64,000 nt of DNA, taken from Psilocybe cubensis. Its lineage: Eukaryota. Location: contig CM038999.1 in assembly GCA_017499595.2 (NCBI GenBank), positions 2,666,001 through 2,730,000 on the forward strand, written 5' to 3'. The notes under the pieces were generated by a model. It was not told the origin of the DNA and did not search any database. It saw only the letters and a list, made by a program, of their open reading frames with translations. Positions within the stretch are counted from its first letter, which is position 1; every line of letters begins with the position of its first letter. The translations under genes and the position numbers were made by a program. Shown here piece after piece: positions 1-64,000 of this stretch.

Positions 1-940
1 ATTCCAACCAACTCTCTTGGCCCCGTTCGTTCTAAACAGTCCAACCGAGGAGCATCGGCTCCGTACGTGCGTGAACTTCCCTGCCCTTCAACATGGACGT
101 TTGTATGAACCTACATTTACTCAGAATCGCGCCAACCGTGCCCCCAGGGGAGACGTCGATTCACAGTGGTCGCATGATCTTTTTGAATCGCACAACTCAC
201 TTTCTGCGCGCCTAAATGTGACCCCGACCGCACCGAAAGCGAATCTGAATCCCATAGCTCAGAAAGCTATCCGCGATGCAACGACCGGATCGCGCACGGA
301 TTCTCTTTCTATCAAAGGCGCTGGTTCTATGGGTAATGTGGTGGAGGTAACTGGTTTGGTGGGGGGTACGACGGCAGAAGACGTTGCGGCTATCTTCAAG
401 CGCTGTGGTCAAATCACAGATCAAAAGTCTATGTCGAATAACAGAAACGACCCGAGGATCAGGATAACATTCAAAACTGCGGCCTCCGCAACCTCTGCGG
501 TCCAGAAATTTAACAATCAGCCTGCCGATGGTAAAATTCTGTCGGTGAAGATTGTGGGTGCGTCGGCTACTGGCACATCGTTGGGCGGTCGACTGGGTGG
601 AAGTGATGGGTTGGATATTGTAAGAGACGAGGGTAGTGTGGATGTTCTCATGAATACGGGCGAAGACACAGGCTCGTAAGTCCATACAGCGACATTTATA
701 TGAGACATCATGTTGATCATTCTCTATGGACGTAGAAAAATGCGTTCGGATTCTTTACTGAACTCTGACCCCCGAGCGCAGGTTTTACTGGCACCTCCGG
801 GCGCAGACCCTGCTGACTATACACAGACCCCCGAGACACGAGGCGGCGGACGACGAGGTGGTCGTGGCCGCGGCGGTGCACGAAGTGGCCGGGGCCGCAA
901 ACGCGGCGGAAACAACGGGGGGCGTATGGAAGTCGATTAG
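1..940 (+). CDS. RRM + RGG RNA-binding protein with WxHD motif (ALYREF/POLDIP3-like); 5' end probably outside window
   Basis: ORF 17-679 contains 'QWSHDLF' and an RRM (VEVTGL...DVAAIFKRCGQI...ITFKTAASATSAVQKFNNQPADGKILSV). Introns at about 63-125 and 676-735; last exon is RGG-rich and ends at TAG 940. Confidence 0.7.
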
Positions 941-1385
941 TTCTTCTTTCTTCTTCGTGCGGGTTTCGTTTCCTGCGATTTTAGTTTTTTTTTTCTGTAC
1001 TCGTCCTGATTTCCTGCTAATCGTCCCATTGAACTCGTATCCCAAGGTCCCTCTTTTAAAGAACACTTTTTCGTTATGTTATTATAGTCTGTACTGTTTG
1101 CCTCGTTCTTTGATGATATTCAGGTGGTTATACTGTCTAGTCGATGAGAGACAGAGCCGCTGGTGAATTGACGTGACAAATGCGTGATTGATCCAGAGTA
1201 ATTCTTTTTTTAGTAATACATAGCCAGGCATCAAAGTTTGGTTCACGCGTTCACCTCCAACGTTGACCACGTCTGCTGTGCACTCTTGCTATTGCCTTCA
1301 TCGTCGGACTCATCCCCGGCCCAGTAGACCTTTTCTTTCCCTTTAATTCTCACATCTATATTCTTGCAAAACATCTAAAGCAATC

Positions 1386-2093
1386 ATGTCTGGTCAGTCC
1401 GTCTTTCCTGCAGCTTCTACCCTCTCAGACTCCACATTACGTAGACTCATGCAATTCGCACAACAGGCTGGCTGTTTCTCTTTGCTGTGCTGTATGCAGC
1501 TGCTCTCCTCTTTGGAATGGTCTTTTTCGTGAGTCCATAACTCCCCCTCGTGTATTGTCATTGTTGCTCAGGTCTTGGCAGATCATCATGTACTCCGACC
1601 TTGAAAGCGACTACATAAACCCTATTGATTTCTGTAACAAACTCAACCAAGTATGTTGCTGTCGCCTTGGTCAGACGGGCATTTCCTGAACATATTCGCT
1701 GTACAGTTTGTTATCCCTGAATATGCTGCGCATGCTTTCCTTGCTTTGCTCTTTCTCCTTACTGGCCAATGGGCATCTCTTTTGTGGAATGTACCTTTGT
1801 TGGCGTACAACATTAACAAGTGAGTGCCTCTGTCGTCTGCAGTACCAACAGTTTCAAATATTTTCGCAGAGTTGTTAACAAGGCGCACATGTACGACGCG
1901 ACCGAGATCTTCCGCACCCTCCCTCAACATCAAAAGGAGGCGTATTTCAAGACCGCATTTTACCTCCTATCTTTCTTTTTCTACCTGTACAAGTGCGTAT
2001 AGACGTGCATCGTTTCTGTTATGCAGACATGCAACTGACAATCCATATTTCCACAGGATGATTGTCTCTTTCATTGCCGAAGGCGACGCTTGA
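1386..2093 (+). CDS. ERV14: Cornichon/Erv14 ER cargo receptor, paralog 1
   Basis: Exons 1386-1392, 1467-1528, 1582-1650, 1707-1819, 1870-1992, 2057-2093 give MSGWLFLFAV...SDLESDYINPIDFCNKLNQ...YDATEIFRTL...FYLLSFFFYLYKMI. Confidence 0.93.
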
Positions 2094-2652
2094 TCTACTA
2101 CGATACCTATGACTACGACACTCTAATGAGCAGGGGTCTACACCCTATGTGAAATGAAGATGGGGAGAAATTGGCAAAGTCCATTTTTGATAAATAACGC
2201 GCTGTTAGAAAAAAAAATGGGCGAATAGAATCTATCTATTGGATATCTGCTTGAATTCTGGCGATCCGGTCTTGGACCACGTGTTTGAGAATGCCTATTG
2301 CTTCAGAAGCCTCGAGTCGACGGGTTCTGTCCCTGAAGAAGGAGACCGGTCTAGCAATAAGATGACAGTAACACTAGTGTGAATGCTTTGAAAACCAGAA
2401 CCATTGCGCGTCAGTTGGGGTGCAGGATCACGTGTGAGCGGCACTAGCAGCGTCACCACCTGAGGTGGCTGGCACATAGTCTCGGCCAAAGTTGCTCTTC
2501 TTCATTTCGAGCGATCTCCCGTTTCTCTGACTTGCAAGCCTTTTGCCTAGTCCCCGGTGTCGGCTCTTTCGTGTTTGTTAACGAATTTGCAGAAGACTCA
2601 CGACATAAATCATGGGTGGAGCAGGTGCGTGGCAGCGCCCAGTCTGATGGCC

Positions 2653-3395
2653 ATGTCAACTAACAGTCAGCTCGTTCGCATTTCTCTCTTGTTCTGTGCC
2701 CATGACGCGCGTATCTCTCGTTGTCGCGACATGACTCGACTGCATATTACGAATCTGGCGTTCTGGACGTTGGGTGGATTGTGGACTCAGGCTGGTTGTT
2801 CTTGTTTGCGGTCCTCATGGCCGCTGGTCTTTTGTTTTGCATGGTGTTCTTTGTGAGTGCTATCTTCCTGTCGACAGTGGACGGGGCTGAAGACGTTGTG
2901 TTTGAATAGATCATAATGTTCTCTGATTTGGAGTGCGACTATATTAACCCTATCGACCTGTGCAACAAACTAAACCAAGTGAGTTGGTCGGTCTGTATGG
3001 GTGTGGTGAGGCTGATTGTGTGCAGTTTGTTCTCCCCGAGATTGGTGCACATACAAGTCTGGCTACATTATTCCTGCTTTCTGGCCAATGGATTGCTTTC
3101 TTGCTCAACGCTCCACTGGTTGTTTACAATGTCCACAAGTAATGTCATACGCATGTGTGCATCGGAATGGCGCTGATTCCCTTTGTAGAGTTCAAACCAG
3201 GGGGCATATGTACGATGCGACAGAGATATTCCGCTCATTATCAAGACACAAGCAGGAGACATTTATCAAGCTTGGATTTTACTTGCTGTCGTTCTTCTAC
3301 TACCTGTATAGGTGCGTCGAGCCACTGGCTTCGGTGGGAATATCGCTGACGGGAAGTGCAGAATGATTGTTGCTTTGATTGCAGAAAGCGAATAG
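2653..3395 (+). CDS. ERV14: Cornichon/Erv14 ER cargo receptor, paralog 2 (tandem)
   Basis: Spliced product ..WLFLFAVLMAAGLLFCMVFF-IIMFSDLECDYINPIDLCNKLNQ...YDATEIFRSL...FYYLYRMIVALIAESE*. Same intron positions as paralog 1; first exon (ATG 2653) is inferred. Confidence 0.9.
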
Positions 3396-3899
3396 ACATA
3401 TATTCCACGGAGGGATCTGATCTACATACAGTAGTTGTTTTATGCAATTGATGTAAACGAGATGTACGGAACCACCGACCCATCCTCTCTCAACCAATTC
3501 CAAGAGACGACAGTGGGTGCTGAGACGTCCGGTTTTTCAGGACACGGCCTGACACTCGAACAACCGCGTAGACAATCCAACAGTGTGGAATGGACGGTCA
3601 TGAGCAACATGGGGAAGATTATGGCCGTGCCGCCGCACAAGTTTTTCATTTGCCTCGACGCTCGTTTTTATACCTACTGCCCGTGAGAATATTTAGGGCA
3701 GGTCACATGCACTTGTAAATCTCCATTGAGCTTCAGCATCTGCATGCCCTCTGTTCTCCTGATACAGCTTCTTCCATGCTCGTCTGCTTTGTCCGCCAGC
3801 GCATACTGTGTGTGTCGTGTGGTCTGTTTGCATAAATATCAGTTCTTGTAATATGCAAGTTCATATTCCGCTACCGGATATCTCTTGGTACTTCCTTCC

Positions 3900-4967
3900 A
3901 TGTCGCTCTATCTCTGTGTAGATTGTGGCGGATCAAAGACAGCAGTCGTTATCTGCAATCCAGTTGGCACTATCGTTGGTAGAGCTACCGGTGGTCCATC
4001 CAACATCGCATATCTTACCCCTCAGTCTTTCAACAAGACCGTGAAAGCCGCTGTCATTGCCGCTCTTCAAATCGCCCTTCCCGATTCTCCAGACGTCTCC
4101 CTCCCCGTTGTTGGAAAAAGTCCTTTCCATGCAGCCTGGTTTGGTGTCTCCGGAGCAGACTCGCCAGCAGCTATCGCTCGCATCGCCGCCCCTCTTTCAG
4201 AACTGCTTGGCTTGCCTCTGGGCCCCAAGTTGGTTATCGCAAACGACACCCATCTGTTGGCTGCCCCAATTCGCATGTACTCCGATGTCACCCACGCAGT
4301 TGCTGTCATCGCAGGTACAGGATCCATCACCGTTAGCTTCACAGAAGTCGACGGCAAGATCGAAGAGCTCGGTCGCGTCGGGGGCTGGGGTTGGATTCTG
4401 GGGGACGAAGGCGGTGGATACGATGTGGGCCGTCAAGCATTGCGACAGATTCTATTGGCGAATGACAAGTCATCCATTACGGGCGTTCCGTTACCCAAAA
4501 GCATGCTCATAGATCGCGTTTTGGAGATATTCGGTGCGACCACGGTATTGGAGATATTGACAGGGGTCTATCTACCCGATCCCCCGCCGGGTCAGACCAA
4601 TCCAACTGGTGAAACAAATGAACACCTCGAACGAGAGAAACGTATATCGACCCTGTCTCCTATTGTCTTCGAGGCCGCTTTCAAGCACCATGACCCCCTT
4701 GCTATGGACGTCGTGAAGGCCACAGCCAGTCATTTAGTAGCTCAGATCGCTTTGCTCCTCGGAGACGGTGTTGAATCATCTGCTCGTACTGTTAAAGCAT
4801 CTGAGAGTGTAATATCATTTGGCGGCTCTTTGGTTGGAGTCGAGGCTTATAGGCAATTGATTCTCACCGACCTTGCTCAACGGGGTCATGTTTTCAAGCG
4901 ATCCATTGTTATAGACGATGCTGCAGCTATTGGCGGAACTGCGTTGGCAGCTGCATTTACAGATTAA
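3900..4967 (+). CDS. BadF/BadG/BcrA/BcrD ATPase family, N-acetylglucosamine kinase-like
   Basis: Intronless ORF with VDCGGSKT, NDTHLL, IAGTGSI and GGWGWILGDEGGG motifs of NAGK-type ASKHA kinases. Confidence 0.88.
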   Translation: MSLYLCVDCGGSKTAVVICNPVGTIVGRATGGPSNIAYLTPQSFNKTVKAAVIAALQIALPDSPDVSLPVVGKSPFHAAWFGVSGADSPAAIARIAAPLSELLGLPLGPKLVIANDTHLLAAPIRMYSDVTHAVAVIAGTGSITVSFTEVDGKIEELGRVGGWGWILGDEGGGYDVGRQALRQILLANDKSSITGVPLPKSMLIDRVLEIFGATTVLEILTGVYLPDPPPGQTNPTGETNEHLEREKRISTLSPIVFEAAFKHHDPLAMDVVKATASHLVAQIALLLGDGVESSARTVKASESVISFGGSLVGVEAYRQLILTDLAQRGHVFKRSIVIDDAAAIGGTALAAAFTD

Positions 4968-5184
4968 TTTTTCAATTTTTATATACATCTACAAACTAGT
5001 TGTACAATTTTTATTGAATGTTTAGTTTGCGTTCCAGAATGAATCCAATAAAATTACATCATGTGGTTCGAAACTGTGACGCTCCTTGAACCGCTACCAC
5101 CAACATCATTTCTGTCTCTCGGAATCGGTCCTTTGCAGGCTTTCTTCTCTCCTCTTGTTCTGTATTTTTCGGCGTGTTAAAAAC

Positions 5185-6925
5185 ATGACTTGTTTGAGGC
5201 GATTTATGCTGAAAATTGCACAATTCTGTGGTTGTTTCTTTGTGTCTATGTCAGTGGTTTATACGACAAACTTGCTTTTTTTCTCTCCTCTTTCCTCCCT
5301 CACTTCAAGTATTCTGCGCTTTCTACTGTCTAATCCAGGATATACGCATCCTCGAGATATATATGCTCATTCTGGGCGGCAAATCTCAGATATTTCTCAA
5401 GGCGACTCGATGTATCCTGACTTTCTGTCTGATCGTGCTGGTAGCGCTTTCTCCTGGGAGTCGAGTAAATTCACTCTTGAAAACGGGCTTGGGCATTCTG
5501 ACTCTGTGTATGTCGATGAGAAACTGGTCCTTTCGAAAGTTTTTGCAAATTCTATGCGGCCCTCGAATATCAGGCCCTACTTTTATCGTGCCAAAGGATC
5601 CTTTGAAAAAGATGACATCACGATTACGACGCTCATCACCAGTAATCGATTCAAGGTCTTTGCCAGATTAGTCGAGAAGTATCGAGGTGAGTTCTATGGC
5701 ACGTTCGTTTTGTAGCACATGTTTGACCATTAGTACAGGTCCCATTTCTGTCACTGTCCATGTTAAGGATGTTGCCGAGCACGTTGAAGCTGTATTGGAG
5801 TCTCTGCGCGACATGTACATATCGTCCCAAACGATGATGACTTTTGTAGATGTACACTTGGTTGTCGACGCATTCGATCGCCAGTTTAACACCTGGCGAA
5901 ATATTGCTCGTCTGTTCGCAAGAACCGACTTTGTGATGATGCTGGACATTGACTTCTACCCTTGCACGGACTTTAGATCGGTCATTAGGCGTAGCTCAAC
6001 AATCTCAGATAAGCTATATGCGGGAAGGGCTGCACTTGTGGTTCCTGCTTTTGAATATGTTGATTTCCATGAAGGCACCAATTATGCCGCGTTTCCGACC
6101 AAGAAAATGGTTAGTCTCTTGCTGTATTGTTTCCAGATGGCTAGAGCTAAGGAACCTTAGGATCTTCTTCATTTAGTCAATAATCATCGCATCGACATGT
6201 TCCATGCTTCTTGGGCCCCTGGTCACAATAGCACGGACTATAATCACTTCTACTCTGCCCCTTCCGGTGAGGTGTACAAAGTAACTCGTTACCAATCAGC
6301 ATATGAGCCTTATGTTATCTTCAAGAAGGATGGGCCGCCATGGCAAGTCCGAAACACCAGTCCTTTTTTTCTAAAAAAAAATAATGACGCTAACTGAACC
6401 TCGGCGGTGTAGGTGTGATGAGCGCTTCGTCGGATATGGAGGAAACAAGGCGGCTTGCCTTTTCGAGATGTATCTAGCTGGTGTCTCGTTTTATGTACTC
6501 GCCGACCATTTTATCGTCCACCAGAACCATCTATATGAAGAAAATGCCCGCAAGAATGAGGTAGGGCTGCTACTATTTCCTGGTCCTATCAATGATACTC
6601 AGTTCCGCCACAAAAAGCGCAGGCGAAATCGTAAACTGTATGCGGATTTCAAGGAAGAGTCATGTTTACGGTGAGGTTAAATAATGCATTATACTGTTAT
6701 GTTGCTGAATGAAATTATAGGTATTTGAAAAGTTATCATGATCTCAACATGCTCCGCTCAGATCTCGCGGAGAACGCATTGGCTGAGTGCAGGAAGCTCA
6801 AGTCTGTCGTCCGAGCCGTCCCAAAGGTATGTTGCAGTTCTTTGACACTATCATTCACCGTAGGCTGTAAATAACTCTTATCATTATAGTACTTTCAAAG
6901 CCACACAGAAGGTGTTATACCCTAA
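5185..6925 (+). CDS. Glycosyltransferase family 49 (LARGE/B4GAT1-like), type II membrane
   Basis: N-terminal TM segment; motifs NTWRNIARL, DID (DxD), ALVVPAFE, YEPYVI and WCDERFVGYGGNKAAC. Includes a GC-AG intron at 6343-6412; last exon is uncertain. Confidence 0.85.
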
Positions 6926-7744
6926 GTGCGAGGTCCGGTCTCTAGTTCGTTTCCATCTTCTCCCATGTTCAACTTGAATGCAAGGAAAAGGCAATCAGAT
7001 ATACAATTACTTGTTGAACATGCTTTGTTGTTTTACTATGTCTTTGTTTCCTTTACACAAATTAGGCTCGTTTCCGGGAAAATAGGTCTTTAATCAGTCT
7101 GAGATCATACACCTTATGTTCGTTGTCCTCGGATTTTTGGGCCAATCTCATGGGGTCAACATCGCATTGCACCATTCGCTCAAGTTTTATGATATCCGCA
7201 TCCGTTCACGCTTCGAAATTTTAGGTTGTTTTTCTTCGAAGTGAACAAAGTAGGAGCGTGTCGAACAAGCAGCTAATTTGGAATGCATTAGCGTCGAAGC
7301 CGGTCACAAAAAGCGTGGATTTCGTTACCTGAACCGATTTTATACACTCATGAAAGCATTTGTTCTTTTTTTGTAATCTTGGTTCTCTACGTATTCCCTG
7401 AAATAAAAATACGCCACACCATCCCCGCCCTTCCACGAATGCGCTGTACGCAGTCAGGTGAGAGAGAGGTTTGCCAAGCACCATGATGATAGCGGAGGGG
7501 GACCCACTGAAATGAGCTCCGGCCGGAAGGGATACATAGACCTGGCGGCCCGGATGGACGCCCTTTTCTGCAACTCAACGCCTCAGCTGGCCCTGCTTCT
7601 ACTTCTTTCCTCCCTGGTTAATTGCGGGAACATCTCATACCGGGCGTCATACAAATACCCGATTTTCTATCTGTTCAGCTACTTAAACAGCCTATCAACT
7701 ATATCACATTCGTTTACACGCCCCTTTTACTCACTTCACAATCT

Positions 7745-9022
7745 ATGGCACCACGCGTTTTAATCTGCAGTGAGTCGTTATCTTGCTTGCTCTTTGAGCT
7801 TGATAGACAGTTATATGATAACAGGTACCATTGTGTGGGCACATGAAGACGTCGAGCGTCTGCTGGGTGACATTGCTGAAGTAGTTGTATGTGCATCACC
7901 CCTCTCAGCTTCGTCAGGGTGCCATTGATTTTCGGACGTAGTACGTGGATTCTCCCGATCGAAAATCATTCTTGGCAGAGTTCGGGCCTGGGGGAAAGTA
8001 TCACAATACAGTAGGCATATACAGGGAAAACGAGTCCTCCAAAAAGCTAGGTGTCTTCGACAAGGAACTCATAGATGGTCTGCCGTCCTCTGTACGATGG
8101 ATTGCACATAATGGCGCCGGATACGATCCCGTGGATGTCCATGCGTGTAAAGCGAGGGGTACGTGCGAACTTCTCCTTCCCCGACCCGCATAACTGACTG
8201 CGTCCTTTCTTTATTCATTTAAAAACGGAACAGGAATTTACCTTTCCAACACTCCGGGAGCTGTAGATGACGCCACAGCAACGACTGCGTTGTATCTTCT
8301 TATTTCCACACTTCGCCAGTATTCAGTGGCGGAGCGGTCTTTGCGGGAGTTGAAGTGGAAGCCGCAAGGGCTCAACAAGCGCACTCATGATGTGACTGGA
8401 AAAACATTGGGCATCTTGGGGCTCGGTGGCATTGGCACGCGTCTCGCGGTTCTCGCGCACGCCTTTCCCATGCGTGTAATCTACCATTCTCGCCATAAGA
8501 GCCCCAATGCACCAGAGTTTTGCGAGTACTTTGAGAATGTCGAGGAGATGCTGGCTCAGACTGATGTGCTAAGCGTGCACGTCCCTTTGCGACAAGAAAC
8601 GATTGGTCTCGTCGGCGAGAAATGGATCAGAGCATTGAAACCAGGCGCCATTATTATCAACACCGCTCGCGGGAAAGTCATTGACGAGGAAGCTATGATT
8701 CGGGCCCTGGAAGACGGACATGTTAGTGACGAATCTCTTAAAAATATATGGTACCAAAGCTGAACCTTATTTCACATATTAGCTGGCTGCTGCAGGTTTG
8801 GATGTATTCCCCAATGAGCCCGAGGTCAATCCACGTCTCCTCGAATTCCCACAAGTGACTCTCCTGCCGCACATGGGAACTGAAAACCAGGACACCCAGC
8901 GGCAGATGGAAGTGCGCGCCTTGACAAACCTCCGGGATTTCTTGAACACGGGAATGGGCAAGGATTTGGTGATCGAGTTCAAGGCACCACAGGGTGAAAC
9001 AAAGGTGAAGCAGAAATTGTAG
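7745..9022 (+). CDS. D-isomer-specific 2-hydroxyacid dehydrogenase (glyoxylate/hydroxypyruvate reductase-like)
   Basis: Motifs HNGAGYD, GILGLGGIG, INTARG, GLDVFPNEP and LLPHMG; multi-exon; ends KQKL*. Confidence 0.92.
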
Positions 9023-9610
9023 TGAACCTTCAGTCGAGGGCTGATTTCTTGGGATATTTTACAAAGGAGTAGTAATTTATAGTAGAATGAAAAATAATGC
9101 AATACATGTTTCTTTATGCCCAGAATTATGACTGAAGATGCGCGAACATTAATTCCCCTGACCTATGTATTGCTCACGGCATCATGAAGAGAGCGAGGAC
9201 GGCAACAAGAGGAGTTTATCCACGAGGTTTCCTCGAGGCAGATGGTCTGCTTCATTTATATGTTGTTCATCATGGAGGCATTTCTGGCTTGGATTGCTGC
9301 CATCGTTGATTCTTCGAACCATTAGGGAAAGGCGGAAGAATTCATTGGACCAAGGTTACATCGTTATGCCGGCCAATCAAAGTCCAATGAGCGACACAAC
9401 GGAGGTCCAATCGGGTATTTCTGCCACTATCTTTGAGCTGTGAGCCGTCGTATACACAGCCATCTAGCTTCTGACAGTGTTTCCTGATTTTGTTTGTTAT
9501 CAGTCAAGAGGCGTTCACTGCGCTGAGCAGCTGTACCACTGAATTTGCAAATTTTCATCCAAAATCTGTGCGATATTTGCGTTAGTTTTGTTTTAGGGTA
9601 TAGCTGAACC

Positions 9611-10411
9611 ATGACGCCCAGGACTCGACCCAACGGGAGATAGAAGCGTGCAGCCGAAGAATCCTTGAACACGATCGCGAGATGAAAGGATTGTTGGACA
9701 AAACGAAATCAGAACTTGTGGATGATATCAAGCGTGCCGCTGAGGCATCAGTAAGGTAAGATGTCTTATTCGCTGATGTTGTGTGTGTGAGAGAGAACCA
9801 AATCGTCGCAGAGCCAAAATTGTAAATTTGGTCCGACAAGAAGTGATGCGGCAGGTCAAAGAACAAGTTGATGAACAAATCAAGGAGCATCTGCCAGAAA
9901 GTTTGCAGCAGCAGGCAGATGAGGGTAAGCGACAAGTTGAAGAGATGAAAATTTCCCTGCGAAATTCGTGAGGATTTCGTTACGTGCTGTCGGATCCTTT
10001 TCACCCCGGCTGAACTGATTTGGCAGTGAAGCGAGGATACAGAACTCGTTTATCCAAACCAATGGTCTCATGGATCCTTTGGCACCTATTTTAATGACGA
10101 GTGGACAAAAGAGCCCGTTGTATCCGTCAAATGCATGGTCCTTATTGCACTATGATTGTGAGTCCTCTTTCTGCTTGTTATGCGTGGGTTTTTTGATTGA
10201 GGAAAACATAGTAGAATCGGCGAAGGGCTTGAACAGGCACTATGAACTCACGGCGACGGAGGACTTGCACACGAATATCAGTCATTTTTTGAAACATATA
10301 GGTAAGAAAAAGCGTACACAACGCCGTCAGTTTTACCTAAATCATGGATTGACAAGTGACAATGACATAGGCACGGGCATCGATATCCCAGTTTCTGAGG
10401 CTGCGGGATAA
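9611..10411 (+). CDS. Hypothetical coiled-coil protein
   Basis: ATG 9611; exons linked by GT-AG introns (donors near 9756, 9968, 10158, 10301); heptad-like VRQEVMRQVKEQVDEQIKEHLPESLQQQ segment. Confidence 0.6.
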
Positions 10412-10761
10412 CCTTGAGCGCAGATTCCTGTTTATAAGTATATTCAAAGTCGATATTGAACCCAGTTATGAAGAAATTTGCTAGAAATAAAATCAGTTCT
10501 TTGTTGATTCCAAGGCGCAGTCACACATATCCGCGAATAGGACTCACCAGGGTGGCGTATAAATAGATTGACCCGTGAGTGCCCTCTAAACGCGCCAACA
10601 ATCAAAGCAACACGAAATACGACATGTGGAAGAGACAAGCTAGGCTTCGATGGACTCTATAATCTGGGTTTGATCTCAGATCAAAATGAAGAGCAAAAGG
10701 GGGCGCGTGCATTCAAAATCAAGGGCTTGGGCTTAGTGAAGGTTCTCCCAGTCCGTAATCG

Positions 10762-11231
10762 ATGTCTATCCAGTCGCAACCGCCAAACACACGAGGTGGA
10801 TTGTCCCGAAGAGACTCTACTGGGAGGACGAGTCCCGAGTCTATCCATGGCCTTGCCAATTCGTCAAATATGTTCGCAGCAGGGATAGGGGAAGCCCTGC
10901 AGGCATTCCTTGCGACGGCAAAAGCGCCGAACGCAAGACCGATAACTGTTGAATTTGGAAGCCGTGTGATGGCTGTTGGGAGGCAGAGGATGCTAGCCAT
11001 GAACGGAAGGGTGAGTGCACAGTATACCCTGGAGAAGATTGTAGTTGCTGAGACAGAGGCATGTAGAATGCGCTCCTGTACATGAAGAGCAAGTTCGGGC
11101 TGCTGAACTCTACGACAGCGTTGTACCTGCAGGCAACGTTCGAAGGGGACGAGGAACGGTTTGTAGAGGTAGACCTAGACTCTTGGGAGGAGCTGGTTGT
11201 GTACATGCAGCGACTACGAATTATTACCTGA
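10762..11231 (+). CDS. Hypothetical small protein
   Basis: Exon 10762-11010, intron GTGAGT..TAG 11011-11066, then exon NALLYMKSKFGLLNSTTALYLQATFEGDEERFVEVDLDSWEELVVYMQRLRIIT*. Confidence 0.65.
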
Positions 11232-11351
11232 GTAGCACAAGAGAATGGATATGAATGAGCACGTGCTTTGTCAGTGTGCGTCGTCGCTAAGTACTTGAAC
11301 TTGAACAAAACACTTTCTCTTCGCTTCCTCAAGCTCGCCCGCCACCATTAT

Positions 11352-12641
11352 ATGCCCGCTACCCTTGATATGCCGGTTAGTCTCCTTGTTTCTTAGTATT
11401 TCTTTTCCTCACCCCCGCTTTAGAACCAGGTCTCTTCGCTGGCACAGGTTCAGAGGGCATACCAGCGACTCACCCACTCTGAGCTTGTCCTCTTTCTCAA
11501 AGTTCGTAACCTCCCCACCTCCGGCACCGACCTAGAGCTGGCTGCGCGTCTTTCCAACCATGATCTCCACACATACCATTTCCCCAGTGCCGTTCTCGAT
11601 CGTGCCTCCACATCTTCACCCACTCTGACCACTAAACACAGGCAGTCCATGACCCCGGATTTGCCTGTCGAACTCCTCGCCAATATCATGGATCATGTTG
11701 GCGATTGGGAACTCGCAAAGGCTGTTGGTGTTCCGACTTCTCTTTCCCAGCCGTCCGAGTGGAGCCGCGCCACACGCACAGACAGAGCTGTCATCACCGG
11801 CCACCTGGCCTACATCCGTAACGCCCAGCCCTCCGCTGAAAATCCGCTCACAAAAATCGGTGCTACGTTGGCCATTCGGTTCGGCTATGTCAATGTTCTA
11901 GAATACTTCCTGTCCCAGCACCACAAAATGTTCCTTGATGTCTTCGATGACGACCTCATACCCATAAAGGCTTCGCGGCATGGGCGTCTCAATGTGCTAT
12001 CGTGGTGGAAACATGGATTTGAGCAGCATCCAGATCTCATTCCTCCTCCGAAACGAGGATCAGTAGCTGAGGCTGTCGACCGTGCATCACGTAATGGCCA
12101 TGTTGTCTCTCTAGACTGGTGGCTATCGTGGGGTCACCCATTTGAATACACCGAAGCTGCACTGGAATACGCAAGCTCCAAAAATCAAATTGCCGTATTG
12201 GATTGGTGGAAGAAGCAGCATAAGGAGAAGGGTCTGCCGCTCAAGATCGGACGGGCGATGGACATGGCGAGTACCGCTGGGCATGTCGAAGTTCTAGAGT
12301 GGTGGGCTGGGTCCCAGTTGGATCCGAAATACGATCGCCATGCTCTACAGCATGCGAGTTGTCATGGGAAGGTTGAAGTTTTGCAATGGTGGCTAGGCAG
12401 TGGTCTGCCTCTCATATTTGACCAGGAAGCTTTAACAGGTGCAACAAGACACAATAGGCCTGAAGTTTTGGAGTGGTGGGACAAATCAGGGTTGCCAATC
12501 AATTATAGGATGTGCGATATTGAAGAGGCGCTAGAAGAATCCATCATTCCCGGCGATGATGCTAGGGAATGGTGGCGGAAGAAAGGAGTCGACTTTAATG
12601 CAAACGACAAAGAATGGATGAAACTGCAGAGTCTTAATTGA
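11352..12641 (+). CDS. SAP-domain + F-box-like + ankyrin-like (LxWW) repeat protein
   Basis: Exon 11352-11375, intron from 11376 with in-frame acceptors at 11423/11429/11447, then YQRLTHSELVLFLKVRNLPTSGTDLELAARL (SAP consensus) in frame with ORF 11649-12641. That ORF has LPVELLANIMDHV and about 7 AS..G.V.VL.WW repeats. Confidence 0.8.
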
Positions 12642-12937
12642 CGTCGCGCCCTTTCTTTCTTTTCATTTTTCATCTGCTGGATCTACTACTTTGGATAACT
12701 ACGTTTGTCTGTATATATTACTTACCATTCAGTTTCATTTGTATTAATACCTCAACAAGCGCAATCTATACTTTGATATATATATATTCATGCATCATTA
12801 ATCTACAGCAAGCAAGTAGACATCCTGTCTGTATATTGTATATTGCTGGTACAATGTTCCTCCATACGTATTACAACTTTGCAGCCTGCTCATTTTTCAT
12901 CTCCAGATCATGTCGAGGATGAAATGGCTAGTGTGTG

Positions 12938-13873
12938 TTATGAACTGGCCGCGCTCCAGATGTCATTTTCACCTTTATAGTACGCCAACTCCCAATCCTC
13001 CTTTGGAATCGAACCCGTCGTCGGCTCGTTAATGTCGAGATGGAATACGAAACCAAATGCAAACGGATCCGAAGATGAGGCCCATTCGAGGAATTGGGTG
13101 GCTCCTTTTTTCAGAGAAGATGAAGATGTTGGAAGCTTATACACGAGGACAGATGTTGATGGTGAGGTTGATGTGCTCACAAGCGTGAAGGCAAAATGAG
13201 TGAGGTTCGGCATGTGCTTAAAAGGCACTGAAGCGATCCATTGAGGTACCTGACCGCACGGGAAACGAGAGACACCGTCATAGGTCGGATACCAAAGTGT
13301 GAGATGTGTGATCTCCCTCAAAAACGCAGCTCCAGAGCTCGTCGATACTAAGCCGTTCCATCTCGGAGGGTTTATCCCCAAGGTTACACGCCTGCAGTCC
13401 CAACGTCGCAAATAAGCCTTGTGTTCGTCTCCTAGCGCTTCATACAAGAGATGGAGAGCGTCAAAATTAAAACCTAGCGTATCGACTTTGGAAATGATAT
13501 GGTAGAAAGACCTATAATCAATGAAATCGTCTTCTGGAGAATCCATTAGGGGTGGTAGACATTCCGAAATCCATAAGTGGCGAATGAGTCTGGGATAATC
13601 AATGGAAAGACGAGAGCGTTTCGACGCGTACGAATTTTGTTGTCGAAGAGATCGAAGGAATAAAACAACATTTTTATGACTGTTGAGGATTACTGTGTGT
13701 AGGAGGTGGCGCATGGCTATTTGGCGAAAGTTCGACGATACAAGGCACAGACTGGTTGCAGTGTGATAAATGCGAGATTGTGATCGATCATTGGCGCTCC
13801 ATCCAGTAGACGCCGCAAGGTACAGGACCTCAAGAGCCAGCTCAAGAGGAAGTCTTGCAAATGGGAAGACCAT
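12938..13873 (-). CDS. Hypothetical F-box-like protein (Agaricomycete expanded type)
   Basis: Intronless 311-aa ORF with FARLPLELALEVL, SLCLVS..FRQIA..HLLHTVIL, and LRR-like ITHLTL and PNLTHFAF segments. Confidence 0.75.
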   Translation of the reverse strand: MVFPFARLPLELALEVLYLAASTGWSANDRSQSRIYHTATSLCLVSSNFRQIAMRHLLHTVILNSHKNVVLFLRSLRQQNSYASKRSRLSIDYPRLIRHLWISECLPPLMDSPEDDFIDYRSFYHIISKVDTLGFNFDALHLLYEALGDEHKAYLRRWDCRRVTLGINPPRWNGLVSTSSGAAFLREITHLTLWYPTYDGVSRFPCGQVPQWIASVPFKHMPNLTHFAFTLVSTSTSPSTSVLVYKLPTSSSSLKKGATQFLEWASSSDPFAFGFVFHLDINEPTTGSIPKEDWELAYYKGENDIWSAASS

Positions 13874-15411
13874 GGTTGTTGAAGGAAAATGTTGTACCTG
13901 GAACCGATGAAAGATACCCTTTTATCATCAAGTCAAGCCGTGGATAGTGCAGACCTGACGACACATGCGACGAGACTGAGAGGTGCCTCCGTTCTTCGGT
14001 GGGTCAAATTATTTGGGCGTGCTTTTTGGCACTTGAAAGGGAGGCCAGAAACAATGCTTATTATGTCCGGCCAATATAATTGACAATTCAAACTCACAAC
14101 AAGAATAGCATGTCGGTTGTACAAGCTATGAGGCAAAATGGGAACAATCAAAGATCAAGCTGTCGAGGAATCGAAATTTTCAGAAGACTCGTCCACGAGT
14201 TTATATTTGCGCCCAGCCTGTTCGGCAGACTGACCTACATCTACGTATCCGTGTAATCTCAGTGTGGCGCGCCAAAAAGATTAGGGCCATCTAAACTTTA
14301 CTGCCTGACACGACGAGCTCGCGCCTTGGGAGAACCTGTCAGTCATATTCCTGAGGCCTCAATGATGTTTCTTTTCAAGAAGGCGCCGCAGGCTGCATTG
14401 ACACGAACAGTACACGATGGTTTGAACAAATTGAAAATAAACTGGGACCAAGGCCCGATTTCTCCAGCTTGCTTTGGCTTTTGCATATCGTCAGAAAGTT
14501 TGATGCAGAGGCATGAAGACGGTGTCGTGTCATTGGACGCGCTTCACGCTAGGTACTTCAGTCCGCCCTCTTTTTTACTCTCAGCGACTTGAGATCAGAA
14601 TTTAATGGTCTTTCTGTTTAGGCTTGCGTTGAAGCTAGCACCCCGTTTTGCTATTATTCTCACCAGGCCCGATGTTGCCGCTACGCAGGCGTCGGTTACA
14701 AGAGATTGTTGTTGCCCTACTTATTATACTTACGTTCAGAGACCGCGAGCAGCGCATCGATAAGTAAGATTGCCGCACCAATAATCAGAATCAGGACCCG
14801 TGATGTTGTATTACTTGTAATCAATAATCTTGAAATGTCAAGGTATTATCCTTTGCTTGTAGACGCAATAAACTGTCGAAACATGCCATTCGAATTCAAG
14901 TGCCGTCTCTTCAAAAATCAGTGACTTATAACTACCTAAATCATAAAAAATCATATCTTCCATTTTGCTTGTGGTGCACCCAGCAAATAGATTTGTACGC
15001 ATTCAGAATATCAGTCTCGCAGTGGAAGTACAGCAAACGGGCATTTGTGTCGTTTCAACGCCCATTTTGATTTACAACCGTCCAGTCAAGACGGCGTCGT
15101 GACGACGCCACAGTGCATTCTTTCATTTCCCTCATGGGTTGCCCTCCGCCCCAATTTGTTCTAAGCGTCTTGTAACTCTTGTTCATTGTCGTATCACGTT
15201 TCTTGAGACGTTGTTTGCCGTCACTATGCAGCACTAAGCCCAGTCACCTACTCAACCGTTATTATAAAGAGGCGTGATATTTTTAGCATATTAACCCAAT
15301 TTAGGATCAACGCAACACATGCAGCCAAGCGATGCTCAAAATGTTGAAAAGCTTTACATTTCATCACCAACAACCACCTTACTTGTTGTTACTCCCGTCT
15401 ATTCCTTCTGA

Positions 15412-18324
15412 ATGCCCCGCGACATTGACCGCAAAGCTCTGCGAGACCTATTATCCGATGATTCCGACTCAGACGTTGGCATATACGAGTACCCAGAAAT
15501 CACCCAGTGAGGAGTGGCACAACACTGCCTTTCGTTACCTATCCTAATACTTGGAAATATTTTGCCGTCCAGGGAGCTAACATGCAAGTACCCAACCAGC
15601 TCAACTCGGTACACAGATTCAAATTCAAGGTCGAAAAAGATATATTCCCCCCTCAAGTTGCTCCGCTTACGATGATTAGTTTAGACATAGACGGGACGAT
15701 TATGATATCAGTCCTGGCCATAGAATCGGTGACTTTGCCAATTCTCGACGACACTCTCATCACCAAACAGTTGGAGAACCATCTTCAGGGTTGGATTTCA
15801 GTAGGAGTTTGTTTGGGAGAACTGTTGTGCGTACATACTATGATTATAATTCTCATGTATCGTCGTACCTGACTCATGATTCATGTAACTCGTACAGGAA
15901 GAAGCCTCTCTAGACTTTTTGGACCAAGTAAGGCCTCAACGTCGAAGGAGGCACGACGGTACCCCCTCTCTGACGTCGGACGATACACGAACTGGATCAT
16001 CTTCCAGTCGGTTTGACTCTCCTGGACCACAGCCTCACCGACGCAGGTCCCCCTCTCGACAATCCTGGAGACACAACAATCAAGTTTCAGACTCAACGCC
16101 ACACATACGTGTCTATCCGGATGACGCCAATGTTACCCTACCGTCCATCAGGGAACTTGATCAAAACATCAACGGAGTATCAACGCCCGCACCGCCATCA
16201 CCTCCGGGATACAACAGTAGGAGGGAATACGGACAAAGAAAGCTCAGCTTAACTCCACGTGTTGCGGTCCCAGAACCTTCGTCATGGCATTCCGGACGCC
16301 ATCATGGGGAAGACGATCAGACAGTAAACAGTCCCATTCCACGTTTTGTATCACCAGAACCTCATGTACGACCCAGATACCCTACCAGGGATACCAATCT
16401 AAGGACAAACTATCCCAGTTCGCACTCAGCGACACAAGACAATATCTACAATGATCGACACCCTAGCCGAGAGTTTGAACAACGCACAGAAAACCTTAAT
16501 CACCGTTTCTCAGCAGACCTCCATTCAGTATCCAGATACGCAGATACGCAACGCAGCACAAGAAGGCATTATGCCAACACTACTAATGATCTATCAGATT
16601 CCTCTCCGTCTTTATTTCCTAACAGATACCCAGATCAAAGGACTGAATATTCCAATGCGCGAAATGTATCACCAGACCAACATTCATCATTCAGCAACAA
16701 CAATAAACGAACAGAACAGAGAAGAAAACACCAACTGGACGATAATCGAGTTGTATCACCGAAACCTCTTATAGCAACATTATACAATAATTATCCATAT
16801 GCACCAGATTCACCATTACCATTATCAACCCCCAGAGCTCTTGATAATTGGCCTGAACAGATTAACGACGATTCAATCTCACCTAAAAGCCCTCTTGGAT
16901 CTTTTTTTCCAGATTTACTCGAACAAGAAGGGGACTTGGATAATCCTTGCGGACTAATTCCACCTGATTCTCCATCCTCACCAAAAGCTGTCAACTCACA
17001 ACCTGAGCGTAGAAATAATTACTCGCTTACGCGTGTCCTTTCTTCAGACCCCTCTTCACCTCTACAACATGTTGGTGTGGAATCTGATCATATAGCAGAC
17101 CTACCTCCTACCCGGTTAGCTACGCCTATACCTGTGTTGGTGCGAACCTCGGTACCACCAACCGGAACCCTAGCTCTTCCAACCCCAACACCACTACATT
17201 CGGACGCAGGGGTCAACCAAAGTCGTCCACAGTTCACCACGCCTGCCAGTACATTAGTGCCTGTAATATCCAACAGAGAGTTTGAGCATAGGACAAAATC
17301 TTTTCCCCTTCCTGTGCCGCGTCCAATCTTATCTCCCGTAAATTCCAACAGAGAGTCCGACCAGAGGACACGTTGTTCTCCCTTTACCCCAGATTCGTGT
17401 GTAGTTGATCGCAATGGACATTCTGAATCTGGGGCACCCTGCCCTTCCGTTTCTCCCGCGGTGGGGCTACAATCTTCTACCACTTCCATCAATTCTAATA
17501 GAGTGCCCGGGCAGCAACGTTATCTTCCGGCTCCTCGAGTGGTATCACCAGAAATTTCTTCATTCCCTCAACATTCTCAAGAGAGATCTCCAAATTCTAT
17601 CGCATCACTCTCGAATAATCTGAACATACGGGATGACAGTCAAACGGACCCTGCGGAGAACAACAACACCTTGACATGGGATTTCAGTTCCGTTGATCTG
17701 AACACGGCACCGACAGTAGAAGCCCTATCCGCTACTTTGCCGCAACAATCAAGCAACAAGAGGGGTCCTTCTCCTACTGTTTTCGAGCGTCTCAAAGCAT
17801 CCAAAGTCCCGAAGGCCCCAAAACAACCCAAAGCACCAAAACCAGGAAAAACACCTCGAAGTGGCCTGCCGTTTGCCGAAGAAGATGAGGCCGTTGAACT
17901 CACAGGTGATGTTAATGCAGTAGTCAAAACCCTGCCCACGCCCCCGCCAGCTACCGTTCCGAAGTCGAAACAATCAAAGATGGTTAAAAAGGCGCCTCCT
18001 ACAGCCTCATTCATGTGCGAATACTGTGCCTCGGCATTCACGCGCAATCACGACAAGAACCGCCATATCAAGTCGATACATCAAGAACAAACTCTATCTG
18101 CTATTAAATCTCGCACCTGCCCGTGCTGTAATGAGGTTTTGTCCAGGGAAGATGCCTTTAGGAGACACATCATCAAGATGCCAGATTCGTGCATTCGGTT
18201 GGCGGAGTTGCGAAGTATGCCACTTACCCCCGACCAGAAGTCGCGGTTGCAAAAGATGCACGCCGATGGAATACCACCAAAGTTCCCTTTCGACGAGCTA
18301 TATTACATGTACAGAAGAGGATGA
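15412..18324 (+). CDS. C2H2 zinc-finger protein with long Ser/Pro-rich disordered N-terminus
   Basis: 801-aa ORF ending in CEYCASAFTRNHDKNRHIKSIH and CPCCNEVLSREDAFRRH..C. Three upstream exons (from ATG 15412, last intron about 15826-15897) are inferred. Confidence 0.8.
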
Positions 18325-18713
18325 TAAACCAGTGTTCTCCTGTGCTATTATTGCATCATAATTCTTTGTTTTTTATGCATTGCTATTGTGTCATTCATTT
18401 GATCTCACAAACACCATCATGGACTTTGTATGATACATGTTGTTTACGCTCATTCCTCCTTAGACCCCGTTACTTTATTGTCATTTTAATATATTTGTGA
18501 GATTTCTAAGTTTCCAGGTGACAGATAGAAATGATCCAAGCAGAATTGATTGTAGGCAAAGAAATACAACTACAGAGTGAGGGCAACTAATTAGACAACA
18601 GAATGAGAAGATAACATGAGAGAAATATGCAGCATTTTGGTATGAAAGGTAGGATGATTAGAATAGATGGTCGGTCATCTCAGACTTAACGAGACAGCCA
18701 ATGCTTAATTCCA

Positions 18714-19706
18714 TCATTCAATCTCGTGCAGGTGCCTTTGGGAAAAAGAAGTAAGATTCGAAGCGTGTGTAGTGCGTTAGTATCAGAGGGACTTGACTTA
18801 CTGCCCCAACACCTTGTTCATTTTGAACATGTCGATTTTGTCCACCCCGAAAATTGCACGCAGGTTCCCGTCGCATATAATTTCACGCTTATTATCCGGA
18901 TTCTGTAACTCATTTCCTTTGATGTATACCCATAGCTGTTTGACCACCTGGGGTCGGGAGAGTTTATCGACTTGCACCAAAGCCGCCAACGGTTCACTGC
19001 GTAAAGCCGGCCAAGTTAGTGATATGTTGGTACTGAAGGAGCGAAATAAATATCAGTACCTTAAAGCGAACTCTTTCCCAAAGCCTCCTTTGGCACCGGT
19101 GGAAGTACCACTCGCTGCTGCTTTCTTTCGTTGCTTCTTCCTGGCACCGTCTTCACTGTCGTCGTCGGAATCAACGGTGGCAGCACTCTTCTTGGCCCGA
19201 GATCCCTTCTTAGCAACACTTGAGCTACTGCGCGCTTTTCCACCAGTCCGTGTAGCACGCCCATTTATTTCGCTCGAGAGTTTGCGAGCTAACTCAGCAT
19301 CACTGAGCTCTCGGCCATTTTTCGAAGGTTTCTTGGACTTCTTCTGCGGGGGAGAGCGTTTGACCTTGGTGTCTTCAGAATCCTCGTCCAGAGCATCGTC
19401 CTCGTCGTTCTGTTGCTTGCGTTTACGTGACGTCGGTGGCTTCTCGTCTTGCGTAGGTTCCGCACTGTCACTGTGTGTCTCCGCTTCGGCCCCCGTACCT
19501 TGGTTTCCGCTCACTTGTTCGAACACGGCACCAATGATGGAATCGATTTCTTCCTTGTGCTCTTTCAGAAACTCAGCGGTGACATAAGGATCTATCTCGA
19601 GCAACTGCCGCCTGACGCGTTTTGCACTGATAGTTGTTAAATCCGTTCCGGGTGCGGAGAGGATTTGATGAATCTTGGGCTCCAAAGAACTTAAGTCAAA
19701 CGCCAT
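18714..19706 (-). CDS. DEK-C + SWIB/MDM2 domain protein (Uaf30/Tri1/Spp27-like)
   Basis: N-terminal IHQILSAPGTDLTTISAKRVRRQL (DEK-C); C-terminal LSRPQVVKQLWVYIKGNELQNPDNKREIICD...MFKMNKVLG (SWIB). Confidence 0.88.
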
Positions 19707-19931
19707 GGAGAGCCGAGAACGAGGTATATGATACAGCAGAATAAGTTAAGGTGATGAGTGAGTTATAGTCCGTCCTGGTGCCAGTTATTAGCCCTGTGCC
19801 AATAAGTAGCAATAAGCTCGGAGCGCGTCCAAGGCGATTTGGGACGCAGCCCAACAGTTGCAAACAATGAAATGGGCATCTCAAATAGGAACAAACAAGG
19901 CTTAATTAGGTAGTACACAGCTTTAGATTGG

Positions 19932-22900
19932 TCAGCGCAGAATTGCCCAGTCGTTCCGTGCAGGATCTCCTGGAGGAGGGAAGAGCCCGCCGTCGGGACC
20001 ATTGGCAGGACCCTGCTGGTCTCCTGCTTGCTGTTCGCGCTGGTCTCTCCGCATCCTCTCTACTATCCGTGTCCGTATGTAGAGAAGAATAGAGATCACT
20101 AGACACAAGATAACCAACACCATCGTTTCCCCAAACTCGTCCAGCTCAGCATCATCGCGATTCCCCGCACGCATCCCATCGAAATAGTCCTCCGGCCCCA
20201 GTTCACTATCGCGTTCGCGATCGGCGTCACGCCGTTCTCGTGCCCACTGTGAAAATCGTCAATCAGACTAAAAGCTAATCAGTCTTGATGGACGGACCTG
20301 GATGGGATCTTCCTCTTCTCTTCTGGGTCTTCTTGAATCGGTAATCTGGCCACTTCGTCGCTGGAATTCTTCTTTTGCCTTCCCAAAATACCATGGTCCA
20401 TCTTCCTCTTCCTGATATTCATCATCCACCGCCTCCTCTCCACCTGGCGCCAATGTGCCGTCTTCGATTTGCTTTCCTTGTGCTGGTTTCGCTAAAACAA
20501 TTCCGTTCAATCAAACATGTAGGAATGAACTATCAAAAACCTACTTATTTCTTCGTCAGATCCCCACAGACTCAGACCACCTTGCCCTCCCATAAGAGTG
20601 TGCCATATGCTCCGAACGTAAAGCTTTCCAAGGGATAGAATCACTGGCAAATACGCCTCGCTATTGGTCTCCAAGGCGAGGTCATAATGTCGTTTTGCCA
20701 GATGAAAGTCCTACACGATATTCAGTTGGAAAAAGGTTACAATATGCAATAATACGGACCTGCGGTACTCCAACGCCATTTTCGTACATCCATCCTAGAT
20801 TCCACATCGCTAATGCGCTTAGTTGGGTGTCCGATGCCGACTGATAATACTTGGCGGCTTTCTCCAGGCGAGATTGGTCCGACTCGTCTTCTGGGACACC
20901 GAGTCCATGGTAATAATAGTCCGCCACTTTGACTAGTGCATCAATGTTGCGTTGCCCTGCTGCGCGAATCCAATTTGTAAGTGCAAGGCGTGCGGCGTCT
21001 TTGGAGAATGTTGTGGGTGCGAATCTTGTCATTCGCAGAATACTTTTATCTAAAGTGTATTCAATTTCGTCAATCTCCACCGTACTGATGGTGATTTGAA
21101 AATTCTCACCTTGATCAAGAACATAGGCTAAATTATTCTGTGCAATTTCATAACCGCGCTCCGCAGCGATCTGCCATTTTAACATGGCAAGTTCCTTGCC
21201 CTGGTCGGTGCCAGACATCCACGCTATCTCAGCGTCCCGTAGTAGATCGTCTTCCCAGACACCGCGCTCGGCCACAAGTTTATAGAATGAAACTGCCATG
21301 GCGCAAGAGCTGGAAGACAGGTGAGAAGGCAGTGCAGTATTTGATGCTTGTGCAGAATGAATCTCTCCAAGATAATAATAAGCTTCGAATGGCGAGCCAT
21401 AACGTATGGCAGTTTCGAAATAGGTCGTGGCCAGTGTTAATTCACCACGATCTAAGATCACGAACAAATCATAAGATAAATTCAAGATAAGTGGGAAATC
21501 GCCTCACTGTAATGGTATTTCCCTATGTTGACTTGGGCTTCTGCGAGTTCTTGCCCAGCGGCGATATTGAAATGAGCGACAGATTTTTTGGTATCCGGTT
21601 TGACGCCCAGGCCATCTCTATAGATGATTCCCAGTCCGTTATGACATTCTCTGTCGCCGTGTTCTGCCCCTCGCTCGAACCAGGCTTTTGCCATAGAGTA
21701 ATCAACTGCAACGCCCTCCCCACGAAGATACATCCGGCCAAGATAACCTGCGGCGAGCGTGGCGTGATTGACGGGTCGTTTATCGTCTTTGATTTGTGTT
21801 GTGCTCGGTGGGTCGTGTGGCCAGAGCTGTCGAGCTATGAGAAGGAAATATCTACGTGCCAGCCTGTAATTTCGGGGAATGGCTCCCACTCCTTCACTTC
21901 CTGATGCAATTCCGCCAGGTGTGGCATATATACTACCTTGGTAAAATATTTTTCCAAGGCGATATGCAAAGTCTATCTCGCCACGCTCAGCGTTGAACTA
22001 ATGCGTTCTGTTAACGAGTTCGTACGTTTGAGAGAGAATAACTTACGAGGTAATATTCTAGCACATCTTCCCAGGTTTCTCCGGAGGCACGGGCTACACC
22101 AGCTTTAACGGCTGGACGCTGAGCGTTGATTCCTGTGGATGCAACACTTGCGCCAGGCCCAAATATACCCCCATTAAGGTCCGAAAGTCGTGTCGCAGTT
22201 TGGGGCAAAGTACGGCCACCTGGAGGACCAGACATGAACTTCGCCATGGCTGATACATTCTCATTAGCTTGTCGTAGTGGAAAATGTTAAAAGTATCACC
22301 TTGTTCAGCAGCGCTTCCGTACCATGACAGTGCACTGTCACAACTCTCAGAAGTACCGATTCCTGACCAATAACGGTACCCAAGGGTCATTTGCGCGCCT
22401 TTGTCTCCACCGTTAGCTGCAAAAGTGGTATATAGTTGAGCTTTCCCTTGATCCACTGGAACGACATCCTTGAACCCTGTGGCATGGAAAAAAGAAATAT
22501 AGGACTGCGATGTTGCGTTTCCAGTTTGAGCCGCATGTGATGAGAATGCACGGTATGCTAGTTGTGGATTCATGATGAAGTGTTGTGTCGGAGGAAACTA
22601 GATATTCATATAAACAGTTTGGAAGAGTGCGTAGCGCTAAAACATACCAAGGACACTTGTCCGAGAGTAAACAGCGCATCTGTGTTGCCCAGTTCTGCGG
22701 AAAGCTCTAGTAAATCGATGACTTTGATGGCCTTCCGCCTCCTTTCCTCATCTTTCTTCTTCGACCCCAAGCCTAGTCCTTCTGGACTTAGAACATTTGT
22801 GACGCGGTTCACAGAGTTATGGAGTTTCATCAGAATTCGAACGAGACTACCAATTGGCCCTTGACCTTGCAAGTTCGGAAGGAAGGATGAAAATATGGAT

Positions 22901-23427
22901 TTTGAATTTCCATTTCCACTGGCAAGAGCGGGGTCGAACGTATGTTGTGATGGGTGTGCTTTTAGTGAAGTCAACGTTGAGAGTGCTTGTTTATAAGCGC
23001 GAGCAGCTTATTAGGAATGTCGTTAACAAAACATTTGGAAGAGATGAGAGAAGCACATGCCTTCTACTGCTTCATCTAAATCACGTTGTTGAACTGAGGA
23101 AGGGGCCTTCCGAGTGATTGGTCGACTTTCACGAAAACAAGAAATAGGTGGCAACTTACCGGTGCTACGTTTGTGGTAGACAAGGTACCTTCTGACGGGG
23201 TCGACTGCTCAGCGGTGGTTGTGATATCTTGCACTGTCTGCAAGTTAAAAGTAGTATATAAATCATAATTTACACTAAGATATGTAGTTTCTACTCACAT
23301 GAATTGCCTCTAAGATGGAATTTGGTTGTGCGGTGTCCTGCGCCGAGGAGATACTCGCAGCAAGTGCAATGAGGCCGAAAGCTAGCCAGGTGGCCTTCCT
23401 GGCGCAGAGCTTGTTTTTGGATTCCAT
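19932..23427 (-). CDS. HRD3: Hrd3/SEL1L ERAD component with Sel1-like repeats
   Basis: Signal-like N-terminus; Sel1 repeats (AQMTLGYRYWSGIG, LGRMYLRGEGV, AMWNLGWMYENGVGVP); C-terminal TM followed by GLFPPPGDP tail. Confidence 0.9.
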
Positions 23428-23954
23428 TGTACAAGTAAAAGGTTACAGACGATCAACACATAACTCAAATGATTGGTGTGTGGAAGTGAATGTGAGTAAT
23501 TGACTAGAGCACGACAATTATTGCCGTGTTAAGACACCGTCACCGCGATGGCCATGCCACGCGAGGTACACGTCAAACATCATGTGACACATCTAATCTT
23601 ATCACAGTACTAGTAGAGCTTTCATGTACATATTGTGCGTGGAACATGAATGGTTCCATCCGACCAGAAAAAATCGAGGTTTCTGGAATCTATCGCTTCG
23701 GGCCAGTTCGGAATGACTGGCAAGCAATAGGTTATTATGATATTTCCTTTAATTAATGCCTGCTTTCTATAATACTGGAGACCACTACGTTGTGTTTGAC
23801 TATTCTGCCATAGCCATTTTCTTGTGATGAAATGAAATTTCCCAAATCAGTTTAGGTACACCTGAAGAAACTCCAAGCCGCAAGCGTTGCTTTAGGCTAA
23901 CTCTCAAATTTATTGCGAGTTTTTAATTGATCTGCGGACCCGCTCTGGTTTAGG

Positions 23955-25102
23955 CTAATATTCGTTACATTCTTTAGGTCTCGTATAGGCTTCAGGTAGA
24001 GGGATTGTTGTTGACAGCCATTTGAAGAATTGTCGTTTTAAGTTGGAGGGGGGAATTTGCCGTTCAAGCTTGTCCAATATCACAGAGTGGTTTGTACTAG
24101 TTTCGTTCAAAAGTGCTATCCGTAAGTACATCCAAAGCGACTCATGGGATGGATAAGAAATCAGCAAGGATAGAGCGTGGTCAATGAGTATTGATGAGGT
24201 GAAAACCCCGTCAATATCACTAGTGAGCATCCCCCGAGTCTTCAGATGATCGAGAAGATTATGGGTTTGGGACAGTTGATGCATCGCGGAATAATCGGAT
24301 ACATGCTGTTCAACCCAATGTCGGAGGCGTTTACATTCCGCTACAATGATTCCAAGAAATTCTTGCTGCCTTGCGCTATTATCCGTTGAGCATACTGAAG
24401 CGTAACAAACGTCGATGATGAAATGCCAGTACGTCCATGAATGATAGTTACGAGGATATGTCTCACAGGTGTGCTGGACTAGTGCCAGTTCGCGCTGGAC
24501 AGCAGTAGGACCTATCTTCGGATATAACTGCATCTCTTCGGAGCTTCCCCAGAACTGAAGAGGTTGTGTGGTTTGACATGCACCCATTAAGCCAAATATT
24601 TGACTTAAACACCACCGACGATGATCCCATATTACAGATTGTTTTGCGCATTCGGGCGAGCCCCGTGCAATTAATTCCAATAGAACCAGCTCCTTCTCAG
24701 GGTCCAGATGCCCTTGTGTGATGAGAGATTTGCGAGCGTTCAAGGCAGTTTGGTGAGCTGGATTGAGGATAATTATGACACTCGATGCTTTGATAGCATT
24801 GTCAACGCTCGCGGAGCGCCAGGATATAGACGCTGTGGCAAGATATAGAGCATAGAGAACTTTTTGAGGTATCCCTAGGTTCCCTTCCACGAATAAAAAA
24901 GGGAAACGAGAAGATGGTCTAGGAGTATCCGGTGGAAGATCAATTGTTTCCCAATCATTTAGTCCTCCTGGTAAGATTTCGATGGATGTCCTATGAAGTT
25001 GATAGATCAGATGAGGATGGCCAATCTTGCGGGAACGTACACTTCGGAACTGCCCAGAAGTTGAGATAAAACGCCAACAACCAATGCGCTATCTTCTGGC
25101 AT
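23955..25102 (-). CDS. Protein prenyltransferase alpha-subunit repeat protein (PTAR1/Ecm9-like)
   Basis: SIEILPGG, LNPAHQTALNARK, WDHRRW, YPRNYHSWTYW, HVSDYSAMH and YPSHESLW PPTA repeats. Confidence 0.82.
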
Positions 25103-25363
25103 AATGATGCAAAATATAATAGGTTTCTCCCGAGATATCTAATTATTATGCTCGGGGAAAATATCAACTATTAACTAGATTATGAATGAATGGGGTGAAG
25201 AGTCGAGAAACTCAAAAATACTAGTAGACGATACTATGTGCACGTGACTTTTAATGTGTTGAGTGAAGTAGAAGTCCCGAGTCGGAAGTCATACATATGA
25301 GCTTGAATCCTCACACTTGATAGTCACATCATCTGGAGCTCACTGTTCAGCAGTGAGATTTCA

Positions 25364-26538
25364 ATGATACGAGTGTTTGAAACGATCAGACTTGTCCGAA
25401 AGTTTAGGCCTTTGCCTTCCGCTCCTTATTCCTCCAAGCATCAACTAATTTGCCGAGGGTTCTTCAAGTCAGGCTTTCGAATTCAAAAGCAACCTCAAAT
25501 GGATCACAATGCAGGACCTTTGGTTTGGATTGACTGCGAGATGACAGGTCTCGACTACAAGAAGGATAAGATAATAGAGATCGCGGTGCGTACCAATGTG
25601 ATTAGCTGCTGCGCACAATGAGCTTACCTTTACATCAATCCAGGTACTAATAACTAATGGCAACCTTGACATTGTCGACGAGGGTCTGCAATATGTTATC
25701 AAGACCGACAAAAGCTATCTTGATGGGTGAAAATCTATCACATGCATCTTTTCTGTGTTTGCGTTTCTGATTTATAACTTAGCATGGACGAGTGGTGCAC
25801 TGAACAACACGGACGGGTTTGCACACCTTTCATACATGTCGATCGTTGCAGAAAACTAATCTTGAGTACATTTAGTCAGGATTAACAAAAGCTTGCCTAG
25901 AATCTCCCTATGAACTCGAATTTGTATCTAAACAAGTTCTTGCTTATATCAAGAAATGGATCCCAATTCAGAGGGTTGGCGTATTAGCCGGTAACTCTGT
26001 TTACGCCGACCGGATGTTTCTGCAAGACCAAATGCCAGAAGTTGTTGACTGGCTTCATTATCGGTAAAGTCTTCCGCAAAATTTGAATAGGAGCATCTAG
26101 CTCACAGCCTGGACACTGAAACCAGTATCGTTGGTGAGCATCTTCAAAATGTACATATTTCGAAGGCTGAGTGTCCTTAGATGTGTCTTCTTTTAAGGTA
26201 TTCGTCTCTTGTTTTATCGTAAATCGGTTCTAACATGCCATAATGACCAGGAAATGTCGCGGCGATGGTACGGTAGAGCCGGAATTCGTCCATCTACAGC
26301 TGAAAACGTTCACCGGTAAGATAGCGTGACCCCGAAAGAAGCTGCTTTTGATTAACTGTCTTCAGAGCGCTCGACGACATTCGTGGTTCTATAGATGGTC
26401 TGTCTCCTAATAATCCAACGTTACTGTACATCTTAGTACATGACTGATCTTTCAACAGAATTGCGTTGGTACAGGGAAAAAATCTTTCGTCCAACGGCTG
26501 CAGTGGTCGAGGCAGCTTCCTCTCCCACGAGAAGGTAA
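25364..26538 (+). CDS. REX2: Oligoribonuclease (DEDDh), Rex2/Orn
   Basis: LVWIDCEMTGLD..D.IIEIA, MDEWC..QHG, LAGNSV..DR.FL, LHYRIVDVSS and HRALDDI across many short exons. Confidence 0.93.
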
Positions 26539-26777
26539 TAACGCGTTTCGGACAATTTCAATGAAATAGACGCGAAGTCTATTTCGTTCTCCATTTATAG
26601 AAACTAGCATTCTCTCATTACCTTGTCGGTAGCATCATATCACTAGTATATTTTTGGCTTCTCTATTGGTTTTGTGCCCGGGTACAAATCATGTTTCACG
26701 ACTTCATTCTCCGGTTGGATACAATAACAATACAGTTCAGTGTGCAATAATTAAAAATGTGGTGAATGTAATTTAAT

Positions 26778-29016
26778 TTAGAAGTCCCAAAGAGTACCCT
26801 GTAAAAGATAATGAGAAAACATAAACTAACTGATGCTGAAGCGAGACTCACAAAAGCTGGAATGCCAGCTTCCTTACAGCCCTCCATCATCTCTGTGTTT
26901 CCTTGAAGATTAGAAGTAATGAAAACTACTTCAGCACCCCAAGAGTCGTAAACTTCTTTGATAAGTTTCATGGTGTCAGGTCTTCCCCCTAAACGGCGAC
27001 ATGAGTTTTCAGAACTTGTTATCTTCAAATTATCAACAAACCTCGTTGCTTCGAATCCCACAGAGTCACCCTCTCTGGCTCTAGATTTTTACTGATAAGA
27101 CGCGATATTGTTGGCCCAAATGTTTTTTCTTGATCCGAACCAATCCAAATAAGATACCTGGGAAAGGACATGAGCTTTACCAACTATGACTGATATCGGC
27201 AAGACGTATGTTTACCAGTTAGGGTTCTACAATTATATACTTCAGTGATATGATTTAAGCCTCTGAAGAGAAGACACACCTGAAGACATGTCGATAAAGC
27301 AGCGCCCAGGCCTGTCCCGGTACATACTCGGATGCCCTTCTTGTACAAAGTCGAAGTGTTGGAAACACCAGCGAACTAAAAAAGAAGAAAATAGAGTTTA
27401 GCCATAGAGTTCGATCCATTGAACGGCTTATTACCGGCGGACCTTGAGCTGTCTGGTCCAGAGGTGGGTGGGAGGATTCTCAACCAATGAACGAGTGAAA
27501 TCTCCTTGCACGCCACAAATGAGGTAATGTTCCTTGGAGTGTATTCCTTCTCTACAACGCCACATGAGAAGGGGGCAAATCAAGTCGCCTATGAACTCAT
27601 AACATACGAGATGATTCCGAATGCATGATACTCCATTATGGAACCTCGGCTAATTCTCGCCAACAAGCCTTGCTGCATACCGCGTTCAAAACGTATGATG
27701 GCAACTTTGGGTGATGGCTAGACTATAGAGTTAAATACAGAACAATGAATTATGCGATTAAAACTTACAATTTCAACATCAACTTTCACTTCACGAATTG
27801 TGAACCATGGTATGATAACGCTGTAATAGGTTTGTTTGACTGAACATAGATAATCTATTGAGAAAGACTTACAATACGGTCATCCCAAACGCGAACCAAA
27901 AGTCTTGCTGTCTGACAATGTGGAAACCGTCGGGATTCCATGAATGCGTCTCTAGGTCATAGCTATCTCCGAGAACGACAAATATCCAAGCTAGAAAAAA
28001 GTGATTAGTAAATTAGGTGTATTCTTCGCTTTCAAACGTCATAACTTGCTTGAAATCAAACCCAACCTATTAAAACGCTAGTGAGCACTTGCCCCACAAA
28101 CTAAATTATCAAACTTACCAGCCCATGAAGCGGTGATGCCTTTCGAACACGCTGAAGACGAATATTAGATACACAGTCCCAGTGAATAATCCACAATGCA
28201 AACTCACTTGTGGTGAGTATTTCTAACCCAAGGGAAGGCTGAAGCAATAGAGATGCCCACAATAATGTTCGTCAAAATACCCATTACCAGAACAGCGTCG
28301 TGATTATTTTTATGGTGGATTAAGATAGTAACAACCCGGAATATCAGCCAGAGAAATCCAGACGTCGCACATCCACTATGTATACCGCCTAGATGCTGAA
28401 GAACAGACGTGCATGCAAGTCGAAATGGCAAAGGGGTCCACTTCAATCTGAGTCAATACAAAAGCTAAGAGATAGAAGGATTGAAATGGCACCTTTGCGA
28501 AAAGAGTGTTGACCGTTAAATATAGAAAACGACCGAACAGTTCATTGCGCATAAGGATAGCGGTAAGTAAATTGCCTAGCACAAACGCGCCAGTGTACTT
28601 TCGTGGATAACTCCATACATTGAAAATCGCGAGAGCAATGCCAGAGAGGTTCATGGCCATAACAAATGTGAAAAACTTCCTGAGTGGGTATCAGAGAGAT
28701 GATCAGATATATGCAAATGAAGCGCGTACCGGTAAGTATTGAACCAGAGCTGGAAGCGTATCCAACGGCTTGCTCTCTTTTTTAGCCTTTTTGCCGGTGA
28801 GGATGAGACGAGATTCCTTTTGAAAGGCGGCGGTAGGGAAGGGTGTTTTTCTGAAGGCGTGGGCAAGGCATGGGGGGCGGGTAGAGATGATAATGTCTCG
28901 GTCGCGCTGAGAGAAGGCTTTGAGTATACCATGGGCAAGGTGACAGCCACAGGATATCCTTGGTCTGATGTTCCCTTTTCGGCGTCATCGATAGTAAATC
29001 GAGGAGGTAAATCCAT
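26778..29016 (-). CDS. Ferric-reductase/FNR-like membrane protein (stand-alone homologue of the TM + FAD/NAD-binding module of fungal NRPS-like enzymes)
   Basis: GNLLTAILMRNE, GGIHSG, FERHHRFMGW, EYHAFGIIS, QGDFT, CTGTGLGA, GRPD and C-terminal GTLWDF*. Many introns, including a GC-AG at 27991-28049. Confidence 0.8.
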
Positions 29017-31336
29017 GATGAAGAGTAGAGCAGTACGAAGCGTGCCAGAGTTATCTCCTGGTTGTCTCTTGTGATAAATAGCTTGTAGGTTATGAGTGTT
29101 TATCTCTCCCGGACCCAATGTAGCGGAACTTCTCGATTTAATCCAGAGAATTCCCGAAGTGGAATGTTTTCAACTCCAACCCCGAGGTGATGGCGAGCGT
29201 CTCCAGATCTGTGTGGGAGATGCCCCATGATGATGACATTTGGATACGGGTATGGGCTATTCAGCGCAAAAGTTCAAGGACATTCTGGTATACGGTGCTC
29301 TTGTAGTAAATTGGTGCTAGCCCTAGTCATTGTTTTTTTTTGAAGGTGAAGGCCCGTCAGATATCTGAGCTTCGCAAGCCCTGAGAAAGGATCGAACCAA
29401 TTAATGCGGGGAATGTGGGGAAAATGACCAACATCTCGCGGGGAGAGCGGTGCATTGCGAAAGGGAGCTTTATTTCGGAGTCGAGGCCGTTTTAGACGAT
29501 GTTGTGCATTAAACCAAATACCTCCAAACAACACCGACAGCCGCATGCGAAAGCTCAGAGGCGCTTCGGGCATGGGAAACCCCATAGATATTTGAGGTGG
29601 TACTGACTATTACAAGACTATCTGCGCGGGAATAAGATTCTAAGTTAGTTGTTATTCTCACATATACAGGACTGGAGATACACAAAGATACCGACATATT
29701 TAAACATATTGAATTGCGGTTTTTCGTTTAGGATCGTGCACACACGACAAATTTAGTCTTGAAAAAGACCACCTTGAGTCTTGAGATGGCTAATTAGCAA
29801 GTGTAGAAAAGCCTAGGCCATTTAACGATTGATGTGGATGAAGGTTTGCTAATAAAATTTATTTACCTGAGATACTTGCGCAAAAGGGCGCATTGCATAT
29901 TCGTTGTCGCTGGGATGTCATAATGACCTTCCACGCCCCGCATTTCCAATGCCAAAATCTACCGAGGTTCGGAAACATAACGGGAAAATGGGATCTGGTT
30001 CCCGGAAGCGTCGGCATTGGAATGCTCCTTCGAGCCAAATCTCGCCAAGACTCTTGAAGGTTGTCTGTCTGAAAGTGTCGGAAGGGACATAACTGATTGA
30101 ACTCGATAAGGATGTACTAGCAACCCCGACAACACGCATCGATGGAAAGTTTTGGCCAGGATGGAAATAAATAAAAGAAATGTGCTTGATTTTCGACCAT
30201 TTAGGGCACAAAACCAAAGCCACGAGCAGAATGACAGTTTGCACTCACTTCCCCTCAAGCATCCCCGAGAGCTTAATTAATGGTCATCGTCATCGTGCCG
30301 TAAATGCATACGCCCCAGATAAATCACCAAGTCACTCGCAAGATATCGAGAAGGAGGCTAGACTGATCCCACGGATGATACTCGGTGAAGATCGGTTGCA
30401 GCAGGAGAGATGCATTGGATCAACCTCGACCGAGGATATTGAACTGTCTCGAGATCGAATTGAAATGCGCACACAGTTTCGGTCATCGAGTATAAACACT
30501 CTAGAAGAACGTTCGGGAAAGTGTTTCGGAACGGAAGTTGCCACACTGCAGTTGATTCTAATACTGTGGTCGAAAGATTGATTAGATTTACCATTACATA
30601 GTCGGTAGATACATACAGAAAATAAGGGCGGGCACGTATGATACTGGATTAAGAAGATCACTGAAGCAATGCCTCTAAAGCACGCGATGGCCACGTTATA
30701 GAGATCGCCGAAGATATGTCCGGGGCTGGAAAATCCAGAGTGGTATTTAGTGAGATTGGAATTTCGCGTTACCGGACGCATCAGAGGCCTTGATTCATAA
30801 GGCTTTCGGCTAGGTGACAATTTTCGACTATAAAGTCTAACGAATAGCACGGTGATTTTGATATCTAAGCCAGAGGAATTTTGTAGCCAATAAAACTGTG
30901 TAATTGATTTACAAAGTATGAGTCCCCCAGAGTATTCTTCGAAGAGCTATGCTGACCTGTATGAGTCTCGTCGGCCAGGTGTTCGCTCAGCTGTTCAATG
31001 CTCTAAGAACGAAAATGAGATTTATGCACTCTTTAATGCCGGGTCCCGGGTTGCGATTAAGCCCACAGAAGGGTTCTGTGGAAGAGAAGTCCCAACCGCA
31101 AGTTATGAACCATCAGAAAGTAGGACAGGCTTAACGGAAGGACCTAATGGAAGGAAGTGGGCAGAAAGCAGCAGATCCCTGGGACTACCAGCTGATACTC
31201 GAGCACGACTGGGGTGGTTGTCCGGCAGCAACACCTGGTTGATTTGGAGAGCATTAGGTAGTGGATGCGACGACAAGGGCATTGGTGTATCGGCAGCAAA
31301 CCAGCGAGGGCCGTCCGAAGAATCCGATGGGATGTG

Positions 31337-31355
31337 CACGTGATGCTGTGAGTCA
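31337..31355. promoter_or_regulatory. Adjacent E-box (CACGTG, Cbf1-type) and TGAGTCA (Gcn4/CpcA AP-1 site) upstream of CPA2
   Basis: Exact consensus matches at 31337-31342 and 31349-31355, about 120 bp before the ATG of an arginine biosynthetic gene. Confidence 0.55.
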
Positions 31356-31473
31356 ATTAGGTACCAATCGGGGTTAGGTTTACCAGAAAAAAAGTTGCTG
31401 AAATTGAATTGGGGATTTAATTTTGAGGGGCCTGCGGCTTGTCCTTTCCCTCCTCCCAAGCGTTGTGCGCCTG

Positions 31474-34400
31474 ATGAGTCTCCTTCGACTGCCCCGGTCC
31501 TACGGGGCACGGAGCCTGCTTCGACCTTGTATACGAGCTTTCCATGCCACCCGAGCACCAGCTATCGCATTTTCAAAACCCATTCGTGCCGTTGCTGCGC
31601 CGGCAGTCGGTTCTTATGTACCCAAGGACGGTGAACATGTTATCAATTCACCCTCAGAACTCGCCAGAAAAATATCTGCGAAGGTGCTCCCAAAGATTCC
31701 CCGCCCTGACGTTCGACGAGTTGTCGTCGTTGGCAGTGGAGGTCTGAGCATTGGGCAAGCCGGTGAATTCGATTATTCGGGTTCGCAGGCCCTGAAAGCT
31801 CTCCATGAGGAAGGCGTAGAGGCTATCCTCATTAATCCTAATATCGCAACATGGCAAACTTCACACCAGCTGGCCTCAGAAGTCTACTTCTTGCCTATTA
31901 CTGCAGATTATGTTGCATACGTCTTGGAGAAGGAAAGGCCCGATGGCATCCTTCTTACTTTCGGTGGACAGAGTGCCCTCAATGTCGGTATCGCACTTGA
32001 CAAGATGGGCGTTCTTGAACGGCTGGGTGTTAAGGTTTTGGGCACACCTATCAGGACTCTTGAGGTTTCTGAAGATCGTGAACTTTTCGTCGAGGCTCTA
32101 AAAGGTGCGCGTCTATTTTAAGTACTCCTCTGCGCGATCACATGTTGAAATTTGTTTTGTTAGAAATCGGTGTATCCGTCGCGCAATCTACGGCTGTATC
32201 TACGGTTAACGCTGCTCTCGATGCTGCTGCGGTAATTGGATACCCAGTCATCTTACGTTCAGCTTTCACCCTTGGAGGTCTTGGATCTGGTTTCGCAAAT
32301 AATCCGGATGAACTTCGTGATCTATCGGCCAAGAGTTTGAGTTTGAGCCCACAGGTACTCATCGAACGTAGCATGAAAGGCTGGAAAGAGCTCGAATACG
32401 AAGTTGTCCGAGATGCTGCAGACGTAAGTTTCTTTTTGTTTTTTGACGACCTTATGTCAATCTGACTTTATTTACACAGAACACGATCATTTGTTGCAAT
32501 ATGGAAAATTTCGACCCCCTTGGCACACATACCGGAGACTCCATCGTCGTCGCACCGTCCCAAACATTGCCTGATGAAGAGTACCATATGCTTCGAAGCG
32601 TTGCTCTCAAAGTCATTCGTCATCTTGGGGTCGTGGGCGAATGCAACATTCAATATGCACTGAACCCGAATTCTATGGAGTACTGTGTTATTGAAGTCAA
32701 CGCTCGGTACGGACAGCTTACAGGTGTTTTGGAACCTGATGACTTATTTAACACTTTTTTAGTCTAAGCCGGTCAAGGTAGCGCTGAGAAAATCCGCTTA
32801 TTACATCTGACTAATTATCATCATAGTGCTCTGGCTTCGAAGGCTACTGGATACCCATTGGCTTACACCGCTGCGAAGATTGCCCTTGGACACACTCTCC
32901 CTGAACTACCTAACGCCGTCACCAAGACCACCACTGCTTGCTTCGAACCTTCTCTGGATTACATCGTGACCAAGATCCCCAAATGGGATCTTGCCAAGTT
33001 CTCGTCGCAAGTTAACAGAGAAGTTGGCTCTTCCATGAAATCTGTCGGTGAAGTTATGGCTATCGGACGTACATTCGAGGAAAGTTTGCAGAAGGCCATT
33101 CGCCAGGTCGACCCCAACTGGACAGGTTTCGAGGTTGTTATCACACCTGAAGACCTTGACAGGGCCCTTACCAAGCCAACCGACATGCGTCTGTTTGCCA
33201 TTGCGTATGCCATGTACAGGAAGGGATACACCGTTGACCATCTCCACGATTTGACAAAGATTGATAAGGTTGGTCCATTACTCGTTTGCATCAAATTTTT
33301 GATATAATGATTTTTTTAGTGGTACTTGTACAAGATCGATAACATTGTTCAGACCCGTCATGCTTTGACTGCTGCGGGAACCATCGAAAATATTGATCAC
33401 GAATTGATGATCCGCGCAAAGAAAATGGGCTTCGCTGACTCCCAGATTGCTGCCTGTGTTGGTACTACCGAAGATATTGTTCGCGCTCACCGAAAATCTC
33501 TTGGAATCACTCCCTTCGTCAAGCGTATCGATACCCTCGCCGCTGAATATCCAGCTCATACCAACTACCTCTATACCACATATAATGCTTCGGAGCACGA
33601 TGTTGACTTTGAGGAGCATGGAACCATGGTTCTTGGAAGTGGTGTATATCGTATTGGAAGTAGTGTCGAGTTCGATTGGTGCGCTGTTACGTGTGCTCGC
33701 AAACTCCGTGATATGGGCAAGAGGACCATCATGATTAATTACAATCCCGAGACCGTGTCCACTGACTTCGACGAAGCCGACCGACTTTACTTTGAAGAGC
33801 TTGGTTATGAACGTGTCATGGACATTTACGAATTGGAACAAGCACAAGGTGTTATCGTCAGCGTCGGTGGTAAGTCCGCTAGAGTTCATACTACTACAGC
33901 TCAAACAAATTCTCTATAGGGCAACTCCCACAGAACATTGCGTTACGCCTCAAGAACAATGGTGTTAATGTGTTGGGAACCGACCCTAAGCAAATTGACA
34001 CTGCAGAAGATCGCCATAAATTTTCTTCTGTTCTCGATAAGATTGGTGTAGACCAGCCCGAGTGGACTGAGGCCACCTCATTGGAAGCTGCAAAAGCCTT
34101 CGCTAACAAGGTTTCGTGAGTAATAACCTATTTCTGATAATCTAACCTTGTCATTGATTGCCCATCCACCTAGGTATCCTGTCCTAATCCGCCCATCGTA
34201 TGTTCTTTCCGGCGCTGCTATGAATGTCGTTTATGAGGAATCTGCACTTGAGTATAACCTTTCCGCTGCCGCAAATGTGTCACCTCTGCATCCTGTTGTC
34301 ATCACCAAGTTCATCGATGGTGCTCAAGAAATTGACATTGACGCCGTTGGTCATCAAGGCAAACTCATTGTTCACGCCGTTTCTGAACACGTCGAGAACG

Positions 34401-35458
34401 CTGGTGTTCACTCTGGTGATGCCACTTTGGTCCTTCCTCCTTACACACTGCCAGAAGTGGACATGGCACGTCTCAAGACCATTGCGGAGAAGGTTGCTGC
34501 TGCCTTTGAGATATCTGGTCCCTTTAATATGCAGATCATTAGGAAGGAATCGGATGTTCCAAACGAGGAGTCCACTTTGAAAGTCATTGAATGTAACCTG
34601 CGAGCATCGCGATCCTTCCCCTTCGTGTCAAAGGTTCTCGGCCACAACTTCATTGACACTGCAACTGCTGCAATCGTCGGCCAAGGTGTGCTTGCCCCAA
34701 TCGATATCATGAAGGAGCCCCGCGATTACACCTCCATTAAGGTCGCTCAATTCTCCTGGACTCGTCTTGGTGGTGCCGATCCTTTCCTTGGAGTTGGTAT
34801 GTTTTATTTCACTTTGACGGATGTAAGTATGTGGATATTAACCTTTTGCAACAGAGATGGCCAGCACAGGAGAGGTCGCTTGCTTTGGAAAGGACGTTCA
34901 TGAAGCTTATTGGGCATCTCTGCTCAGCACCACTGGATTCAAACCCCCTAAGCTTGGTTCTGGTGTCCTCATCGGCGGAGATACCTCAAAGCCCGAGATG
35001 GCTACTATCTCCAAACAACTCGTTGAACTTGGATTCAAGTTGTATTGCTCATCACCCATCGTGGAAGAGTTCTTGAACGACATTCCTTACGTCACCGCGA
35101 AGCGTATCTTCTTCCCCAAGACTGACAAGCGCAAGTTGCGCGAGGTGTTTGACGAGTATGACATTCAATGTGTCATCAACTTGGCTAAATCCCGAGGTAC
35201 CGATTTCGTTGATGAGGACTACGTCGCTCGCAGGTATGTATTCCATATTTCTTCCATCCTGGGCCGTCCTTACACAGATATTTCCTTAGGAACGCCGTTG
35301 ACTTCGGTCTGCCTTTATTGAACAACGCGAAAACCGCACAGCTATTTGTAGAATCTTTAGCTAAGAAGATTCCACAAGGAGGATTGCGTGGATACACAGA
35401 AGGCCACATTCCTTCAGAAGTTCGGTCATGGCGAGAATTCGTTGGAAAGCGAGCTTGA
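31474..35458 (+). CDS. CPA2: Arginine-specific carbamoyl-phosphate synthase large subunit, with mitochondrial presequence
   Basis: [75 protein letters not shown] and [10 protein letters not shown]. Arg-rich N-terminal leader; no GATase, DHO or ATC domains. Confidence 0.96.
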
Positions 35459-35895
35459 AAATAAAAACACACTGGGTCTGGAAATTTTTACAGATCTAAC
35501 AACATCATATAATTTGGAAACCATCTAAAAGGCGGTAAAGCCGGTGTATCTTTTATTGTAGAAGGCACTTCTGCTATTAATCTCGTTGTTAGTGCAGTCT
35601 GTGCATGCTAATACCATTTTCATTTTCATCTTCAATATCAATATGACAGAATTTAAAATTAGTCTGGCCGATGTCTATTTTTCCCTCAAGTGGTCAGATT
35701 GTTATCTGTACAGTAGATCTACTTAAGTCCCATATTTTCTGCTCCAGCCACACTGACAGGGGTTACCAGAACATACCGAATTGGAGGGAATTAGTCAGGA
35801 GATTGGAATCGTTCAGCAAGGTCTCCACCGACGTATGACTTGAATAACTCACCATCCAACTCTAGTCAACAACCCATTTGGTCCTCGGATCTCTA

Positions 35896-37580
35896 TTATC
35901 GAGGTTGTAGATCCTCGATGCTGTAGAACGTGTTTATATCGAGTTTTTTTGCTGCGCCAGAACGCGATGCGTCGACCTGTGATATCACCCTGTCTAGTGC
36001 AAACTTTGCGACTAATTCAGCTTTAAGTTCGTCTGCAACAACATCTGCTACCAGGCTTCCAATCACAGGAAGAAACTTGAGCAATACAATGTCAACGGCT
36101 CATCGAAGCTCATTTTCACTGGACTGACCTTGTAGGCATGCCCACTGCCACCTGTGGCGATGATAATGTTTTGATTTTTTGGATGACGACCAATTACCCA
36201 ATTACCGTCTGGGGAATCATTGTACCTCGAGAGCGACAAGTTGTCATCGAATTCCGTTGAATGCTATAGTTTCTTACCAGCATAATCTCGTCGCAGAAAA
36301 GGGTTTCCTAGTGAGATCCGGATATATTTTGCCTAGATATGTTCGCATATCCTGGAGAGAATCTCGAGGTATCAGCAATCCGTCGGTAGGGTTGGACGTC
36401 AATGTGCGGGGGGTAGAAATTGTGCCGTTAGTTTCGTCAAAGTGGGTAAACCCAGCGGAATGAAAGGCCATCTTTACGACATTGCCGGCATTGGGCTGAT
36501 TATCCGGTTGTGTTGAGAATCATACCCTCAGAGAAAATAAGTTGAACATACAGGAAAGATGTAAAACCCGGAACTAAAATCTACCACCACAGGGCAATCT
36601 CTGTAGACATCGGCCTCGGAGTCAGACAGCTGTATCATTGCTACACATTGTCTATTAATATTTTTCGGGTGTTAGTGCAATTCAGTATGGGATCCGCCAT
36701 ATTACGACAGCGAATACTCACCCCGTTGCAAGACACATACTCTCTAATCCTAGCTCGGGGAATAGTGAAGGTGTCCAAGACCCCGATGCAATAATTACCA
36801 AAGATGCCTCAACTACTGTACCATCGCTACATTCAACACCAGTTAAACCATCCTCTTCCCGAAGTATTTTGACCACAGATTTACCCGGCACGACTTTCCC
36901 AGACAAATCTCTAACTTTGCCGATCATAATTGCCAATCCTTGACCAGCATTGGCCCAACCACCATCAGAGTTCAGATACCCTGCGCAATTTTCGAAAGAC
37001 CCAGTATTTACTTGAGGAGGAAACAAAGAACGAATTGCGTTGCTGTCTTTCAACACTTTGACCGTGGCACCCATTGCAATATCGTTTTGCAACGACTTAT
37101 CGGCATATGTTTCTTTTCCAGGACCGGAATCCCCCAAAACGACGACACCAGATCTTGGGATTATGCTCAGTAAACGAGGGTTGAAGCGCTTTACGAAAAG
37201 TTATAGAAATTCCGCACTCATGGTAAGTGTCACCCCATGCCTTTCGGTCTTTCCATGACAAAATAGCTTCGCGCGCAAGTCGGGCATAAAAGGCATCATC
37301 ATAGGAGCTTCTGACAACTAGATGCGCCCAAAACACCAATTTAAATCAGTGTCGGGACAAAGTCAGCAAGAGACGGCATAACTGTGACAATACAGTGAGA
37401 GGATGACATAAACTAACCACGATTGAGATCGTTGCTTGCTGCATCTGGAGCGGGGAGGACAGTAGATCGATCTAGCACTGTAACATCGGTGTATCCACGT
37501 TGAAGTAGATGGTATGCTGTGGATATGCCAAAACATCCTGCTCCAACTATCACTACTTTTTCATGCTTCAGGAGAACCAT
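35896..37580 (-). CDS. FAD-dependent oxidoreductase (sarcosine/L-pipecolate/fructosyl-amine oxidase family)
   Basis: IVGAGCFGISTAYHL, AASNDLN, RLCW and GGSGHAYKFLP. Confidence 0.9.
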
Positions 37581-38429
37581 TATACAACAGGACGTGAGGC
37601 TGTCGGAGGCTAAGATTCGAAACACAATCATTATCAACCTAACCATCAGCCGCCTTACTTTGATGCCTACTAAAAGCGGTAATATTAACTCCATGTGGTA
37701 TTCTATCTTTTCAGACTTGTACGAAATTCGCTTGAAAGTTGGTCAAATGCTATACACAAAGCAGAAACAAATCAAGAAACTAGACATTATGGTCTTTCTC
37801 CCTGCTTTACTAGTTAACAATCAGCTCTGAGACCAAATGTCCACCAGGGAAACTTGTATATCTTGATAAAAACACCATCTTCATTCATCTCTCTTTCGAC
37901 ATGCTCAAGGTGGCTAATTTTGTCTAATGCATTACTTAGCTACTTTATATGTGTCAAGTGGTTATAAGTTAGTACGTCCATTATGATTGCTATGAAAATG
38001 ATTTCAAAATTTGAATGAACCCTGACAAGAAAACTTACGTGTTTCGTTGGTATCGTGACGCACTAGTAGTATTCGGAAATAGCTTGAGAGATAAGAAACA
38101 AAGTAACTAATAGATATATAGCCTAGAATCTAGGTTGATCACTTCCATTAATTAATCCTCAGTCTCTACGTTTCTCTGTATTTAATCGGTGTTGACACAG
38201 TATGTGATCGCTTCCCAGTAAAAGGGTCCGATAAGACGCCGTCTCTCTACTCATATACACCAAGCTTAAACGTTTGGAATTCTATCCATAAATCTGAGTT
38301 GAAAAGCGTTAAGGTATATACTACAGTACTTATTTATTTATTTTCAAATTCAAAGCAGAGTTCTGTGTTGTTGGCATCTGTTGGCATTTTGAACTTGTGC
38401 TCAATAGTGGCAAGAGCCCCCTGCCCTAT

Positions 38430-38609
38430 GCTTGCCTAGAGACTGGATCCAGTGAGGGGACGTGAGGGCCCCTCAGGATGCAAGGGCAGGTCGAGGAAGG
38501 CTTTTTCATGAGCTCATGGAGCTCTTTAGGTAGACCAGTAGCACAAAGCCAAAGGAGGGGTCCTCCCCTTAGAGGCGTTAACACAAGAAGAAAAAAAAGC
38601 TTGCCTAGA
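38430..38609 (+). mobile_element. 5'-truncated non-LTR retrotransposon (LINE/SINE) 3' end with A-rich tail and 11-bp target-site duplication
   Basis: GCTTGCCTAGA at 38430-38440 and 38599-38609 flanks a 158-bp GC-richer insert ending in AAGAAGAAAAAAAA, inside AT-rich intergenic DNA. Confidence 0.75.
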
Positions 38610-39567
38610 AGGAAAATATGAGCTTACAGTGCACTGTATATCTTTCTTACGGCAAATCCATAACTGAAAGATACTTTGGTTAGAAATCAATCTCTACACA
38701 CTACCGAATGACTTACAGGGTGACGACATCAATAGTCGCCACAATACAATCAGAATTGAGCGATACTGTTGCCCTCTGTTACATTCTCACACTGGAGATG
38801 TTATCTCGTTTAATTAAACAGGATTCTGAAAAGCTTCTTGGGAATAAATTCGGCCTTAGATATATCCTCATGACACCAAACTGGATCGAGGCTTCGCCTC
38901 TTTAGATTTAATTGGTTTTGGCATGGCCTCAAAAACCTCGGCCATGGAACTTACAGAAGGCTGAAAGAACAGATACATTTATTTTCAGAAAAAGAAGATT
39001 TTGTATGAATGTCCGACACATTGAAATCGGAAGTTATAAACGTTTAGAGTCAGACATGCGACTTTGGGGACACCTGTTTGAATGAGTTGAAGTTTGAAAT
39101 ACTAAAGTTGCTGTTGCTGCTGCAAATTTTCGCAAATAGTCATCTACTCTATTATGAATATGCCGGTAGGTGTCTTGCCAGTTTGAGAGGCAACTTCCAT
39201 AAACAAATCTAAATTTAGAACTTATTAATAGCGCCCATAGCGAACGTTAACATTGGTAGAAGTACGACCTAACCCTGAGTAAGCCCAGAGTAGACATATA
39301 TTTATCGCCTTCAGTGATGCACCCAGTGATCGGTTCGATCTTTTAAGTCGCTTAAGTGACTAACAATTCATCTCAAAAATAAAGTTTGATACCGTACAAG
39401 TTTAACATACAACACAACGATACACTAGCAGTAAGATATACAGTAATTATAACATGAATCTAATGAAGACGTGATTAATTCATAATAGGCAGCATATTCC
39501 TTTGGTGCAATAATAATAAATAAGAATGTGACGGACTCGACAAAAAATTTTAAGAACTAATGTCAGT

Positions 39568-42226
39568 TTACTGCAAAGATTCGAAAAGATTAACAATGAC
39601 GGATTGCATCTTTCCATCACGAATAGCCTGAAGGGCAGGGTGAGTTGAACACGTTCAAATGAGCGCAACATCTCAACATACCTCGTGGATAAGGGACACG
39701 TTTTGGCCCACTGTGACATCTTCGACACCTGGGCCTTGTTCGAAACGATGGTAGTTCTCTGACCCGTGCATTCTGATGCCCAATGTAATTCGCACAAATT
39801 CGTAAACCGGGCGGGTGTTGTTGAGGTATGGACTGGCTGGTGCAGGGCCTCTGGCGCCAGAAAGGTAGTCATTTCGCAGACCATCCAACAACGTGAAAAG
39901 TCGTTCGGCCACTCGTGAGCGGAACGACGGTATGGCAGTAAGGCAGGACGTAACCACGTTCTCATTAATAAATGATGAACCGGTGAAAAAATCTAGGAGC
40001 GCGGTCGATGATGATGCGGCAACCTTGTGCATTCTTTCCCTCGCATCCATGGTACTGGTAGAATTGAATGTGTCTTGCATGACAGTGAAAAGGGTCCGTT
40101 TGATCTTCATGGAATGTTCGATAGGGATATCAGAGCCGAAAGACGCTGAGAATTCTTCTTCTGAAATCTTCGCAAGCCCTTCATAGAATTCATGTTGCAA
40201 GCTCCTCAGATCCAGAGCTATGTTTGAGACGTCAATATGATATATCTAACGGGATTATTCCGATTACCAACCTTGGCAAATAGCATATAAGTAGGACGAA
40301 ATCAAGATGGAAAGAATATCCAAAGAAGTGATGGTTGCACGTGCGGAGATCAGAGCCAGAGAACTTGGAGGTAATTTAGAATAAGGGTCAGTGATGGTAA
40401 AATTAGACACCTACTTGACAGCTTGATTGTGCATCTCAGCGGATTGGATGTGCGTAGATACAGGGTTCGCTAAGTACCCAAGTTCGGCGACGTAGGCTGC
40501 GGAGGCGATGTCGATACCTTTACAGTGATAGTCGAGAGAAGGATCTGTCGCAGCCAGAGACGGAGGTAAACCTCTGTTCTGAGCTGGATTCATGAGTTCG
40601 GCGCATTGGGCGAACAAAATCTTGCCGAGGTGATGAATGCTGAGACGAGTTTTTTCCATAGCGTTGGTGACAGCCATCGCCTGGAAATTGCCACCGTTGT
40701 GAACGACGCCCTCTTCCCCATCAATGAGAGGATTGTCGGTTGCTGAGAAATAAAAGTCAGCTATACGCAATGTCACCTGACAATAAGTACATACTTGAAT
40801 TACACTCAATTGTTAATGTCTTGAGTGATTGGATAAGGTCTTCCACTTGAGGACCAATGAATTGTGGTGCCGTGCGAAGAGAGTAACGATCTTGACGAAG
40901 AACCCCCTCATCTTCCGCTATAGTAACCTCTTTTTTCTCTGTATCTGCAAAGGTACTCCCGTCTAAGAGATTCCAGATATTTCTAGCGGTCTCAATCTAC
41001 AGAAATTTGTATCAGTTTGAATGAAATATGAAAATGAAATATCATACCTGGCCAGGATGAGGCCGAGCAACACAGTTGATGAAAGCATCAAAAGATCCCC
41101 GCGTTCCAGCCAGGGCTTCTGTACCCATCGCGGTGCATACTTGGGAGAGAAGTGTGAGATGTATAGCTTCATTTAGAGCCAAAGAGGCGACAGATGCAGA
41201 AAATGCTGTTCCGTTTAAAATGCCAAGGTGCTCTTTAGAGGCTAGAGGTATAGGCGTGATGTCATGGGCTTCCAGAGCTTTACTAGAAGAGACAATTTCA
41301 CGTCCAGAGAAAGCAGCCGGTCCATCGAAAACTCTGATGGATGGGTTTCCTATAAGGGCACCAGCAATGTAGGACAAAGCAGTAAGGTCTAGATAGGGAT
41401 TCAGTTAGAAGCATCGGAAAACAACTTGATACAGTACCGACCTCCCGACGCGGATATGGTACCCCGCAAGGGAACCAAGGGGGTGATATTTTCCCGCAGA
41501 AGTTCATTCATCTTCTCGATGAGTTCCCATCGTACGCCAGAATGTCCCCGAATAAGCGAGTTCATACGAATAAGTATTGCGCCTCGCACCCAAGCCTCAG
41601 GCATGCTGCTGGACCCGAGAGGATCTTGAAGGGGGAGTACATTAAGAGTTTTTGTCGACGATGGAAGAACTCCACTTTGCTGATGCTGAAGGAGGGCATT
41701 GCCAAGAAGGATAGGTTGGTCTGTACGAGTATCGGCGCTTCCTCCGAAGCCTGTCGACACGCCGTATACGCTCAAGCCTGCGTCGATTTTGTTGACGATG
41801 ACTTTGCGGCTTTTAGCAACCTTAGCCTTCAACGCGGGGGATTCGTCAAGAGAAACAGTCGAGTTGTATCGTGCAGCGGCAGTGACTGCAGCTATTGTAA
41901 GATTTTGGCCATCTACTACGACTGGCTTGCCATTCCTAGAGGGTGAGGTCAGCCTATGGAAAGAACTGAAGTCTGAGATCAACTGACTTGTATGCTTCAA
42001 GCTCCTTGAAAGATTGAATAAACTCTTCAACCAGAGCTGTGGGTTGGGGTCTCCGCTGCACAAACTTTGAAAAGTTCCTGGGTGGAATTGAACGCGGGGA
42101 AATTGGAGAGTTGGGCTCTTCAGCTTTTATCCTAACAACGCTCTCGCGTGAAAGGAATTCGGCTGCGGTAGACAGCCTTCGAGGAGCGATTCTAGTTTCA
42201 GAGGAAGAGTTGGAAATTACTGTCAT
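39568..42226 (-). CDS. PAL: Phenylalanine (tyrosine) ammonia-lyase
   Basis: [18 protein letters not shown]-forming ISASGD (split by an intron), [30 protein letters not shown] and HNQAVN. Confidence 0.96.
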
Positions 42227-42330
42227 GATAGTAGATGTAGTTGCAAGGTCAACAGGCAAGCTCTAGGGATTAAATAAGAGGACAGTTGGTGAGGGAGAAG
42301 GAATTGTTGAAGCATCGCTTTCGCCAGGGG

Positions 42331-42338
42331 TATATATA
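42331..42338 (-). promoter_or_regulatory. TATA box of PAL
   Basis: CCTATATATACC about 105 nt upstream of the PAL ATG, followed by a pyrimidine-rich tract. Confidence 0.5.
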
Positions 42339-43949
42339 GGAAAGTGGTGGTACAAGATATTATTGTCAAAAGCGTAGATAGATCCGAAGTGGACATGCGA
42401 GTGGAGGTTGATTGAGGAGAAAGATTGAAATCCGAGGATTCGAGACCTGGGAAATCCAAGATCAAGAGTTTCAAGTCTACATTTGGGCAACGGGCCAGAG
42501 TTAATGTCCTCCCTTTGCCTTTCCGATCATATCTTCTGTCATCCAAGATATTATTATTTCTCTCCAATGCGTCCTCGATATCTGGCAAAATGTCTTCTTC
42601 ATCATCGTGATTCAAATCTCCTATCAGGTTCTGCAGAGTCCATCCAACGCCGACATATACTATGGTCGACTTACAGTTGAACAAAACTCCATCTGTTTTA
42701 TTGATGGCATCTTCGCTTGGCAGAGTTGCCCATGAATGCCCTCTGGCGGTGCTAAATCTACGGGTTTGATACTTATTTAACGCCGAACACAGCCGGGATT
42801 TACATATGTGTGTGTGCGTTGTAAAGATGAAGAATAACGTTTGGCATACTGAGTTATCGATTCCGCTATCAACGCGTCCACATACAATGACCTATGTATA
42901 ACCATCATCATGGCGGTAGATTCGTGCACTAAGTTAAGACTCAAGGGGCTCATACCTTTCAAATCGAACCTAAAGCCAATTGGCGTCTCCATTCACTCAA
43001 CACACGAAGGGACTGGCTGCATCTTTTTTTAGTTAGCTCGACTGGTTACTGGCTATACCTTTGGCAGACTGACACCAGATGGACCAGATACACTGAATAA
43101 GGCTACTCACAATCAGTAAAGTACAAATGATGCATCCCGCAATTGAAGGACTCCTATATTATCGTATATTGGAATAATACAGGGTGATAGTTGCGATTTT
43201 AGGCAACACAACTGTATCTAAGCTGGCCCACGTCCAGTGTGAATTTTCAGTGATTCAGATAATGTCCGCAAGGCTTGATGTCGCTTGTATCCGTAGCAAA
43301 CGGATTCGACCATCTTGAACATCGGAAAGTTAACTATCCGTTGATCATTACCTACGAACTCACTACAATTTCAAGTCACCGCTGTTTCTTTATCTACAAA
43401 AGGTGAACGCGTTCCTGAATCTTTGAGGCGTGATTGGGGGCGTTGTGCCTCACCATGGCATGGGGAAGCTGAGGGATCCATGTACAGCCTTCTTTTCCCG
43501 TTGTGTACTCTCCGGTAAATTTGTCGATGCTGGAAAACACGCTAGAAGCAGTGGCAATTTCTAGCGTCGTAGAGTTATTCAGAGTATTGAGATAATGATT
43601 CCCGAAATAATAAATTGGTCGGACATCGATAAGCATTGCACTCATGTAGTGACCTTGATCAGGTTCAAAGCATATTTAGTCTAAAAGATTCAACAGATTG
43701 CGTCAGTAACTGACAATTTGGCGAAGCATGAGAGAGGTATCAAAAATTGCAAAACAGATAGCGTGGAGCGAGAATAGCCCAAAGAAACGAAATCAAGCAC
43801 GATGCAGTTTGAGGTTTGGCACGAGGCCGCTAACATTCCGTCGATTACATAACAATATGGTCAGGCTTGTGACTTGTGGCTGTGAGATTTTTGTTCTCTT
43901 GTCCCTCCTCTTTCGTTTAGAGGAACTACGTCCGTCAATCGTCGCTAAA

Positions 43950-44826
43950 ATGGTTCAGGTCAACCTCATTCGACCCCAGGATCCATATTTAAACATACTT
44001 TTTCATCTAGGGCAGGGCAAAACAGACACGGAAGTTCGCAACGGTTAAGCGGATGCTAAATCCCAATGACATCCGACTGTGAGTAACACCTTGCATTGCT
44101 TTACTCTACGACAAACTTCTAAGAGGGCTTATTCTTCATTAGTAAAGAAAATCAGCTGAAGCAGAAAAAGAAGGAGGAAGAAGAAAAGGCGAAGGCCGTT
44201 CGACGAGTGTACGTCTATATCGCTACTTCCAATATTGCCGATGGATGCTCACTTTATTGCAGACCGCAGGTTGCCTCATCCCTATTTTTCCAACATAATA
44301 CAGCGCTTGTCCCTCCTTATCGAGTTTTGATTGATACCAACTTCATCAACTTCAGTTTGCAAAATAAACTTGAGCTTATTAGCGGCATGATGGATTGTCT
44401 GTACGCCAAATGTAAGCATACCTACCAGAACGATGCCTTACAAATGGAGAAAACTAATTTAACTCAACTTTAGGCATACCTTGTGTTACAGACTGCGTCA
44501 TGGCAGAGTTAGAAAAGCTGGGTCACCGATATCGTGTCGCTCTCCGGTATGCCAACAAGTCATTTTTATTATTCTCACTAATCATCCAATGCATCTACAG
44601 AGTAGCCCGAGATCCTAGATTCGAACGTCTTCGGTGTTCGCATACGGGCACTTATGCTGATGATTGTCTTGTACAGCGCGTGACTGCCCACAAATGCTTC
44701 ATTGTCGCGACTTGTGATAGGGAACTTCGTCGCCGAATTCGACAAATACCGGGTGTGCCACTGATGTATATCGTGAAGAAACGGTACGCAATCGAACGAT
44801 TGCCTGACCAGGGCGCTCCGAGTTAG
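43950..44826 (+). CDS. FCF1: rRNA-processing PIN-domain nuclease Fcf1/Utp24
   Basis: [62 protein letters not shown]. Confidence 0.95.
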
Positions 44827-46261
44827 ATCACTCTCCCCATTGAGATGACTTTCCAGTCTTCTTGTATCGTTCGAGCTTCCACCCTCTTTGTATTTTTACT
44901 CGTAGGCAAGGGAAATATTTTGCGTACATTTCTGTTCGGCACGCTGATGTCTTCTTTTAGGTAGACCGCCCAATGTATTAGTTTCATGGCAAAGCCTAAC
45001 ACAGATATTACATTTTCTGCTACAAGCTAATTACTACCTGGTTAGTGGTAAAAGGGTATCTTAACACTATTTCTCAAGCGGGGTCATTTACTACCATTTT
45101 ATCTGGTGCGTGCGTATCCACAACCTTATCCAATTCCAGTAATGCAGTGGCGACGGCACTTTGTCAAAGACCCATACTATCAACCTGTTATTTGCACATC
45201 TATACCAATGTCAACCACCTTCGCCGTGTCGAGTTATGGCGTCGATAGTGCTTCAATTTACTGGTATTTGCACCAATCTTTCTAGTTTATATATTCGATT
45301 CAGAGTTCGATATCCTGTGAAGCAGAATAATCACTATGTTGAGCTTTTTGCCAACGGGATCGCTTCTAGGCGTTTAGTTAGCTAGCTCCTACAACCTCAC
45401 TTATCAAAGTTTTGTTTGACAAGACAATCTCTACCCCGGCGTAGTTTTGAATGAAACCCGAGGATTCATTGTACACGAACAACCTGCCTTGTAGCTGTCA
45501 AAAATATCACTATAAAGTATACGATGGGCGGAAAACTTGTGCCTATCGATCGACAACTGCGTTCGTCCCACAAGATTTTTCTTTTTGAAAAGAGGAGTTA
45601 TAATGGTCCTTGATTAGTTCCTAGTAGAGTGAAATCATCGTATCTAGGTAATATAGATAGTTCCTCATTCCGACTTCAATCTGCACGACATTTAGATGTA
45701 ATGACTGACCAGGATATCCCGGCCAAACTTTTTCTTCCAGCCACCAATGTGTTATTACATGCTTATGCATGGATTTGTATGTGAAACCATCACTATACCT
45801 TGGCTGACAGAAACCCTAGGATTCCATGTCAAAATGCTCACGTTTCCAGGCATTGCCTTGATTCATTGATGACAATGGAGTTGAATCAGCCTCTGACTCA
45901 TACTTCAAATTTTGAAAGCTGTGTCTGCTTGCCACAACCCCGCTCGGTCCCGTGTCACACAAATATAAAGGTAATATTTATTCTTGAGCGTTAATGAAGT
46001 CCACAGTCTTGAAATTTAGCGCTGGGGCGCATATGTCAGAGGTTGAGTTGGATTCTTTAGTGTCAATTTAAGGCGAGCCCCGCTGTGTGCCAAGCGACCA
46101 GCTGACATCATTGGTGGTTCGCGTGACGTGTTTTAAATTTAATTGCCTGGAAAACGCGTCAATAAAGCCAAATAACACGACCAGTGGGCGCGGTCTTTTA
46201 AATCCCATGTTCAAATTCAAATCACACTTTCGAACACAATACAACCCTTAAGAAATTAAGA

Positions 46262-48057
46262 ATGTCCAATGAAGACTTTCCTCAGGAGGAGTACAAGTAC
46301 TCTTGGAATCCCAGCTCTTCAATGCTTCTGCAGGATTTTCTGACCAAGGTAAGCTTGCGAATGCTTATTCGTTTAGTATAAGCCTTCGAAGTAGTGCCAG
46401 CGGATCCGAATGCTCAGCCCCGTTTACACTAGTTTAAGCCCTCTATGGTTCAGAATGATGGCTCGAAACCAGTAAGTCCAGGATACCTGCCACACCTGCC
46501 AGTTAATGGGTAGCAGAGCTCACGCCATATTAGTGGATTTGGGTCCGGGGATCTGAAAACCCCAAATCGTCCCAGGATTACGCTGAAGCATATGCGGAGG
46601 CGTCCGAACTTCGTACTATTCCAATACTATTGTAATGAAGCTGCCTAGGCTGACATTAAATAGTTAAAAAGGTCACCGAAAAGGTGGAGAGCATCAAGGT
46701 ATCTATGACCTTCGAGGTAGTCATGCTACGATTATCAGTCTGACACATTAACAATTTAGAATGACGAATCTATTCCAACACGATCTAACAAGAAAACTGG
46801 CGCCAAAAGTAAAAAGGAAGTGAGAGAGCAGGTAAGTGCTAATTCATAATTAAATCATACTATTCCATTAATCTACCTTCCCTTTCAAGGTGCAAGCAGA
46901 GGCAACAGAGCAATTGAAGGAAATAGCTATAAAGCATGGTTATGTTTGTGGGAAATGGTAATGAATGGTATCGTGTTCAAAATAATAGGTTATATCTCAT
47001 TTTATCCAGGCTTATTTTTGCAGCCGCCGATAAAGTAGACCAAATTTGGTCGGCAATAGCAAGTGCGTCTATATCGTAGGCCTTCTTAAAGTGTTGAGCT
47101 TAATCTCATTCGTGTCTGTAGAGTCACTTGTGTCTGGACCCTTGCATGCAACGCCCGCATACTTAGCAAAGGTTTCAACTTCCCCCCAACATGAGACGCC
47201 TAATGCACAACATCTCATTTGCGTTTATCTTCCTGACGTCTACGACAAAGCCAGTGTGACCGAGGTATCCTGTAATTTTACTCATATATACTAGGGGTAC
47301 TGAAGTTTGGGAAGGTTATGAAGCTTTTACTGAGAAATCACGGCGTCAACCTGAGTGGGGTCAAATCAGATCTTTATACACATATCGGTATGTTGTGATC
47401 GAAGCTCGATAATTTGCAACTAACTTTGTCCAGGTATTGACAGTAAACATCCTAGTGGGGTACCATCGACGGTCTGTTAATACCGCCATCTTTACGATTT
47501 CTTTCTAAAAGCGGGTCCGATGAATAGGTGTGGAAAAATACGTCAATTCTTACAGAGGATGAAGCAAAGGTTAAACCGATGGCGTTTCACTATCTTGAGA
47601 TTATACTCATTTTGGAGGATTTTAGGATTTGAAAAACGCATTCTTTGCGGAACTTAATGCCAGCAAATCCCTCCCCAAATCTGAAGCTGCAAAAGCGACA
47701 ATAGTTAATGCTTCTGACTGCAATGACGAAAATACCCAGAGCAAAGACGAAGTCAAACCGAAACCGAAACCCAAACCCAAGTTGAAAAGGAAAATGGATG
47801 ACCCGTTTGCTTCTGAGGAGGAGGAGGACGGGACCACGAAGATAGTTGTTGGAGAAACTAAAAGTAAAACCAAGGCTAAGCCCAAACTGAAGAGCAAAGC
47901 GGCCGAAGATCCTTTCGCCACGGACGACGAGGATAATAAGATCGAACAAAAAATTAAGAGGCCTGCAAAACTCGGAACGAAACGTAGCCAGTCTCCACAC
48001 GGAAGTGACGAGGGAGCTACAAATCCAAAGAAGAAAAAGGTCTCCAAAAGTGATTGA
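46262..48057 (+). CDS. DUF1917 / Bles03 (C11orf68)-like protein with Lys/Asp-rich tail
   Basis: Spliced motifs FL.KFKPS, WIWV, GKWLIF, AKVST, HLICVYLPD and KSDLYTHIGI; C-terminal KPKPKPK low-complexity region. Confidence 0.78.
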
Positions 48058-48153
48058 TACTGTATGATAAGTAATGTTAAAACCACATTGCGAGGGCAGT
48101 GCCAAATAATTGGTCATATTCTAGTATACGAGTATGAATATATTTTACAATAA

Positions 48154-51100
48154 TTACGAACGCTCGGTTGTTGGTATATCAACGGAGGCAGACTGGGATT
48201 CAGTATCAGCGGGATTTGTCGCATCTGATTTTAACTTTTTCACTTCACGTTCCTCATCTTGTACACCTGTAGGAAGGACTTCGCTGACTCTGCTTCGCTT
48301 AACTCCCCGGGCAGGTTTACGACGTTTTCTAGAAGAGACGATCTCTCCATCTGATTCCTCTGGCTCATCTTCAGCGGGTTCATAATTGAGGTCGACCCTT
48401 TTGCTTCTTCTGCTTTTCAAGGTTCGGTTCTTTGATTGCGACTCTGGCGCACCAACCTCACTGGATTCGTCTGGAGAGGACCTTGTCCGTTTGGCAGCAG
48501 GCTCCTCTTCATCGCTGTGATCGGCTTTGGAAGAAGGCGCGGAGCGACGGAGATAATTCGAGTCGAGCGAAGGAGTTGAAGAAAAGGATGAACGAGATAC
48601 AGAATGGCGTTTCGATAAAGGAACAATGATACCTGGTCCGGAATAACCACCAGGAGACCCTGCCTGACTAGATCCCTCTCCGGGAGCCCTGACCATTGCT
48701 GCCTTTTCCGACGCTGTTTTGTTCAGAAGAGGCTTTTTCCAAGTCACAACCTCTCCAGGATGGGGCAGATAGAACACCTCTTGTTCACGAAGAATGTCTA
48801 GTCCAACCAACTGTCTGATAATGCCAATGAGATCCAAACTAAATCCCAGGTTTTCAATATCTTTGAGCATGTTACGACTATCATCCACTGTAGCGTCTCC
48901 ATGATCAACGATCTCTTCTTCTTCCATGAGTTCCCTGTCATTGAGAGAACATCCAGGAACAAGGAAATTGATGCGAGTACCGCCTTCTTCTCTAGGAAGA
49001 CTGATTCTGTGGTAACGACAATGAGATCGAGTAACAGGTGTTGAAAAATTAGATCGTAAAGGCGTAGTTGTGGTTTTTGTAGGTGAATCTGCTTTCGCAC
49101 TTGATGTTTCCGTCTTGACGGAAATGCTTGTTTTTGCCGTGTCAGGTGTCTCGGATTTCACAGCAGGCACATCAAGGTTGACTGGCGGGAGAGGTGGCGA
49201 AATTGCAGTTGGGGTAGGTGTGGAGATTGTTGGAGATTGAACATCAGGCATAGTTGACGAAGAAGGTAAACGGGATGGTTGGGGCCTTTTAGGCTGAGAT
49301 CGTGGAGAGGAAGAATGAAGTGCTGCAAGAGCCAATGTCTTCTTTTTTTGCCCGTGAGCATGGAATAGTGTGTCCAGATTAACGACAGGTGCTGGATAAA
49401 AAATATTAGGTTTAGTAGCGGTAGGTGAAGGTTGATTAATCAGTGATCTGCTTTCTTGAACAATTGATGATACAGAGGACGAGCGGGAATTTGGCTGTAG
49501 CAGTTTATACGTTGCACTCGCACCAGAGCTAATTTGGCTTTCTTGGATTGAAACTACAGATGCTGCTCGATTTGGTTCACGGTTTTTGGCGCTTTGCCTG
49601 GGTTTGACGACGATCGTTTCCTCGTTGTTTGGTTCGGGCATAACCACCTTGATTGCATGACCTTTTCCTTTGCGATCGGGCTTGGGACCTTTCCTTCCTT
49701 TCGCTTTCTGCGGTCTTGGTGAGGCTCCCGACTTCTGTAAAGGTTCTGGAGAGATTGTCCTCTTTCTCTTGGTTATCGAACCTTCCGTGACAAATGCAGA
49801 TGACAGTGATGTAAGGCTAGTATCTTGGCCAATGTTTGTAAGTTGCCTATTTATTTGTTGTTCGAGAAGAGTTTCTGGTTCCGGAGGATACTGGAATGCA
49901 ACCTCTGCTCCGTCATCTAGAACGCCAAAACACCGTCATTAAATGTAAACGTAATAGGCTCAATGTTTTCAATACCTTCATTCAAGTGATACGTGGAAGG
50001 GCCTGGTGTAGAAAGACAGTAAGGATAAGGATCCGCCATCAAAATAGGGTCAGTAGCTTTTCGCGCCAACGTCATCTTCATTGAAACAGAGGGAGCACGG
50101 TGGGGAATGGACGAAGGGGTCGCTGCCTCACTGACAATATCAGAAGGCGCTGGGCTTGATGCTTCGTCTGCCGGGGCCCCGGCATCGCTGGACACTGAAG
50201 GAGCTGTCGCGGGTTCCTGTTGTAGTGTTGGAGAAATAGTGAAAATGGAGGATTCGATATTTTGGCCACCAACGGAGATGTTCTTGGGATAAGCTATTGT
50301 GTGGTTTGTTGAGTTGAGGATGTCTGCATCAACTGCGGTGACAACCTTAGCGTCTGATGCAAATTCGTCGTTAATCGCTGTACGAGTTGTCATCGAAGTC
50401 GCTTCCGAATGTTGACTAAAATCGACATTAGGATGCAAAGAGTTGGGGACACTTGGGTCGGTGAGAGTAGGGATAGAAGATAGTTGACTAGACTGGACAC
50501 CAGATTCTGATGTAGAAATTGCAGTAGTGTTTTCGACGTGCAAAGTTGGTACTTCGGCGACTGGTGACGTTCCTTCTGAACCAACGCTATTTGCTTCAAC
50601 GTCATTGTGGCCATCTATATCTTCCTGAGAAGCAATGCTGACAACATCGATGTTCATTCCGAAATCTGTAGGCTCCTATGATAGTACTTAGCATGAAGGA
50701 TAAAACTGTAGATAAATGTAAAAGAGTACGAACCACAGACAAACGACCTTCCGTCTTCGCTTCATCTACGATGAAGATCTCTTTGCTGATCGATTTTCCT
50801 TCGCTCATCGTAGACTGAACGTCAATGTCATCAAGACCATATCCATCGTCAACCTCGCCATCGGCGTCGACATCAGCACCCAAAGGAGTCGCGTTGTTTC
50901 CTTGCGAAAGTGGAACGCTTGATATGCTCTCTTTACTCATTTCAGCGGTTCCCTCAGTCTGAAGGGGTTCGAAAACTTTGCGGGAAGATAAACTAGGAAT
51001 AAAGTCATGAGAGCTTTCAATTTCTACCTGATCATCAACAGGTATACTTTCTCCCTCTATCTCTGAAAATTGCGCCAAAGGTTGCGTGTCAGGAAAATCC

Positions 51101-54100
51101 AATTCGGAGGTGATTGGAATAGCAGAGGTTGATGAATCGCCCATGTCCTCAAGGCCAGGAGTTGAGCGAATGTCTTCATCATTGCCCTCAATATTTCCGA
51201 CAGTGGCTAAATGTCTCTGCATATCTATATACAAAATAGGTCAATCCTATTCGGGATGCCAAAGAAATTCTTATACCAGTTATAGTAGCAGTGGAAGGTT
51301 CGTGGGCTCGAAGCATTGAGTCAATATCTGAATCGGCTCCAAAATCGCCTTCAGTGGCTACTTCATCGACTCCAGAAGGGTCCGTCTCTGCCTCTGTATG
51401 GCCTGCGCCCTCTCTTTCTTGCGGTGTTTCGGAGTCCACCTGGGTTTTATGACGAATGCTATCCACTGTCGTAGTTATGTTAGAGGCTACATGGCTTTGC
51501 TCTGTACCTTCTGCAGGCGGGTCCTTAGAGGTTGAGTCGGTCATCTCCATTCGAGGGGCACTTTCCGTCGCCATCAATTCGTGCGAACGTCTTTTTGAAT
51601 CTACGTTATCAGCTCCCAATGGACGAGGGTTCAATTGCCTGTGCCCTTCTAAAGTAACATTGTTATCTAAATATATATTATAAATTATGTGATAATAATG
51701 CAAGAAGTGTCACCGACCTGATTGTTCATGAAAAATATCGGGTTTAATTTTGGAGGGTTGTAATTGGCTTTCTCCTGTTTCCGCTTCGAAATTCCTGTCA
51801 GACGCAGAGGCTTCTGGCTCTTTGCTATCATAGGAATTAGACAAGGCCATGGGAATGTCTTCGTTGAGTTCATCCAATTCATGCGACGCTTCCTCACATG
51901 CTTGACCTTGTTTGTGTGGTCCTTCATGAACTGGGGAATGCCGGAAATTATAAAAGCTCCCCACAGCTGCATGTTCCTGATTAGCAGGAGACAAACTATG
52001 GTCTTCTTCATTGTCTGAATCATCTACAGCAATGACTTCTGCGTCTGTAGGAATTGGACGGCTTTGCGATGGAGGAACAAACAGATTGGTCGAGGGAGGC
52101 AAAATAGTTCCTTCATCCCTATCCTCTCTTACATCCACTTCGTCGTCATAAACACCCTCCGTGTTCTCTTCTGAGGGCCCCTGACTTGGAGTAAGGGCAC
52201 CTGGCGTCAAAAAATTGTCAATATCGTCTTCTACTCCATGTGTACCTGAAAGGAGGGCTGGATCTACAGGAACACCAGGCGTCGCACGAACTTCCCCACC
52301 GGAATAATAATCTTCTGCGTATGTCTGTGGCCCGGTCCAGGGGTCCTGAATTTCAACAGGGATGTCTTCATTTGTGTTTCCGTCAGGGAAAGCTGTCGCA
52401 GAGGAGCACTGTTAGAAAGTGTAGCAATGAGTGAACAAGACAAGAGAATTACATGTATTATCGCTGGGTGGCTGAGTTTCTTCACTAGGATGCTTAGGCG
52501 CAGTGTTTGATTTGAGTTGCTCAACATAGTCGACATCCATCGGCCCCATATAGTGGGCAGAAGTATGCGTTCCTCGTGGTAAGTGGATTGAGCCACCTGC
52601 ATAGAAATCTTGAGCATATATGCGAGAACTTTCCCAGGGATCAACAATGTCAACGGGGCGCTCGAGACGGATATCGTGTGGGGGAAAAGCTTGTAGTAGT
52701 TTTGAGTAAATTGGACCATAACAATAGGTCAAAAAAGCAGGCTCACAAGTGTCATCCTCATTTCGCTGCTCCATGCTAGAATCAATGCTTGCCTCTCGAC
52801 GGATATTAGCTTCGGTTTCTCCGTCAAGCGGTCCTAGATGGTGGGCATCTAGTTTAGCCCCTGTAGGAATACGAATATCTCCACCTGAATAATAGTCTTC
52901 CGCATAAGTACGTGGACCTTCCCATCGATCTGGGAGCTCGATGTGTCTGTCCTGATCTGGATTCGTGAACGATTTTGGAGGGAATGCTATAAATTCATGG
53001 TCGATTATTATCGTCAGTCAACGGAAGGAAATAGACATACAAGTATCGTTTTGGGGAGGTTGTATTTCCTGTATCTCGTCATCTTCTTCTTCATCGGCTT
53101 CGGCATCAGCATCAACCACGTCGTCGCCTTCGTCATCTTCATATTGGGTGTCCGGAGAATGTCGAATTTGCTGACGAAGATAAAGTTGGGATGTCCCAGG
53201 TCGTTCTTCTCGCTCCAGCGCTTGCTCTTCTTCTTCATCATACTCGTCGTATCCGCCAGAGCCCTCTTCACCTTCCTCCTCCTCCTCGTCTTCAAGGGGT
53301 TTCTTTCTAGTTTTATGAAGGGAAGAAGGCTGATCTTCTTCCGACAACTCTTCATCATCAACCTCTCCATCACTATCCGAGTCTATCTCTATGATTTCGT
53401 CGACTACCGCTTTTGCGGGACGGGGAGGTTCTGATTCTTCCTCATTATCATATTCTTCGTCGTCGTCAAATTCCTCATATTCAGCTCCTTCTTCATGATC
53501 AAGTCCCTCCTCGTATTCCTCGTCTTCGCTAACATATTCCTCTTCTTCAGTAGCCACATCATTTGCCCTCGAAGATTGATCAATTGACTGAAGATATCGT
53601 GAAGATGGTTGTCCCATGTCTCCAGAGTAAGGTTCTTCATAATGTTCTCCCTCTTCTTGTTCCCCTGGACTTTGGTCCTCGTCACTGTCTTCCAAGACAG
53701 CCACTGACAATTCGACCTCTGCAGCTTCTTCGGCATCTTCTTCGTCAGATGACACGATTTCAATAGGCTGCATGCTATTTCCCTTGCCTAATCCAGGTCC
53801 TTCGCGAGGATCGCGCGCCTTGCCCTTGCCCGCGGCCCGCCTGGCTTTGATTTCAGCAAATGAGTCGTCCATAGTTTCGTCATATAGTGCATCATCATCA
53901 ACGTCCCTATAGTGTTGAAGCTCTGGTCGAGATCGAATGAGGTTGCGAGATTTATTCAAGCTATGGTCGTTTGAATCTAGTTCCTCGTCGTCTTGGCCAA
54001 GAGCGCGTTTCAATGCTCCTGTGATGCCACCAATCCACGCGTCAAACTCGGGCTGAGTGAATTTGTCAAACGGATTATGAACTGGAGGTCGAAGAACGCT

Positions 54101-54190
54101 TGTTTTTGAGTTCATGTGAGAAGAAGCAGAAAAAGGCGTAGAGTGGGGCGCTGAGGGTATCCGAGGAGTAAATTGGTACGGGGCCGACAT
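48154..54190 (-). CDS. Very large acidic, mostly disordered hypothetical protein
   Basis: Chain of long same-strand ORFs (53018-54307, 51710-52392, 51188-51703, 50602-51234, 49917-50657, 48154-49647) joined by GT-AG introns. Globular-looking islands NPFDKFTQPEFDAWIGGIT and TRSHCRYHRISLP..FLVPGCSL. Confidence 0.78.
52281..52986 (-). repeat. Three tandem exon-encoded copies of a ~25-aa motif (D-x-W-x-GP-x-T-YAEDYYSGG)
   Basis: IELPDRWEGPRTYAEDYYSGGDIRIP (exon 52986-52747), VDIVDPWESSRIYAQDFYAGGSIHLP (exon 52689-52453), VEIQDPWTGPQTYAEDYYSGGEVRAT (exon starting 52392). Confidence 0.85.
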
Positions 54191-54741
54191 CTGGGTGTGT
54201 GGCAAAGGATTTAACGTGTTTCTGAGGGAGAAGGTTACGTGCGAATGAAGGTAATTGGATTGCGCCGTTGAGATGAGTATGGAGGTGTCCGCGGGGAGTA
54301 AAGGCAATTAGGAACAAGACATTGTATTGCACAAAAGGTGACGATTATGTCGCTGTGTGCATGTGCCCGGGCCTGTACATCTGACTTCCAAATTTCTCTC
54401 ACGCACTGAAGGATTGGATATTATGCGTCGGAGTTTGAAAGCGCGTCGCGCCAATATTGCCATCTCAATTTCATCTTGCACTTGTAAGCTTATCCAGAGA
54501 CGCTGAGTGATTGGTATTGGTTATATTTCACTGGTCCAGTAACACAAAACTAGTCTCAAAAACATTTGTGACGCTGAGTGAACTCAGATTCAGAAAACAG
54601 CAAATGCGACTAGATCAGATCTAACCGGCATCACGGCCCGCTAATTATCTGAAGGTAAATAATCTTCTTGTCGCACCTTCCATTTCTTTCTAACAAGTCT
54701 CATTGCCTAAACATCCTAGGGTTACCTCCAACATTCCCCAC

Positions 54742-57700
54742 ATGCCCAATATGCCTCCCGATAAAAAACCAAGCAAAACACCTTCTTCATCCAAGGATCT
54801 CATCCCAGTTAATGGAAAACGAGAGCTTTTAGCAAAGTCTCAGCCCAAGCGAGAGGATAGGGGACCAAAACCCACGACTTCAAAAGCCCTTGTCCTCCGC
54901 AACGGGAAATATGGATCTCAAGGAACTGGTGAACTGATTCATCTGGGAAGGATGACCGGTCGCGAAAAGTTAGATCTTTTGGCAGGTATGCGAATAAGCT
55001 TCATTCTCCTGTCAATACTAAAGTTTCCCGATTAACATTGGGGCAGACAATCTCGTCCAGGAGTCTAAGAAAGCGTTTCTTAACCCATTCCGCCTTGAAA
55101 AATGCCTCAAAATTGCAGAATCTCAGTGTGACGGTTTGTCTGACTGTGTCTAAAAAGTAAATCATCTACTTACTATTACTTTTAGCCTATGTTGATGATA
55201 TCGCCAAGCTACGAGATCCGGACCTATTTCGTTATGCTATCGAGTCAGAGTTAAAAGCCAGAACGGAGCCGACGAGAAGTGATACTCGCAAAACCCCATC
55301 TCATGTTGCCAAAGTAGTTGCCACAAGGTGCGAGTTTAGCGCGCGCAGTAAAATTAACCCGCTAATATTAAAAATTCGGATGTACATCATATAGGGTACA
55401 TAATGCGTACATGCTTGCTTCTGCATGGAAACTCGCTTCGGACATCTTGATCCAGATGACTAGCGATGGACTACGAGATAGCAATGTCAAAACAATGCTT
55501 CAGAGTAACTCTAACATGAGAAACCAATATTTAGCGTTGTACGATATTGTTGACGAACTAGTGATGATGTGCCAGGATAGATTTGCCGTTCTAGCAACAA
55601 CAACTCGTGCGTTGGCTTGGATATAACCTTTCCCTCCAGGAAACAATTAACTCCCTGCCCCTCAGCCCATTATGCAAAATATTTCAAACTCAAAACGACT
55701 GAAGGCGCAGATCCATCCGAAACTCAGTATGTGTTCGACTGGGCGGATTTGCGTAAAGCAGCAGATTCTTTTCTTGATTCTATTATCATCGAGCTATGTT
55801 TTCCGCGGGGAGCATACCCTAAGGCAATACTTTATCGGATTCTCCACGACTCCATTGAAGAGGCTCCCCGTGAAACCAAACGTTTTCCACAAGAACTCTG
55901 GAATGCTGTGGGCGATCTCTCGGTGCGTTATTTCTTTATAATTCTCTCAAGTCGCATTCGAATAAAGGCATAGAACTGTGTCGAACTACAAGAAATATTG
56001 TCAGCACCATTGTTCGGACCCGAGGGAGAGGCATGGCTAAAGAGTCCTCGACAAATGCCGGATGAATATGAGGCTTGGATTGATGCTCAAATATACTCTA
56101 GCAGGGCTTCCGAGCTGTTCTCCTCCTTCAAAGATACCATTTACCCGCTAGAGAGAACCAGAAGACCGGAAGTCATAGACAAGTTGTGGAATCAAATTGA
56201 CCAGGTATATTTCTTTATAAGTCAAAACAAACAAGTTTAATAACATCAATACTATACCACAGAACTATGTTTCTATCTCTGGGGAGCATATTGACAAACT
56301 ATGGGGATTAGAGGAGGTAATTAACGTGAAGCCGCAATGGTCTGCCTTTGCAGTCGTACCTGGAGGATCAGATTTGGACGGATATAGTCCTAGTAGTGTT
56401 AGAGGTGCAAAGAAGAAGCCACTCGCTATAACTGCTGGAGATGAATCCAGCGACGACTCAATGCCTGGACTCCAATCTGTCTCGAACACCTCAGACGATG
56501 ACGACGACGACGATGACGATAGCGAGTATTCCGAAGATGAGTACAATAGCGATGGATACAACACCGACGAAGAAGACGAACTCCGTGAATTATACAAAGA
56601 AGCTATGAATGCAGCTCATGAGGCTGATTGGTTTGATACTTCCAACACACCCGCGGGTATTGACCCTTTCCTTCAGGAAGACGATCGTAAGGGAAACCCA
56701 TTTTTGAAAATTTTGGGTTCTCTGAGAGGTTTGTCCCGTGTTGTCTGGGTTTACGCCAATTTGACCCATATAATCAGGGAGAATGTTCTCTTCAAGTCCA
56801 AAGTTGAAGACGACAACAAAGACAGAGCCTCGCTCTGGTCCAATTCGCGGAGCCTTCAGAGCTACTCCTAGCGGGGCTCCCAAATCCATTCCTAAAGCTA
56901 TGCCCCCGAAGCCGGCACCGGTACCTACAACGCCAGTTTCTCCTGCTGCTACTCCTGGTCAGTCCGTTGCACCACTTCATAAATATTAGAGCTCATTGAT
57001 TTCCTATAGCTGCTGCTTCAAAAAGCCAGAAGGCAACAGTGGAAGAAGTTGAGGATGAAGAGAACATTGCCATGGCTGCTGCTGCGGCCAAGAAGAAAAA
57101 GAAAAAGTCGAAGAAAAAAAAGAAACCTGCTACTCCTGAAATCCCACCTTCTTCTTCTCCTCCTTCTGCAGTGTCAGTGCCGAGTCCGGTCATTTCGTCC
57201 GCGACACCATCATTGAAGAAGTCTGCTTCGGTTTCTTCCAATGCCTCCAGCGTCAAGACATCGACGCCATCAATCCCTTCGGCGTTTATGTCTTCGACAA
57301 GTACCCTTCCTATTGGGGAGACAACTGCTCAGTCAGCCCATTCCTATCTTCAGTCCCTCAACATTGGTACAGAGAAAAAGCTTAAGAAGCGTCCCGACCA
57401 CGCATCGATATTCTCGACCAGTTCCGATATCAAGAAACCGTCTGTATTTTCGAAACTATCTGGTAAAGACAAGGAGAAGAATAAAGAAGACGAGATGAGT
57501 GCCGCGAAGCGTAGTTGGTTCAGCAAACTCAGCAAAAAAACTTCGGTCCTAATGCATCAAATGCTGAAGACTGATGAAGACAAGACAGGCGGAAGATCGC
57601 CTATGAAGTGGGAGCAATTCTTAAAGGTTCGTCTGTCTATGGTTCTTGATGCATCGCATTGCGTAATTTTGACTGACTGTATGAGTAGCTTATGAGAGAA

Positions 57701-58002
57701 ATGGGCTTTGAATATGATCCTAGCACAGCTGGTTCCAGTGTTCGCTTCGATCCACCAAACAAAGCCGACAGGGTAAGCTATCTGACAGACTTGAATTCTA
57801 TTTGCTTTTCTCACAATACTCTCATTAGCCCATTACATTCCACAAACGTACGGCTCACACTTTTGGTATCTGGATGCTGCATACTCACATTGTATTGATA
57901 GCCCATCCTGATCCTACCCTTCAGCCAATCATGTTGAAGGAGTTCGCGAAAAAGCTGAAACGATATTATGGCTGGAACGAAGACGATCTTCTGAGGATAT
58001 GA
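54742..58002 (+). CDS. Hypothetical protein: helical N-terminal region, acidic and Lys-rich linkers, C-terminal HicA-like domain
   Basis: Multi-exon. Last four exons give MKWEQFLKLMREMGFEYDPSTAGSSVRFDPPNKADRPITFHKPHPDPTLQPIMLKEFAKKLKRYYGWNEDDLLRI*. Confidence 0.8.
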
Positions 58003-58330
58003 ATTGGCCCCGTCTTTTGCTTTATCTCTGTATAATGCCTATTTTATTGTGCCTAGCGTAATTTATCGTAAGATATTTTTCATCGTGTGCGAGAAATGTG
58101 CCTCAACGACCAAGTTGGGCATGTGCCATACTTATGTACAAAGAATAATTGTCTGAAACCACCAGGAAAACGTTCTTGAAATGAGATTACTGTACTGCCA
58201 ACATATTTTAAACTAAGAGCACAAGCAAAACGCAACGGGGTTGCTTGACGTGGAAACCAGCTTGAACCAAGTAAATAAAAAGAAAACCACGGTAAGGCAA
58301 TGGTTGGATACGATGACCCATTTGACTAAT

Positions 58331-60068
58331 TTAATTCTTCAATGTGGGTTTGCCCATCATTCGCCTCCCCTCCTGAACCTTCTCTGGGCTTTTCTCTAAT
58401 TTACCAGACAATACTTTGATTTCTCCCCGCAGCTTGTCCATGAACTTAGTCTTCGTTGCTGAGCCACCCTTGGTCTTCGCCAAAACAGATGAGTCCGTGC
58501 GGTGCTCATCAGCGATCTCTTTGGATATAATGGGGGTGTTGCCATCTGTGCCCCCGGTATTAACCTGCGCGGTAGGAGTAAGGTGTCCAACGGTTTGTTG
58601 AGCGTTGACGTTACGTTCCGCAGCAGGGGTATCGAGTCCTTGAACCACCTTTGCAGCCCATGCACCAGTATCATCAGTTGTCGGTGGATTGTTGACGGTA
58701 GGATGCATAGAAGAGGTATCAGTTCCAGTAACAGCTCCTGCCAACGCGCCAGTCTCTGCAGAAGTAGGCGCATAGCTGTTTGCATTAGTTGCGACGTCGC
58801 TAACGTTCTCCTTTCCCTTTCCAGATGGTTCAGCATGACCGTCGTGCCCAGGTGTCGCCACAGTGGAACCTAAAGAGTCCTGATGACTGAACGGTTTCGA
58901 GTCTGATCGAGGTTTAGTAGACTTTTCAACTGCGGCGAAGTGCTCTCTACCTCTGGTGACTGGAGGAGAATTGACATGGGGCGCAGCAGACTTGTGAGCT
59001 GACTTGGAAACAGGTGGAACGGTAAGAAGGTGAGGTTCCTCAGGATGATGTTCAAACTCGGGTCGATCGGCCTTGTTGCTGAAATCAGAGTGCTCTTTGT
59101 CCTGAATGGTATGATTTCGCTGACATGAATCTGCAGCTGATGACGACGTTTTCATCGTCCCATCTCTGTTCCGCACATCTGCTTCCTTTGTGGAACTGGT
59201 CGCAGTTCCAGCATGGCTCCAGGTGTCAATGCGGCTACCCGCAAGCGTCCGAGTGCTGGCGTCAGTGCTGGCCCCGTCGTACTGTTTGGACACTGTGCTC
59301 GCAGCTCCGCTTCTGTTGTTTGAAATACTATAATCGATGCCAGTAGTACCAAATCTGGGTAAGGTGAGGCTATTGTCCTGAGGTCTTATAGGTTCATTGT
59401 TATCTTGGGTTGTCGATTTGCTTGGATTCGGCGTATCGCCAACAAGTCTTCGGTCCTCGATCACTCTTGTACCAGTAATGCCGACGGATTCTAGAGTATT
59501 CTTCTCCTTTGAGCTATCTTCATGGACCTCAGGTCCAGACGGGGTGTATGAATGGGATTCAGTAAAAGTTTCATTTCTACGGGCTGAGCTTTCGTGATGC
59601 TGAGAGGCTTCGTCTCCTTGTCGAGGTGATCCGTTCGTAGCTACGTGTGCATTAGCGCAAATCAACTCAAGTTATTTATCACTCACGAAGATATGCCGCT
59701 ACAGATTTAGGTAAATATCCTCCAACAACTTCGCCTGCGCTGTATACATAATCCTTCGCTGTTTCTAATGCACTTGAAGCGGCTTCCTTGACGTAATCAG
59801 CATCTCGACTCAAACTACTGACGTGCTCAGCCTCTTTGGTTTGGGGAAAAGCTCCAGGAAGCCGTTCTCCGGGTGTCGTTGGGTTGCTTGCGTGCCCACC
59901 AAAAGGCCTGTCTGCAGGATAAGATTCGGGTACGACAGGACCTAAAGCATTCAGCGAAGATGAAGTAGGTCTGTGAACCTGTCCGCCTCTGTCATCAATG
60001 GCATCGAAAGAATGAGTATCTTCCGTCATCAGACTGGTGTGGTTGGTGTTGACAATATTGTCGGCCAT
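58331..60068 (-). CDS. Hydrophilic disordered protein with CsbD/LEA-like helical ends
   Basis: Exon 60068-~59686 (LETAKDYVYSAGEVVGGYLP), one intron, then a long Ser/Thr/His-rich exon ending KFMDKLRGEIKVLSGKL...VQEGRRMMGK. Confidence 0.72.
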
Positions 60069-60610
60069 TTAGTATCACTGAGCAAAGGGATATCAATAGG
60101 AAAGGAGTGTGTTAGAACGGAATGAATAGGAGGTAGAAGGTTTATTATACCATACGATGGCTCCAAAATTAATTGGTAGTCGACCATTGAAAGAGGAGTA
60201 ATGACGTAGTTGGCCCATACGCCACGAAGAGGCGCAAATAAGAAAAAGTCACAAACAAAGAAGGTCATAGACGTACTAACATTGGTGGGACTAGTGAATT
60301 TGCATGGATTCCATCCCAAAATGTGGCGTGGCGTAGCAAGTTTTGTTGGACCTCAGACGAACCCGACGTTCAAAGGATTACTTGGCTCATTTGCCGGACA
60401 AAGTCTGAAACTTAAAAACTGATCCACAATGCTGCTATTTAGTATCATGAAGCACATTATCATCATTGGTTCTACGGAAGGATCCTGTCCAAAAGTACAA
60501 TTCATAATATATGTACATGGGGGATTCTCATGGGTGAGCCTAACTTGAACCAGGGTCAATGTCCATGCAATGGAATGTAAGGGATAACACACTTATACTA
60601 GCCATACAAC

Positions 60611-60853
60611 CTACTGACAACACAATAGCCTATGGCAACAAGATCCGTCGCATAAGTCTCTATCCCTCAGCTGCCCAACACGACACTGTTCGGCACATTG
60701 TGGCCCGATTTCTTCCCAAAAACACCCCGGTGGTGGGTCTACAGTATCTTCGGCCAGTGAAAGCATGTTTGCATGATAGTCCGAGAAGGTTGGTACTGAC
60801 AAAACTAGGCGAAAAATGTTAAACATAATTGTGGCTGGAATGACGAAACGCAT
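60611..60853 (-). CDS. Small secreted cysteine-rich protein (80 aa, 8 Cys)
   Basis: MRFVIPATIMFNIFRLVLS signal-like N-terminus; C-X8-C-X3-C-X10-C-X3-CC-X4-CC. Two canonical introns (61025-60973, 60911-60856), the second ending 2 nt before the ATG. Confidence 0.62.
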   Translation of the reverse strand: MRFVIPATIMFNIFRLVLSVPTFSDYHANMLSLAEDTVDPPPGCFWEEIGPQCAEQCRVGQLRDRDLCDGSCCHRLLCCQ

Positions 60854-61648
60854 TGCTGTCAAAGATTATTGAGCACCTGTGACATTCAGTTAAAAGAAAC
60901 AGACTGCTCACTGATGATGTTGCTGTAATCTTGTGTTCCAATATGAGGAAAATGGGCTGCTCAACGCAGTATCTGAAGGCATACATGTCAGCCGAGAACT
61001 GCTCAACACAACTTAGATGACTCACAGTAATGCTGACTGTAGCTCGCTGGAAGAGAACTGGCGAACTAGAGAGGGGGAAAAGGTAGCCTTCATATACCCA
61101 CACAATAGCGAAATGGGGAGTCGCCTCGTGTGGTTATAATCACCATCGCATACGTAAACAGAAGCCAAGACTGTCGCTCGGAGGGTGAATTGAGGATGGG
61201 ATCTTGAACACGCGTTTTACACGACTTGTCAATCTTTTGCGAAGGCGATGGCGAGCAAAAGAATGAATACAATACAACACGCCGATACGAAGGAGAACTG
61301 AAATTAGATACGAACTTCTTTGCTGGACTGAGCAATGGTGTCTTTTTTACATTGCTCTTCCATTGTTATGCTGTCGATCGTTTCTCAGTAGTGTCAAGCG
61401 ATGGAAAGTGGGCCACTCATAACAGTTCAAAACGGTTACTGTCAGTGTCAGATTAAGTCACGTGGTGAATAAAGACCGACGCGTCGCGTCCCGTAATTTT
61501 TAAAGGGCTTTTCTTGGGTTTCGAAGCACCAACGACAAAATTTCCTGGTGACTCGTGATTGACCATAATCTCTCACATTAACTTTTACTCCTAATGAATT
61601 GGCACTTATGGGTCGCTGTCCTAAATAACAATTCGGGTAGACAAGTAT

Positions 61649-63048
61649 CTATGGAGGAAAGGTTCGGGCTATCAACATATCGGACACTCTTTCGACCTAC
61701 ATCAAAATGGTCTATGAGCATCAAAAGTAGTAACATGTTATACAGAACTTGCCAGCTGTATAAATCCTTCTTCATGAATAATTTCACCGACGAACCGCTC
61801 AAGTGCGGAATTCGACATATTGTAAAGGGAAGTTTGGTCACAGACAGTTTGAAAAATCTGGCTTCCAGTTCTACATTCAGCAATGTTAATCTGAGCAGGT
61901 AATAGTCCATTTATTGCCGGATTACTTGAGCTTGGAGTTGGGAGTGATGGAAGAGAAGAACTTGGAAGATGTCCAAGGCTAAATGCGGTGGATATTTTCG
62001 TGGTGTTGGGCTTTTGGGGCCCAGGAGTCACTATGCCTTGTTGGGGAGCTGAGGAGTTGATGGCTGTGGGTATGTGGTCGTGCATAGGTGTATTTTGTAA
62101 AGGGTATTGATCATCAGTGCTACGAGCGTCCAGAGCTTGGAATAACATCCTGTCTGATGATATATGCAATGCTAACGGAGAAGAAGTTTGTGTACTGGCT
62201 TGATTTTGGTTTAAAAAAGGTGTGGTATATCTGATAACGTTTTGGGCCTGAGGAGCAACAGGCAACGCAGGTAGAGGACAAGCAAAAGAGGGTGCACGAT
62301 TGGGTAAGGTGGATGCGCTTGGAACACTTGTCAGGTTCTTTTGTGTAGTGGTTCGGTTTGCCAAAGCAGGGATTTGTGAAGGTACTGGTAAAGGAGGTAA
62401 CACCATGGGGTTCAATTTGCAGGGACAAACAGGCTTGATCATTTCAATGAATTCAGCAGCGTGTGAGGGCACCTGGAACGAAATCTGAAATCGACGATAT
62501 ACCTGTTTAATGGGACATATGCGTCAAAGAATTTCAATATAATCTCTCATGAGCATACAGGGACACCGTCTTCGCGCGAATGCAGGTATCTTATTCCAAC
62601 CACAGTATCGCGGTAGACAGCTTTAAGAGGTAATCCTTCCGACTGATTTTTGCGAGGAGCCCCTGAAGCAAGAGCTGAGAAAGAGAGAAGCTCCAAGTCT
62701 TCCTAATGACGGAATGACGGTATGAACTAGTTAGATTTAATCCGAAAGAAATTCAAGCCTGATATAACTTGCAAACACCACATCCTGTTGATTTGCACCG
62801 TTTTCAATGCCATAGTTTAACTCCCAAAGAATGCGGAGTTTCACTGATTCTATCTCAGAGTCGGCGGTACTCTTCACATCCAGGATGAGACGTATTATTG
62901 GGTTAGTGAAGTGTTGCCATTCCGCTGTTGTCTCGGGTCCAGCTTGTGATGGTATTTGCGCTTTTTGGCCAAGGGTTCTTTTCACTGGATAAGAGCGAGA
63001 ATACTTGGAAAGCAGAAAACTGGACGTTCCAATAGTAGAATGGCTCAT
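61649..63048 (-). CDS. REC114: Meiotic DSB protein Rec114/Rec7-like
   Basis: Exons 63048-62773, 62702-62559, 62502-61753, 61696-61649. PH-like N-terminus (LSKYSRS..WQHF..YRRFQISF..AAEFIEMIK), Pro/Ser/Thr linker, and C-terminal LYNMSNSALERFVGEIIHEEGFIQLVERVSDM resembling the Rec114 C-terminal helical motif. Confidence 0.65.
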
Positions 63049-63182
63049 TGTGTAGCTCCAAGGAGTTGCCCAGTGTAACTTGTTGAGTGGCAAAATTCCC
63101 TGAACACAAAGCAGGTGTAATAACGTCCGCGGAATCACCTGTTCAGTAACTGGCGTGACATTTGTTCACTACTCCTACCATC

Positions 63183-64000
63183 ATGGCCTACCACCAACCA
63201 GTTACATTACCCCCAGAAATATGGAATCAAATCCTTTCAGAAATACCTCGAACGCAAGTATCCGACTTTCTTGGCACATGTTCATTATTTCACGACATCA
63301 TCGTCAAGTTCCTCTTTGCTTCAATCAAAGTCTATTTTATTGGAAGTGAAACGGGCTTGGAAATGCTCAATACTTCGCACGTCGATTGGACAGAAGAAAT
63401 TGCGATGAAGCTAATGAGTAAGTCTTGGGAGATACTCAACCATATATGTCAAGAACCTCGCTTTGCCAAAGTGGTCAAAAGCATTACCGTTGTAGCGTTC
63501 GCCGATGGTCAATGTATTTTTGAAAAGCGTAAGTAGGAGCAAGCGACCAATGCACACGCGGACCTAACTAACATCAAACACGCGATTATCCAGTCACACT
63601 TGCAAACGCTCTGCTTTTCACGCCAAACCTTCATACCTTTCGTTGGATTGGTAATGGCCCTGCTCTAGATAATTTGGTCGGCGAGTGTCTACCGGACAAC
63701 TTGAAGAAACTCGTTGTACAATCGTTTGTTATTTTCATAGGTTTCGAGGCTCGGTACTGAACCCATCCTTGACAGATCTCTTCCTCTGGAGTCTATACAA
63801 CACCTACGCAATGTGACGTCCTTGCACCTTCCAATGCCATTTTTCTTCCCCGACGACGAGGAAGCTCATGACCGACTTGTCTACGATTATAGCATCCAAG
63901 AATATACACAACTGTTTCTCGGAGATATATTGCATTTTGTGTCGCCCAATTTGCAGAGCTTACGGATAACTGCCATCCAAGTTCGCGATGTTCCAATTCG
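63183..64000 (+). CDS. F-box/LRR-like protein, truncated by window end
   Basis: TLPPEIWNQILSEI..FLGTCSLFHDI F-box-like start; later exons PNLHTFRW and LRNVTSLHL. Confidence 0.72.

Follow-up and report, generated by a model that had tools for sequence, protein, structure and literature searches.

Introduction

HicA is a small toxin of prokaryotes and phages that is always paired with HicB in the available excerpts of reviews (PMC11594946, PMC2701414), and its reported size range is 50–100 aa in a single domain (excerpt of PMC11594946). A conserved feature of HicA is the Gly(-Ser) turn between β1 and β2, as described in the accessible part of PMC6159526. The catalytic His located in β2 after Gly-Ser has been proven in the HicA of S. 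pneumoniae, Y. pestis, B. pseudomallei, and E. coli (excerpts of PMC6159526 and PMC11594946), where it corresponds to His36, His28, His24, and His23, respectively (excerpt of PMC11594946). Bacterial single-chain HicA–HicB fusions also exist and are about 200 aa long with HicA at the N-terminal side, according to the accessible part of PMC4826407.

In this study, a gene of Psilocybe cubensis was analyzed within the window, namely the whole stretch of 64,000 nucleotides of DNA under study. An earlier note on this DNA had proposed a HicA-like RNase domain at the end of a long fungal protein and had named the exon junctions, the fold, and the conservation of the HxPHP histidines as points on which the proposal could be checked. 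Here, the HicA domain belongs permanently to conserved proteins of fungi that have no antitoxin, a new eukaryotic form of this toxin domain. No study of fungal HicA domains was found in the freely accessible literature; the main text of PMC7501697 contains no HicA.

Gene structure and probable transcription

Joining the exons by coordinate gave a tail reading ...SPMKWEQFLK / LMREMGFEYDPSTAGSSVRFDPPNKADR / PITFHK / PHPDPTLQPIMLKEFAKKLKRYYGWNEDDLLRI*, with the stop codon TGA at 58000–58002, which reproduces the four-exon tail as the earlier note had written it. The spliced CDS (Table 1) is identical, letter for letter, to the database protein P0001 (879 aa, Psilocybe cubensis), and all 11 CDS introns are GT..AG introns of 49–67 nt; the description of a long, intron-rich fungal protein was correct.

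Table 1. Features of the Psilocybe gene and its product (positions in the window).
Feature	Position	Strand	Remark
5'-UTR intron, 65 nt, GT..AG	54653..54717	+	skipped in X1 contig only
Whole CDS, 879-aa protein	54742..58002	+	12 exons; codon-by-codon exact match to P0001
Exons 1–6	54742-54985, 55047-55133, 55186-55327, 55395-55606, 55666-55922, 55974-56204	+	
Exons 7–12	56263-56728, 56778-56957, 57010-57626, 57689-57772, 57829-57847, 57902-58002	+	
N-terminal domain, predicted all-helical, residues about 65–415	54934..56334 (introns included)	+	AlphaFold2 pLDDT mostly 80–96
Middle region, predicted disordered, residues 419–760	56344..57470	+	pLDDT mostly <50
Acidic tract DDDDDDDDSEYSEDEY	56497-56544	+	wider acidic run 56449-56580
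Poly-Lys tract	57090-57125	+	near-invariant across 42 orthologues
Two conserved helices before the domain, residues 761–792, ...SWFSKLSKKTSVLMHQML...	57471..57566	+	helices from the model
First part of the domain, at the end of exon 9, MKWEQFLK	57603..57626	+	predicted start of helix α1; spliced translation, model
Intron 9/10	57627-57688	+	GTTCGT..AG, 62 nt
Domain exon 10	57689..57772	+	predicted rest of α1, β1, Gly-Ser turn (57731-57736), β2
Ser829	57737-57739	+	occupies catalytic-His position of studied HicA toxins
Intron 10/11	57773-57828	+	GTAAGC..AG, 56 nt
Domain exon 11, 19 nt, PITFHK	57829..57847	+	predicted β3; contains His845 (57841-57843)
Intron 11/12	57848-57901	+	GTACGG..AG, 54 nt
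Domain exon 12, (P)HPDP, YGW, stop TGA	57902..58002	+	predicted helix α2; contains His848 (57904-57906)

All 11 CDS introns were skipped at GT..AG in one contig each of the runs X1 and X2, which are public runs of one study whose RNA nature is only guessed, and the basis is the contig joins and not depth. Every exon junction of the CDS is accordingly present in intron-less contigs, while the unspliced locus is present in run X3 from another study. The intron-less contigs of X1 and X2 suggest that the gene is transcribed, and the gene is truly fungal and intron-rich.

The same data bear on the question of whether the domain could be an artefact, that is, bacterial contamination or a chance HicA-like frame stitched onto a fungal gene. 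The bacterial affinity of the domain, and nothing else, would speak for this. The three spliceosomal introns within the domain, skipped exactly in contigs of two runs, speak against it, and the earlier argument from introns against contamination is borne out. The architecture also recurs across many genera: of 66 full-length homologues, 65 carry the domain, and the single exception is a gene model cut short at the exon 9/10 junction. Among the fragmentary gene calls of other samples, 13 begin right after the exon 9/10 junction and nine split near the exon 10–12 junctions, which suggests that intron positions are shared across samples and further disfavors an artefact. The probability of such an artefact is practically negligible.

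A C-terminal HicA-family domain by profile and predicted fold

Exon 10 by itself (28 aa) matched Pfam HicA_toxin (PF07927; COG1724) with E=0.01, and residues 807–865 of P0001 scored 38.3 bits against this family (cut-off 27; E=1.5e-9; profile positions 1–56 of 58). For comparison, bacterial toxins scored 37.3–38.5 bits, E. coli HicA 30.9 bits, and three further orthologues 35.5–38.8 bits; among three homologues picked for their missing precomputed label, two scored 19.4–19.7 bits and one had no match. The domain is also better conserved than the full-length protein, with a mean column identity of 64% versus 44%.

The AlphaFold2 model of the domain has an α-β-β-β-α arrangement (pLDDT 81), and the five best rows of a Foldseek search against the PDB, representing four entries, were all HicA (1whz, 6g26 with two chains, 5yrz, and 4p78), with a probability of 0.82–0.99 and an E of only 0.07–0.26. 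A structure scan of 48,161 chains placed HicA in the first four ranks, namely 1whz (Z 8.1, rmsd 2.2, 70 aligned), 4p78 (Z 6.3), 6g26 (Z 6.1), and 5yrz (Z 5.8), with E. coli HicA at Z 3.8. Neither sequence nor profile searches of the PDB recovered a HicA entry at E<=10, and the single-domain sequence search returned one ephrin row (E=0.3), which was attributed to chance. No dsrm family was seen in the Pfam scans at E<=0.1 and no dsRBD entry among the listed Foldseek and structure-scan rows, and a distant relation to the canonical dsRBD may exist. By sequence profile and predicted fold, which is dsRBD-like, the last 75 residues (805–879) truly belong to the HicA family, as the earlier note had expected of both the C-terminus and its folding.

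The window contains one copy each of the HicA-like domain and the N-terminal domain. No HicB-family match was found among the 68 stop-to-stop frames of at least 75 aa lying outside the gene at 43.7–64.0 kb, a survey that short exons could escape, and Pfam found no HicB-like region within P0001. The claim that no HicB gene lies nearby is upheld within this scope.

The closest bacterial relatives found

The earlier note had named a class of bacterial HicA with the pattern GSRV.F...H.PHP, and this class does exist. A pattern scan of prokaryote genomes yielded four proteins of 82–87 aa with GSRVKF...PISIHKPHP, and an overlapping or adjacent downstream gene was present at two of the three inspected loci of such proteins. 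At one of these, on a contig of Haemophilus parainfluenzae (locus L003), the 87-aa HicA at 2938–3201 is followed by HicB at 3203–3697 (PF05534, E=1.6e-11). The subclass is large, with 2672 proteins at E<=1e-3, and those with a name are mostly annotated as HicA family toxin; the annotation 'type II toxin-antitoxin system HicA family toxin' occurs in Pasteurella, Sulfurimonas, and others. In the 120 bacterial members listed, GS-x-V-[KR]-F was present in all 120 and xH[KR]PHP in 119, and none had a His after Gly-Ser.

Alignment of the fungal profile with the bacterial profile by hhalign gave a probability of 97.3% (E=2.2e-11, 68 columns), and 97.5% (E=5.7e-12) with 42 fungal and 120 bacterial rows; the aligned part covers 66–68 columns at 27–29% identity. 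In these comparisons, the bacterial HicA with GS(R/A)V(K/R)F...H(K/R)PHP is the closest relative found for the fungal HicA domain. No experiment on the GS(R/A)VKF...HKPHP subclass was found in the literature searched. Homology of bacterial HicA reaching the basic helices upstream of the domain was considered and dropped, as the profile comparison ends before this segment.

Distribution and history in fungi

Copies of the domain are common in both Basidiomycota and Ascomycota. In a sequence library with clusters at 50% identity, 278 matches were obtained at E<=1e-10, and 17 of the 20 representatives looked up carried an organism name, all of them fungi from these two phyla. Every named fungal protein looked up is called 'hypothetical', and the PF07927 label is already attached automatically to the fungal domain in databases. 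The earlier treatment of this gene as a singular find hence does not hold. The orthologue is near-universal in the sampled Agaricomycetes and under strong constraint. Arrays of two to four partly decayed copies of the domain occur in Mycena and Peniophora among the matches listed (the best 150 of 1749), and in single proteins the domain is joined to BTB, RING, or LSM14 domains.

A tree over 81 columns combined 56 fungal copies (random, at least 68 aa) with E. coli HicA and 45 bacterial proteins taken from the 120. A branch set all fungal copies apart, but its support was negligible (SH-aLRT 1.7), and with 57 of 99 branches unresolved and a single outgroup on a branch of 5.4, the tree has no bearing on the number or direction of transfers. 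A single bacterium-to-fungus transfer would be allowed by the sequences.

Conserved histidines and likely RNase activity

The Psilocybe copy reads AGSSVRF and FHKPHP. Across 204 fungal copies, the Gly-Ser turn is well kept (G827 in 193, S828 in 194), and position 829, the canonical site of the catalytic His, is Ser in 146, Ala in 37, another residue in 21, and His in none. The following β2 residues are V830 in 189 copies, R831 in 159 (Lys in 7), and F832 in all 204. In the HKPHP segment, H845 is found in 190 copies, K/R846 in 188, P847 in 188, H848 in 191, and P849 in 195, in agreement with the conservation of HxPHP that the earlier note had put up for checking.

The canonical His is missing, but about 93% of fungal copies retain the two His residues of HKPHP, so that RNase activity of the domain is likely rather than proven. 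Where His845 would lie with respect to the canonical active site is deduced only from the predicted hairpin topology. A weak alignment, with a probability of 1.5%, matches His848 to the His in the 'RHP' motif of E. coli HicA, and this residue may therefore be structural; the hhalign comparison of the fungal profile with E. coli HicA alone, which gave this value, was uninformative.

The domain may also be a non-catalytic remnant, in which a dsRBD-like fold binds RNA or a protein partner and anchors the protein to a ribonucleoprotein, for instance the ribosome or a pre-ribosome, the conserved His and Pro residues being structural. The loss of the proven catalytic His from all 204 fungal copies fits this possibility, as do the basic character of the domain (pI 9.0) and the description of the HicA fold as an RNA-binding fold in the available excerpts of PMC6159526 and PMC2701414. 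Moreover, a near-universal, constrained, and apparently transcribed orthologue in Agaricomycetes suits a binder better than a toxin lacking its antitoxin. However, the residues under the strictest constraint are those common to the bacterial proteins adjoining HicB, and since those proteins lie beside HicB antitoxins, they must be toxic. Two near-invariant His residues across Ascomycota and Basidiomycota also exceed what a binding surface usually needs. We consider a non-catalytic remnant possible yet doubtful, and RNA cleavage is retained in the reading preferred below.

Regions upstream of the domain

The N-terminal domain is common to paralogues in Mycena and Grifola and has no Pfam family match. 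The fold matches obtained for it were weak and were not accepted: for the full model, Foldseek returned nothing at E<=0.001; the full scan listed helical bundles, some of them ESCRT-III-like, at Z 7.3–8.2, a range common for helical models; and 'Ipa protein', from an Ascomycota cluster of the Atlas, scored 0.78, below the meaningful level. NCBIfam holds no family for P0001. In the pre-domain helices, F777 and Q790 are invariant among orthologues. A search of the PDB with the full-length profile returned only low-complexity rows of Lys runs (MMTAG2, NMT1, MetAP2, and ZNF622; E 0.008–0.55), which were not taken as evidence of ribosome binding.

The acidic and poly-Lys tracts are present where the earlier note had placed them. 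It had suggested that they could make the protein a self-inhibited effector in cell death, antiviral defence, or RNA quality control. In the form considered here, which also takes in non-self recognition, a toxic effector would be held in check by the acidic tract or the N-terminal domain in the manner of HicB. The C-terminal location of the domain in 69 of 70 representative proteins of at least 300 aa is compatible with such an effector, and so is the expanded and shuffled family, with the Mycena and Grifola paralogues sharing the N-terminal domain, the Mycena and Peniophora arrays, and the fusions with BTB, RING, and LSM14. The pTM of the full-length AlphaFold2 model (0.62), which is above expectation for the N-terminal domain alone, hints weakly at packing of the ordered parts of the 879-aa protein against each other; a complex prediction of residues 60–420 with 757–879 gave 0.00 in two runs and, being made without controls or alignment, has no weight either way. 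Against the effector, the Agaricomycete orthologue is near-universal with a slowly evolving domain, Pfam matched P0001 to none of the domains typical of defence, such as NLR, HET, or pore-forming ones, and nothing ties the acidic and Lys tracts to the domain. Acidic and Lys-rich tracts are, besides, common in nuclear and nucleolar proteins, and linkers of this type occur in nucleolar and ribosome-associated proteins. Self-inhibition of a toxic effector is quite improbable on these grounds, and none of the results supports a role in cell death, antiviral defence, or RNA quality control.

Discussion

The reading that we prefer, and hold to be somewhat probable, is descent of the domain from the HicA subclass above, with an RNA-binding and probably RNA-cutting function at the C-terminus of a conserved fungal protein. 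The simplest origin would be an old bacterium-to-fungus transfer of a HicA with GS(R/A)V(K/R)F...H(K/R)PHP, after which the domain may have become fixed at the C-terminus of fungal proteins without the HicB antitoxin. The Psilocybe protein consists, in order, of the predicted helical N-terminal domain, a predicted disordered linker with the acidic and poly-Lys tracts, two helices, and the HicA domain. The domain presumably still binds RNA and probably cuts it, and His845 and/or His848 may stand in for the β2 His, because bacterial toxins and fungal copies alike retain these residues. The remainder of the 879-aa protein may set the site of action and the RNA target.

The near-universal orthologue in the sampled Agaricomycetes and its strong constraint point to a housekeeping role for the Psilocybe gene rather than to one in conflict. 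A bolder version, which we regard as unlikely, is that a HicA captured from bacteria founded a large fungal family of antitoxin-free, C-terminal RNA-cleaving modules in which the catalytic His moved from β2 to the adjacent HKPHP segment. The Psilocybe protein would be the one-chain equivalent of a toxin–antitoxin pair, a conserved endonuclease for mRNA or rRNA gated in cis by the helical domain or the charged linker, and the arrays in Mycena and Peniophora would be conflict offshoots.

If the domain is active, fungi would have domesticated a toxin-type RNase whose cellular RNA targets could be searched for directly, and the domain would provide a natural test of whether the catalytic His of the HicA fold can occupy another segment. 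The same test would settle the chemistry of the large bacterial subclass with its 2672 matches. If the domain is inactive, it would clearly exemplify how a toxin fold can be put to new use as an anchor that binds RNA.

Eukaryotic use of nuclease domains found in toxin–antitoxin systems is established for the PIN domains of SMG6 and Fcf1, the functions of which are known; the window itself contains, at about 44.4–44.8 kb, a gene that we take to be Fcf1. These PIN proteins offer a possible functional parallel, in which a compact RNase fold of toxin type is attached to extensive regulatory regions and serves RNA processing or decay, although the PIN fold is unrelated to the HicA-like domain and no homology is claimed.

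Within HicA, the bacterial HicA–HicB fusions share with the fungal protein the placement of a HicA domain inside a larger polypeptide, but the fungal protein carries HicA at the C-terminus and has no HicB-like region. The studied HicA toxins (E. coli 6HPB, B. pseudomallei 4C26/6G26, Y. pestis HicA3 4P78, and S. pneumoniae 5YRZ, with T. thermophilus TTHA1913, 1WHZ, also in the structure comparison set) have the Pfam family, the predicted fold, and the Gly-Ser turn before β2 in common with the fungal domain. They are ribosome-independent mRNA interferases neutralized by HicB and have the β2 His after Gly-Ser, whereas the Psilocybe domain has Ser there, and their similarity to the fungal domain is below the reach of sequence and profile searches of the PDB. 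With 879 aa and 12 exons, P0001 also falls outside the 50–100 aa of small single-domain HicA.

The bacterial HicA with GS(R/A)VKF...HKPHP shares the Pfam family, both motifs, and the missing canonical β2 His with the fungal domain. Its members are stand-alone proteins of 80–89 aa that are extended by a basic stretch at the N-terminus and paired with a HicB gene, whereas the fungal domain ends an 879-aa protein without HicB, is interrupted by three introns, and has a longer β2–β3 loop and a C-terminal YGW extension.

Gene structure and splicing

The HicA-toxin-like tail was read directly from the sequence as the last part of a gene on the + strand, and joining its four exons by coordinate with a script gave ...SPMKWEQFLK / LMREMGFEYDPSTAGSSVRFDPPNKADR / PITFHK / PHPDPTLQPIMLKEFAKKLKRYYGWNEDDLLRI, followed by a stop codon. 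When the upstream exon 55668-55922 was used as a query, 96 proteins were returned, the first being P0001, an uncharacterised 879-aa database protein from Psilocybe cubensis that is 100% identical and whose residue numbering is used here. A codon-by-codon walk demonstrated that 12 exons, separated by 11 GT..AG introns 49-67 nt long, encode P0001 exactly, confirming the four-exon splice of the tail proposed in the earlier note.

In X1 and X2, two public sequencing runs of one study that are not recorded as RNA and only guessed to be so, one contig of about 4.9 kb each covers the gene and skips every coding intron, 11 in total, at GT..AG; the three that interrupt the domain are among them, and the proposed exon junctions were matched there. 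The X1 contig also lacks a 65-nt intron of the 5' leader. The simplest reading of these contigs is spliced mRNA, and they give no expression level, strand or transcript ends. In X3, a run of a different study, the locus is unspliced and in one piece. The X1 and X2 contigs extend beyond 58400 and may span both the gene and the convergent frame, which starts about 330 nt past the stop codon, a span that cannot prove a single transcript. No second copy of the gene was found within the window.

Features of the gene, its product and neighbouring frames
Feature	Position	Strand	Remarks
Gene encoding P0001	54742-58002	+	12 exons
3' end with HicA-like domain	57603-58002	+	four exons
Intron inside domain	57627-57688	+	GT..AG, 62 nt
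Intron inside domain	57773-57828	+	GT..AG, 56 nt
Intron inside domain	57848-57901	+	GT..AG, 54 nt
Acidic tract	56497-56544	+	within wider acidic run 56449-56580
Poly-Lys tract	57090-57125	+	
All-helical domain	about residues 65-415		full-length model, confident
Disordered stretch	residues 419-760		full-length model; acidic and Lys tracts
Two helices	residues 761-792		full-length model
HicA domain	last part, after helices 761-792		full-length model
Fcf1 frame (PIN-domain rRNA-processing factor)	44458-44823	+	PF04900, E=1.1e-29; unremarkable neighbour some 10 kb upstream, with no apparent connection to the HicA-like gene
Repeat-motif frames	51713-53017	-	long frames 51710-52411 and 52412-53017; motif ~...W.GP.TYAEDYYSGG.IR... 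three times; no Pfam family matched
Divergent upstream neighbour	53021-54307	-	429-aa frame, very Glu/Asp-rich; no Pfam match
Convergent frame	58334-59671	-	446 aa, Ser/Thr/Pro-rich

Identity and predicted fold of the tail

The assignment of the tail to the HicA family, as claimed in the earlier note, is supported by both profile and structural comparisons. The 28-aa exon by itself matches Pfam HicA_toxin (E=0.01), and the spliced protein reaches 38.3 bits (E=1.5e-9, cut-off 27, profile positions 1-56 of 58), equal to the bacterial toxins scored alongside (37.3-38.5 bits) and above E. coli HicA (30.9 bits). An AlphaFold2 model of the domain, built from an alignment of 20 domain sequences, has a helix, three strands and a helix (pLDDT 81), an order repeated in the full-length model. 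No HicA was found in the PDB by sequence search, and the top five PDB rows in Foldseek were HicA chains from four entries, namely 1whz, 6g26 (two chains), 5yrz and 4p78, with probabilities of 0.82-0.99 and E values of only 0.07-0.26, as expected at 80 residues. In an exhaustive structural scan of 48,161 chains, 1whz ranked first (Z 8.1, rmsd 2.2, 70/70 residues aligned), followed by 4p78 (Z 6.3), 6g26 (Z 6.1) and 5yrz (Z 5.8), with E. coli HicA ninth (Z 3.8).

The full-length model (pLDDT 64.5, pTM 0.62) falls into four parts. Pfam and NCBIfam gave no family in P0001 besides HicA, and structure searches gave no convincing relative of the N-terminal helical domain. The acidic and poly-Lys tracts do lie on the same chain as the HicA domain, and the Lys run, the motif preceding it and the helices preceding the domain are nearly invariant among 42 orthologues. 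Such charged tracts typify nuclear, nucleolar and ribosome-associated proteins; the matches obtained for them were low-complexity only and were discounted as evidence. The ideas of self-inhibition and cell death raised earlier are unsupported.

Distribution in fungi

Among the 96 homologues, 66 are at least 700 aa long and span many Agaricomycete genera (Agaricales, Boletales, Polyporales, Jaapia, Punctularia). The precomputed PF07927 label is present in 57 of these 66, and our own profile detected the domain in 65, the exception being a gene model that stops short at the exon 9/10 junction. Searching 1.84 billion representative proteins with a profile yielded 1749 matches at E<=1e-3, of which 278 reached E<=1e-10 and 36 reached E<=1e-30; all of the best 150 of the 1749 have the fungal motif form. 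Names were checked for twenty of these 150; three had none, and the 17 named were all fungi: Agaricomycetes (Mycena, Grifola, Peniophora, Wolfiporia), Tremellomycetes (Kwoniella), Dothideomycetes (Fulvia, Hortaea, Zymoseptoria, Pseudocercospora), Sordariomycetes (Canariomyces), Leotiomycetes (Claussenomyces) and Pezizomycetes (Kalaharituber). All are hypothetical or uncharacterised, bar one UniRef 'Clr5 domain-containing' entry.

In 69 of 70 representatives at least 300 aa long, no more than 35 residues follow the end of the domain, and the N-terminal helical domain is common to 32 representatives, including paralogues in Mycena and Grifola. Nine representatives carry two to four copies. Chains with two to four HicA-like copies include P0097 (Mycena capillaripes, 514 aa), P0098 (Peniophora, 706 aa) and P0134 (Fulvia fulva, 1137 aa), and histidines are lost in some of their copies, e.g., FCKPHP and FYKPHL in P0097. 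Other partners were rare among 34 further proteins scanned: an LSM14/Scd6 Sm domain, BTB and a RING finger, once each (P0129, P0113 and P0157). These fusions could be gene-model artefacts; the LSM14 fusion, if its model is right, would tie the HicA-like domain to mRNA repression and decay. In Wolfiporia cocos, the orthologue WOLCODRAFT_138330 (P0080) and the 690-aa paralogue WOLCODRAFT_138329 (P0148) share the N-terminal and HicA domains, and their consecutive locus tags suggest tandem duplication.

Bacterial relatives and origin

The domain alignment served as query for a pattern scan that took one genome from each prokaryote species and gave four proteins of 82-87 aa from Desulfobacterales, another deltaproteobacterium and Haemophilus parainfluenzae, all containing GSRVKF...PISIHKPHP. 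In two of three inspected loci, the toxin gene overlaps the gene that follows it or lies directly against it, and in Haemophilus this following gene is HicB (PF05534, E=1.6e-11). Profile-profile comparison linked the fungal and bacterial sets with 97.3% probability (E=2.2e-11), and with 97.5% (E=5.7e-12) when 42 fungal rows were set against 120 bacterial ones. The bacterial group comprises 2672 proteins at E<=1e-3; among the best 120, those named are mostly 'HicA family toxin', GS-x-x-[KR]-F without His after Gly-Ser occurs in 120/120 and xH[KR]PHP in 119/120. The bacterial HicA pattern given in the earlier note is therefore real. The closest relatives found for the fungal domain are a distinct bacterial toxin subclass, whose members are presumably toxic because antitoxin partners are kept.

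A quick tree was built from E. coli HicA, 45 bacterial proteins and 56 fungal copies; the latter fell on one side of one branch, with negligible support and a very long outgroup branch. The simplest reading is a putative single old transfer from bacteria to fungi. Among fragmentary gene calls from other samples, 13 begin directly past the exon 9/10 junction and 9 break close to later domain junctions, which suggests that the domain intron positions are common to several species. In the orthologues P0053 and P0119, additional residues follow ...DR and ...FHK, exactly where introns interrupt the domain, and both look like retained-intron gene models.

Conserved histidines and possible activity

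An automatic PF07927 label already stands on these fungal proteins in databases. The non-subscription literature searched and passages of two reviews yielded nothing on fungal or other eukaryotic HicA domains. The domain described here is a eukaryotic member of the HicA family, fused to a larger protein, without an antitoxin and of a non-canonical histidine class. The fungal case is solid and testable, yet the family to which it belongs is widespread and already flagged in databases.

According to PMC6159526 and PMC11594946, tested HicA toxins have a sole conserved histidine in beta2, behind a conserved Gly and Ser, which is essential (His36 in S. pneumoniae, His28 in Y. pestis HicA3, His24 in B. 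pseudomallei, His23 in E. coli). We counted the 204 fungal copies spanning the motif region, from 256 matches in 215 of 246 proteins. The Gly (G827, 193/204), Ser (S828, 194/204) and F832 (204/204) are kept, and position 829, the canonical histidine site, is Ser in 146, Ala in 37, another residue in 21 and His in none, the latter being likewise absent in the bacterial sister subclass. That the domain is a remnant that binds RNA is the main rival reading, a rather doubtful one. The HKPHP histidines, H845 (190/204) and H848 (191/204), are conserved, as the earlier domain reading required, and are retained in both fungal and bacterial groups. Since beta3 is hairpinned to beta2 in the predicted topology, His845, at the end of beta3, would lie near the beta2 start where the canonical histidine sits. 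Together, these two points make an RNase with a relocated histidine the most likely reading, which we hold as marginally probable; RNase activity itself is plausible and unproven. The histidine after Gly-Ser in beta2 is the single residue by which the studied HicA toxins are defined, and both the fungal domain and its bacterial sister subclass are without it.
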